NCBI GenBank assembly: GCA_045533915.1
Contig: JAZSIP010000081.1
Coordinates: 1-47,431 of the forward strand
Length of the DNA stretch: 47,431 bases
DNA from: Eubacteriales bacterium
GTDB lineage: Bacteria; Bacillota; Clostridia; Oscillospirales; CAG-272
Direction: 5' to 3'
A program made the translations under genes and the position numbers. Of this stretch, positions 1-47,431 are shown in pieces. How positions within the stretch are numbered: position 1 is the stretch's first letter; every line of letters starts with the position of its first letter. The notes below the pieces were generated by a model. The model did no database searches, was not told where the DNA came from, and saw only the letters and a program-made list of their open reading frames with translations.

Positions 1-383
1 TTATACCCGAAATGGAAGAAAAAGCCGACAAGGTTTTATGCGATGTTCCCTGCTCGGGCTTTGGCGTTCTTGCAAAAAAGCCCGAACTACGCTACAAAGA
101 TCCAAGCGTTTCCGCGGCTTTGCCCGACATTCAGATCTCCATTCTTGAGAATGCCTGTCGTTACGTAAAGCGCGGCGGCAGACTGGTTTATTCGACCTGC
201 ACAGTCTTTCCCGAGGAAAACGAGGACAATATCCGCCGTTTTCTTGAAAGACACAAAGATTTCTCGCTTACACCCTTTTACGCGGGAGCGCTTAGGGTCG
301 ATAACGGTATGATAACGCTTTTACCCGACGAACACGACACCGACGGATTTTTTATAGCCGTACTAACAAGACAAGGAGAGTGA
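1..383 (+). CDS. rsmB: 16S rRNA m5C967 methyltransferase RsmB/Sun, C-terminal part (5' end outside window)
   Basis: Motifs DVPCSGFG, YSTCT and DGFFIA of the RsmB/NOL1 family. The frame is open to the window edge and the gene precedes rlmN. Confidence 0.93.
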   Translation, partial: IPEMEEKADKVLCDVPCSGFGVLAKKPELRYKDPSVSAALPDIQISILENACRYVKRGGRLVYSTCTVFPEENEDNIRRFLERHKDFSLTPFYAGALRVDNGMITLLPDEHDTDGFFIAVLTRQGE

Positions 384-1465
384 CAGATATGGATACGCAA
401 ACAGAAAAAGTTTATCTTCTTTCGCTTCTCCCGTCCGAGCTTGAGGAATTTATGATCTCGATCGGTGAACCGAAATACAGAGCGTCTCAGCTTTTTACTC
501 AGATGCACAAGGGCATCTCTCCGAATGAAATGACAAACATCGGTAAGACGACGAAAGCAAAGCTTGAGGAAAGTGCTGTTTTCGATCTCCCGAGCATAAG
601 AAGAAAGCTTGTCTCAAAGCTTGACGGCACGGTAAAATATCTTTTTGAGCTATCGGACGGAAACTGTGTTGAAAGCGTAGTTATGAAGTACAAGCACGGA
701 AATACTATCTGTATATCCTCTCAGGTAGGTTGCCGTATGGGCTGTGCGTTTTGCGCTTCGACCATCGGCGGAAAGGTACGCGACCTGCGTGCGTCCGAGA
801 TTCTCGGTCAGGTCATAAAGGCAAGCGCGGATATGGGCGAACGCATATCAAACATAGTTATGATGGGTATTGGCGAGCCTCTTGATAACTACGACAACGT
901 ACTGAAATTTCTAAAGCTTGTGGGCTGTGAGCAGGGGCTTAATATCGGATACCGACATATCTCGCTCTCCACATGCGGTCTGTGCGATAAAATAGACACG
1001 CTTGCGAAAGAAGATCTTGCCATAACGCTTTCGATATCTCTGCACGCAAGCGACGACGAAACAAGAAGCTCTATAATGCCCGTAAACAAGAAATGGAATA
1101 TCGACCGTCTGCTTTTATCGTGCAAAAATTACTACGCAAAAACGGGAAGACGAATTTCATTTGAGTACACGCTCATCGCGGGAAAGAACGATTCAAAGGA
1201 ATCGGCTTTGAGACTTGCTTCTCTCTTAAACTCGCATCTGCGTGACAGAAACGCAAACGAGCCCTTCCCTATTCACGTAAATCTTATCCCCGTAAATCCC
1301 GTATCGGAGACCGAATTTTCGGCTTCCGACAAAAAATCCGTCGCACTTTTTGCGCAAACCCTTGAAAAGAAAGGCATACGCGCGACGGTGCGCCGTACTC
1401 TCGGCGCAGACATAAACGCTTCCTGCGGTCAGCTCCGCAGAGCCGAGGAAAACAACAAGGCTTGA
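380..1465 (+). CDS. rlmN: dual-specificity RNA methyltransferase RlmN (radical SAM)
   Basis: CISSQVGCRMGCAFC, MGIGEP and DINASCGQL motifs. GTG start overlaps the rsmB stop, with an AAGGAG RBS. Confidence 0.96.
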   Translation: MTDMDTQTEKVYLLSLLPSELEEFMISIGEPKYRASQLFTQMHKGISPNEMTNIGKTTKAKLEESAVFDLPSIRRKLVSKLDGTVKYLFELSDGNCVESVVMKYKHGNTICISSQVGCRMGCAFCASTIGGKVRDLRASEILGQVIKASADMGERISNIVMMGIGEPLDNYDNVLKFLKLVGCEQGLNIGYRHISLSTCGLCDKIDTLAKEDLAITLSISLHASDDETRSSIMPVNKKWNIDRLLLSCKNYYAKTGRRISFEYTLIAGKNDSKESALRLASLLNSHLRDRNANEPFPIHVNLIPVNPVSETEFSASDKKSVALFAQTLEKKGIRATVRRTLGADINASCGQLRRAEENNKA

Positions 1466-1506
1466 CCTCTCAGATCTCCTTTACATAAAAACATAAGGAG
1501 ATTTGT

Positions 1507-2724
1507 ATGAAATACAGAGTTAAGAGCTCTACAAAAAAAGAAAGAAAATATTTTTCAGGAGTTCGATTGAAAGCTAAGCGAAACTATCGCGAAAAGAAAG
1601 AAGAACCTATAGATCTCAGTTCTCTTTTCGAGTTTGCCGAGCAATACGATATCCCCCTGCCACCCGTTCCAAGGAAAAAGCCTTCGGCTTTCGTGCGCCT
1701 GTCTTTTTGGATAAAAAAGCTGTTTAAAATAATTTCGGAACGCTTGAAAATCTTTGCTTCAAAAAAACGCGAAAAGCGTTTAAAACGCAGAGAAACCGTA
1801 TATATGCTTTTGGGTGCATTATGCTCTTCTGTCCTTATAACCGTCATTTCGATCGTTGTGGTGCTTTTATCCTTGTTCGGACGCTACGGAACGCCGTATA
1901 CCACCGTTACAGTTCCGAATCTTGTAGGAACTGCGTATGAGGATACCGAGGACGGTACGGACGGACTTTTTTCATACGTTATAGATTATGAATACAATCC
2001 AAACGTAACACCAGGACACGTTATATCTCAATTTCCTCCCGCAGGAACGCAGAGACGTGTTTACGCATCAAGCAAATACTGTCTTATCTCTCTTACGGTA
2101 AGCCATGCAAAATCAGCTTATACGCTTGAGGAGCTTAGAGGAATATCCGCAAGAGACGCATCTCTCATTTTGCGCAACAACGGACTTCTGCCAAAGATAA
2201 CAAACGAATATTCAAGCACCGTTCCTTGCGGAACGGTAATAAGCACGTCCCCAGAAGCAAACAGGATACTGGCCGAGGGTGAGACTGTTACTCTTACGGT
2301 AAGTCTTGGTCCTCAAGTTATACTTTGCTCAGTTCCAAACGTAACGGGTATTACCGAAATGCAGGCGATAACAAAATTAAGATCCGCAGGACTTGTATGC
2401 GGAAGCATAACCTATGTTGATTCCGAGCTTTCGGCGGGAACTGTGATATCTCAAAGCATACCGCCAAAGAGCGCGGTAAAAGAAAACACACTCGTTGACA
2501 TTACGGTCAGCATCGGAACGCACACTCTAAAAATGATACCGAATCTTTACGGAAAAAACATTGAGGAGGCAAGAGAAATTTTACGCGCTTACGGACTTGT
2601 TCTCGGAACTCAGATCCCCGTAGAAAGCGCGGAGGACAAAGGAACTGTTATTTCTCAGACTCCCCTGCCAAATACACCGATAACATCGTCGACTGTTTCT
2701 GTCGACGTTTACGTCAGCTATTGA
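1507..2724 (+). CDS. membrane-anchored multi-PASTA-domain protein without a kinase domain
   Basis: Basic ~98-aa N-terminus, one hydrophobic segment (~aa 99-124), then about four repeats of the VPNLVG...GxVISQxP type. No kinase motifs. AAGGAG RBS. Confidence 0.85.
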   Translation: MKYRVKSSTKKERKYFSGVRLKAKRNYREKKEEPIDLSSLFEFAEQYDIPLPPVPRKKPSAFVRLSFWIKKLFKIISERLKIFASKKREKRLKRRETVYMLLGALCSSVLITVISIVVVLLSLFGRYGTPYTTVTVPNLVGTAYEDTEDGTDGLFSYVIDYEYNPNVTPGHVISQFPPAGTQRRVYASSKYCLISLTVSHAKSAYTLEELRGISARDASLILRNNGLLPKITNEYSSTVPCGTVISTSPEANRILAEGETVTLTVSLGPQVILCSVPNVTGITEMQAITKLRSAGLVCGSITYVDSELSAGTVISQSIPPKSAVKENTLVDITVSIGTHTLKMIPNLYGKNIEEAREILRAYGLVLGTQIPVESAEDKGTVISQTPLPNTPITSSTVSVDVYVSY

Positions 2725-2746
2725 CTATAACAATTAAGGAAGTAAA

Positions 2747-3697
2747 ATGGAAAAAACTTTAAAAGGAAAGATCATCAAAGGAGTAGGCGGACTTTATACC
2801 GTCCGCCTAACTTTTGAAGACGGAAGCATTGAGAATATAAGCTGCCGCGCGCGCGGTGTTTTTCGTCATCAGCATATAGAGTTGTTAGCGGGAGATAACG
2901 TCACAGTGATCCCCGACGAACATTCAAGTGCCGCATCAAAGGACGGCGGAGCATACGTTATAGACGAGATCGAGACAAGAAAAAATTCTCTTATCCGACC
3001 TCCGCTTGCTAATCTCGATTATCTTTTCGTTACAATGGCGGCGGCATCTCCCGTACCGATACTTACTACAATAGATAAGCTTATCGCTATCGCGGAGCAC
3101 AATGAAATAGAGCCTGTCATAGTTATAACCAAACGCGAACTTAACGAAAAATACGCAGAAGAGCTTGAGAAGATCTATCGTACCTGCGGCTTTGAGGTCT
3201 TTTCTCTAAGTGCTGTAAAGGACGAAAACATCTATCCCATCGAAAGCTTTATCAAAGAGGCTCTCCGCGGCAAGACCGCCGCTTTTGCGGGAGCTTCTGG
3301 AATTGGAAAATCAACGCTTATGAACCGTCTTTTCCCCGAGCTTTCGCTTTCCACCTTTGAAATAAGTAAAAAAATACAGCGAGGACGGCACACCACTCGT
3401 CAGGTCGAACTTTTCCCTCTCTCCGACAAGGCTGATTGCGGATTCCTTGCCGATACCCCAGGGTTTTCTATGCTTGACTTTGAACGCTTCGACTTTTTCG
3501 ACAAAGAGGATCTTCCCTCCGCTATGAGAGAATTTAACACTTTTATCGGAGAATGCCGTTACACAAAATGTTCTCATACAAAAGAAGACGGCTGCGCGAT
3601 ACTCGAAGCGGTGAGAAACGGAAAGATCCCGAGATCGAGACATGAAAGCTATCTTGATATATATGAAACTCTGAAAAAGAAGAAAAAATGGGATTAG
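2747..3697 (+). CDS. rsgA: ribosome small subunit-dependent GTPase A (RsgA/CpgA)
   Basis: Circularly permuted GTPase motifs (TKRE, GASGIGKS, RGRHTT, DTPG) and C-terminal Zn site CRYTKCSHTKEDGC. Confidence 0.96.
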   Translation: MEKTLKGKIIKGVGGLYTVRLTFEDGSIENISCRARGVFRHQHIELLAGDNVTVIPDEHSSAASKDGGAYVIDEIETRKNSLIRPPLANLDYLFVTMAAASPVPILTTIDKLIAIAEHNEIEPVIVITKRELNEKYAEELEKIYRTCGFEVFSLSAVKDENIYPIESFIKEALRGKTAAFAGASGIGKSTLMNRLFPELSLSTFEISKKIQRGRHTTRQVELFPLSDKADCGFLADTPGFSMLDFERFDFFDKEDLPSAMREFNTFIGECRYTKCSHTKEDGCAILEAVRNGKIPRSRHESYLDIYETLKKKKKWD

Positions 3698-3711
3698 GCA
3701 GGACTACATAA

Positions 3712-4338
3712 ATGAAAGCTTTTATTTATACGGGCGGAGAAATATTCCCCGAAAACATTACAGAAAAAGCTAAAGCGGGCGATCTGAAGATAGCCGCAGA
3801 CGGAGGATACAAAAACGCGCTTCGTCTCGGAGTCCGCGCGGACATCATTCTCGGAGACTTCGATTCTCTTGGTGAATACACTGCGAACGATGATACCGAG
3901 ATAATAAAAGTTCCCGCGGAAAAGGATTTCACCGACACTCAAATGGCAGTCGAGACGGCTATTGCGCGCGGAGCTGATGAGATAGTAATTATCGGCGGTC
4001 TTTCGGGAAGGCTCGACCATACTCTCTCGAACATATCCATTCTTGAGGATCTGTGGCAACGCAGAGTACACGCCGTTATAACCGACGGAAACAACAGGAT
4101 CAGATTCATAGATTCTACAAGTACGCTTATAGCCAAAAGCGGATATAAATACCTCTCTATACTCCTCGCCTCAAAAGACGCTAAAGGCGTTTCGGCAGAG
4201 GGCTGTAAATATCCTCTCAAAAACGCCAAGCTCCAAAGAAATATTCAATACGCCGTTTCAAATGAGATCACGGGAAACTGCGCTCTTATTTCTGTACGCA
4301 AGGGCTCTGTTTATATAGTAGAGAGCCGCGACGCGTAA
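3712..4338 (+). CDS. thiN: thiamine diphosphokinase
   Basis: AADGG, GDFDS, KDFTD and GRLDHTLSN motifs, at the usual position after rsgA. Confidence 0.95.
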   Translation: MKAFIYTGGEIFPENITEKAKAGDLKIAADGGYKNALRLGVRADIILGDFDSLGEYTANDDTEIIKVPAEKDFTDTQMAVETAIARGADEIVIIGGLSGRLDHTLSNISILEDLWQRRVHAVITDGNNRIRFIDSTSTLIAKSGYKYLSILLASKDAKGVSAEGCKYPLKNAKLQRNIQYAVSNEITGNCALISVRKGSVYIVESRDA

Positions 4339-5486
4339 ATATCGCGCGTTCCATTTTTCGCGCAAATAAGTACATTCTGCGTTTTTGCCAAAAGTACGCT
4401 TTGGCATAACATTCCCGTCATTCGAATACGAGCCTCTATTGAGCTTTCTCCCCTTACACGTTCGATAATTCCTTTGCCGTAAAGATTTTCCAAAAGCTTT
4501 GCATCACAAGAGGAAACTATGCTTTCAAGCTCGGAGTCAAGCCTTGTGTATTCCGCTTTGTTCGTCACCTCAATATCTGTCGGGATCGAGCAAAAACGCA
4601 CTCCGAAAAAGCCACTGAATCTATCATCTCTCTCTTTAATATATCGTTTCGAGTATTTTCTCGCGCCGTCTGTTATCCGAACGGCGCGTTTTCCTTTTTC
4701 ACTCTCCGTTCTCAGCGTATTTATCACGCTGGGCATAAACATATCAAATTGAGGAATATCAAAGGCAATAAGCGCTTCGGCAAGGCATCTGCGAATGTCA
4801 AAAAGGTTACTTTCATCGGGGATTATCAGCTCTCCCTCTCCTTCCCTTTCACCGCTTGAAGATACGCACGGCAAAAGTCTTGTGCCAAATTCGGAAACGA
4901 CCAAACACTTTCCTTGCGGAACTTCTTCTATATCAACGTAAATATCAGATGCTCCGTATGTTCCGACAGGGGAAAACAGGTGATCTTGCAAATTCTTTTC
5001 ATTAAGTCTGACCGCACCTCCGATAGCACGTAGTATTCCTTTTATTTCAGAGGAAAAAACAAGTCTGTTATTTTCAAAAGAAAAATATAAAGGTCTGGAG
5101 CTTTCTCTGCTCCTTGCGAGTATCGTCTCTCCCCTGTATTCGTCCGAAATAACAAGCGCAAAATCGCCGTCAAATCGTGAAAAGCACCCGTAACCGAAAG
5201 AAAGATAGTATTCCATTACCGACTCAGCACAAGCTCTCGGCTCACCATTTATCTCACCGTCTATCATAACCGTGTAATTTTTTCCGCCAAGAGTAACGGT
5301 ATAAGGCTGACGGGCATTCTCGTCCTCATTTCCCACAAACCGATTAAAATAAAGTCCTATATTTCCGTTAACATAAGCGCCGCTTTGATCTGTGCCGCGC
5401 AATACAGTTGCTCTCCCCATTTCACGTAAAGTCCCAAAATCCGTGTTTTTTCTGTTTCTGTCAATGATCCCGTTTATAGAACTCAT
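4311..5486 (-). CDS. degenerate asparagine synthetase B (AsnO-like) protein: class II glutamine amidotransferase domain plus a shortened C-terminus
   Basis: RGTDQSG, DGEING, FDGDFA, RPLY and FSSEIKGI resemble AsnB N-domain motifs. Starts MSSI instead of MCGI and has no SGGLDS loop. GGGGGAG RBS. Confidence 0.7.
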   Translation of the reverse strand: MSSINGIIDRNRKNTDFGTLREMGRATVLRGTDQSGAYVNGNIGLYFNRFVGNEDENARQPYTVTLGGKNYTVMIDGEINGEPRACAESVMEYYLSFGYGCFSRFDGDFALVISDEYRGETILARSRESSRPLYFSFENNRLVFSSEIKGILRAIGGAVRLNEKNLQDHLFSPVGTYGASDIYVDIEEVPQGKCLVVSEFGTRLLPCVSSSGEREGEGELIIPDESNLFDIRRCLAEALIAFDIPQFDMFMPSVINTLRTESEKGKRAVRITDGARKYSKRYIKERDDRFSGFFGVRFCSIPTDIEVTNKAEYTRLDSELESIVSSCDAKLLENLYGKGIIERVRGESSIEARIRMTGMLCQSVLLAKTQNVLICAKNGTRDIYASRLSTI

Positions 5487-5513
5487 AAGCTCCCCCTTTT
5501 ATCTTTTTTCATA

Positions 5514-5542
5514 ATTATATGCCGAGAACAAAAAAGATATTT
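5514..5542 (-). promoter_or_regulatory. candidate sigmaE (mother-cell) promoter for the AsnO-like gene
   Basis: Minus strand reads AAATATC-N14-CATATAAT, matching the sigmaE pattern ATA(-35)...CATAcaaT(-10). Confidence 0.6.
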
Positions 5543-5543
5543 C

Positions 5544-5572
5544 GAACACTCAAATAACAAAACGCATATACT
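5544..5572 (+). promoter_or_regulatory. candidate sigmaE/sigmaK promoter for the small-ORF/spoVM pair
   Basis: GAACACT-N14-CATATACT, which also fits sigmaK as AACA-N16-CATA---T. Confidence 0.55.
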
Positions 5573-5609
5573 TAATAATGAAAAATTGAAAAGCGGAGGT
5601 GAGCGCCAT

Positions 5610-5756
5610 ATGAATACGCGAAAACTTATCGGTGTTGCCGTAATTTGCTTTGGCGCGGGTATTTTTCTGTCATTTTTACTGCCCGGACGTTTTCTCGCGT
5701 TTATTGAAGCGGCAGCTATAATTACCGCGGGCGTATTGCTGCTCCGACGAAGGTAA
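5610..5756 (+). CDS. 48-aa hydrophobic small membrane protein (not in ORF track)
   Basis: GGAGGTG RBS, then MNTRKLIGVAVICFGAGIFLSFLLPGRFLAFIEAAAIITAGVLLLRRR*. Two hydrophobic segments with basic ends. Confidence 0.75.
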   Translation: MNTRKLIGVAVICFGAGIFLSFLLPGRFLAFIEAAAIITAGVLLLRRR

Positions 5757-5799
5757 TTTCAAAAGCTTTTACTTATATTCATCTCTATGGAGGATTTTT

Positions 5800-5880
5800 A
5801 TGAAGATAGTTCTTTTACATTCGCCGAGCTTTTTAGCTCCTCTTTTACGTAAATTTTTTGGGATAAGAAAAAAACGCTAA
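5800..5880 (+). CDS. spoVM: stage V sporulation protein SpoVM (26 aa; not in ORF track)
   Basis: GGAGG RBS, then MKIVLLHSPSFLAPLLRKFFGIRKKR*. Pro9, the P-x-F-L pattern and an amphipathic helix match SpoVM. It lies downstream of thiN as in B. subtilis. Confidence 0.82.
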   Translation: MKIVLLHSPSFLAPLLRKFFGIRKKR

Positions 5881-5890
5881 CATTTAAATC

Positions 5891-5931
5891 AAAACACAAA
5901 GGAGCTGCATTTTGCAGCTCCTTTGTGTTTT
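5891..5931 (+). terminator. intrinsic terminator after spoVM
   Basis: Perfect 19-bp inverted repeat AAAACACAAAGGAGCTGCA-ttt-TGCAGCTCCTTTGTGTTTT. Confidence 0.85.
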
Positions 5932-5989
5932 ATCCAAAAAATCAAGCTGTAAAATATCAGTTAGTATTAAAAAATATTCTGCGTGTATG

Positions 5990-6018
5990 TTGACACGGAA
6001 ATATTAAAGTTGTATAAT
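5990..6018 (+). promoter_or_regulatory. sigmaA promoter of the solute-binding lipoprotein
   Basis: Perfect TTGACA-N17-TATAAT. Confidence 0.85.
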
Positions 6019-6072
6019 GCAAATTAGAGTTAACTGAAAAATAAATTCAATAATTTTTTAAGGAGGATAAAA

Positions 6073-7566
6073 ATGAAAACTCTAATCAAAAGCATTGCTC
6101 TCTTGCTCGTTGTTTTCATGCTCGGCACAGCGTTTATGGCGTGCGGCAAGAAAGACGATCAAGGTCAAGGCAACACCCCCGTCGACACAGTTTCTTCCGA
6201 CGAAGATGCCGGATTTAACGTAGCGCCTGCAAATTGGGGAGCAGATTTTAACGTTATTGCACCGCACTGGGCGTGCTATGCTCGTTTCTTCTTTGACAAA
6301 GGAGAAGAAAGAGATACCAGTAGCCCTATCGACATGGCTCTTTACACCCGTACCGAACGCATTAAATCTCATCTTGGCGTAAACCTTAAGCAGAATATAG
6401 TTGGAATGCCTAACGTTGGAGCAAACCTTACCGATGCGTATAATCTTCTTAAGCAGACGGTATCCTCGGGTGACGATACTTATCAGCTCGCGCAAACGCA
6501 TACCTTTATAAACGTTGCCGCAATGGCTACCCAAGGCTATACTTATGATTTCAGAAAGCTCACAGACATAAATCTTGATGCGAAATATTGGAACAAGGAA
6601 GCTATGGAGGAGCTTGAGATCAACTCCTCGCTTTACTACGGACTCAGCGACTACATGATTGCAGACCCGAACGCAGTTTTCTTTAACAAGACCATGCAGG
6701 AAAACTACAAGATAAGAAATCCTTACGATATGGTTCGTGACGGCACATGGACTCTTGAAAACATGACCGTTGAGTCTATGAAGGTTTCGGAACAGGGTGA
6801 CAAGGCAACCAAGCCCCTTGGCTTTGCGTCTATCGCTGAATGGCATTTTATCTCGTTCATTGATGCTTGCGATACGAATATAGTTGTTAATGAAGGCGGA
6901 TACAAGAGACTTAATATGGGCGCAGATAATGATCGCTATGCAAACGTTTTCGACCAGCTCGAAGATCTCTGTGCAGCTGATTCCACGTTGTTATATAAGC
7001 CTGCAGAACATGACGTACACGATTCTGATAAATCAATAACCAGTGGACGAGTACTCTTCTCTCTCGTTGCGTTGCATCAGGCTAACGACTATCGTAAGAC
7101 CGAAGTTAAGTTCGGTATTCTTCCTTATCCTAAGTATGATACGGATCAAAAGGAATATCATTCTTTCGACTGGTCGGGACTTATGTGCGTACCCGTAACC
7201 ATTCAGAATCCTGCGATGGTAGGACAGGTACTTGAATGTCTCTCTTATTTCAGCGCTAACGGTGAAAACGATATTCATACCGCTTATTATGAGAATCTTC
7301 TCGGTTCAAAGCTTGCTGAATCTCCCGACGATTACGAGATGCTCAAGATCATTTACGACAACGTTGTTACCAACTGCGCTATCAATATGTGTGAGGGCGC
7401 AACGACATCTTCAACTGAAGGACTCAAATATCTTATAAACTCGTACGCAAGACTCTCAAAGGGTTACAGTATTAACTCTTCCGCGGATCAGAACAGCCTT
7501 GCTTCACAGTGGGCTTCGCACGGACCACTTGCGCAGAAGGCTCTTGACAATACCGTAAACAGCTAA
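6073..7566 (+). CDS. extracellular solute-binding lipoprotein (carbohydrate ABC SBP-like)
   Basis: Signal peptide with lipobox FMAC, then SBP-type motifs FFNKTM, GTWTLE and FGILPYPK. AGGAGG RBS. Confidence 0.8.
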   Translation: MKTLIKSIALLLVVFMLGTAFMACGKKDDQGQGNTPVDTVSSDEDAGFNVAPANWGADFNVIAPHWACYARFFFDKGEERDTSSPIDMALYTRTERIKSHLGVNLKQNIVGMPNVGANLTDAYNLLKQTVSSGDDTYQLAQTHTFINVAAMATQGYTYDFRKLTDINLDAKYWNKEAMEELEINSSLYYGLSDYMIADPNAVFFNKTMQENYKIRNPYDMVRDGTWTLENMTVESMKVSEQGDKATKPLGFASIAEWHFISFIDACDTNIVVNEGGYKRLNMGADNDRYANVFDQLEDLCAADSTLLYKPAEHDVHDSDKSITSGRVLFSLVALHQANDYRKTEVKFGILPYPKYDTDQKEYHSFDWSGLMCVPVTIQNPAMVGQVLECLSYFSANGENDIHTAYYENLLGSKLAESPDDYEMLKIIYDNVVTNCAINMCEGATTSSTEGLKYLINSYARLSKGYSINSSADQNSLASQWASHGPLAQKALDNTVNS

Positions 7567-7574
7567 AATAATAC

Positions 7575-7618
7575 AAAAACTCTAAGGAACTGTAAACACA
7601 GCTCCTTAGAGTTTTTTT
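7575..7618 (+). terminator. intrinsic terminator after the SBP gene
   Basis: Imperfect stem AAAAACTCTAAGGAACTG...CAGCTCCTTAGAGTTTTT followed by a T-tract. Confidence 0.75.
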
Positions 7619-7683
7619 GTTTATTATCAACAATCCAAAATATAATTTTTGTATTCTCAAATATATTTATTTCAAAAAACATA

Positions 7684-7712
7684 TTGACTTTTATTTTTAA
7701 TTGTAGTACAAT
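7684..7712 (+). promoter_or_regulatory. sigmaA-like promoter directly followed by a terminator hairpin
   Basis: TTGACT-N17-TACAAT. Confidence 0.55.
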
Positions 7713-7716
7713 ATTT

Positions 7717-7748
7717 CGGAGCGGTCAAATTGACCGCTCCGTTTTTTT
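7717..7748 (+). terminator. GC-rich hairpin plus T7 tract
   Basis: CGGAGCGGTCA-aat-TGACCGCTCCG followed by TTTTTTT. Confidence 0.7.
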
Positions 7749-7767
7749 ATCAGAATAAAATTTCGTC

Positions 7768-7796
7768 TTGCGTTTTCTCTTTATTTATGATAAAAT
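7768..7796 (+). promoter_or_regulatory. sigmaA promoter of the ygiQ-like gene
   Basis: TTGCGT-N17-TAAAAT with TGn extended -10. Confidence 0.55.
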
Positions 7797-7824
7797 ATAA
7801 TCAGAAATATTTTGGAGTATTAAA

Positions 7825-9744
7825 ATGAGTGGATTTTTACCTATAAATAAAAAAGAAATGCAGGAACAAGGTTGGGACAGACCCGATTTCGTTTACGTAA
7901 CGGGAGACGCTTACGTCGATCACCCATCTTTTGGCGTGGCTATAATCTCGCGCGTACTTGAAGCGTCGGGATTTCGCGTTGCGATCCTCTCGCAACCCGA
8001 TTACAAAAGTGCCGAGGCTTTTCGTGAATTTGGAAAGCCGCGCCTTGCGTTTCTCGTTACGGCGGGCAATATAGACTCAATGGTTGCGCACTACACCGCC
8101 GCAAAGAAAAAGCGCACATACGATTATTACTCGGCTGGAGGAAAAGCCGGACTTCGCCCCGACCGCGCGACTATCGTATATTGCAATCGAATAAGAGAAG
8201 CTTACGGCGACGTTCCGATAATAATCGGCGGACTTGAAGCCTCCTTGCGCCGTTTTGCGCATTACGATTATTGGTCGGATTCTATCCGGCGCTCTATCCT
8301 CGTTGATTCTCGCGCCGATATACTCACCTACGGAATGGGCGAAAATATACTTTTGCGTATCGCCGCGCTTCTCGACAAGGGCGTTCCGATAAAAAAGATA
8401 CGTGACGTTCGCGGCTGTGTATATATGGCAAAGCCCGAAGAAAAGATACATTTCCCTGTTGCCGCCGAATTTGACTACAACGACTTAAAGACCGACAAAC
8501 GCAAATACGCCGAGGCTTTTGGTGTTCAGTATAAAAACCAAGATGCTATCAGCGGTAAAGCGATAGTAGAACATTATGACGGCAAGATACTTGTGCAAAA
8601 TCCTCCGATGCCGCCTCTTGAACGTGAAGAGCTTGACAGAGTTTACTCTCTTCCCTATATGCGTACCTACCACCCGTCGTATGAAAAAGACGGCGGTGTT
8701 CCCGCGATAGAAGAGGTCCGTTTCTCTATCACGCACAACCGCGGTTGCTTCGGCGCGTGTAACTTCTGCGCGCTTGCCTTTCATCAAGGACGTACTGTGC
8801 GCTCACGCAGTATTGAAAGCGTTATTATCGAATCAAAAAAGATCACCGAAATGCCCGACTTCAAGGGCTATATCCACGACGTTGGAGGTCCTACGGCGAA
8901 CTTCCGTTATCCCGCTTGTAAAAAACAGCTCAAAGACGGAGTATGTACGTCACGCAAATGTCTCGCTCCCACCCCTTGTAAAAATATTGAAGTCGACCAC
9001 AGCGAATACACCCAGCTCATAGAAGAAATAGAAAAGCTCCCACGAATAAAGAAGGTCTTTATCCGTTCGGGAATACGATTTGATTACCTTATGCTTGACA
9101 AAAACGACAGCTTTTTCAGAAAGCTTGTCCGCGACAACGTAAGCGGTCAGCTCAAGGTCGCGCCCGAGCACTGCTCGTCGGCAGTTCTTCGTTGTATGGG
9201 CAAGCCCGATTTCAACGTATATGAGGGATTCAGATCAAAATATTTCCGTCTTACAAAAGAGGCTGGAAAAGAACAATATCTCGTTCCCTATCTTATGTCG
9301 AGCCACCCCGGCTCTACCTTGAAAGATGCGCTTGAATTAGCTCTCTGCTTAAAGCGCGATCACTACGCTCCCGAGCAGGTACAGGACTACTATCCCACCC
9401 CCGGAACTGCGTCAACGGTAATGTTCTATACGGGAATAAACCCTCTTGATATGAAGCCCGTTTACGTTGCGACCGATTACCACGAAAAGCAATTACAACG
9501 CGCGCTTTTACAGTACAACCGTCCGCAAAATGCCCCGCTTGTGCGCGAAGCTCTCATAAAGCTTCACCGCGAGGATCTTATCGGATACGGCGAGGAATGT
9601 CTTGTAAGACCAGAGCGAAGCAACGAACGAAACGATAAGAAAAAACCAATAAAAAAATCGCCAAATTCAAAAAATCATACTAAACCAAAGCAAAACACAA
9701 AAGCTTACAAAAAGCCACAAACAACAAAACGCAAAAAGAAATAA
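7825..9744 (+). CDS. ygiQ: YgiQ/UPF0313 family radical SAM protein
   Basis: VTGDAYVDHPSFG, RGCFGACNFC, DVGGPTAN and GQLKVAPEH motifs, with a Lys-rich tail. Confidence 0.92.
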   Translation: MSGFLPINKKEMQEQGWDRPDFVYVTGDAYVDHPSFGVAIISRVLEASGFRVAILSQPDYKSAEAFREFGKPRLAFLVTAGNIDSMVAHYTAAKKKRTYDYYSAGGKAGLRPDRATIVYCNRIREAYGDVPIIIGGLEASLRRFAHYDYWSDSIRRSILVDSRADILTYGMGENILLRIAALLDKGVPIKKIRDVRGCVYMAKPEEKIHFPVAAEFDYNDLKTDKRKYAEAFGVQYKNQDAISGKAIVEHYDGKILVQNPPMPPLEREELDRVYSLPYMRTYHPSYEKDGGVPAIEEVRFSITHNRGCFGACNFCALAFHQGRTVRSRSIESVIIESKKITEMPDFKGYIHDVGGPTANFRYPACKKQLKDGVCTSRKCLAPTPCKNIEVDHSEYTQLIEEIEKLPRIKKVFIRSGIRFDYLMLDKNDSFFRKLVRDNVSGQLKVAPEHCSSAVLRCMGKPDFNVYEGFRSKYFRLTKEAGKEQYLVPYLMSSHPGSTLKDALELALCLKRDHYAPEQVQDYYPTPGTASTVMFYTGINPLDMKPVYVATDYHEKQLQRALLQYNRPQNAPLVREALIKLHREDLIGYGEECLVRPERSNERNDKKKPIKKSPNSKNHTKPKQNTKAYKKPQTTKRKKK

Positions 9745-9787
9745 AAAACGGTGTTGGATCAAACAAACGATCCAACACCGTTTTTTT
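9743..9787. terminator. bidirectional terminator between ygiQ and infB
   Basis: AAAAAAACGGTGTTGGATC-N8-GATCCAACACCGTTTTTTT. Confidence 0.85.
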
Positions 9788-9839
9788 AAAGTTTTTGAGG
9801 GGAGTTTTAGGGGAACTTTTTTCAAAAAGTTCCCCTAAA
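9788..9839 (+). repeat. REP-like palindromic element, copy 1
   Basis: TTTGAGGGGAGT-TTTAGGGGAACTTTT-ttca-AAAAGTTCCCCTAAA. A related copy lies on the minus strand at 41496-41550. Confidence 0.6.
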
Positions 9840-9846
9840 TGCGTAT

Positions 9847-12777
9847 TTATCTTTCGATCTCTTCCATTATATAAGCCTCAAGAACGTCGCCAATCTTGAT
9901 ATCGTTAAAGCGATCAAGACCGATACCGCATTCGTATCCAGTTGCGACTTCCTTAACGTCGTCCTTGAAACGACGGAGCGAGGATATCTTATCCTCGAAT
10001 ATTACGACGCCGTCACGGACTACGCGGATCATAGAAGCGCGGGTGACCTTACCGTCCTGAATATAAGAACCTGCGATAGTTCCAACGTTAGGAACGTGAA
10101 TGGTCTGACGAACCTCTGCGTGTCCGAGGAGATTCTCGCGGAATTTAGGCGCGAGCATACCCTTCATAGCGTCGGTTATCTCATTGATACAATCGTAAAT
10201 TACTCGGTAGGTACGGATCTCAACGTTCTGTCTCTCGGCACTGTCGATAGCCGCCTTATCGGGACGGACGTTAAATCCGACGATGATCGCATTCGAAGCC
10301 GCCGCAAGCATTACGTCGCCCTCGCGAATAGCTCCCGCCGCACCGTGAATAACGCGGACCTTGACCTCTTCATTGGATATCTTTTCAAGCGACTGCTTAA
10401 CCGCCTCAACAGATCCTCCAACGTCTGCCTTAACGATAATGTTAAGTTCCTTGACACCCTCGGATATCTGTGCGAACAGATCGTTAAGGTTTGCTCTTGC
10501 ATTCGCCTTGAATACCTCTTCCTTAGCCTTTTCACGACGCTGATCGGCAAGCGCTCTTGCCATTCTTTCGTCCTCAACGGCATTAAATTCGTCACCCGAA
10601 TTGGGAACTTCCGCAAGACCTATGATCTCAACGGGTACGGAAGGCTTTGCCTCCTTGACGTTTCTTCCCTTGTCGTCAGTCATAGCTCTTACACGTCCTA
10701 CCGCCGTTCCCGCTATAACGATATCTCCGTTATGAAGTGTACCGTTCTGAACGAGCACAGTCGCGACAGGTCCTCTACCCTTATCGAGCTTAGCCTCGAT
10801 AACGATACCCTTAGCTCGACGGTTGGGATTAGCCTTAAGCTCCTTGACCTCCGCTACGAGCAATACGTTTTCAAGCAGATCTTCTATACCGAATCCTGTC
10901 AGAGCCGATACGGGAACACAGATAACATCACCGCCCCATTCCTCAGGAACGAGGTCGTACTTGGTAAGCTCCTGCTTGATAGCATCGGGGTTTGCCGTGG
11001 GCTTATCCATCTTATTTATAGCAACGACTATATCGATTCCAGCCGCCTTTGCGTGGTTTATAGCCTCGACGGTCTGAGGCATGATTCCGTCATCAGCCGC
11101 GACGACGAGTATCGCAATATCGGTAGCCTGCGCACCTCTTGCTCTCATTGCGGTAAACGCTTCGTGTCCGGGGGTATCGAGGAAGGTAATGTCATGTCCT
11201 TGAACCTTTACTCTGTACGCACCGATGTGCTGAGTAATACCACCCGCCTCTCCGCGTGTTACGTGAGTATTACGGATAGCATCGAGAATAGAGGTCTTAC
11301 CGTGGTCAACGTGTCCCATTACACATACGACAGGTGCTCTTTCAACGAGAGTATCCTCGTTATCCTCAACCTCGTCAAACAAACGCTCCTCGATAGTTAC
11401 AACTACCTCTTGAGTTGCCGAAATACCCATTTCCTCGGCAACGATAGCCGCGGTATCGTAATCGACAGTCTGGTTTACGGTAACCATCATTCCGAGCATC
11501 ATAAGTCTCTTTACGACCTCGCCCGAGGTTACCTTCAAGCGAGATGCGAGATCGCTTACAACGATCTCCGCAGGAAGAGTTACGCTCGTAGGCGCTTTGG
11601 TAACAGGCTGTGTGCTCTTCTTATTGCCCTTGTTGAATTTATTGTTCTTGCCACCCTGCTGCATATTCTTATTCTGAACAGGCTGCTTTTTGACCTTTTG
11701 GCTGCCGCCGCGGATATCACCGATAGAATCGGGAACGAAATTGTCAAGTCTTTCGTCATACTTTGAAAGGTCAACGCTTCCCGCTCTCATATCTACAACA
11801 CGGGTAGCTCCCTTTTGCTTGGAAGCGACCTCGCCCTTTTCAGTCTGACCGCGAACGATAAGCTGAGGCTTGAATCTTTCTCTGGGTGCGTTCTGCGAAC
11901 GCTCATCCTTATCCTTGAACTGTCCGCCTCCAAAGCGATCATTATTTCCACCCTGACGGAATCCGCCCTGATTCTGACCCTGAGGTCTCTGTCCGCCTTG
12001 CTGTCTTTGTCCTGCGCCAAAGGGATTTTGGAAACGGTCTCCCTTATTCTGTCCTTGCGGCTGCTGTCCCTGAGGTCTTTGACCGTACTGATTCTGACCC
12101 TGAGGTCTTTGACCGTACTGTCCCTGTGGCTTCTGACCGTACTGACCTTGTGTCTGCGGCTTCTGCGCACCATCGGAATAATTGCCCTGACGTGCCGCAC
12201 CTTGAGGCATTTGAGACTTTTGTGCAGGTCTTTCGGTATTATCCGCCTTACGTTCCTGCTGTTTTACAGGTTCTGCCTTTACAGAGGGCATTTCAGCCTT
12301 TTTCTCTTTTTCGGCTTTAGCGGGGCTTTGAGCCTTTACTTCTTTTTCTTTCTTTTCTGTTTTTTCGGTCGAGCTGACACTCTCAACCTTAGCCTGAGCC
12401 TTTTCGGGCTCTTTTGTTGCTTTGCTTTCTTGAACGGCAGGCTTCTCTTCTGCTTTTGCAGATACCTTTGCGGGTTCTTGTGCCAAAGGCTCCTCCTTCG
12501 GCTTTGCTTCGGCAGCCTTTTTCTTGGACGGAATATAGGTTATGCCGTCAAGATAATCCTCGATATTTTCGATCTGATGTCCCATTGTGATCGTTTCAAA
12601 TATAAGATTAAATTCTTCGGGCTTTAACGTCTGTTGCGTTTTCAGAGTTATACCCTTTCCCGCAAGAAGCTCATTGAGATCCTTGCTTTTCATATTCAGA
12701 TCTTTAGAAAGCTGATTTACCTTTAACAATGAAGTATTTTGATTTGCTGCCATACTTACGTACCGTTGTCTTTGCAA
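9847..12777 (-). CDS. infB: translation initiation factor IF-2 (start uncertain: TTG 12777 or ATG 12753)
   Basis: [25 protein letters not shown] and NKMD motifs, located after nusA-ylxR-L7Ae. Confidence 0.97.
11966..12165 (-). repeat. coding tandem repeats (GQ/RPQ/YGQ) in the IF-2 N-terminal linker
   Basis: Exact 23-nt repeat CCCTGAGGTCTTTGACCGTACTG at 12068-12090 and 12098-12120, plus degenerate copies. Confidence 0.8.
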
Positions 12778-12849
12778 AAGCTAAAGACATCCTTTCCTCT
12801 CCTCTGGATTTGTTGCCGTTTGTGTCAGAACGTATCAACGTGATAAAAC

Positions 12850-13191
12850 TTATTTGTTGGTTATATGTTTTTCTACCATAGCGCACATTTTTTCATCGGT
12901 CACCGCGACCGCCGCAAGCGACGCGCTTTTGCCAAGCGCTCTTGCAAGTGTTACGCCATCAACTGAAAGTCTGTAAAGACGAATGTTGTAAAATTTACAT
13001 TTATCGGCTATCCGCTTATGCGTGTTTTCAGATGTATCATTCGCCTCAAACACCGCGCGCGGTCTTGATGCTCCGCCCTTTCTCATGGCTTCGCATATCA
13101 TAGGCACTCCGAAAATTATCTTTCGCGCTCTGGCGCAAAGTCCAAGCGATAAAAGTATCTTTTCGAAATTGTTTTCCAAAAGATCACTCAT
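12850..13191 (-). CDS. L7Ae/L30e family RNA-binding protein (YlxQ-like)
   Basis: LSLGLCARARK and LARALGK..AAVAVTD patterns. Likely ATG at 13191 with an AAGGAG RBS, between ylxR and infB. Confidence 0.85.
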   Translation of the reverse strand: MSDLLENNFEKILLSLGLCARARKIIFGVPMICEAMRKGGASRPRAVFEANDTSENTHKRIADKCKFYNIRLYRLSVDGVTLARALGKSASLAAVAVTDEKMCAMVEKHITNK

Positions 13192-13465
13192 TTTCGGAAA
13201 GCTCCTTTTCCATTCGGTCGTATACGGCTTCGGGTATCTCACAATTAAGGCTTCTGCCGATACGTCCCGACTTTCTCGCTTTTTTCAAGCAAGAAACACT
13301 TTTACATATATACGCTCCGCGCCCAGATCTTTTTCCCGTAAAATCAAGAACTATCTCACCCTCGGGAGTACGAACGACACGAAGAAGCTCGTTCTTCGCT
13401 TTATGCTCGTTACAACCAAGACACTGGCGCAAAGGTATCTTTTTTTGCTTTATTTTCTGTTCCAT
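13184..13465 (-). CDS. ylxR: YlxR (RnpM/DUF448) family protein
   Basis: PLRQCLGC, ELLRVVR and GRGAYIC motifs. Confidence 0.93.
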   Translation of the reverse strand: MEQKIKQKKIPLRQCLGCNEHKAKNELLRVVRTPEGEIVLDFTGKRSGRGAYICKSVSCLKKARKSGRIGRSLNCEIPEAVYDRMEKELSENE

Positions 13466-13474
13466 GATTAGATA

Positions 13475-14500
13475 TTATTCGGATTTTATATCGATCTTCA
13501 TACCCGTAAGTCTTGCTGCGAGACGAGCATTCTGTCCTTCCTTACCGATAGCAAGTGAAAGCTGATCGGCATCAACAACGACCTTGCACGAACGGTCGCC
13601 CGTAAGTGTTACGGAGCGCACCTCTGCGGGAGCAAGAGCAGATGCTACGTACTCCTCAAGGTTCTCACTGAATCTTACGATATCTATCTTTTCTCCGCGA
13701 AGCTCATCAACGATACCGCCAATTCTCATACCGTGGTTACCGATACAAGCACCGACTGCGTCAACGTCCTCATCACGAGACCAAACGGATATCTTTGTTC
13801 TCGAGCCCGCTTCTCTTGCAACACCCTTTATCATAACGATACCGTCCTGAATCTCGGGAACTTCAAGCTCGAACATTCTGCGCACGAGTCCGCCGTGTAT
13901 TCTCGAAAGAGTTACAAGAGGTCCGCGAGACTCCTTGTTTACTTCCATAACGAAAACTTTTATCTTATCACCTACGAAGAAGGTCTCACCGGGGATCTGC
14001 TCGCTCTTAAGAAGAACCGCGTGGCTCGTACCCGTTTCAAGAACTACGTTGCCGTTCGTAGCGTCAACCTTGCTAACCGTAGCGGTAATGATCTCCTCGC
14101 GCTTGCTCTCGTATGCGTCCTGCATAACCTTTCTCTCGCCCTCGCGAATACCCTGAATGATGACCGATTTAGCAGCAGCAGCGCTGAGTCTGCGGAAATT
14201 CTTGGTCTTGACCTCGGTCTCAACTATTTTTCCGATATCGTATCTTCTGCTTATAGCCTTCGCTTCCTCAAGAGATATCTGGCACTGCGGATTTGTTACC
14301 TCCTCAACTACCTCTTTCTGAAGATATACCTTAACGTCTTCCTTTACGGGATCGATGTTTACGCGCATCATAGTGCTGTTTCCGAATTCCTTTTTGAATG
14401 CGGAAAGGAGGGCAGCTTCTATCTTTTCAAGCATATACTCCTTCGGTATTCCCTTTTCTTTTTCAAGAAGATCAAGAGCAACAAAAAATTCCTTGTTCAT
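13475..14500 (-). CDS. nusA: transcription termination/antitermination factor NusA
   Basis: AREAGSRTK, VGACIG and SLAIGKEGQNARLAARLTG motifs. Confidence 0.97.
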   Translation of the reverse strand: MNKEFFVALDLLEKEKGIPKEYMLEKIEAALLSAFKKEFGNSTMMRVNIDPVKEDVKVYLQKEVVEEVTNPQCQISLEEAKAISRRYDIGKIVETEVKTKNFRRLSAAAAKSVIIQGIREGERKVMQDAYESKREEIITATVSKVDATNGNVVLETGTSHAVLLKSEQIPGETFFVGDKIKVFVMEVNKESRGPLVTLSRIHGGLVRRMFELEVPEIQDGIVMIKGVAREAGSRTKISVWSRDEDVDAVGACIGNHGMRIGGIVDELRGEKIDIVRFSENLEEYVASALAPAEVRSVTLTGDRSCKVVVDADQLSLAIGKEGQNARLAARLTGMKIDIKSE

Positions 14501-14550
14501 TTTTAATTTCCATCCTTTTTCAGTTAAGCTTTTATAAAAGCCGATTATAT

Positions 14551-15033
14551 TCAGAATTCAAAATAGGTGTTGATCTTAGCAACCGTATCGAGTGCAAATG
14601 TCATAACGTTCTTGTTTTCGCCGTCTTTTGTCTCAATGCGTATATCGCCGTTCTCTGCGCATTCAAGCAGTACTCCGCGATAAAGCTTTGATCCGTTAAG
14701 GGGCGCGTACAGCTTTACCTCTACGTTCCAACCCTCGCAAGCGTAAAGATGCTCCGCGGTGCGAAGCTCTCGCTCTACTCCGGGTGAGGATACCTCAAGG
14801 TAATACGCCTCTTCAATGGGGTCTGCCTCATCAAGCACAGGATCTATCGCGCGGTGCATCTTCTCGCAGTCGTCGATAGTAATACCCTCCTCGGAATCTA
14901 TCGTGATGCGCAAAACACGTCTTGCGCCCTCCTTGACGTATTCAACGTCCCAGATCCAACAGCCTATCTCCTCCGCTATCGGTTCTGCAAGCTCTCTTAC
15001 CGTCTCGGCAACGCTTTTTGTGTTCTTCGCCAT
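14551..15033 (-). CDS. rimP: ribosome maturation factor RimP
   Basis: GITIDDC and YYLEVSSPGVER motifs. GGAGG RBS. Confidence 0.96.
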   Translation of the reverse strand: MAKNTKSVAETVRELAEPIAEEIGCWIWDVEYVKEGARRVLRITIDSEEGITIDDCEKMHRAIDPVLDEADPIEEAYYLEVSSPGVERELRTAEHLYACEGWNVEVKLYAPLNGSKLYRGVLLECAENGDIRIETKDGENKNVMTFALDTVAKINTYFEF

Positions 15034-15087
15034 CAGAATACCTCCGTTTTATTACTTGATGTGTTTTTGGAAAGTGCCAAAATTAAC

Positions 15088-15120
15088 AATTAAGAGTGGG
15101 TCCTTTCAAACCCACTCTCA
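15088..15120 (-). promoter_or_regulatory. rimP-leader hairpin
   Basis: Minus strand AGAGTGGGT-N8-ACCCACTCT in the rimP 5' UTR, the GAGUGGG...CCCACUC stem typical of Firmicutes rimP leaders. Confidence 0.7.
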
Positions 15121-15132
15121 TCGTTCCGTATT

Positions 15133-15161
15133 ATTATATCACAAAACATTCACAATTGCAA
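15133..15161 (-). promoter_or_regulatory. sigmaA promoter of the rimP-nusA-infB operon
   Basis: TTGCAA-N17-TATAAT with TGn extended -10. Confidence 0.75.
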
Positions 15162-15216
15162 TAGCTTTTTCAAAATTTTATCAAAATATTATTTAATTAA
15201 TTTTTTAATTTATCTG

Positions 15217-15245
15217 TTTACAAAGTGCGCACTTTATGTTATAAT
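15217..15245 (+). promoter_or_regulatory. sigmaA promoter of the gdpP-rplI-dnaB operon
   Basis: TTTACA-N17-TATAAT with TGn extended -10. Confidence 0.7.
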
Positions 15246-15310
15246 AATATAATAGGGTAGTTATTGACTGTTGTCAATACTTTCCAAAACATGAAAGGAA
15301 CGGAAAATAA

Positions 15311-17407
15311 ATGCAGAACAAAAAATTTGATTTATTCAGCCGTCTCGAAGAGCTTCCGTCTCGTTTATACGTTATCCTTGCTATATTTATGTTGGTGCTT
15401 CACACCGTACTTTGCACGTACACCGATATAAGACCCGTTATCAGCGGATTTATAGTTGTTTTACTATATCTTGCGATCTCTTTGTGCATATATTTCGTCG
15501 TTCGCCGACGTATGAATCTTTATCGGATAGAATCAGATGCAAGTGAGGCTCAAAACAGCGGTGTTATTCATACCTTCAGAACCCGTCTCTCTATTCCCTA
15601 CGCAGTTATTGATACAAAGGGACAGATAGTTACTCTGAACCTTGCTATGAGAAAAGCAGTAGGATTCAAGGGTTCTGCCTTCCAATCCAATATTACGGAC
15701 ATCTGCGGTCTTGCTATCGAAGATATTGAATTGATCGAAAAGGCAAAGGATACAGAAGCTGTCGAATCCACAGCCGAAGCTCCTGCTGTATCCCGTATAG
15801 ACAAAAAAGACCCTGAAAAGATATTCGCGTTTATCGGAGACAGAAAATACCGTCCCGAGTGCCATATGATACAGTCAAAAGGTAAGGTATACCATATGGT
15901 GATATTTAACGATATCACCGAGCTTGATGCCATTACCACTTTACACCACGATGAGCAATCGGTCGTTGGATATATCGTGCTCGACAATCTTGAAGAGATA
16001 GCTCAGTACGTAAAGGTCAGCTATCAATCCGAGGCTATCCGCGTTGGAAACATTTTAAAGGATTGGGCGTCCTCGGTCGGAGCAATAATAAGAGAATATG
16101 ACAGAAACAAATACGTTCTCGTTATGTCAAGAAAGGTTCTTGGCACTTGTATAAAAAATAAATTTGAAATACTTGACACCGTCCGCGAGGTCCATATCGG
16201 CGATGACAATATGCCCGTAACCGTTTCTATGGGTATCGCTACCACGGGAGAAAATCTCGCTCAAAGAGAAAGAGACGCTCTCGTTTGTCTTGACACAGCG
16301 CTTCAGCGCGGTGGTGACCAAGTCGTCTTGAAGCTCGACACAGGCATACATTATTTCGGCGGACGCACAAAAACTCAGCAAAAGCGTACTCGCGGACACT
16401 CTCGTATAATAGCTACAAAGCTTTGCTCGATGATATCAAGCGCATCTAACGTCATCGTGATGGGACACGCTAACCCTGATTTCGACTCGATAGGAGCTTG
16501 TGTAGGTGTCGCTTCCCTTGCGCTTCATCTCGGAGTAGACGTTAAGATCGTCGCGGACACCGAATCCGAAAACTTCAAGGCTTGCACACACAGACTTTGT
16601 GAGCTTGCCGATTATAAAAACATTTTCGTTGACGGGGTGGTTGGTCTTGGTGAGAGCTCATTCGGAACTTTATTGATAATCGTTGACGCAAACAATTTCA
16701 AAATACTTGAAGCTCCCGAGATCGCTACAAACTCCTTCAAAACGGTCGTCATAGACCACCATATCAAAAAGAGCGAATTCGAGCAAGAGCCAAATCTTGT
16801 ATATATAGACCCATCTGCTTCCTCCGCTTGCGAGCAGATAGCAGAGATACTCGAGCAAAGCTTGCCTGCGGGCGTACTTCGCACTGAAGAAGCGAACGTA
16901 ATGATGGCGGGTATAATGGTCGACACAAATAACTTTACAAGAAGCGTTGGAACTCGTACCTTTGCGGCGGCGCTCTTCCTGCGTGACGCGGGTGCAAGTC
17001 CCGAATATGCGCGTACCTTCTTTGAAGAAGCGTTTGAGGATTACACCTCCGAAGCGCGTTTTGGAACGGAAGCACATATATATCGCGAGCAGATAGCGAT
17101 AACTTCGACCGAAAGCAACGGCTCGGCAAACTCTCGAGTCGCGGCGGCAAAGACAGCAGATAAGCTTTTAACGGTAAGAAACGTAAACGCGGCGTTTGCG
17201 CTGATACTCATAGGCGATACGGTCCACGTTTCCGCACGTTCAAACGGAACTATAAACGTTCAGCTTATTCTTGAAAAAATAGGCGGAGGCGGTCACTTTG
17301 ACGTTGCGGGTGCGGCTATCAAAGAAAGCACTCTTGAGATAGCAGAGGATATGCTTAAAAAAGCTATCGACGAATATTTTGAGGATATCTCAAAAGCTAA
17401 AAACTAA
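15311..17407 (+). CDS. gdpP: c-di-AMP phosphodiesterase GdpP (two TM, PAS-like, degenerate GGDEF, DHH/DHHA1)
   Basis: RGGDQ, GHANPDFD, VIDHH and GGGGH motifs, upstream of rplI. Confidence 0.93.
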   Translation: MQNKKFDLFSRLEELPSRLYVILAIFMLVLHTVLCTYTDIRPVISGFIVVLLYLAISLCIYFVVRRRMNLYRIESDASEAQNSGVIHTFRTRLSIPYAVIDTKGQIVTLNLAMRKAVGFKGSAFQSNITDICGLAIEDIELIEKAKDTEAVESTAEAPAVSRIDKKDPEKIFAFIGDRKYRPECHMIQSKGKVYHMVIFNDITELDAITTLHHDEQSVVGYIVLDNLEEIAQYVKVSYQSEAIRVGNILKDWASSVGAIIREYDRNKYVLVMSRKVLGTCIKNKFEILDTVREVHIGDDNMPVTVSMGIATTGENLAQRERDALVCLDTALQRGGDQVVLKLDTGIHYFGGRTKTQQKRTRGHSRIIATKLCSMISSASNVIVMGHANPDFDSIGACVGVASLALHLGVDVKIVADTESENFKACTHRLCELADYKNIFVDGVVGLGESSFGTLLIIVDANNFKILEAPEIATNSFKTVVIDHHIKKSEFEQEPNLVYIDPSASSACEQIAEILEQSLPAGVLRTEEANVMMAGIMVDTNNFTRSVGTRTFAAALFLRDAGASPEYARTFFEEAFEDYTSEARFGTEAHIYREQIAITSTESNGSANSRVAAAKTADKLLTVRNVNAAFALILIGDTVHVSARSNGTINVQLILEKIGGGGHFDVAGAAIKESTLEIAEDMLKKAIDEYFEDISKAKN

Positions 17408-17434
17408 AAGCATAAACCACGGAGGTATAAGAAT

Positions 17435-17887
17435 ATGAAAGTCATTTTAACTGCTGACGTAAAAGGTCAGGGCAAAAAAGATCAGGTAGTTGACGTATCC
17501 GACGGTTACGCAAGAAACTTCTTGTTCCCCAAGAAGCTTGCTGTCCCCGCCGATGCAAAGGCACTTAACGAAGCTAAAAACAAAGAAGCTTCCAAACAAT
17601 ATAAGGTAGAAGTAGAAAAGCAAAATGCGACAGAGATCGCAAAAAAGCTTGAATCCATAAAGCTGACCTTCGTTTACGCGGCAGGCCCGGATAAGCGTCT
17701 TTACGGTTCTGTGACCGCAAAGGATATTTCAGACGCGCTCAAAAAAGATCATAACATCGACATCGATAAGCGCAAGATCTCTCTGCCCGTACCGATAAAA
17801 TCCTTCGGTACTTTCCGCGCAGACGCAAAGCTTTACACGGGAATAGACGGAAAAATATCTATTGAGGTAGTAGGTAAGGACGCCTGA
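17435..17887 (+). CDS. rplI: 50S ribosomal protein L9
   Basis: [24 protein letters not shown] and LYGSVT motifs. Confidence 0.98.
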
Positions 17888-17913
17888 AAAATTTTAATTC
17901 AAGGACGTAGATC

Positions 17914-19254
17914 ATGACGGACGAATTTGCAAGAAAACTTCCCTTTTCAATGATAGCCGAGCAGTCATTGCTCGGAAGCGTATTGATTGATCCGCAATCG
18001 CTCAACGAGGTGGTAGAAATAATCACCGCGGACGATTTTTATCTGACCGAGCATACTCAGATATTTACGGCGATGCGCGAACTTTTCCTTGTAAATAAGG
18101 AGATAGACGTTGTAACGCTTATCGATACGCTCGTAACAAAGGGTATATATGATAAATCCGGCGGAGAGGATTATATAAGAACGCTGTATCAAGCAGTTCC
18201 GAATTCCTTGAACGTAAAGGATTACGCGGCTATAGTAAAACAAAAAAGTCTTTTGCGTAAGCTTATAGATGCCTGCTCCGACATATCGGAAAAAGCGTAC
18301 AGCGAGGAAGGCGATGCGGGACAGCTCGTCGACTTTGCCGAAAGCACTATTTTTGATATTGCGCAAGGAAGAGACACCAAGAGCTTCAGACATATACGCG
18401 ACGTTATCCGCAACGTATACGAAAATCTTCACAATATGGCTACCGAGGGCGAAAGCGCACAAGGTACTAAGACGGGTTTTTCGGGAATAGATAACGTGCT
18501 TGCGGGAATGGGTAACTCCGACCTTATACTCGTCGGAGCGCGCCCAGGTATGGGTAAGACCTCTTTTGCCCTCAATATCGGTACTAACGTAGCGCTTCAA
18601 ACGGGCAAGACCGTTTGTATGTTCTCTCTCGAAATGTCTGCAGAACAGCTCGTTACCCGTGTTATTTCAAGTGAAGCTATGATAGATAGCTATGCGCTTC
18701 GCACGGGAAAGCTTGATCCTAAACAATGGGAGGATATTGCCGCCGCTACAACAAGACTTTCGGGCTGCGATATTCTTATTGACGATACCTCAGGTATCAC
18801 GGTCACGGGAATGAAGGGTAAGCTTCGACGCATCAAAAATCTGGGACTTGTCGTTATCGACTATCTCCAGCTTATGCAAAGCGACCGCCGCAACGACGGA
18901 AACCGAGTTCAAGAGGTAGCTGATATATCAAGAGCTCTTAAAATAATGGCTAAGGAACTGAACGTTCCTATCATTTGCTGCGCTCAGCTCTCTCGTGGAC
19001 CTGAGAGCCGCACGGACAAACGTCCTATGCTGTCAGATCTTCGTGACTCGGGAGCTATCGAGCAGGACGCGGATACCGTTATCTTCCTTTACCGAGACGA
19101 ATATTACGTTACCGATAAGAACGACGAGGAAAGCAGTGTTGCGGAGATCATAATCGCAAAAAACCGTCACGGCTCTACGGGAACAGTTAAGGTCGGTTGG
19201 ATAGGACGTTATACGAAATTCCGCTCTATCGCTACGGACGTTGGCGAGGGTTGA
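17914..19254 (+). CDS. dnaB: replicative DNA helicase
   Basis: GARPGMGKT, SLEM, IDYLQL and DLRDSGAIEQDAD motifs. Confidence 0.97.
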   Translation: MTDEFARKLPFSMIAEQSLLGSVLIDPQSLNEVVEIITADDFYLTEHTQIFTAMRELFLVNKEIDVVTLIDTLVTKGIYDKSGGEDYIRTLYQAVPNSLNVKDYAAIVKQKSLLRKLIDACSDISEKAYSEEGDAGQLVDFAESTIFDIAQGRDTKSFRHIRDVIRNVYENLHNMATEGESAQGTKTGFSGIDNVLAGMGNSDLILVGARPGMGKTSFALNIGTNVALQTGKTVCMFSLEMSAEQLVTRVISSEAMIDSYALRTGKLDPKQWEDIAAATTRLSGCDILIDDTSGITVTGMKGKLRRIKNLGLVVIDYLQLMQSDRRNDGNRVQEVADISRALKIMAKELNVPIICCAQLSRGPESRTDKRPMLSDLRDSGAIEQDADTVIFLYRDEYYVTDKNDEESSVAEIIIAKNRHGSTGTVKVGWIGRYTKFRSIATDVGEG

Positions 19255-20630
19255 TGATGAACCAAGTAAAGTTGCCTAACGGCTTTGTTCCGCCACACGA
19301 GTTATCTGAAGCCTCTCCTTCCGATTCTGTTTTGATCGGATTTTCGGGCGGCGCGGATTCCTCCGCTCTTTTGCATATGCTTTCTGTCTATTCAAAAAAG
19401 ACTGGCTGCAAGATCTACGCCGCGCATATCAATCACGGCATAAGAGGAGCAGAAGCCGACAGAGACGAGGCTTTTTGCAAAGAGACCGCCGAAAGATATG
19501 GCATTGAGATCTTTGTATTAAAAGCAGACGTTCCGCGTATCGCAAAGGAAACGGGAGAAAGTATAGAAACGGCTGCAAGGAAGGTTCGCTATGACTTTTT
19601 CGAAAAATTAATGAAAGAGCACGGTATTACTTTACTCGCAACGGCACATAATGCAAATGATAACCTCGAAACAGTTATCTTTAATCTTTCACGCGGCGCG
19701 GGACTCGACGGACTTTGCGGAATACCGCAGACCAGAGAGATCAGCGGTGGGTGTATAGTTCGCCCGATCCTTAAAATGAGCCGAGAAGAAATACTTGAAT
19801 ATTGCAATAAAAATTCGCTTTCTTTTGTTACCGACAGTACGAATACAGACACCGATTACACGCGCAACAAAATACGCGCGGAGATCATTCCCTCTCTGCT
19901 GTCGATAAATGCATCGGCTGTAAAAAACGCAACGCGCACAAAAGCAAATCTTTATTCCGATTCCCAATATCTGTGGCAGGAAGCCGACAGATTTCTGAAT
20001 GAAAACCTAAACAACGGCAGAATTTCATGTGAAATTTTACAACACACACCCGATCCGATATTGAATCGCGCTATTATGAGAATGTATTCGGATTTTTCTA
20101 TGGGTGCTACATTGGATTCCGTTCATTTAGAAAGTATCAAAAAGCTTGTTTTAAAAGCGGAAGCTCACTCCTCTGTCAATCTTCCGAATTCAATCGAAGC
20201 GGCAATAGAAGGTGGCTTGATCTTCAGAAAAAAAGCCGAAACTGTTCTTACCGAAGCATACGATCTTGAGCTTTCAATTGGAAACAACTATATTTCACAG
20301 ACAAATTGTGAAATCGTCATAGGAAATTCACAAAAAAAGATAAATATTTACAAAAAGTCAATACTATCGTATATTGATTTTGATAAAATAAAAGGCGTAT
20401 TAAGGGTGCGCAATCGCCTTGCGGGAGACCGCATACTTGAAAACGGTATGCACAAAAGCATAAAAAAGCTTATGTGTGACCGAAAAGTACCGCTTGAGCT
20501 TCGTTCAAGAATACCCGTTATTTACGATAACGAGGGAATCGTTGCTATTCCCTTTGTTGCAGTACGCGACGGTGTAAAAATAGGCGATGGCAAGTCAAAT
20601 GCTATTCCTTTGCAATTTTATTTATACTAA
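19254..20630 (+). CDS. tilS: tRNA(Ile)-lysidine synthetase
   Basis: SGGADS PP-loop, [15 protein letters not shown] and YTRNKIR. The ATG at 19254 overlaps the dnaB TGA. Confidence 0.94.
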
Positions 20631-20656
20631 AGCTTCGAATCCAACGGAGGAATTTG

Positions 20657-22828
20657 ATGAAAAAAGGTAATTTCAAAATTATAATCTTTTACATTGTTCT
20701 TATCGGCATTATTATAGTGTCGCTGTCGTTTATGTTCAACAATCAAGCGGCTGAGCCTTTGAAATACAGTCAGGTGCTTGAATATTTTGAGGACGACAGA
20801 GTTAAAAGCTTCACTATAGACGAGGACAATAATCTGATCATGAGCGTATATGAGCTTGACGCGGAAGGAAAGCTCAATTACGACGAAAATGGCAAATGTA
20901 CGAATACCGTTAAGGAAGGCGTCGTTTACCGTTTGCAAAGCCTCGGTCTTTTCGTCGAGGATTGCAGTAAATACTATAACGGTGGAGTTTCAGCCGAGGA
21001 ATACAAAAACCTCGAGTCCTTTGATATTCAGCCCGAGACCGTTTATCCTTGGTGGGTAAGCTTCCTTCCTTATATAATCGTTATAGTCGTAATTATCGTT
21101 CTTTACGTTATCGTAATGAAATCCGCGGCAGGCGGCGGAGCGGGCGGAAAGCTCAACTCCTTTGGCAAGGCTCGCGTAAAGACCCCGGGATTAGATAAGG
21201 ATCGAGTGTTCTTTAGTGACGTGGCGGGGGCTGATGAGGAAAAAGCTGAGCTTGAAGAAGTGGTCGAGTTTTTGAAAGATCCTTCGAAATTCTCAAAGCT
21301 TGGCGCAAAGATACCTCACGGTGTTCTCTTGATGGGCCCTCCCGGTACAGGTAAGACCTTACTTGCTAAGGCGGTTGCGGGAGAAGCGGGTGTTCCCTTC
21401 TACTCTATCTCGGGTTCGGATTTCGTTGAAATGTACGTCGGTGTCGGTGCGTCTCGTGTAAGAGACCTTTTCGAGACCGCAAGAAAATCTCCCGCGTCTA
21501 TCGTATTTATAGACGAGATAGACGCAGTCGGCCGTCACAGAGGCGCAGGTCTCGGCGGCGGACACGATGAGCGTGAGCAGACACTCAACCAGCTTCTCGT
21601 TGAAATGGACGGATTTGGCTCTCATGAGGGTATCATCGTTATCGCGGCAACAAACCGCCCCGATATCCTCGACCCCGCGCTTCTCCGCCCCGGTCGTTTT
21701 GACCGTCAGATAACTGTAAATTATCCCGATATCAAGGGTCGTGAGGAGATACTCAAGGTTCACGCAAAGAAAAAGCCCCTTGAAGAGACCGTTGACCTTG
21801 CAAAAGTCGCAAAGACCACTGCGGGATTTACGGGTGCAGATCTTGCAAATCTTCTTAACGAAGCGGCTCTTCTCGCGGCACGCAGAGGAAAAGCTCTCAT
21901 CGGAATGGACGACATTGACGATGCGTTTATCAAGGTCATCGCAGGACCTAAGAAAAAGTCCCGCGCTATGAAGGAACGCGAGAAGAAGAATACCGCTTAT
22001 CACGAAGCGGGTCACGCTATCATCGCTCACGTTCTTCCCCATATGGATCCTGTTCAGCAGATATCTATAATTCCAAGCGGAAACGCGCTCGGATATACGC
22101 TCAATCCTCCCGCAGAGGACAAATACAGCGTTTACAAGGAAGAACTTAAGGAAAAGATCACAATGCTTCTCGGCGGTCGCGCCGCAGAGGAGATAATCTT
22201 CGGTGATATTTCGGGAGGTGCTTCGAACGATATCGAACGCGCGACAAAGACGGCAAAGAGCATGGTTACAAAGCTCGGTATGAGCGAAGTGCTCGGACCT
22301 CGCGCATTTGGAAACGATCAAGGAGAGGTATTCCTCGGACGTGATTTCTCAAGCTCTCAGGATTATTCCGAAGAGATCGCCGCAAAGATAGACGCGGAGA
22401 TAGGCAAGATAATCAATGAAGCGTATGATCGAGCTAAGAAGATACTCACAGAGAATATCGACAAGCTCCACTTTATCTCCGAGTTCCTTTTGAAGAACGA
22501 GATCATGGACGGCGAACAATTCGCTGCGGCTATGGACGGAGAGCCTACAATGGAAGAGCTTGAAAATATGACCGAAGCAAAACGCCGTAAGAGCCGTGAG
22601 GAAAACGATCAGAAGCGTATGCTCGAGGCTCGCGAGGCTGAGGCTAAGAAAAGAGCCGCTCAGGAATCTGCCGAAAAATTCCAAAATGAATTTCAAAGCA
22701 ACGCAAGTTTCATCGATCGCGCGGAAATAAAGCTCGACGACGATGCGCAAGACTCCCCCAAAGCAAAAGACGTTGAAGAAGCTTCCGAAAAAGAAGGGTC
22801 GGACAACGATAAAAATTCAGATAATTAA
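20657..22828 (+). CDS. ftsH: ATP-dependent zinc metalloprotease FtsH
   Basis: Two TM segments, [14 protein letters not shown] and HEAGH. GGAGG RBS 6 nt before the ATG at 20657. Confidence 0.97.
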
Positions 22829-22830
22829 AT

Positions 22831-22865
22831 AAAAAACGGAACTGAAAACTCAGTTCCGTTTTTTT
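22831..22865. terminator. bidirectional terminator between ftsH and ogg
   Basis: AAAAAACGGAACTGA-aaac-TCAGTTCCGTTTTTT. Confidence 0.85.
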
Positions 22866-22872
22866 ATTTTGA

Positions 22873-23772
22873 TCATTGAAATCTCTCATAATAAAAGAGA
22901 TACTGCTGCGCTATCCCTGCGTATGCGCCGAAATATTCCTTTTGGTCAAATTTTTCGGGGACTTCGGGGAAATATTTTTGCATCACGCGTTTTATCCAAA
23001 CATCAATGGGAAACGACGAATAGCGTTCAAGTCCGAACAAGGTTATGCAGGACGCGACCTTTGGTCCTATTCCTCGGACGGTGCAAAGCTCACTCATTAC
23101 CTGCTCGTTCGATTCGCATTTTTTCAGTGCTTCAAGGTTAAGTCTGCCGTCAATAATTCGTTCAACCGCATCGGATATATATCCCGCGCGAAATCCCGTG
23201 CGAAGATCAAAAAGTCCTTCTTTTCCTATTGAAGCTATCGCTTTTGCCGTCGGAAATGCGCAAAGCGATGATACGCCCGAAACGTGTTTTTCAAGCGTTT
23301 CGTCAAGCTCTATCGGTTCTCCGCACTCGCGCGAAAGATTTTCAATTATCTTTTTTATTCTCGGAATGTTGTTGTTTTGAGAAATGATAAACGATACGAC
23401 TGTCTCAAACGGATCTTGCCTCAGTATCCTTATCCCGCGTCCTGTCTCCATAGCCTCGCGCATAACGGGCGATGAACAATGCTCCGCTATATCTTTACGT
23501 ATCACGCCGTAATCGAGATCAAGTCCGAGGTAACTGCGCCAAAGTGTATCAAATTCGCGTTCGTCAGCGCCATATATGTAAAGCGTATCTCCGTCCTGCG
23601 CAAACGATACAAAACGCCCGAAAGCAACGCCCGAAAATTCTTTTTCATGCGCACTTCCCTTTACCGTGTCAAATCGAAAGCTCTGACCGCAATCAAATAT
23701 TTGGCTTATGTCAAAATATTCAAGTCCATCTATTTTCACGCATCTGCTTTTTTCGTTGATCTTTAGACTCAT
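22873..23772 (-). CDS. ogg: 8-oxoguanine DNA glycosylase (OGG1-like, HhH-GPD)
   Basis: FDCGQSFR, GIRILRQDP, ISQNNNIPRI, GIGPKVA and FPIDVW motifs. ATG at 23772 with a GGGAG RBS. Confidence 0.9.
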   Translation of the reverse strand: MSLKINEKSRCVKIDGLEYFDISQIFDCGQSFRFDTVKGSAHEKEFSGVAFGRFVSFAQDGDTLYIYGADEREFDTLWRSYLGLDLDYGVIRKDIAEHCSSPVMREAMETGRGIRILRQDPFETVVSFIISQNNNIPRIKKIIENLSRECGEPIELDETLEKHVSGVSSLCAFPTAKAIASIGKEGLFDLRTGFRAGYISDAVERIIDGRLNLEALKKCESNEQVMSELCTVRGIGPKVASCITLFGLERYSSFPIDVWIKRVMQKYFPEVPEKFDQKEYFGAYAGIAQQYLFYYERFQ

Positions 23773-23811
23773 AACTATACTCCCGCATACGCTCAAAATT
23801 GCGAAAAGCTA

Positions 23812-23840
23812 TTGAAAAAATAGCCTTTGTGTGTTATAAT
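23812..23840 (+). promoter_or_regulatory. sigmaA promoter of the DUF6062...glmM cluster
   Basis: TTGAAA-N17-TATAAT with TGn extended -10. Confidence 0.7.
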
Positions 23841-23872
23841 ATGTTGATACATATTATAACGTGTTTTATATT

Positions 23873-23901
23873 ATTATACATTTTTTTATTGAAAAAAGCA
23901 A
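23873..23901 (-). promoter_or_regulatory. sigmaA promoter of ogg
   Basis: Minus strand TTGCTT-N17-TATAAT. Confidence 0.55.
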
Positions 23902-23922
23902 GTACTGTTTTGGAGATTTTAT

Positions 23923-24642
23923 ATGGAACATATTTATACAATTCCCGTCAATGAGGCATTCGAGGCTTCGCGCGATGATGCGTCATGCGGCTGTCCGTTC
24001 TGCGCTCTTTACAACAAGCTTGAGGACAACGAGCTTGAACTGATACTCGGCGCGTCTATGATGGAGCCTGATATCCGTATAATGACGAACAAAGAGGGCT
24101 TCTGCCGTACTCATTACGATATGATGTTTACGAGAAAAAACCGTCTTGGTATGGCGCTGACGCTTGAAAGCCACCTTGCCGAACTCAAGGACGAGATCAA
24201 GAATGGCGGTTTTATGCAAAAGGCTGGTGAACGTCCGATAAAACGTATCTCCGCGCTTGAGAGCAGCTGTTACGTCTGCCGTCGTATCGATTTTCATTTT
24301 AATAATATGATCGAAACGGCAGTGTTTTTATGGGACGAGGACGAGGATTTCAGAGCAAAATTCTCTCTGCAACCTTATTTCTGCCTCCCGCATTACAGAA
24401 GGCTTATCGCTTGCGCTTCGGACAGACTTTCTAAAAAGCGCTCCCCCGAAATGATAAAGGAAGCCGCAAAGATAGTTGAAGCATATATAGAAACTCTTAA
24501 CGAGGACGTTAGCTGGTTCTGTAAAAAATTCGATTACAGATATGACGAAGAGCCTTGGTACAATTCGAAGGATTCCGTCGAGCGATCGATGAAATTTTTA
24601 AGAAGCGACTTACATAATCCTCCCGATAAAAAGAAAAAATAA
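23923..24642 (+). CDS. DUF6062-like protein with duplicated Cys/His motifs
   Basis: IYTIPVNEAF, CPFC...FCRTH, CYVC...FCLPH and KFDYR. Family recognised from memory. Confidence 0.75.
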   Translation: MEHIYTIPVNEAFEASRDDASCGCPFCALYNKLEDNELELILGASMMEPDIRIMTNKEGFCRTHYDMMFTRKNRLGMALTLESHLAELKDEIKNGGFMQKAGERPIKRISALESSCYVCRRIDFHFNNMIETAVFLWDEDEDFRAKFSLQPYFCLPHYRRLIACASDRLSKKRSPEMIKEAAKIVEAYIETLNEDVSWFCKKFDYRYDEEPWYNSKDSVERSMKFLRSDLHNPPDKKKK

Positions 24643-24662
24643 AAATAATAAGGATACGAAAA

Positions 24663-25217
24663 ATGATAGATCTTCTCGACCTTCAAAAGCATTTTATACT
24701 TACTCATCTCAAAGAAGGAGATATCGCAGTCGATTTTACAATGGGCAACGGACACGATACCGAATTTCTCTCAAAAACAGTGGGCGAGAAAGGTCACGTT
24801 TACGCCTTTGACGTTCAAAAGCAAGCCCTTGAATCTACATCAGCTCATTTGAAAGCCTGTGGCTGTCCCGAAAACTACACACTTGTTCTCGACTCGCATC
24901 ACAACGTAAAAAAATACGTTGACACGCCTATAAAGGCGGGAATGTTCAATCTTGGATATCTCCCCGGAAGCGATAAGACCGTAACAACTATGAGAGAAAC
25001 GACGCTCCCCGCTATCGAGGCGGCAATATCTCTTATGGATAAAGACGCGATAATTCTCGTAGCCGTTTATCCGGGACATGCGGAGGGAGAAGCTGAGGGC
25101 AAGCTTGTCAATGAATATCTTTCTTCCCTATCTCGTCATAAGGTCTGCTGTACGCAAATAAAAATAGTAAATTCTCCAACGTCACCGTTTTTCTTTATCA
25201 TAGAAAGCAAACCGTAA
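24663..25217 (+). CDS. mnmM: SAM-dependent methyltransferase, YtqB/MnmM family
   Basis: VDFTMGNGHDT, FNLGYLPG and YPGH..G..E motifs. Confidence 0.8.
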   Translation: MIDLLDLQKHFILTHLKEGDIAVDFTMGNGHDTEFLSKTVGEKGHVYAFDVQKQALESTSAHLKACGCPENYTLVLDSHHNVKKYVDTPIKAGMFNLGYLPGSDKTVTTMRETTLPAIEAAISLMDKDAIILVAVYPGHAEGEAEGKLVNEYLSSLSRHKVCCTQIKIVNSPTSPFFFIIESKP

Positions 25218-25241
25218 TTCATAAAAAGGAACGCTCATATA

Positions 25242-26675
25242 ATGAAACGTAAAGAAAATTATTCTTCTGAGGAAGCTCCCTTGTCAAAAGAAGAGCTCGA
25301 GATGCTGAAAAAAAGCGTTGACAGCTCTGAGGACAGAAGTAAGCTTCCGCCTCACGACACCTCCGAACGCGCAAATGTTATGCGTTTTGCAAAAAAGAAT
25401 CCCCTTCTCGTGATATCTGCCATTATCATAGCGCTTGCTATAATTGCGGTGAGTATACTTGGAATAGTTCTTGCAATAAAAAGATCCTCCGAAAAGCCGT
25501 GTACCGACGATTACACGATATATCTCGGAACAGATTTTTATACCGTAGACTATGACAAAGCCAATGTCAACGACGTGCTTTTCATTGATATAAAAAAAAT
25601 AGCTGAGTTCGCAGACTTTATCGTGAGCGGTTCAAAGGATAGAATAAAGTTCACATCAAGCACCGACAATTATCTCCGATTTGAAAACAACACCGAACTC
25701 GCCGTTATCAACGGCGCAAAGGTCGCTATGATCGCTCCCGCCATAGTAAATGAGAACGAGTGTCTCGTTCCCTTCAGCTTCGTGCAAAGAGTCATAGCGC
25801 AAGGTCTTAAGATACGTCTTGACAATACCACAAACACAATAAAAATAACCCGTCAGTTATACAACGACACTAAAGAACCCGCTGACATTCTCTTTACAAA
25901 CGACGGCTTCTCTGTAATTCAAGCCATCACACAGATAAAAAAGGAGGATATAGGATTGGATTCGTACAGTATTGATATTGCCCCTTATCTGCAGTATATT
26001 GATCCCGAAAACGCAAAAGACTTTCTTATTCTTGCCAATAAACAGAACGCTCTTGGCAAAAATTACGTTCCAAAGGATCTTGTCTCACTTCAAAACGATC
26101 TGAATATACCGTCAAAGAACAGCTCTCTCCAATTAAATAAGACCGCCGCATATGCTCTGCAAGCTATGATAAAAGCTATGGAAACCGACGGAGTCTCGGG
26201 TGCGTATATTGCCACCGAGGAAGCTGTAAAGCCTAACGATTCGCTGATCATTACAAGCGCGTACCGCTCATATGACTATCAAGAAAGCCTATTTAACGGA
26301 TATGTTTCGAATTATATGGACGAAAAAGGCGCATCAGAGGAAGAAGCCGTAAAGGAAGTATCGAAAACATCTTCTCGCGCAGGTGAGAGCGACCATCAAA
26401 CCGGGCTTTGCATTGACTTTATCACCGAGGGTATGAGCGGTAACCTTGACAATCGCTTTGAAGATACCGCCGCATTTGAATGGTTGAAGAAAAACGCTCA
26501 TCTGTACGGTTTTATTCTTCGTTATCCCGTAAATCCCAACGGAAGCTATGACGATCCGCATCCTATTACGCAATATAGCTACGAATCGTGGCACTATCGC
26601 TTTGTGGGACGCGAGGCGGCGGTCGAAATATACCGCTCCAATATGACGCTTGAGGAATACCTCGAGCTTAATTAA
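25242..26675 (+). CDS. membrane-anchored M15B (VanY/LdcB-like) carboxypeptidase with an N-terminal accessory domain
   Basis: One TM segment, then SAYRS, SDHQTGLCID (SxHxxGxxxD) and ESWHYRFVG (ExxH). Confidence 0.88.
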   Translation: MKRKENYSSEEAPLSKEELEMLKKSVDSSEDRSKLPPHDTSERANVMRFAKKNPLLVISAIIIALAIIAVSILGIVLAIKRSSEKPCTDDYTIYLGTDFYTVDYDKANVNDVLFIDIKKIAEFADFIVSGSKDRIKFTSSTDNYLRFENNTELAVINGAKVAMIAPAIVNENECLVPFSFVQRVIAQGLKIRLDNTTNTIKITRQLYNDTKEPADILFTNDGFSVIQAITQIKKEDIGLDSYSIDIAPYLQYIDPENAKDFLILANKQNALGKNYVPKDLVSLQNDLNIPSKNSSLQLNKTAAYALQAMIKAMETDGVSGAYIATEEAVKPNDSLIITSAYRSYDYQESLFNGYVSNYMDEKGASEEEAVKEVSKTSSRAGESDHQTGLCIDFITEGMSGNLDNRFEDTAAFEWLKKNAHLYGFILRYPVNPNGSYDDPHPITQYSYESWHYRFVGREAAVEIYRSNMTLEEYLELN

Positions 26676-26734
26676 GCTAAAGCTCCTCTAAAAAAGGATC
26701 TTTATAAATATTTTAAAAGAAAGGAGGAGAAAAA

Positions 26735-27409
26735 ATGACAGAGTTAAAAACAGAACAGCTTTACGATCTTGATCATACGATAGCAAAAGAGCTTCTTTCG
26801 AACTGCGAATATCCTTGGCTCGCTCTGCCGCGTATTAAGGAAACAGTACTTGCGCTCATTGAAACGCTTCCCGAAAGCGAATATTATGCGCCCGCGCCCG
26901 ATATCCGCATAGCGAAAAGCGCGAAGATCGCTCCAAGCGCGAATATTTTCGGACCTACGATAATAGGCGCTGATACAGAGGTTCGTCCTTGTGCGTATAT
27001 CAGAGGCTCGGTTATCGTGGGCGAGGGGTGCGTGGTCGGAAACTCCTGCGAATTAAAAAACGCTATACTTTTCGACAACGTTCAGGTTCCGCATTTCAAT
27101 TATATCGGCGATTCAATACTCGGCTACCGTTCTCATACGGGAGCAGGCGCTATTACGTCCAACGTAAAGAGCGATAAAACGCTCGTCAGCGTAAAAACAC
27201 CAGACGGCGCAATAGAAACAGGAATCAAGAAATTCGGAGCTATGATCGGAGATTTCGTAGAGGTTGGTTGCAACAGCGTACTTAATCCCGGTACTGTGAT
27301 AGGCAGAAACAGCAACGTTTATCCTCTCTCGTCAGTCCGCGGATACGTTCCCGCAAACAGCATCCACAAATCAACAAACAACATCGTACCCAAGAAAAAA
27401 CTCAATTAA
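26735..27409 (+). CDS. stand-alone GlmU-like left-handed beta-helix acetyltransferase
   Basis: Hexapeptide repeats, PHFNYIGDS, GAGAITSN and KFGAMIGD..VGCNSVL. No nucleotidyltransferase domain. Confidence 0.85.
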   Translation: MTELKTEQLYDLDHTIAKELLSNCEYPWLALPRIKETVLALIETLPESEYYAPAPDIRIAKSAKIAPSANIFGPTIIGADTEVRPCAYIRGSVIVGEGCVVGNSCELKNAILFDNVQVPHFNYIGDSILGYRSHTGAGAITSNVKSDKTLVSVKTPDGAIETGIKKFGAMIGDFVEVGCNSVLNPGTVIGRNSNVYPLSSVRGYVPANSIHKSTNNIVPKKKLN

Positions 27410-27427
27410 CAAGGAAGGAACACACAC

Positions 27428-28783
27428 ATGGGCAGACTTTTTGGAACAGACGGCGTTCGCGGTATCGCAAACACCGAGCTGACAGTTGAACTCGCCATGG
27501 ATATCGGCAGAGCAGCCGCAACGGTCCTCACCGACGGATGCCGCCACCGTCCGACGTTCATTATCGGATGCGATACGAGAGTATCCTCTGATATGCTTGC
27601 AAGCGCTATAACATCCGGACTTTGTTCGGTAGGCGCGGACGTTATTTGTCTCGGCGTTGTTCCCACTCCCGCAGTAGCATATCTTGTCGGAATCTATAAA
27701 GCCGATGCGGGAGTTATGATATCTGCATCGCATAACCCTGCAGAATTCAACGGCATCAAGATATTCGGCGGAAACGGATTCAAGCTTCCCGATATGCTTG
27801 AGGAAAAGATCGAGGATATAATCCTTGATAAGAATTATAAGCACACGCTTCCTACAGGCGACGGAATCGGACGACTCACATATGCAACCGATGCAGTAAA
27901 GGAATATATAAGACACATCAAAACAAGCGCGTACCACGATCTGAGCGGTCTTAATATCGCTATCGACTGTGCGAACGGCTCTGCATCCGCAACAGCACGT
28001 ACTCTTTTCGAAGAGCTTGGCGCTAATATACACGTTCTGAACGACAAACCCAATGGCATAAACATCAACAATAATTGCGGATCTACACATATGGAGATGC
28101 TTTCCGAATACGTTGTAGCCAATAAGCTTGACTGCGGAGTTGCTTTTGACGGAGACGCTGACAGGTGTCTTTGCGTAGACGAAAAAGGCGCGCTTGTAGA
28201 CGGCGATATGATCATGGCTATGTGCGCACTCGACTTAAAGGAGCGTGGAAAGCTCAACAAAAACACCGTTATCGGCACTGTAATGACAAACTTCGGTTTC
28301 CCGAAATTCTGCGAGGAAAACGACATTCGTTTTATCGCTACAAAGGTTGGCGACAGATACGTTCTTGAGGAAATGCTTATAGGTGACTACTCCTTTGGCG
28401 GCGAACAATCGGGACACGTAATATTCCGCGATTTCGCAACTACGGGTGACGGTCAGCTTACGGCAACTCAGCTTCTTTGCCTCCTGAAGCGTGCTCAAAA
28501 GCCGTTATCGGAGCTTGCGAGCGTTATGAAACGTTATCCGCAGACTATGATAAATATAACCGTCTCGGCGGAAGGAAAGCTTGCTTTCTATACCGATCCT
28601 CAGGTAAACGCGAAGATAAAAGAAGTCAAGCAAACCTTAGGCAACACAGGAAGAATTCTTGTTCGTCCTTCGGGCACAGAGCCTATGATACGCGTTATGG
28701 TCGAGGGCAGTGACGAAGAGCAGATCGCAATTCTTGCAAAGGAAGTTGCGGATATCATAAAAGAACGCCTTACTAAAAAATAA
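27428..28783 (+). CDS. glmM: phosphoglucosamine mutase
   Basis: FGTDGVRG, MISASHNP, DGDADR, GGEQSGH and RPSGTEP motifs. Confidence 0.96.
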   Translation: MGRLFGTDGVRGIANTELTVELAMDIGRAAATVLTDGCRHRPTFIIGCDTRVSSDMLASAITSGLCSVGADVICLGVVPTPAVAYLVGIYKADAGVMISASHNPAEFNGIKIFGGNGFKLPDMLEEKIEDIILDKNYKHTLPTGDGIGRLTYATDAVKEYIRHIKTSAYHDLSGLNIAIDCANGSASATARTLFEELGANIHVLNDKPNGININNNCGSTHMEMLSEYVVANKLDCGVAFDGDADRCLCVDEKGALVDGDMIMAMCALDLKERGKLNKNTVIGTVMTNFGFPKFCEENDIRFIATKVGDRYVLEEMLIGDYSFGGEQSGHVIFRDFATTGDGQLTATQLLCLLKRAQKPLSELASVMKRYPQTMINITVSAEGKLAFYTDPQVNAKIKEVKQTLGNTGRILVRPSGTEPMIRVMVEGSDEEQIAILAKEVADIIKERLTKK

Positions 28784-28794
28784 TCGTTTTTTAT

Positions 28795-28957
28795 AAACTA
28801 TAAGCGCCAGACCGCATGAAAAAGGGGACTTCCCTTTTGTTTCGCGTTGTTGACGAGGAATGGAGTTATCGAAAATTCGGCGGGAGCTCCATCGGCAGAG
28901 ATAACTGTCGCAGGATATGACAAATATGCAGGAGACTGCAAAACAAAGCAAATTCCA
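28795..28957 (+). ncRNA. glmS ribozyme (GlcN6P-activated), with no downstream glmS ORF
   Basis: AGCGCC cleavage motif at 28803, GUUGACGAGG, P2 AUGGAGU/GCUCCAU around UAUCGAAAAUUCGGCGG, P3 GGCAG/CUGUC, and P4.1 UGCAG-GAGA-CUGCA with a GNRA loop. Confidence 0.9.
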
Positions 28958-28977
28958 AAATGAATAGTTAAAAAATC

Positions 28978-29006
28978 AGGGTTGAGCCAAATGGCTCAAC
29001 CCTTTT
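28978..29006 (+). terminator. intrinsic terminator immediately after the glmS ribozyme
   Basis: AGGGTTGAGCCA-aa-TGGCTCAACCCT followed by TTT. Confidence 0.8.
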
Positions 29007-29103
29007 GCCTAATTTTGTGGATATTTTAACTATAATAAGTCGTAAAAAAATCGAATTTCGGACAGTTTTTTAGAAAAAATTATCATTTTTTCTTTATTTT
29101 TCT

Positions 29104-29859
29104 TTAATTTAAGGAATAAATATATTTTCTCCCGTCCTTTTTGCGTGTCAATATCTCCACCTCGCACAAAAATTTGAGTGCCTGTGAAAGCCGTCTTCCG
29201 CGAAGTCTCAATGCCTTCGCAAAAAATGCTGAATCAAAGTTCTCGGCATCTCGTATCTCCTGTGGCAAAACGGATCGTATATCCGCTATGTTTTTTATTT
29301 CCACAAGTCCTGTCATTCGGAGCGGAAAAAACTGCGAATCATACGCACCGCTCTTCCGTCCGCGCACTCGCTCGGAAAATCGGTATTCCTCCCCAATTAT
29401 CTGCGGCAAAAGAAATCTTACGCGATCAGAGGGAACAAGATGCTTAAGATAAAAAAGCTCTGGTATAATATCGCACGGTCTCTCGCGCTTTGGCGAACGT
29501 TTTTTACGTATAACCTCACCCGTTTCGCCGTCAACGCGTATGAGCAAAAGCTCAGATATGAGCGGGTGAACGACCGTTACGGTATACTCTGTATTTTCAA
29601 GAAAATACTCTATCTTTTTGACGAGCGGATAAAATCCGCCCGTCTGTATCTCAAATATCTCACCGTCACAAAGTACGTCGGCAACGTATGCGCCAACCTT
29701 GACCTCAAGGCACTCGGGATCTTTACACACAGCGTGCTTCAGCGCCTTATGAAGTATTTTTTCGTTATACGTACCTATACCGTCGGAATCCCTTTCTGAC
29801 ATCGTCTTTTCGAACTCACCGCAAAGCGAATCAAAACGCGAAAAAATATCTTGTGTCAT
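29104..29859 (-). CDS. hypothetical protein, possible PD-(D/E)XK-fold nuclease with a C-terminal winged-helix-like region
   Basis: E..LH..LK, YVADVL and IFEIQT spacing resembles a D...ExQ active site. The start overlaps the ABC gene stop. Confidence 0.55.
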   Translation of the reverse strand: MTQDIFSRFDSLCGEFEKTMSERDSDGIGTYNEKILHKALKHAVCKDPECLEVKVGAYVADVLCDGEIFEIQTGGFYPLVKKIEYFLENTEYTVTVVHPLISELLLIRVDGETGEVIRKKRSPKRERPCDIIPELFYLKHLVPSDRVRFLLPQIIGEEYRFSERVRGRKSGAYDSQFFPLRMTGLVEIKNIADIRSVLPQEIRDAENFDSAFFAKALRLRGRRLSQALKFLCEVEILTRKKDGRKYIYSLN

Positions 29860-31727
29860 GTCGCGATACCCGCAAATTGATTGCTGTAAAGCTTGTAATA
29901 TTCTCCCTTTTGCTTCAGCAATTCATCATGGTCACCCGATTCATAAACTCTTCCGTCCTTGATAACGACGATTCTGTCGGCATCGCGTATGGTTGAAAGT
30001 CTATGTGCGATAATAAGTGAGGTTCGGTTCTGCATAAGCGCGACCATAGCCTGTTGAATGTGCATTTCGGTTCGGGTATCGACGCTTGAGGTCGCCTCAT
30101 CGAGAATGAGTATCTTCGGGTCGGCAAGTACTGCTCTTGCGATAGACAGAAGCTGTCGTTGTCCTTGCGAAAGGTTGCTTCCCGATTCCGCAAGAACGGT
30201 GTCGTAGCCATCGGGTAAACGCTCGATAAACACGTCTGCCTTTGCGAGAGCCGCCGCACGCTTCATTTCCTCATCTGTCGCATCGGGTCTGCCGTATTTG
30301 ATATTTGCGCGGATCGTATCGGAGAAAAGAACTGTATCCTGTAATACGATCGCTATTGAATGGCGAAGCGTTGATTTGGGAATATCACGCACATCGATAC
30401 CGTCGATCGTTATTCTGCCACCGTCTATTTCGTAAAATCTTGTAAGCAGATTTACAACTGTCGTTTTTCCCGAGCCCGTTGCTCCGACGATAGCTATCTT
30501 TTGTCCTTTGCCTACCGAAAGGTCAAGACCTTTAAGTACCTGTTCACCCTCGGTATAAGAAAAATCTATATTCTCAAACTCAATGTTTCCGTTGATCTCG
30601 GAGACCTTTATTTCGCTCGTTCCCTCGTCGATCTCGTCCGCACTGTCCATTATCTCAAAGATACGCTCCGCACCCGCAAGTGCTGTAAGTATCGTTGCGT
30701 ATTGGTTAGCTATCTCGTTTACGGGACGGGTAAATTTCTTTGAATACTGAAGCATTGACTGAATATTACCTATACTCAAACGTCTCATAAACGGCACGGG
30801 ATTAAGAACGAAGAATCCGCCGAACGCGGCAATAAGAACGTATTGCAGATTTCCGAGGAAGTTCATACAAGGTCCCATAATAGAGCCCCAGACCTTTGCG
30901 CGAATAGCGCACTTTTTGAGCTCTTCGCTGCTTTCGGAAAATTCCTCAACCGCCTTTTTCTCCTTACCGTAAGCAACGACAGTCTTATATGAGGTCACCA
31001 TTTCCTCAACTTGACTGTTGATCTTACCTAATATCTTCTGCTGACGAACAAAATATTTACGCATGAATTTTGCGAGATTCGTTGAAATGAATATCGTAAG
31101 CGGTACGGTAAGACAAGCGATAAGAGCCATTATCCAGCCGTAATATACCATCATCGTAAATGCTCCGATGAGTGTCAGTACGCTTGAAATAAGCGATGCT
31201 ATCGACTGCGATATTGCGTTGGAAACGTTTTCAACGTCGTTTGTCATACGAGACATAATATCTCCGTGCTTATGTGTATCGGTGTACTTTATCGGAAGCC
31301 TTGATATCTTTTGAAACAGATCGTTTCTCAATGTATATACTGTGTTTTGCGAAAGCTTTGCCGCAAGTATCCCTTGAAATAGCGCAAGCGTTGCGCTTAC
31401 GGCAAACATAATTCCCATCATTATGAGATATCCGACCAATGCGTCAAAATCCACCGAGAAGCCGCCGTCTGCGTTCAACGAGATCGTATCTATCGCCGCT
31501 CCCTGAAGCGCGGGACCCGCGAGATCGGTGACCGTAACGACCGCCATTATGATTATAAGAGTTATTATAAGCGCCTTGCTTTTGCCTATATATTTAAGAA
31601 GTCTTAGAAGCGTTTTTCTTGCGTTCTTCGGCTTTTCACCGTTGACACGCGCCCCCATAGGACCTCTGCCTCCACCCATGGGACGAAGAGGCGGCATATT
31701 ATTGCTTTGCGTTTTTTGATTATTCAT
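29856..31727 (-). CDS. heterodimeric ABC exporter subunit (TMD+NBD, consensus site)
   Basis: GATGSGKT, LSQGQRQ, ILDEATS and IAHRL. Confidence 0.93.
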   Translation of the reverse strand: MNNQKTQSNNMPPLRPMGGGRGPMGARVNGEKPKNARKTLLRLLKYIGKSKALIITLIIIMAVVTVTDLAGPALQGAAIDTISLNADGGFSVDFDALVGYLIMMGIMFAVSATLALFQGILAAKLSQNTVYTLRNDLFQKISRLPIKYTDTHKHGDIMSRMTNDVENVSNAISQSIASLISSVLTLIGAFTMMVYYGWIMALIACLTVPLTIFISTNLAKFMRKYFVRQQKILGKINSQVEEMVTSYKTVVAYGKEKKAVEEFSESSEELKKCAIRAKVWGSIMGPCMNFLGNLQYVLIAAFGGFFVLNPVPFMRRLSIGNIQSMLQYSKKFTRPVNEIANQYATILTALAGAERIFEIMDSADEIDEGTSEIKVSEINGNIEFENIDFSYTEGEQVLKGLDLSVGKGQKIAIVGATGSGKTTVVNLLTRFYEIDGGRITIDGIDVRDIPKSTLRHSIAIVLQDTVLFSDTIRANIKYGRPDATDEEMKRAAALAKADVFIERLPDGYDTVLAESGSNLSQGQRQLLSIARAVLADPKILILDEATSSVDTRTEMHIQQAMVALMQNRTSLIIAHRLSTIRDADRIVVIKDGRVYESGDHDELLKQKGEYYKLYSNQFAGIAT

Positions 31728-33528
31728 TTACCTGTCCTCCGTTTCCCATCTGAGAGTTATATATATCGCGGTAGGTTGCGCTCGTCTGCATAAGTACGTC
31801 GTGAGGAGCGCAATCGCGTATAGTTCCGTCCTCGATAACGGCTATACGGTCGGCATTCTTAACGCTCGCTATACGCTGAGCTATCATAATGACCGTGGTA
31901 TCCTTCATCTCGCTTTCAAGAGAAGAGCGAAGCTTTGACTCTGTCGCAAGGTCAAGCGCCGAGGTAGAATCGTCAAGAATAAGTATCTCGGGTCTACGGA
32001 CTAAAGCGCGGGCGATAGACATTCTCTGCTTTTGTCCGCCCGAAAGAGACGCGCCCTTTTCGGCTATATAGCTGTCAAAGCCCTCTGAAAATCCTTCTAT
32101 AAAGTGCTCCGCCTGTGCTGTATGTGCAGCCGCTATGACTTCCTCTTCGGTAGCATTATCCTTACCCATTCGTATATTATCCGCTATAGTTCCCGAGAAA
32201 AGCTCACTCTTTTGAAGAACGAATGATATCTTTTTACGCAATGCTTCAAGATCGTATTCTTTTACGGGAACTCCGTCAATAAATACCTCTCCTTCGGTAG
32301 CATCGTAAAATCTTGCGATCAAATTGACAAGCGAAGTCTTGCCAGAGCCCGTAGCACCTATCACCGCAAGTGTTTCTCCACGCTTGATATCAAGATTTAT
32401 ATCGTGAAGCACAGGTCTTCCGTGTGTATTCGGATAACGGAAGCCAACGTTTTTAAAGGATACCGCTATATCGTCCTTTGCCTCTCTTACCTCTCCCGAA
32501 ACGATCACAGGATCGGAATCAAGCACCTCTCCTATACGCTTGGAGGAAGCCATAGCGCGAGAGACCGATTGAAGCACCATAGTTACCATCATAATAGACA
32601 TAAGAACCTGTGTAACGTATGTAATAGCCGCCATAATGCTTCCCGTTGTCATACCCGTTCCAAAGGCATTGTCAAGCTGCCAACCTCCGATATATATGAT
32701 CGCGATAATTGCGGCGTTCATTACTACTGTCAACACGGGATGCATGATAGCCATAAGCTCCTGAACTCTGAAATTTGTTTGCATAAGGTCTGCGTTTGCC
32801 ATACGGAAACGCTCTCCCTCGTGTTCTTCACTCACGTATGCCTTGACCACTCTTGCGCCTGTTACATTCTCCTGAACGACAGAATTTACGCGGTCAAGCT
32901 TTTTCTGTACCGTAGAATACAGAGGGATAGCTCGGCTGAGTACGCAAACAAGCATTATCGCCATAACGGGAAGCGCGCAAAGCATAACTATACCGAAGCT
33001 TACGTTCATAGTAAGAAGCATAAAAAGTCCACCCACAAAGAACATAGGAGCACGAACAAGCATTCTCAAAAACATCTCGGTAAAATCTATGACCATAGTG
33101 ATATCGTTCGTCATACGCGTAACGAGAGAACCCGTAGTAAAGCGGTCGGTCTGCTCGATCGAGAGCGACATAACTCGCGCATACGCGTCACGTCTGAGAT
33201 CGTTTCCAAGACTTTGAGACGCGCGTGCCGCGGTGTATGCACAGCTTACCCCGAAAAATCCGCCGATAAGGACAACAACGAGCATTAGCAATCCAAACGT
33301 AATTATTACCTGCATAGAGGTGTACGGACCTGTTCCGTAAAGAATATTCATAACAGTGCTACCAAGAGCCGATCCTGATACGTCTCCGTTTGCGGCAATT
33401 CCGCAGTCAACGATGACTGTCATCAGCCTTGGCAGACACAGGTCTGCGATAACCTCTCCCATCATAAGAAGCGGTGAAATTATAGCCAAAAACGTATAAG
33501 GCTTTAAATAGTGAAAAATGCGTTTCAT
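31720..33528 (-). CDS. heterodimeric ABC exporter subunit (TMD+NBD, degenerate site)
   Basis: GATGSGKT and LSGGQKQ, with degenerate ILDDSTS and IAQRI as in TM287/288-type pairs. Confidence 0.93.
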   Translation of the reverse strand: MKRIFHYLKPYTFLAIISPLLMMGEVIADLCLPRLMTVIVDCGIAANGDVSGSALGSTVMNILYGTGPYTSMQVIITFGLLMLVVVLIGGFFGVSCAYTAARASQSLGNDLRRDAYARVMSLSIEQTDRFTTGSLVTRMTNDITMVIDFTEMFLRMLVRAPMFFVGGLFMLLTMNVSFGIVMLCALPVMAIMLVCVLSRAIPLYSTVQKKLDRVNSVVQENVTGARVVKAYVSEEHEGERFRMANADLMQTNFRVQELMAIMHPVLTVVMNAAIIAIIYIGGWQLDNAFGTGMTTGSIMAAITYVTQVLMSIMMVTMVLQSVSRAMASSKRIGEVLDSDPVIVSGEVREAKDDIAVSFKNVGFRYPNTHGRPVLHDINLDIKRGETLAVIGATGSGKTSLVNLIARFYDATEGEVFIDGVPVKEYDLEALRKKISFVLQKSELFSGTIADNIRMGKDNATEEEVIAAAHTAQAEHFIEGFSEGFDSYIAEKGASLSGGQKQRMSIARALVRRPEILILDDSTSALDLATESKLRSSLESEMKDTTVIMIAQRIASVKNADRIAVIEDGTIRDCAPHDVLMQTSATYRDIYNSQMGNGGQVNE

Positions 33529-33550
33529 TTAAATTTTTGTTTCTCCTTTT

Positions 33551-34039
33551 TTACTGTTCGGTTTTATTGTCGGGCAAAAGATTATCCCGAATTTTTGGCA
33601 ATATCTTCATAAGTAAAGCCTTTTCGTCATCATTAAGTCCTTCCATTGCTTCTGCATCAAGCTTTTTTATACGCTCGATATGCGTTCTGTCAAGATCTCT
33701 TCCGTACTCAGAAAGATAAACCAAGACCGCTCGTTTGTCATTCGGATCGTCCTTTCTGCGCTCTACTATTCCCTCAATCTCCATTTTTTGCAGTATAACA
33801 CTGACTGTCGGTGCGCGAAGATGCGTTCTTTTTACAAGCTCAAGCTGATTTATTCCGTCGTTTATCGCAAGTACGGATAAAACAAGATGCGCACCAGGTT
33901 GTGTCATTATTCCCTCGTTTACCTCAGTCTCTCGCATCTTGTTTCGAAAAAGCCGCGCTATCTCGTTGCAGAATTTTATCGGATTGTCACTGAGCTCCGC
34001 GCGTTTTGGAGGCGGAGCGGGTCGTTCGCAATACTTCAT
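33551..34039 (-). CDS. MarR family transcriptional regulator
   Basis: GINQLEL...APTVSVILQKME..G..ER..D..DKR winged-helix pattern. Confidence 0.9.
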   Translation of the reverse strand: MKYCERPAPPPKRAELSDNPIKFCNEIARLFRNKMRETEVNEGIMTQPGAHLVLSVLAINDGINQLELVKRTHLRAPTVSVILQKMEIEGIVERRKDDPNDKRAVLVYLSEYGRDLDRTHIERIKKLDAEAMEGLNDDEKALLMKILPKIRDNLLPDNKTEQ

Positions 34040-34079
34040 TTTTTCTCCTTTATATTTTCTTATTTATTTTTACACAAAA

Positions 34080-34097
34080 TAGTTAGTTATCTAACTA
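34080..34097. promoter_or_regulatory. candidate MarR operator
   Basis: Palindrome TAGTTAG-ttat-CTAACTA just downstream of the predicted transcription start. Confidence 0.65.
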
Positions 34098-34106
34098 AGA
34101 AATGAT

Positions 34107-34135
34107 ATTATAACATATAAACATATTTAATTCAA
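34107..34135 (-). promoter_or_regulatory. sigmaA promoter of the marR-ABC operon
   Basis: TTGAAT-N17-TATAAT with TGn extended -10. Confidence 0.7.
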
Positions 34136-34328
34136 CTATATTTATAAAAATAACGGAAAATTTTTTCTTTTTTCCGCAAACTTTGTTTTTATTGAAAAAA
34201 GTCTGTGCGAGCATCAAAAATTGGCTTTGCACGACAATATTGTAACGCATTTTTATTTTCAAATCGCACAAGATAATAAGGCAAAACACGAAATTTTAAT
34301 TTCGTATATTGCAAATTAAAAAAAGGAA

Positions 34329-35408
34329 ATGATACCAATGGCAAAAAGATCTCACAGAGTTTTTGCCGCTCTCCTGATAGCTCTCTTCATTTTCTCTTCG
34401 GCGGCGTTTACGGTAAATGCCGCAACGGCTTCATCAAGAGTTTCCGCAAAACGCGGAAGCGAAATAACGCTCTACCCAGGCGGTATGCCATTTGGCGTAA
34501 AATTTATTACGGAAGGCGTACTTGTCGTAGGATTCTGCGACGTAAAAAATCAGAATTCGGTATCGAATCCCTCGCTTGAAGCAGGTCTTAAGCAGGGAGA
34601 CGTTATTCTTAAGATCGACGGACAGACAGTAAGCGCCGCGTCCGAGCTCCTCGATATAATAGAAAAAAGTAACGGACGCGCGCTCTCCCTGGTCTGCTCA
34701 CGTGACGGCAAGGAATACACCACACGTCTGACACCCGCATATTCGGGAGATGAAGGCTGCTATAAGAGCGGCATCTACGTCCGAGACAGCGGAGCGGGTA
34801 TAGGCACGGTAACGTTTATAATTCCCGAAAGCAATGAATTTGCAGGTCTCGGACACGGCATCTGCGATTCGAATACAGGCGAGCTGATTCCTATGCAGCG
34901 CGGCTCGGTCGTAAACGTGACGATAAACGGAGTTGTAAAAGGTCTTCCGGGCACTCCGGGCGAAGTAAAAGGATATTTCTCGTCGGGTAAAACAGGCTCA
35001 CTTCTCGGCAACACCGAGTGCGGAGTATACGGAGTGCTTGTCTCTCTTCCCAAGTCTGTTCCCTCCTCTCCTATGCAGATAGGCAGACGAAACGAATTAA
35101 AGGAAGGCAAGGCTCATATCTGGTGTACGCTTGACGAGGGCACACCGCAAAAATACGAGATAGAGATCCGCGATATCAAAAGAGATTCCACTTCAAACAA
35201 GTGCTTCACCGTAAAAGTGACAGACGAGACACTTATTTCCAAAACAGGCGGAATTATACAAGGAATGAGCGGCTCGCCCATAATCCAAAACGGCAAGCTC
35301 GTGGGAGCTGTGACGCACGTGCTGATAAACGACCCGACAACGGGGTATGGTATTTTCATAGAAAATATGCTCAACGCCGCGCAAATGCCCATGGCAAATG
35401 CATCTTAA
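34329..35408 (+). CDS. spoIVB: SpoIVB peptidase (S55, PDZ); start may be 34338
   Basis: PGGMPFG, VRDSGAGIGTVT, LGHGI and GGIIQGMSGSPIIQNGKLVGAVTHV motifs. Confidence 0.95.
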   Translation: MIPMAKRSHRVFAALLIALFIFSSAAFTVNAATASSRVSAKRGSEITLYPGGMPFGVKFITEGVLVVGFCDVKNQNSVSNPSLEAGLKQGDVILKIDGQTVSAASELLDIIEKSNGRALSLVCSRDGKEYTTRLTPAYSGDEGCYKSGIYVRDSGAGIGTVTFIIPESNEFAGLGHGICDSNTGELIPMQRGSVVNVTINGVVKGLPGTPGEVKGYFSSGKTGSLLGNTECGVYGVLVSLPKSVPSSPMQIGRRNELKEGKAHIWCTLDEGTPQKYEIEIRDIKRDSTSNKCFTVKVTDETLISKTGGIIQGMSGSPIIQNGKLVGAVTHVLINDPTTGYGIFIENMLNAAQMPMANAS

Positions 35409-35413
35409 AAGCG

Positions 35414-35455
35414 AAAGGCAATGTCACACCGATCTTGGAGTAACATTGCCTTTTT
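35414..35455. terminator. terminator between spoIVB and the convergent gene
   Basis: AAAGGCAATGT..AC...GT.ACATTGCCTTTT imperfect stem. Confidence 0.7.
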
Positions 35456-35456
35456 A

Positions 35457-36149
35457 TTATTCCTCTTTAGCCTTTACTATAAGCATATTGATCTTCTTGA
35501 CATATTCCTCGGTCATTATACTGTCCTTGATAGGCAACGAAAGCGACGTTCCGTCGGAGCTCTCGAGCACAAGAAGCGTTTCCTTAACTCTTATATAATT
35601 TTTACCGACCGTAAGCTTTTTTTCCTCACTCTTCATTTCAAACAAAGTGATACTCGCATAAGGTATTTCGATATCGTTATTCTCTACCTCATCGGATACG
35701 AGCGACAACTTTCTGTAGCATATACAAAGCCCCGTATCCAAAGGATAGATCACTGCCTTGCAATACTTAGAGGAACGAACCACTCCATTCTTGCCCTTTT
35801 TATACATCAAGCCTTCGCTATAATCATAGCCCTCGAACGTTTGTATTTGGAGCTTCTTGGACAACCTCTTATCAAATTTTCTCTGGTCCTCGATCTTATG
35901 CTCAACACCCTCTGTATGTTTCTTTATGTAATTATCAATATCCGACTCGGTCGATCGACCAAACGTACTGACAACAAGTAAAACAGCGCCCAACGGAAGA
36001 CCTATTGACATTATGATGTAGGATATATAACCCCAGCCGAAGAAATACATAATTACAGCCAGAACGATAAGTCCGATACCTATAAATCTCAGCACTTCTC
36101 CCTTGCTGAAATAATTCGCGTTACTCTTAAACTCTTTGTTCTCTTTCAT
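35457..36149 (-). CDS. hypothetical membrane protein (two N-terminal TM segments, soluble beta-rich C-terminus)
   Basis: AGGAG RBS before the ATG at 36149, and a perfect promoter upstream. Confidence 0.75.
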   Translation of the reverse strand: MKENKEFKSNANYFSKGEVLRFIGIGLIVLAVIMYFFGWGYISYIIMSIGLPLGAVLLVVSTFGRSTESDIDNYIKKHTEGVEHKIEDQRKFDKRLSKKLQIQTFEGYDYSEGLMYKKGKNGVVRSSKYCKAVIYPLDTGLCICYRKLSLVSDEVENNDIEIPYASITLFEMKSEEKKLTVGKNYIRVKETLLVLESSDGTSLSLPIKDSIMTEEYVKKINMLIVKAKEE

Positions 36150-36222
36150 ATTCAAACTCCTTTTAATAAGCTTATCTGTCAATACAGACGCGTTTTTGAG
36201 AAAAGGTTGGGCTCTTTATTTA

Positions 36223-36251
36223 ATTATATACTATTTTTATACAGATGTCAA
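36223..36251 (-). promoter_or_regulatory. sigmaA promoter
   Basis: Minus strand perfect TTGACA-N17-TATAAT. Confidence 0.75.
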
Positions 36252-36341
36252 TAAACTGTGCGTTGATATTACTATATTTACGGTGGAATTTTTTCATATA
36301 CGTAAAAATCAATACTAAGCGTTTGAAATTTTGATTTTTTC

Positions 36342-36369
36342 TTGACTTTTATGCTTAAAGTGATATAAT
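36342..36369 (+). promoter_or_regulatory. sigmaA promoter of the serine hydrolase
   Basis: TTGACT-N16-TATAAT with TGn extended -10. Confidence 0.6.
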
Positions 36370-36403
36370 TATTATAGTTGAAACAAACCAAAGGAGAATG
36401 TTT

Positions 36404-37525
36404 ATGTTTAAAAACACAAAAAAGCTTTTAGATGAATTTAAACGCATCGGTATTCCAGGATTTGACCTTTCCGTGTGGCAAGGCGGTAAGGAAATATTCC
36501 GCGAGATGCGCGGGGTATCCGATGAAAACGGTACGGCTATGACGGGCAAGGAAAAATATAATATCTATTCCTGCTCAAAGATCATCACCTGTATCGCGGC
36601 AATGATGCTCATTGAGGAAGGAAAGATGCGCCTTGAGGACCAGGTTGCGCTCTATCTTCCCGCGTTTGGTGATATGAAAGTCAATAAGGCAGGCGCTATC
36701 GTTAAGGCGGAAAAACGTATGACCGTATTCCACTTATTCACTATGACCGCAGGTCTTAACTACAGTCTGAGCGAAGAGCCTATATTGCGCGGTAAGGCGG
36801 AGACCGAGGGCAAAGCTCCCACAGTGGAAATGATGAAATATCTCGCGCAAGTTCCGCTCGATTTTGAACCCGGTACGACTTGGCAATATTCTCTTTGCCA
36901 CGATGTTCTTGCAGCTGTTGTAGAGGTGGTCAGCGGCAAGAGATTCGGTGAGTTCGTAAAGGAGCGTATCCTTGACCCGTTAGGTCTTAAAAACACGACT
37001 TTTCTTCTTCCCGACGAAGAAGTTCCCTTCCTTATGGATCAGTACAGATTTGAAGACGGAGAATTTAAAAATGTTGGAAAGAATATCCGCGGCTACAAGC
37101 TCGGAGCTATGTATGAAAGCGGCGGTGCGGGCGGTATAAGCACCGTAGACGACTATATTCGTTTCCTTGAAGGACTGCGCACGGGAAAGCTGCTTAAAGA
37201 GGAGACACTCGTGCTCATGTGTAAGGATCATCTCCGCGATGACCAAAGAGAAACATATTCTTCCAAGACCTACGGATACGGACTTGGAGTAAGAACGCCA
37301 AGAGCAGGAGACTCGAAGCGCACCGACTTCGGTTGGGGCGGAGCGGCTGGCGCGTTTGCCGCGATCGATAAAGAAAAAGAGATCAGCGTATATTACGCGC
37401 AACACGTGCTTAACTCGCCTACACGCAATTTAAGAAAGGATATCATAGAGGCAGTCAAGCTTGACCTTGGATATCCCGCATTTGAAGAGGATATGTGGAA
37501 AGGTACGGGTAGTTCCTTATTTTAA
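36404..37525 (+). CDS. beta-lactamase-related serine hydrolase (family VIII esterase-like)
   Basis: SxxK (YSCSK), HLFTMTAG, FEPGTTWQYS and FGWGGAAG. The AGGAG spacing favours the ATG at 36404. Confidence 0.88.
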   Translation: MFKNTKKLLDEFKRIGIPGFDLSVWQGGKEIFREMRGVSDENGTAMTGKEKYNIYSCSKIITCIAAMMLIEEGKMRLEDQVALYLPAFGDMKVNKAGAIVKAEKRMTVFHLFTMTAGLNYSLSEEPILRGKAETEGKAPTVEMMKYLAQVPLDFEPGTTWQYSLCHDVLAAVVEVVSGKRFGEFVKERILDPLGLKNTTFLLPDEEVPFLMDQYRFEDGEFKNVGKNIRGYKLGAMYESGGAGGISTVDDYIRFLEGLRTGKLLKEETLVLMCKDHLRDDQRETYSSKTYGYGLGVRTPRAGDSKRTDFGWGGAAGAFAAIDKEKEISVYYAQHVLNSPTRNLRKDIIEAVKLDLGYPAFEEDMWKGTGSSLF

Positions 37526-37541
37526 TCAAATACACTCATAT

Positions 37542-37591
37542 AAAAAAGCAATATCATTCCGAAAATCAATCGGAATGGTATTGCCTTTTTT
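37542..37591. terminator. bidirectional terminator
   Basis: AAAAAAGCAATATCATTCCGA...TCGGAATGGTATTGCCTTTTTT. Confidence 0.8.
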
Positions 37592-37605
37592 ATTTTTTGA
37601 ATATT

Positions 37606-38217
37606 TTAATATTTTAATACTTGAATAATAATAAATAGTGCCAATAGAATTGTACAGATAATAAAGCAAATTATAGGGAATTTAAAGAAGTCTATAATTG
37701 ATTTAGATTCTGCTATTTTAGTTTTCATATCAAGGCGCACACTTTCCCACGCAGTCAGTCTCGACTCGGACGATTTGATACGCGTCATCTCAATTAAAAA
37801 TTTAAATATTCCGAAAACACATATGATAAAACTTTCGATGAATATGTCCACGATAAGTCCACCACCGTCGCTTTTCTTTTCCTCTTTGATAGTTGCAGAG
37901 CGTTCTCCGGTGCGTGCATCCTTTTCTCCCAAAACAAGCTTATATTCTGTTTTGGTTGAAGCTTGATAGCTATAGTCATTGTGCTTTTTCTTAAAAAAGA
38001 ATGGAATGCCATACATTTTGACAAAAAGACAAACACTAAACATCGCCGCAAGCGTTGCAATCCCTCCTAAAATACCTAATGCTGATAACGCTAGGCTTTC
38101 ATCAGCATCAACTCCATAATAAATAAAGTAAGCATCTATTGCAATAAGTGCCAACATTATTAATTGTGGAATGACTGTAAGCAAAAAGATATAACCTGTT
38201 ATTCTTTTTTGTTGCAT
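37606..38217 (-). CDS. AT-rich hypothetical membrane protein (3-4 TM)
   Basis: GGAGGAG RBS before the ATG at 38217, several hydrophobic segments, and visibly lower GC than its neighbours. Confidence 0.75.
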   Translation of the reverse strand: MQQKRITGYIFLLTVIPQLIMLALIAIDAYFIYYGVDADESLALSALGILGGIATLAAMFSVCLFVKMYGIPFFFKKKHNDYSYQASTKTEYKLVLGEKDARTGERSATIKEEKKSDGGGLIVDIFIESFIICVFGIFKFLIEMTRIKSSESRLTAWESVRLDMKTKIAESKSIIDFFKFPIICFIICTILLALFIIIQVLKY

Positions 38218-38241
38218 TGTTTTAACTCCTCCATGATTCAA

Positions 38242-38311
38242 AGTCTATTTATAGTCTATATTGTATCATATATAGCCCATAATGTCAAGAGGTTTGGGCT
38301 ATAATTAGACT
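38242..38311. promoter_or_regulatory. divergent promoter region with mirrored AG(T/C)C(T/C)A boxes, candidate Xre operator
   Basis: AGTCTA at 38242 and 38253, AGCCCA at 38274, inverted TGGGCT at 38295 and TAGACT at 38306. Minus-strand TTGACA-N17-TACAAT at 38260-38288. Confidence 0.6.
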
Positions 38312-38333
38312 AAATATTTTTTAGGAGGACAAA

Positions 38334-38576
38334 ATGGACACTTATACGACGGTAAAAAACAGAATTTTACAATTACTAGGAGAAAAAAACATGTCAATTC
38401 ACAGATTGGCTATGGAATCAGCAGTCGCGCCCTCGTCCATAAAAAACATTCTGTACGGCAAAAGCCAAAACCCAGGTATCGTGACCCTCAAAATGCTCTG
38501 CGACGGCTTTGGAATATCCTTAACGGATTTTTTTGACACAGAGGAATTTAAAAATTTAGAACAAGAGATAAAATAA
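38334..38576 (+). CDS. Xre/Cro-C1 family helix-turn-helix regulator (80 aa)
   Basis: SIHRLAMESAVAPSSIKNI..G..QNPGIVTLKMLCDGFGISL.DFF HTH_3 pattern. AGGAGG RBS. Confidence 0.9.
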   Translation: MDTYTTVKNRILQLLGEKNMSIHRLAMESAVAPSSIKNILYGKSQNPGIVTLKMLCDGFGISLTDFFDTEEFKNLEQEIK

Positions 38577-38616
38577 AAAATACCAACCTTGAAACAAATC
38601 AAGGTTGGTATTTTTT
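38575..38616. terminator. bidirectional terminator
   Basis: AAAAAATACCAACCTTGA-aacaaa-TCAAGGTTGGTATTTTTT. Confidence 0.85.
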
Positions 38617-38624
38617 CGTTTAAA

Positions 38625-40688
38625 TCACTTCTTGAATCTTATAATCGAATAAGACGTCTCTTTAGGCAGAGTTATCTCGCAAACTCCGTTCTTACGGACG
38701 ATCTTTGCTTCTCCCTTATCAAACGGGATAAATACGTCTGTATCAAGATCTGTGCGAATAGTGATATTTTCCGAAATGTTTATCGGAGTTACCTTATTGA
38801 CGTAGTTTACACGGCTTCTGTGGAATCTCATTTCATCGAGCTTATGATCGATATCGGTATCATAGTCTGCCGCGAGGAAATGCATAACGTAATAGTCCTC
38901 ATTCTCGAATGTCGTCGTGATATATCCCTCGGAGGCTACGACCTTAACGGGCAGCTTTTTCATGAACTTATTTACAAGAGCAAGAAAACTATCGGTTATC
39001 TTTTTGTCGCTTATACGGTGAGGATTGTAGTATATTCCCTGTCCGACCTTTCTCCACTCGTTCGGCTCACTCGACTCTTCAAGCGTTGTATGGGTTATCC
39101 ACTCTGCATTCTTATGCCACACGCCGTTTGCTATCGTTGAAAAGAACTTGTTGGGATCGTCGATCTGCGGTTTTGTCGGCAATACCCAGTTGTTCTCACA
39201 GCCTGTCATAGCGCAAGGTCCGCTCGCGATAACTATACCGCCGTTTTTAGTGTATTCCGCGATCAGCTTCTTTTCCTCGTCGGTCATAAGCGCAACGCTT
39301 GAGATCACGATAACGGGATAATCCTTTGTATCGGTAGGAAGATGAAGTACGGTATGTGCGCTTATTCCCGCACCGAAGAGAGTTTGCAAAGTCTGTGAGT
39401 AGTCCTGTTCATAACCTCGCGCGAGGTTTCCAAAGCAGGATTTGTTTCTCGTTTCATAAGAGAAATATACGCCGACCTGAGCTATCTGCTCTCCGCAGAA
39501 GAGCTCGGGATTATTCTTTTCAAAGGTGTATGTATTTTTAACTATCTCGGGCGCTTCGGGAAGCTCCTTAAGCATATGGTCGGGAAGTCCGAGTCTTGCT
39601 TTGAGAGTTGAGAAACAGCAGTCAGTGTCAAGAGCCTTGTTTACCGCCCAGATGATATTCGCGCTCGGCTCGGTAAAGCCGTAGCCCGTCGCGAACGAGC
39701 GAATACCGTTCTCTCTTGCTACTGCCTGATGATGCGAGAACGCGGTCAGCCGTGCGGAAATAGGCTTGTTAGCTGTAACGGGGTCGTGCTTATAGGGAGG
39801 CGTATTTCCGCTCATCTCCATATGAACGTAATTGCTTCCGCCCGCAACGAATCTGCTCGCATCGGATGCTTTTCCGTTCATGGGTGAGCTCGCACTGTTC
39901 GAGCCGCAGGTCGTAACAGGGAAATCTTTGGGCAGACACGGCATAAGCTTTTCAAAAAACTCCTTGCCCGCCTCGTAACGAAGGTCTATCCACTGTTTCC
40001 ATGCCTCATTCTCCCAGTTACCCCAGAAGTTTCTGTCCTCTATCGGAGGAAGATCGATTCCCGTTCTTCTCTTCAGCTCCGCTCTGCAATGAGGGCAAGC
40101 GCAGGAGATATAATGCATATAGTGAACGGGGTCTTCAGCCGCCAAGCCGTCGATTCCCGTGTCGGCTACAAGCTTTTTCGCGTAATCGCAATAAGCCTCA
40201 ATAAAGTCGGGGTTACGGTAACAGAAGCCCTCGCCCGCATACTGCGGATAATAGAGAATACTTCCGTCCCTTACGTCTATCATTCGCCAATCGTTAAGAC
40301 GCTTACCCTTGTATTCCCAAGTTGCCGCCGCCTCACGAGAAGGAGAAAACGGAATGTGCGGTCCGCTGTGAATCATAACGTGGCGCATCTCCTCACGCGT
40401 ATCGTAGCGATGGATAAGGTTTACGGAATGACGGTCGTAAAGCTCGATCCCGTATTTGTGAAGCTCCTCCGCAGTCGCGGCTATATGGTCGTGAAGCAAC
40501 TCAAAATAAGGAAGATAGTCCCATCTGAAATGAGCTCCGAAAAGAACGGCTGTCGTTACGTTTGCTTTTGCCGCCTCCTCTGATCTTCTCTTTATCTTAT
40601 CCTGCATATCAATGCTTGGCCAATTGAAATCTTCCCAAGTGAGCCACCAGTTTATAAGTCTTTTGGGCGTAACCTTTTTTTCGTTCAT
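38625..40688 (-). CDS. hypothetical glycoside-hydrolase-like protein (TIM-barrel-like N-terminus, GH42-like trimerisation region)
   Basis: CYRNPDF..Y.....K.L..TGIDG...ED, CACPHC, and later VGVYFS and YPVIVIS...GGIVIASG. No signal peptide; it sits in a sugar cluster. Confidence 0.55.
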   Translation of the reverse strand: MNEKKVTPKRLINWWLTWEDFNWPSIDMQDKIKRRSEEAAKANVTTAVLFGAHFRWDYLPYFELLHDHIAATAEELHKYGIELYDRHSVNLIHRYDTREEMRHVMIHSGPHIPFSPSREAAATWEYKGKRLNDWRMIDVRDGSILYYPQYAGEGFCYRNPDFIEAYCDYAKKLVADTGIDGLAAEDPVHYMHYISCACPHCRAELKRRTGIDLPPIEDRNFWGNWENEAWKQWIDLRYEAGKEFFEKLMPCLPKDFPVTTCGSNSASSPMNGKASDASRFVAGGSNYVHMEMSGNTPPYKHDPVTANKPISARLTAFSHHQAVARENGIRSFATGYGFTEPSANIIWAVNKALDTDCCFSTLKARLGLPDHMLKELPEAPEIVKNTYTFEKNNPELFCGEQIAQVGVYFSYETRNKSCFGNLARGYEQDYSQTLQTLFGAGISAHTVLHLPTDTKDYPVIVISSVALMTDEEKKLIAEYTKNGGIVIASGPCAMTGCENNWVLPTKPQIDDPNKFFSTIANGVWHKNAEWITHTTLEESSEPNEWRKVGQGIYYNPHRISDKKITDSFLALVNKFMKKLPVKVVASEGYITTTFENEDYYVMHFLAADYDTDIDHKLDEMRFHRSRVNYVNKVTPINISENITIRTDLDTDVFIPFDKGEAKIVRKNGVCEITLPKETSYSIIRFKK

Positions 40689-40702
40689 TGATATATCTCT
40701 CC

Positions 40703-41485
40703 TTATTTATCTTCGGGTATTATCGGATAAAGCTGAATAGTGTTTCCGCCGTCAACAACAAGCTCCGCGCCCGTCGTGTTTCTTGCGTGAGCCGCAAAGT
40801 ACCAGATAGCGTCCGCTATGTCCGTGCCGTCCGCTACGTCTCCGATAGGAGTGTATTTCGACGGAACTTTTGCGTAAAACTCGGGATTCTTTTCCCAACG
40901 GTCTGTTCTGATCATACCGGGGAGAACCGCGTTTACGCGAATATTGTATTTTCCGAGATCAAGAGCGAGTGCGCGCATAAGTCCGAGCTGACCACCCTTT
41001 GACGCTACGTATGCCACTCTGTCAGGAATTGCTCTGTATGCGGTATTGGAGTTGATGAAGATGATATTACCGCCGCCCTGCTCTTTCATACGCTTTGCGG
41101 CATGCTCAGAAAGACAGAAATTCCATACAACGTTAGTGTTTATGACTTTCATAAGATCGGTGAGAGGATTTTCGAATATCTTCTGACCAAGTCCCTGATC
41201 TGCGGCATTGAGAACGAGAGTTTCAACGAAAAGACCTCTCTTATCGATATCCGCAAACATCTCATCTACCGACTTCTCGTCGACTGTTCTATCGTCAAGC
41301 AGAGAGTCGATGTGATAGCCTACTATCTCAACATTCGGGAATTTTGCCTTGTATTCTCTTTCAGCCGCGTGTACCTTCTCCATGCTTCTTCCCGTGAAGA
41401 TAACGTTGTAGCCCTCAGATGCGAATTTTTCAACTATTGCGACACCCGTGTTGATACAAGCGCCCGTTATAAGTGCTGTTTTCAT
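40703..41485 (-). CDS. short-chain dehydrogenase/reductase
   Basis: TGACINTG Rossmann variant, LNAA, YVASK (YxxxK) and VNAVLPG. Confidence 0.92.
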   Translation of the reverse strand: MKTALITGACINTGVAIVEKFASEGYNVIFTGRSMEKVHAAEREYKAKFPNVEIVGYHIDSLLDDRTVDEKSVDEMFADIDKRGLFVETLVLNAADQGLGQKIFENPLTDLMKVINTNVVWNFCLSEHAAKRMKEQGGGNIIFINSNTAYRAIPDRVAYVASKGGQLGLMRALALDLGKYNIRVNAVLPGMIRTDRWEKNPEFYAKVPSKYTPIGDVADGTDIADAIWYFAAHARNTTGAELVVDGGNTIQLYPIIPEDK

Positions 41486-41495
41486 TTTTATTTTT

Positions 41496-41550
41496 CTTGA
41501 GGGAAGCTTTCTTATAAGAAAGCTTTCCCTAAAACTCCCTTCAAAGAATT
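41496..41550 (-). repeat. REP-like palindromic element, copy 2
   Basis: Minus strand TTTGAAGGGAGTTTTAGGGAAAGCTTTCTTATAAGAAAGCTTCCCTCAAG, same head and hairpin layout as 9788-9839. Confidence 0.6.
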
Positions 41551-41586
41551 AAAAAAATATATAGTTTTTAGCTTTGCTTTCTTTTT

Positions 41587-41620
41587 GCTTACTTTCTCTT
41601 TTTCAAAAGAGAAAGTAAGC
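41587..41620. repeat. 16-bp perfect inverted repeat (terminator/stabiliser or second REP-like unit)
   Basis: GCTTACTTTCTCTTTT-tc-AAAAGAGAAAGTAAGC right after the dgoD stop. Confidence 0.65.
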
Positions 41621-41628
41621 GCGTCCCA

Positions 41629-42789
41629 TTAGAAATAAAATTCGGTTTTAGCGGGGCGAATATCGGTCAGAGCGCCCGTGTAATGACGGAGATTATGCTC
41701 AACGTAGGGGTGCTCGAGACAAGCTTCCTCATTGAGCTCGATTCCAAGTCCCGGACGATCGCCTATCTTTATTCTTCCGTCCTCGTAAACGAGATTTTCG
41801 TCGGTAACGTCCTTACGCCAATCAACGTCGCTGTACATTATCTCAAGTATGCAGAAGTTCGGGCAGCAAGCCGCGAGCTGAAGCGTTGCGGCATTTGCAA
41901 CAGGACCTGAGGGATTATGAGGAGCAAAAGGAATGTAATTCGCCTCGGCGATAGCCGCTATCTTCTTAAGCTCCATGATACCGCCCGCATGGGAGATATC
42001 GGGCTGAATGTAATCGCAAGCACGACGGCGGAAGAGCTCGTTGTAATCAAAACGAGTGTAGAGACGCTCGCCTGCCGAAATAGCCACGGGAGATTTCGCG
42101 CGGACGGCTTCAAGAGCTTCTAGGTTGTTCGGAGGTACGGGCTCTTCGAGGAACATAGGCTTGAACTGCGCTACTTCCTGCGCTATCTTGATACCCGTGG
42201 GAACGTCAAAGCGTCCATGAGCCTCGATAAGAAGATCGACCTCGTCTCCGACTGCCTCACGAACCGCCGCAATACAACGCAGAGCCTTGTCAAGCTCCTT
42301 GTTGGATATCTGCAAATAGTTCTTGCCGAATGGGTCCCACTTCATAGCGGTAACACCGCGCTTTACTGCCTCTTTAGCCTTTGCGCCGAACTCCTCGGGC
42401 TCTTTCGCGCCCGCAAACCAACCGTTTACGTAGATACGGCAATCCTCATTCACCTTTCCGCCGAGAAGCTGATATACGGGAACGCCGAGCGACTTTCCGA
42501 GAATATCCCAAAGAGCCATCTCAACCGCGGACAGAGCTGACATAAGAACCGCTCCGCCTCTCCAATAAGCGTCACGGTATATATCGTGAAAATGCTTTTC
42601 GATCTGTCTTGGGTCTTTACCTACAAGATAGCTCTTGATGTGCTCGACAGCACCAACAAGTGCCTTTTCCTTATATTCGAGAGTTCCCTCTCCTACACCG
42701 TCGATTCCCTCGTCGGTGTAAACCTTAACGAACACCCAGTTCGTGCGGAAACAATCTACTACAAATGTTTTAATGTCTGTTACTTTCAT
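41629..42789 (-). CDS. dgoD: galactonate-dehydratase-like enzyme (mandelate racemase subgroup)
   Basis: YWRGG, ALWDILGK..GVPVYQLLGG, EAHGR, EEP, GERL, QPD..HAGGI and APHNP. Exact substrate uncertain. Confidence 0.8.
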   Translation of the reverse strand: MKVTDIKTFVVDCFRTNWVFVKVYTDEGIDGVGEGTLEYKEKALVGAVEHIKSYLVGKDPRQIEKHFHDIYRDAYWRGGAVLMSALSAVEMALWDILGKSLGVPVYQLLGGKVNEDCRIYVNGWFAGAKEPEEFGAKAKEAVKRGVTAMKWDPFGKNYLQISNKELDKALRCIAAVREAVGDEVDLLIEAHGRFDVPTGIKIAQEVAQFKPMFLEEPVPPNNLEALEAVRAKSPVAISAGERLYTRFDYNELFRRRACDYIQPDISHAGGIMELKKIAAIAEANYIPFAPHNPSGPVANAATLQLAACCPNFCILEIMYSDVDWRKDVTDENLVYEDGRIKIGDRPGLGIELNEEACLEHPYVEHNLRHYTGALTDIRPAKTEFYF

Positions 42790-42815
42790 TTCTTTTCTTC
42801 TCTTTTTATGTATTT

Positions 42816-44426
42816 TTATTTGTCGTATACGTTAAGCTTTACGGGGGAAACTCCCTCAAAAGCTATTTCTCCGCAAGCGGCGCGTACAAATGCCTTTACA
42901 GAACATTCAAGCATTGAATACGCATTGACGTAGGTCTGCGCCTTTTCAAAATACTGATCTCCAAAATAGGGAGAGCCAAAGCTTACAACAGCAAGCTTGT
43001 CAACATAATTAGGTTGTGAATACGAGGTTCTGAGTCTCATAGCGCGCTCTGCCGTATAATCGATAAATCCGACAGGACGGAACGGACGCGAAAAGGTTGC
43101 GTAAATAACAAGATCGTTTTCGTCGAATATACGCTTTGCCTCCTGTGCGGATATTTTTCCTGTTTCGTTGTAATCAACTTCAAAACCACGCGCTTCAAAC
43201 TCTGTCTTAAGAGCTTTTGCCTCCGCAAGTGCGGGTGCATACTCGCAGATCACGACTATGCCGATCTTTTTTGTCTTTTTAACGTCTAGTGGCAAATGGT
43301 TCAATCTATTGCGAACCAAGGTTATTCCCTGCTCGGAGCAATGCTGCTGGAAGCTCTTTATGAAGCTTGCTTCCTCGTCCGAAATATCTCTGAACAGCTT
43401 ACGATCGGGATCAAACAGTCCTCTCTTCTCTTTAATACGCAAAATACGTGTAACCGCATCGTCAAGTCGCGACATCGGAACGTCTCCCGAAAGGATCGCT
43501 GTCTCAAGCGCGTCTGCGTATTCTTCGGTGGGCCAGAGCATCATATCGCAGCCAGCCTTGAATGACTCGATCTCAGCCTCCGTATTTGTAGGATACCAAC
43601 CAGCAAATCCGCCCATTCCAAGAGCATCGGTAACTACGATACCTTCAAATCCCATCTCGCCTTTCAAAAGATCGGTTATAAGCTCCTTTGAAAGCGTTGC
43701 GGGGAGCGGCATATTAAAGCGTTCGCTAAGTTCCTTTGTGTATGCGGGAAGTCCGATGTGCCCCGCCATAATCGAATCCACTCCCGCTCCGATCATCTCG
43801 GCAAACACTTTTCCATATGTAGCGCGCCAATCGTCAAGCTCACAGTCATTGTAAGTCGTAGTTATATGCTGATCTCTGTAATCCATTCCGTCGCCCGGAA
43901 AATGCTTTGCGCACGCCGAAAGACCGTTATCCTGCATACCCTTTACTATCTGAGGGAGCATCTTTACGGCGAGATCCGTATCATCGGTAAGCGCTCGGTT
44001 GTTGACAAGAGGATTTCTCTTGTTTCTGTTGAGATCGCTTACGGGAGAAAATGTCCAATTTGCGCCGATAGAACGCGCCTCGATAGCGGTCACCTTACCG
44101 TAATCATAAGCAGTCTGCGCGTCATTCGTTGCGCCAAGTCCCATCATATAAGGCAGAGGTGTCAGCGACTTTACCATACTTCCGCAGCCGTTTTCAAAGT
44201 CCGAGGTTATGAGGGGCGGAATGTCGCAAATATCAGCCAGCTCCTTAACGTATCCGCGAAGCTCATCAAGCCCCGCTTCATCTGCTTCGGTAATGATCTC
44301 TCCGAAGAAAAATGCCGCTCCCGGAGCGAAATCGACTGTTTCCCCCTTCTTCATCTTTATAACTATGGTTTGATTTATTTTTTCTCTTAATGTCATTTTT
44401 TCAATGTTTGGAATCTGTTTTTTCAT
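42816..44426 (-). CDS. GH3 glycoside hydrolase, NagZ/Nag3-like with a His acid/base
   Basis: SDFENG, KHFPGDGMDYRDQH, IMAGH and nucleophile region VVTDALGM. No signal peptide. Confidence 0.9.
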   Translation of the reverse strand: MKKQIPNIEKMTLREKINQTIVIKMKKGETVDFAPGAAFFFGEIITEADEAGLDELRGYVKELADICDIPPLITSDFENGCGSMVKSLTPLPYMMGLGATNDAQTAYDYGKVTAIEARSIGANWTFSPVSDLNRNKRNPLVNNRALTDDTDLAVKMLPQIVKGMQDNGLSACAKHFPGDGMDYRDQHITTTYNDCELDDWRATYGKVFAEMIGAGVDSIMAGHIGLPAYTKELSERFNMPLPATLSKELITDLLKGEMGFEGIVVTDALGMGGFAGWYPTNTEAEIESFKAGCDMMLWPTEEYADALETAILSGDVPMSRLDDAVTRILRIKEKRGLFDPDRKLFRDISDEEASFIKSFQQHCSEQGITLVRNRLNHLPLDVKKTKKIGIVVICEYAPALAEAKALKTEFEARGFEVDYNETGKISAQEAKRIFDENDLVIYATFSRPFRPVGFIDYTAERAMRLRTSYSQPNYVDKLAVVSFGSPYFGDQYFEKAQTYVNAYSMLECSVKAFVRAACGEIAFEGVSPVKLNVYDK

Positions 44427-44444
44427 AAAATATCTCCTTTTTTA

Positions 44445-45128
44445 TTAAAATTTTATTTCTTTCCATATAGTTGGAATCGTCTTTTTCTCACATTCAAATT
44501 TGTTTGGATCGAGTTCGTCAAACATACCGTAATGTATCGGAACGATGTGCTTCGCTCCGCAATCTTTTGCAAAACGCTCGGCATCGGAAATATTCATATT
44601 ATTTCCAACTCCGTTTATGGGAAGAAATACCGCATAAATATCGTTTGGAAGATCACCGAGAATTTCCGAATTATAAAGCGTGTCGCCCGTTACGTAATAC
44701 TTCTTTCCACTACAAAGATCCTCTATTATCACGCCTATGGCAAACGCATCGCTATGCTCCGCTTTAACAGCGGTAAAGCGAAATCCGTATTCAGTCCACT
44801 CGGTATGACGGTTAAACTGAACGTAATTGTGTTCGTTTCCGTGTGTTCTTGCCTTCTGCCAAGCAGACGAGGGTGCAAGAACGGTCATGCGCTTATCGGT
44901 CTTTGAGAAAAATACGGGTGCTGTCTCGGGGTCATAATGATCGAGATGATCGTGCGTAAATATCATTACGTCGGGAGTTACAGACAAAAACTCCTCGTTT
45001 ACGGGAACACGTCTGTAGTTTTTAGGCTCGTATTTTTCAACCGAATTTGAAAGATACGGGTCTATCATAATTTTTACTCCGTTTTTTTCAAAGAGCAGAC
45101 CCGCCTGTCCAAGCCAAATTATTTTCAT
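44445..45128 (-). CDS. MBL-fold metallo-hydrolase (UlaG-like, putative lactonase)
   Basis: WLGQAG, IDPYLS, THDHLDH, GDT, LPING..NNM and PIHYGMF. Confidence 0.85.
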   Translation of the reverse strand: MKIIWLGQAGLLFEKNGVKIMIDPYLSNSVEKYEPKNYRRVPVNEEFLSVTPDVMIFTHDHLDHYDPETAPVFFSKTDKRMTVLAPSSAWQKARTHGNEHNYVQFNRHTEWTEYGFRFTAVKAEHSDAFAIGVIIEDLCSGKKYYVTGDTLYNSEILGDLPNDIYAVFLPINGVGNNMNISDAERFAKDCGAKHIVPIHYGMFDELDPNKFECEKKTIPTIWKEIKF

Positions 45129-45147
45129 ATGATTTCCTCCTAAAATA

Positions 45148-45176
45148 TTGACAATTTCACAATTTTATTGTATCAT
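45148..45176 (+). promoter_or_regulatory. sigmaA promoter of araC, overlapping a divergent TGnTACAAT -10 with a poor -35
   Basis: TTGACA-N17-TATCAT on the plus strand, TACAAT on the minus strand at 45167-45172. Confidence 0.6.
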
Positions 45177-45248
45177 ATATTTTACTGAATATATATCGTT
45201 ATCTTACTTATTTTATTAGAAATATTATTATCGGAGATAAAAACACGC

Positions 45249-46052
45249 ATGAAAGATATCATTCTTCCCGAGATAGTGGCGGTTGGAATATACAACGCAC
45301 AGATAGCAATAAAAAACCGCGAGATCACAAAAAACCGAAAAACGACAATGTTTGAGATCGAGTTACCTCTTGAATCGGGCGGTTTTTCATACATAGACGA
45401 AGAATGCGCTCCAATATCAAATGACATAGTTATTTGCGCAAAGCCCGGTCAATTGCGTCACACCAAGCTACCTTTCAAATGCTATTTTATTCATATGATC
45501 ATTCACGAAGGTGAGCTGTGTGACCGTCTTATGGAAATGCCGTCTTACGTTAAAATAAGCGACAGAAAGATATATGAGGATATTTTTAAACAGCTTTATG
45601 CATATTATGATACCGCCTTGGACAAACACCGATTGCTTATGCAAAGCCGTATTTTAGAATTGATCTATCTCCTATGCGACCATACCTCAAAGCAGGGTTT
45701 TCAAAGTAAATCAAGCAACAAGGAAATGATAGAAAAGGTCATAAAATATATAAAAGCTAATCTTGCCTCCGATCTATCTCTTAACACAGTCGCGGAATAC
45801 GCGTCTTTCAGTCCCATACATTTTCACAACTGCTTCAAGCGCTCCACTGGAAAAACCTTGCGCGAATTTGTCGAAGAGCAAAGGCTTCAAAAGGCAATAA
45901 ATCTTTTGATAAGCACAGATATGACTTTATCGGAAATAGCTTACGAATGCGGTTTTTCCTCGCAGTCTTATTTCAGCTCGGTCTTTAAGCAAAAAATGAA
46001 AACAACACCAAGAAAATACGCAAAGGAAATTCAGCAAAAGTACGAGGAATAA
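45249..46052 (+). CDS. AraC family transcriptional regulator
   Basis: Cupin-like N-terminus and C-terminal IAYECGFSSQSYFSSVFKQ...TPRKY. Confidence 0.93.
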   Translation: MKDIILPEIVAVGIYNAQIAIKNREITKNRKTTMFEIELPLESGGFSYIDEECAPISNDIVICAKPGQLRHTKLPFKCYFIHMIIHEGELCDRLMEMPSYVKISDRKIYEDIFKQLYAYYDTALDKHRLLMQSRILELIYLLCDHTSKQGFQSKSSNKEMIEKVIKYIKANLASDLSLNTVAEYASFSPIHFHNCFKRSTGKTLREFVEEQRLQKAINLLISTDMTLSEIAYECGFSSQSYFSSVFKQKMKTTPRKYAKEIQQKYEE

Positions 46053-46097
46053 ACCAATCAAACCAAAATGCTCCGATCTTTATTGAATTTTTTCGCA

Positions 46098-46166
46098 TTG
46101 CATCTTTATGATATATGTTGCATTTTTTTGATATATGTCGCATTTTTTTGATATGTTACATTTTTT
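46098..46166 (+). repeat. ~20-bp tandem direct repeats abutting a -35 box
   Basis: ATATATGTTGCATTTTTTTG (46111), ATATATGTCGCATTTTTTTG (46131), ATATGTTACATTTTTT (46151), and partial TTGCATCTTTATG (46098). Confidence 0.8.
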
Positions 46167-46167
46167 A

Positions 46168-46196
46168 TTGAATTATTACCCGAAATGTTGTATAAT
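46168..46196 (+). promoter_or_regulatory. sigmaA promoter
   Basis: TTGAAT-N17-TATAAT. Confidence 0.7.
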
Positions 46197-46354
46197 TACA
46201 GCAAAAAACATATTTTTTGGTTTTGTGTGATTTAAACAAAGCACGAAAAAAGATTGTTTATTTTGTTAATTAAAAAAAGCTTCATTTATTAGTATAATAA
46301 ATGTTAGTATTCGTTTTATCAAAAAATCTTTGTTAAAGGAAGGTATAAAACGCT

Positions 46355-47350
46355 ATGAAAAGATGCGGAGCGTTTGTTTTATTATTGTGTATCATTTTTG
46401 TTACTCTGGCTGCTATAATTCCCATATCGGCAACAGCAACGCCTGAATCCACAGAAAAACTGCAAACGAAGGGCTATGTTTTGGCGGTCAGCACCTCCAC
46501 ACATTCCGATTCAAGTTACGACTTGCCCAACGGCATGAGTATGTTCTAACTGCTCTCCGATGGTACGTTTTTAGTATTCGACGGCGGTCAAGGAACAGAC
46601 AACGCATCTATTGACGCGCACCACCTTTACAAACAGCTGAAAGCCGTTGCCGACGAAAACGAAATTGATGACATCGTGGTTTCCGCATAGGTCATCACCC
46701 ATGCACACAAGGATCACTACGGCTTTGACCGTGTTTTCTTCCCTACTTACAATAATGACGTACAGGTTCGTGAGTTCTGGTATAACGGTATCTCCGGTTA
46801 TTCAGTAAACACCGAGGTCGAAAAGCTTATCAAAAACAACTATCCCAACACTCCTATCCGCACGCTGACTTTGGGAGAAAAGATCACCCTTGCGGATATG
46901 CTGATCGAGGTCATGATGACCCCTGAAGCGTTGACGGCAGACGATCCCGATGCGATCTCGACTGATTTTAACAATTCCTCACTTGTATTGAAGCTAACGA
47001 TCGGCACAAAAACGGTGTTGATGACAGGTGACGCTACCATTGCCGCTTGGGATTGGCTAGTATCCAAATACCCCTCTATCAATGGCGTCAGCGCCTTGAA
47101 GAACGATATTTTACAAGTTCCCCACCACGGCTCAAATCCCGCGGGAACAAATGAGGGCTACGATCTTGTTGACGCTGACACACTGATATATCCCGCTGGC
47201 TCACGTCTGTACGAAAGATGTGTCAACGAAAGCTACACGTCAACCTATCAGGCATCAACCGTTTACGTCATTGAAAAAACGGCTAAAAAGATTGTGATGG
47301 GATTTACTTTTCTCCAACTGCGAAGATATGTATTAAATAGATCTGTATAG
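46355..47350 (+). pseudogene. secreted ComEC/Rec2-like MBL-fold hydrolase interrupted by two in-frame stops
   Basis: One continuous frame: signal peptide...GMSMF*(TAA 46547)LLSDGTFLVFDGG...VSA*(TAG 46688)VITHAHKDH...NNSSL..GD...QVPHHGS. Confidence 0.85.
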
Positions 47351-47431
47351 TCCAAATTCTCACATATTTCTGCCACCTTGAATACAAAATCTCCTTCCGG
47401 AATACAAATTCCTAAATCTAACGGCAAAACT

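Follow-up and report, generated by a model that had tools for sequence, protein, structure and literature searches.

Why should a glmS ribozyme be kept behind glmM in a bacterium in which no glmS gene can be found? The glmS ribozyme class, a self-cleaving RNA that senses the cell-wall sugar precursor glucosamine-6-phosphate (GlcN6P) and normally turns glmS off, has been described as a regulator of glmS (PMC5473149, PMC2258182 and PMC6765202, as far as the accessible portions of these papers go). The locus studied here lies on a contig of 47,431 bases (the window) from a Eubacteriales draft genome, G000, which comprises 1.89 Mb in 129 contigs and is 82.6% complete. A first-pass annotation, made from the sequence alone, had described a glmS ribozyme in the 3' untranslated region of glmM, followed by a terminator and a convergent gene.

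The entire window was scanned against Rfam with cmscan. The glmS ribozyme, RF00234, was the sole family above gathering score, with a full-length match (model positions 1-167 of 167) at positions 28792-28966 of the plus strand (80.3 bits versus a gathering score of 37; E 5.8e-17). No other match to this family was present in the 1.89 Mb of the genome, which thus carries one copy. The claim that a glmS ribozyme follows glmM was therefore confirmed. Cleavage within the motif A^GCGCC is predicted between A28803 and G28804, 20 nt past the glmM stop codon (TAA, 28781-28783), and the sequence agrees here with the first-pass annotation. The spacer between stop codon and cut (28784-28803, plus strand) is A/U-rich, carries neither a hairpin nor a conserved promoter, and has diverged in the alignment of G000 with its sister species G019 and G015.

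The motif GACGAGG and paired P2, P3 and P4.1 elements, all named in the earlier annotation, were found together with P2a. Conserved nucleotides of the cleavage site and the core (A^GCGCC, GACGAGG, CGGCGG, AAAACAA and others) are kept in the orphan copies, i.e. those in genomes without glmS. Folding of five such copies with RNAalifold gave 30 pairs including P2, P2a, P3 and P4.1; six pairs were preserved through changes on both sides, and double changes between orphan lineages preserved P2 and P4.1. The RF00234 scores of the orphans in the genus range from 74.5 to 83.5 bits (83.5, 81.2 and 74.5 in the orphans other than G000), within the 46.1-97 bits of 26 glmS-linked copies. The variable part of the ribozyme is an extended P1 hairpin with an apical stem-loop (28809-28849, plus strand), which appears as an insertion in the P1 loop of the Rfam alignment and as a stem in the folds, and which diverges among the three sister species. 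The P1 fold of G000 is weak (-11.6 kcal/mol, z = -1.5), so that the imperfect P1 base noted in the first reading is real. Its interpretation as decay was not supported: P1 is better paired in G019 (-18.4 kcal/mol, z = -3.2) and G015 (-13.7 kcal/mol, z = -2.1), and of 42 columns invariant in canonical copies only 0-1 are altered in each orphan. By every sequence feature examined the RNA is a member of RF00234, and its identity is established; it departs from the family in its context, since it does not occupy the position of a glmS 5' UTR.

Downstream of the ribozyme an A-rich spacer (28967-28977, plus strand), unconserved in the alignment of G000, G019 and G015, leads after 11 nt to a terminator. 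The hairpin at 28978-29003 has a stem of 11 bp, seven of them G-C, and a 4-nt loop; it folds with -21.1 kcal/mol (z = -5.4), and none of 200 shuffled sequences folded as well. A T run follows at 29003-29006, and the terminator scan flagged the hairpin on the minus strand. Since it is flanked by an A run on one side and a T run on the other, the element was assigned as a bidirectional intrinsic terminator (28978-29006, both strands). The stem has been maintained via compensatory changes in G019 and G015, both of which have the same ribozyme-terminator layout. Beyond it lies a convergent gene on the minus strand (29104-29859; 251 amino acids, without a Pfam family); two genes for ABC exporters come next. 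G015 has the same convergent neighbour, and about 5 kb of other minus-strand genes intervenes in G019. Both the terminator, which had been placed within about 20 nt of the ribozyme, and the convergent gene behind it were thus found as described. The ribozyme is located in the middle of the contig, and the same glmM-ribozyme-terminator junction occurs in two further independent assemblies; an assembly break at this point is therefore excluded.

No open reading frame that the ribozyme could control was found downstream of it, either in G000 or in the relatives in which the layout was checked: the terminator comes next, and then the convergent genes. The tiny reading frame ATG-AAT-AGT-TAA is not conserved in G019 and G015, and no frame on either strand is open across the ribozyme in all three genomes. 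An antisense frame of 104 amino acids (28637-28951) was considered as a hidden gene and rejected, as it is open in G000 only; every sense frame contains stops. Consensus scans of positions 26887-29059 revealed no promoter-like site on the plus strand, including the interval between glmM and the ribozyme. The sequence TATAAA at 28792-28797 was discarded as a promoter of the ribozyme, because it is absent from G019 and G015 when the alignment is read by eye. The junction from glmM to the ribozyme accordingly comprises a 20-nt spacer with no hairpin and no promoter-like site, by consensus scans that are not proof of co-transcription. As no open reading frame lies downstream, whatever is regulated must sit upstream in the same transcript or be reached in trans.

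Two plus-strand genes precede the ribozyme. The first (26735-27409) encodes a hexapeptide-repeat protein of 224 amino acids (Pfam Hexapep and Hexapep_GlmU) that corresponds to the acetyltransferase half of GlmU only. Its best NCBIfam matches are the C-terminal parts of Arch_glmU, alt_bact_glmU and glmU, all below cut-off, and the gene is syntenic in the relatives. The second is glmM (27428-28783), coding for a phosphoglucosamine mutase of 451 amino acids with four PGM/PMM Pfam domains and an equivalog match to TIGR01455 (572 bits; cut-off 447.55). A VanY-type peptidase gene is located upstream of this pair on the same strand.

A search of the 82.6%-complete genome yielded no full-length GlmU and no glmS above cut-off, in line with the absence of glmS claimed earlier; the top match to TIGR01135 reached 22 bits and lay on an ORF with a SIS domain. 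The genome encodes nagA and two nagB genes, both of which the first-pass annotation had proposed to look for. On contig C113 a second GlmM equivalog (493.5 bits) immediately precedes one nagB. Within the genus nagB was present in 28 of 33 genomes without glmS, the five exceptions all being at most 80% complete, and in 9/9 of the glmS-less genomes with a completeness of at least 90%. Among the glmS-positive genomes 26 of 39 carried nagB.

The genus was surveyed using 72 species-level genomes. Source habitats recorded for related genomes (uncultured Clostridia, Oscillospiraceae and Eubacteriales) were animal and human guts. A glmS gene over cut-off was detected in 39 genomes and the ribozyme in 30. 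The ribozyme stood immediately upstream of glmS on the same contig in 26; 13 genomes had glmS without a ribozyme match, and 29 had neither element. The remaining four, G000, G015 (83% complete), G019 (87%) and G054 (95%), carried the ribozyme and gave no glmS match over cut-off. Thus 33 of the 72 genomes were glmS-less, nine of them at least 90% complete, and it is not the case that close relatives all retain glmS at this place.

The gene order in the canonical relatives was DUF6062, rRNA methylase, VanY, acetyltransferase, glmM, ribozyme and glmS. Distances between the glmM stop codon and the predicted cut were measured in 26 genomes (25 of the genus plus G205, a genome of another family). 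G023, G024 and G050 were excluded since glmM and the ribozyme are separated there by the acetyltransferase gene, and G064 and G065 contributed no distance. The cut fell 0-45 nt past the stop codon with no intervening hairpin in 23 of these 26, and three canonical genomes had a hairpin in between. It follows that the ribozyme would already have cut at the 3' end of glmM mRNA before glmS was lost. Judged from this comparison, the ancestral order of the genus is a gene for a GlmU-C-like acetyltransferase, glmM, ribozyme and glmS, and the layout in the window corresponds to this operon with glmS removed. In ten further glmS-less genomes of the genus, which share this type of glmM, the gene is followed by a plain terminator alone; the ribozyme is thus dispensable.

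The question arises whether glmS was really lost. It might be present and unassembled, with the ribozyme, or a duplicate of it, serving glmS elsewhere, and the moderate completeness of G000, G015 and G019 (82.6%, 83% and 87%) would permit this. The ancestral glmS slot is, however, occupied by the terminator within long contigs of three independent assemblies; the more complete genomes G054 (95%) and G205 (99%) also lack glmS; there is one ribozyme per genome; and among the glmS-less genomes of the genus nine reach a completeness of 90% or more. An overlooked glmS is therefore considered extremely improbable, and its loss, like the ancestral layout, is regarded as established.

Recurrence of the orphan state was assessed with a GlmM tree (40 rows, IQ-TREE quick search, LG+G4), which is a single-gene tree. 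G000, G015 and G019 formed one clade with 100% SH-aLRT support. G054 was placed in a separate supported clade (98%) together with one canonical genome and two genomes having neither element; since it falls outside the G000 clade, the orphan state requires at least two changes. A sample of 151 genomes of the order added G205, which belongs to another family and is 99% complete with 0% contamination. Its ribozyme lies 7 nt past the glmM stop codon with no glmS ORF after it, no glmS over cut-off was found anywhere in its genome, and its congener G221 has the canonical layout. G100, also of the order sample, lacks glmS, but a contig end 154 nt from its ribozyme prevents a judgement of the layout. 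The orphan ribozyme thus appears to have arisen at least twice in the genus and again in the family of G205; its repeated retention is established by these genomes.

A ribozyme left behind by a recent deletion and not yet decayed would look intact without having any function. Such a neutral relic would fit the fact that ten other losses of glmS in the genus took the ribozyme along, and G054 and G205, each known from one genome, leave it untouched, as selection could be measured in the G000 clade only. Within this clade the age of the deletion can be bounded: junction and terminator are common to G000, G015 and G019, so that the deletion predates the split of these species. Identity at four-fold degenerate sites of four flanking genes (467-473 sites) was 58.5%, 56.0% and 65.5% in the three species pairs, i.e. 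the sites have diverged by 34-44%, while the ribozyme core differed at just 1, 3 and 4 of 118 columns. The flanks, the 5' spacer, the P1 apex and the 3' spacer did diverge. The P2-P4 domain at 28857-28956 (plus strand), identical at 96 of 100 positions in the three genomes, is nearly frozen and was the top 100-nt window of 5.1 kb of synteny (median 79, 99th percentile 92).

All 26 glmS-linked ribozymes of the genus agree at 42 columns. Of these the four orphans depart at 1, 1, 0 and 1, and canonical copies treated by leave-one-out at 0-5. The sole deviation in G000 is a G to A change in P4.1, by which a G-U pair becomes A-U. A metagenome scan with GlmM recovered 38 loci, the best 78% identical and none from the G000 clade; the selection test therefore rests on three species. 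From this pattern of divergence, the orphan ribozyme of the G000 clade is under strong purifying selection and is not a decaying relic, and neutral persistence is very unlikely overall and already contradicted for this clade. Of the earlier proposal of a relic implying amino-sugar salvage, one part was upheld, namely that glmS was lost from a glmM-ribozyme-glmS operon in a genome with nagA and nagB; the decaying relic was refuted by the purifying selection. As the ribozyme has been preserved so carefully in bacteria without glmS, it must have some other job at the end of the glmM operon.

The orphan core was also compared with glmS-linked copies at equal synonymous divergence. Three glmS-linked pairs with 38.6-42.2% change at glmM four-fold sites differed in the core by 10.8%, 14.2% and 19.8%, as against 0.8% and 3.4% in orphan pairs. 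The orphan core is thus 4-10 times more conserved, and calibration by GlmM protein identity gave the same excess. The stems and loops of P3 and P4, freely variable in canonical copies, are frozen in the orphan clade. This contrast is to be read as three species with about two independent contrasts, and one of the canonical pairs includes the degenerate copy of G065. The excess conservation suggests an extra, sequence-specific constraint.

The leading explanation, with a probability put at about 0.45, is a switch by which GlcN6P triggers the severing of the acetyltransferase-glmM mRNA from its terminator. A working GlcN6P-dependent ribozyme would have been left behind when glmS was deleted from the ancestral operon, and the mRNA of acetyltransferase and glmM would carry it at its 3' end. 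No ORF lies downstream, no promoter-like site was seen, and G054 has no spacer, its predicted cut coinciding with the final base of the glmM stop codon; most simply, the ribozyme would therefore form the 3' untranslated end of this mRNA. When GlcN6P is plentiful, the RNA would be cut between A28803 and G28804. Ribozyme and terminator would thereby be severed from the coding mRNA, which would then end 20 nt past the glmM stop and lack a hairpin; in G054 it would end right at the stop codon. That the ribozyme is co-transcribed with glmM, that it cleaves in the cell and what becomes of the upstream fragment are steps that we infer.

Bacterial mRNAs that lack a 3' hairpin are generally degraded rapidly by 3' exonucleases. 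The unprotected mRNA, which encodes two GlcN6P-consuming enzymes, would thus be expected to decay faster from its 3' end, and less GlmM and acetyltransferase would be made at high GlcN6P, limiting the flux of GlcN6P into UDP-GlcNAc. In a cell without GlmS, GlcN6P would be supplied by NagA or by NagB running in the synthesis direction, and the reversible NagB would set the GlcN6P pool. Restraining an anabolic branch when its precursor is abundant, with the pool set in this way, is a coherent though unproven logic. A precedent is offered by reporters that carry twister ribozymes in the 3' UTR, and by the proposal that polycistronic mRNAs are processed by ribozymes into parts of differing stability (PMC6765202, accessible portion).

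Several points weigh against the 3' switch. Its regulatory sign is odd, since it is unusual that high GlcN6P should lower enzymes that consume GlcN6P. Ten relatives manage with a plain terminator. The 2',3'-cyclic phosphate on cleaved ends may slow some 3' exonucleases, and destabilisation of the upstream fragment, which would bear such an end, is not assured. A role confined to cutting in cis would not appear to predict the excess conservation of the core, and a sister family seems to keep stand-alone ribozyme units without a cis-linked gene, as set out below.

The ribozyme could also act constitutively, as a 3'-end processing or insulating element for which the response to GlcN6P is unimportant, e.g. 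by defining the end of the operon or by separating convergent transcription. Its place beside a bidirectional terminator between convergent genes would suit such a role, and a processing of mRNAs by ribozymes has, as mentioned, been suggested (PMC6765202, accessible portion). Against this, a plain terminator does the job in the ten glmS-less relatives, and what has been retained are the positions that never vary in glmS-linked ribozymes, a sign that selection acts on the ligand-dependent fold as a whole. A constitutive element is for these reasons judged improbable.

The most serious competitor of the 3' switch is that the ribozyme-terminator RNA of about 200 nt (28804-29006) is itself functional, as a small RNA or by binding a protein, its release and decay being set by GlcN6P. 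Like GlmZ/GlmY or small RNAs derived from riboswitches, it would then have its effect on other genes, and it would decay via its 5'-OH end and RNase J. Such a role is considered less likely than the switch, and it would account for the freezing of the P2-P4 domain beyond the needs of canonical catalysis (core differences of 0.8-3.4% versus 10.8-19.8%). The hyper-conservation, on the other hand, rests on three species, the scan revealed no promoter of the RNA's own at the G000 locus, and the spacer before the terminator is unconserved in this clade. A cleavage product with a 5'-OH end would also be expected to be short-lived, a point credited to Collins et al. 2007, which is cited in PMC5473149.

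Targets of this RNA in G000 were searched for by two methods, both of them crude. With blastn-short, the best match of the 116-nt frozen domain to the genome had 18 nt with one mismatch (E 0.6), which is at chance level. When the 203-nt RNA was paired by unrestricted RNAduplex with 3103 crudely defined start regions, long, meaningless duplexes with a mean of -28 kcal/mol resulted, and those of nagB and nagA came at ranks 2297-2947 of 3103. Complementarity did not exceed chance and the best-scoring duplexes included no amino-sugar gene, so that no trans target or seed emerged in G000.

Further evidence bearing on a functional RNA came from a sister family of the same order (f20), of which 49 genomes were surveyed and 17 carried the ribozyme. 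In all 17 a promoter of the form TTGAC[AT]-17-TATA[CT]T was located 51-60 nt upstream of the Rfam match, and no glmS start occurred within 420 nt downstream at any of these loci. A terminator-like hairpin was detected in 15/17 by a crude scan, and G119 and G145 show one by eye. A conserved single-stranded spacer, CACACAA, stands ahead of the terminator. The downstream neighbours include a convergent hydrolase gene (G090) and a separately started Na/Pi transporter gene (G119). The genes for glmS are kept: glmS was present in 7/7 genomes of this family in the order sample, and all five that bear a ribozyme have it on a different contig from glmS. The duplex between the spacer and the glmS leader of G119 was calculated at -9.9 kcal/mol, a single value without a control.

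By their promoters, terminators and surroundings, the f20 units are stand-alone ribozyme genes, and they indicate that a glmS ribozyme can persist even where it has no gene to control in cis. The RNA set free by self-cleavage would be alike in kind in f20 and at the glmM operon. Because the G000 clade has neither the CACACAA motif nor the promoter, the two are not the same phenomenon. It is conceivable, though we think it unlikely, that ribozyme and terminator have been kept as an RNA in its own right in several lineages of gut Clostridia, as a metabolite-sensing ribozyme-sRNA acting in trans on genes or on a protein. The RNA would then be excised from glmM mRNA by its own cleavage in the genus of G000 and be transcribed from its own promoter in f20, and GlcN6P might set its abundance or its 5' end; we hold this with equal reserve.

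Taken together, the genomes compared here contain a real, recurrent and selectively maintained glmS ribozyme without glmS, for which a switch at the mRNA 3' end is the best-supported role and an autonomous RNA the serious alternative; both had been among the proposals of the first-pass annotation. As a ribozyme that doubles as a riboswitch, the glmS element is the textbook example, and here it is kept without glmS at the 3' end of an operon that uses GlcN6P. The locus offers a natural test case for regulation at the mRNA 3' end by a metabolite-dependent ribozyme, which has so far been mostly engineered. Together with the f20 units it raises the possibility of a second, trans-acting life for this ribozyme class. 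The locus is also relevant to the route by which these gut Clostridia synthesise the amino sugars of their cell walls in the absence of GlmS. Since glmS ribozymes are pursued as antibiotic targets, the effect of activating one in a commensal that lacks glmS is of practical interest.

A full-text literature search found no orphan, 3'-positioned or stand-alone natural glmS ribozyme; the census of McCown et al. 2011 may record exceptions. The orphan shares the family, the cleavage-site and core motifs and the helices with the canonical glmS ribozyme (RF00234) of the glmS 5' UTR in Bacillus subtilis and other Firmicutes, and the G000 copy appears to be directly descended from a glmS-linked copy of the same genus. 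Unlike the canonical element it has no glmS downstream, and none was found elsewhere in the genome; no ORF follows, a terminator begins 11 nt on, and its core evolves more slowly than that of glmS-linked copies.

Small RNAs derived from riboswitches or from 3' UTRs include SreA/SreB of Listeria, CpxQ and similar RNAs. The ribozyme-terminator RNA resembles these and GlmY/GlmZ in that the terminator is common with the parent transcript or that a metabolite-sensing RNA acts away from its own gene. The GlmY/GlmZ circuit of E. coli demonstrates that GlcN6P homeostasis can operate via small RNAs (PMC4152352, accessible portion). The G000 RNA differs from such systems in that no target or seed was found for it, and its processing would be by self-cleavage instead of RNase E.

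GlcN6P reportedly modulates an HDV-like ribozyme of Faecalibacterium prausnitzii. This ribozyme lies upstream of glmM and has been proposed to take part in metabolite-dependent regulation (PMC6765202, accessible portion). It is similar to the orphan in being self-cleaving, linked to glmM and found in gut Clostridia, and differs in its class and its upstream position. The f20 units and the G000 copy both consist of a ribozyme and a terminator without an ORF in cis; the former have their own promoter, the CACACAA spacer and a glmS gene elsewhere (at least seven of the genomes sampled), whereas the latter follows glmM and has neither promoter nor glmS.

Knock-down cassettes used in Plasmodium are said to carry the glmS ribozyme in the 3' UTR. 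In twister reporters engineered in bacteria, as at the present locus, the ribozyme stands past the stop codon, where a cut would remove the protective 3' end (PMC6765202, accessible portion). What sets the G000 locus apart from engineered 3'-UTR ribozymes is that its layout is natural, recurrent and, by the divergence of the three species, under selection.

A glmS ribozyme located 7 nt after glmM was found in G205, a 99% complete genome from a family other than that of the window genome (locus L177, 6344-6513, minus strand), and glmS was absent after this ribozyme. Downstream of it, a stretch of about 1 kb free of ORFs was followed by DUF6756 and ankyrin-repeat genes; a promoter-like TTGACA-17-TATAAT motif was located inside the ORF-free stretch. 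The canonical layout was present in G221, a congener of G205.

Within the genus of the window genome, glmS without a ribozyme match was detected in 13 genomes. In the genome G007, glmS was retained and the ribozyme was mostly deleted (L071, 1700-1810, glmM-plus orientation), leaving a glmM-glmS gap of only about 106 nt with a remnant, CTGCAAAACAGAACAA, that resembled the 3' part of P4. In G065, the ribozyme linked to glmS (L059, corresponding to contig C100, 6401-6550, minus strand) scored only 46.1 bits, and its aligned sequence showed no AGCGCC motif at the cleavage site; here an intact glmS may be preceded by a ribozyme that has been inactivated.

Elsewhere in the synteny, window positions 26656-26755 were identical at 91 of 100 sites in three species and ranked among the most conserved 100-nt windows. 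This segment spans the short intergenic region between the VanY stop (26675) and the acetyltransferase start (26735), together with the beginning of the latter gene, and may hold an operon leader or a ribosome-binding region. In the sister species G019, about 5 kb was inserted between the ribozyme terminator and the homologue of the convergent gene orf251 (L033, 6500-11300); the insert carried genes for proteins of 1249 and 199 aa, both on the minus strand.

A second GlmM equivalog of the window genome was found together with nagB on contig C113 (24859-26984, equal to L005, 86-2211; 493.5 bits). It showed 44% identity to the GlmM of the window, and its gene was located directly upstream of nagB. 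The paralogue was also found in many genomes of the genus, and since its open frame reached approximately 540-570 aa in several of these, an extended N-terminus or in-frame sequence lying upstream is suggested.

In f20, another family of the same order, glmS ribozymes form stand-alone genes (L111, 5340-5640, and L110, 5030-5360, both on the minus strand; further ribozyme loci, L178-L194). The ribozyme was present in 17 of 49 genomes. A TTGAC[AT]-17-TATA[CT]T promoter motif accompanied all 17 ribozymes and a terminator most of them; none had glmS within 420 nt, and ribozyme and glmS were on separate contigs in each of the five genomes checked. In the f20 genome G090, where the ribozyme was likewise a gene separate from glmS, the glmS leader of about 270 nt (L115, 571-971, minus strand) contained, besides several hairpins and a TTGACA-17-TATAAT promoter, a hairpin that resembled a terminator and was accompanied by a T run; this leader may represent an attenuator of no known type. 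Between ribozyme and terminator, a single-stranded spacer containing CACACAA was conserved across both f20 genera (L111, L112, L114, L178-L194). Its version in the genus g51, AAUAUAACUUUCCACACAAAA, was without differences among three species. Pairing of the spacer with the glmS leader of G119, another f20 genome, was weak (-9.9 kcal/mol). The CACACAA spacer resembles the seed of an sRNA or a site for a protein.
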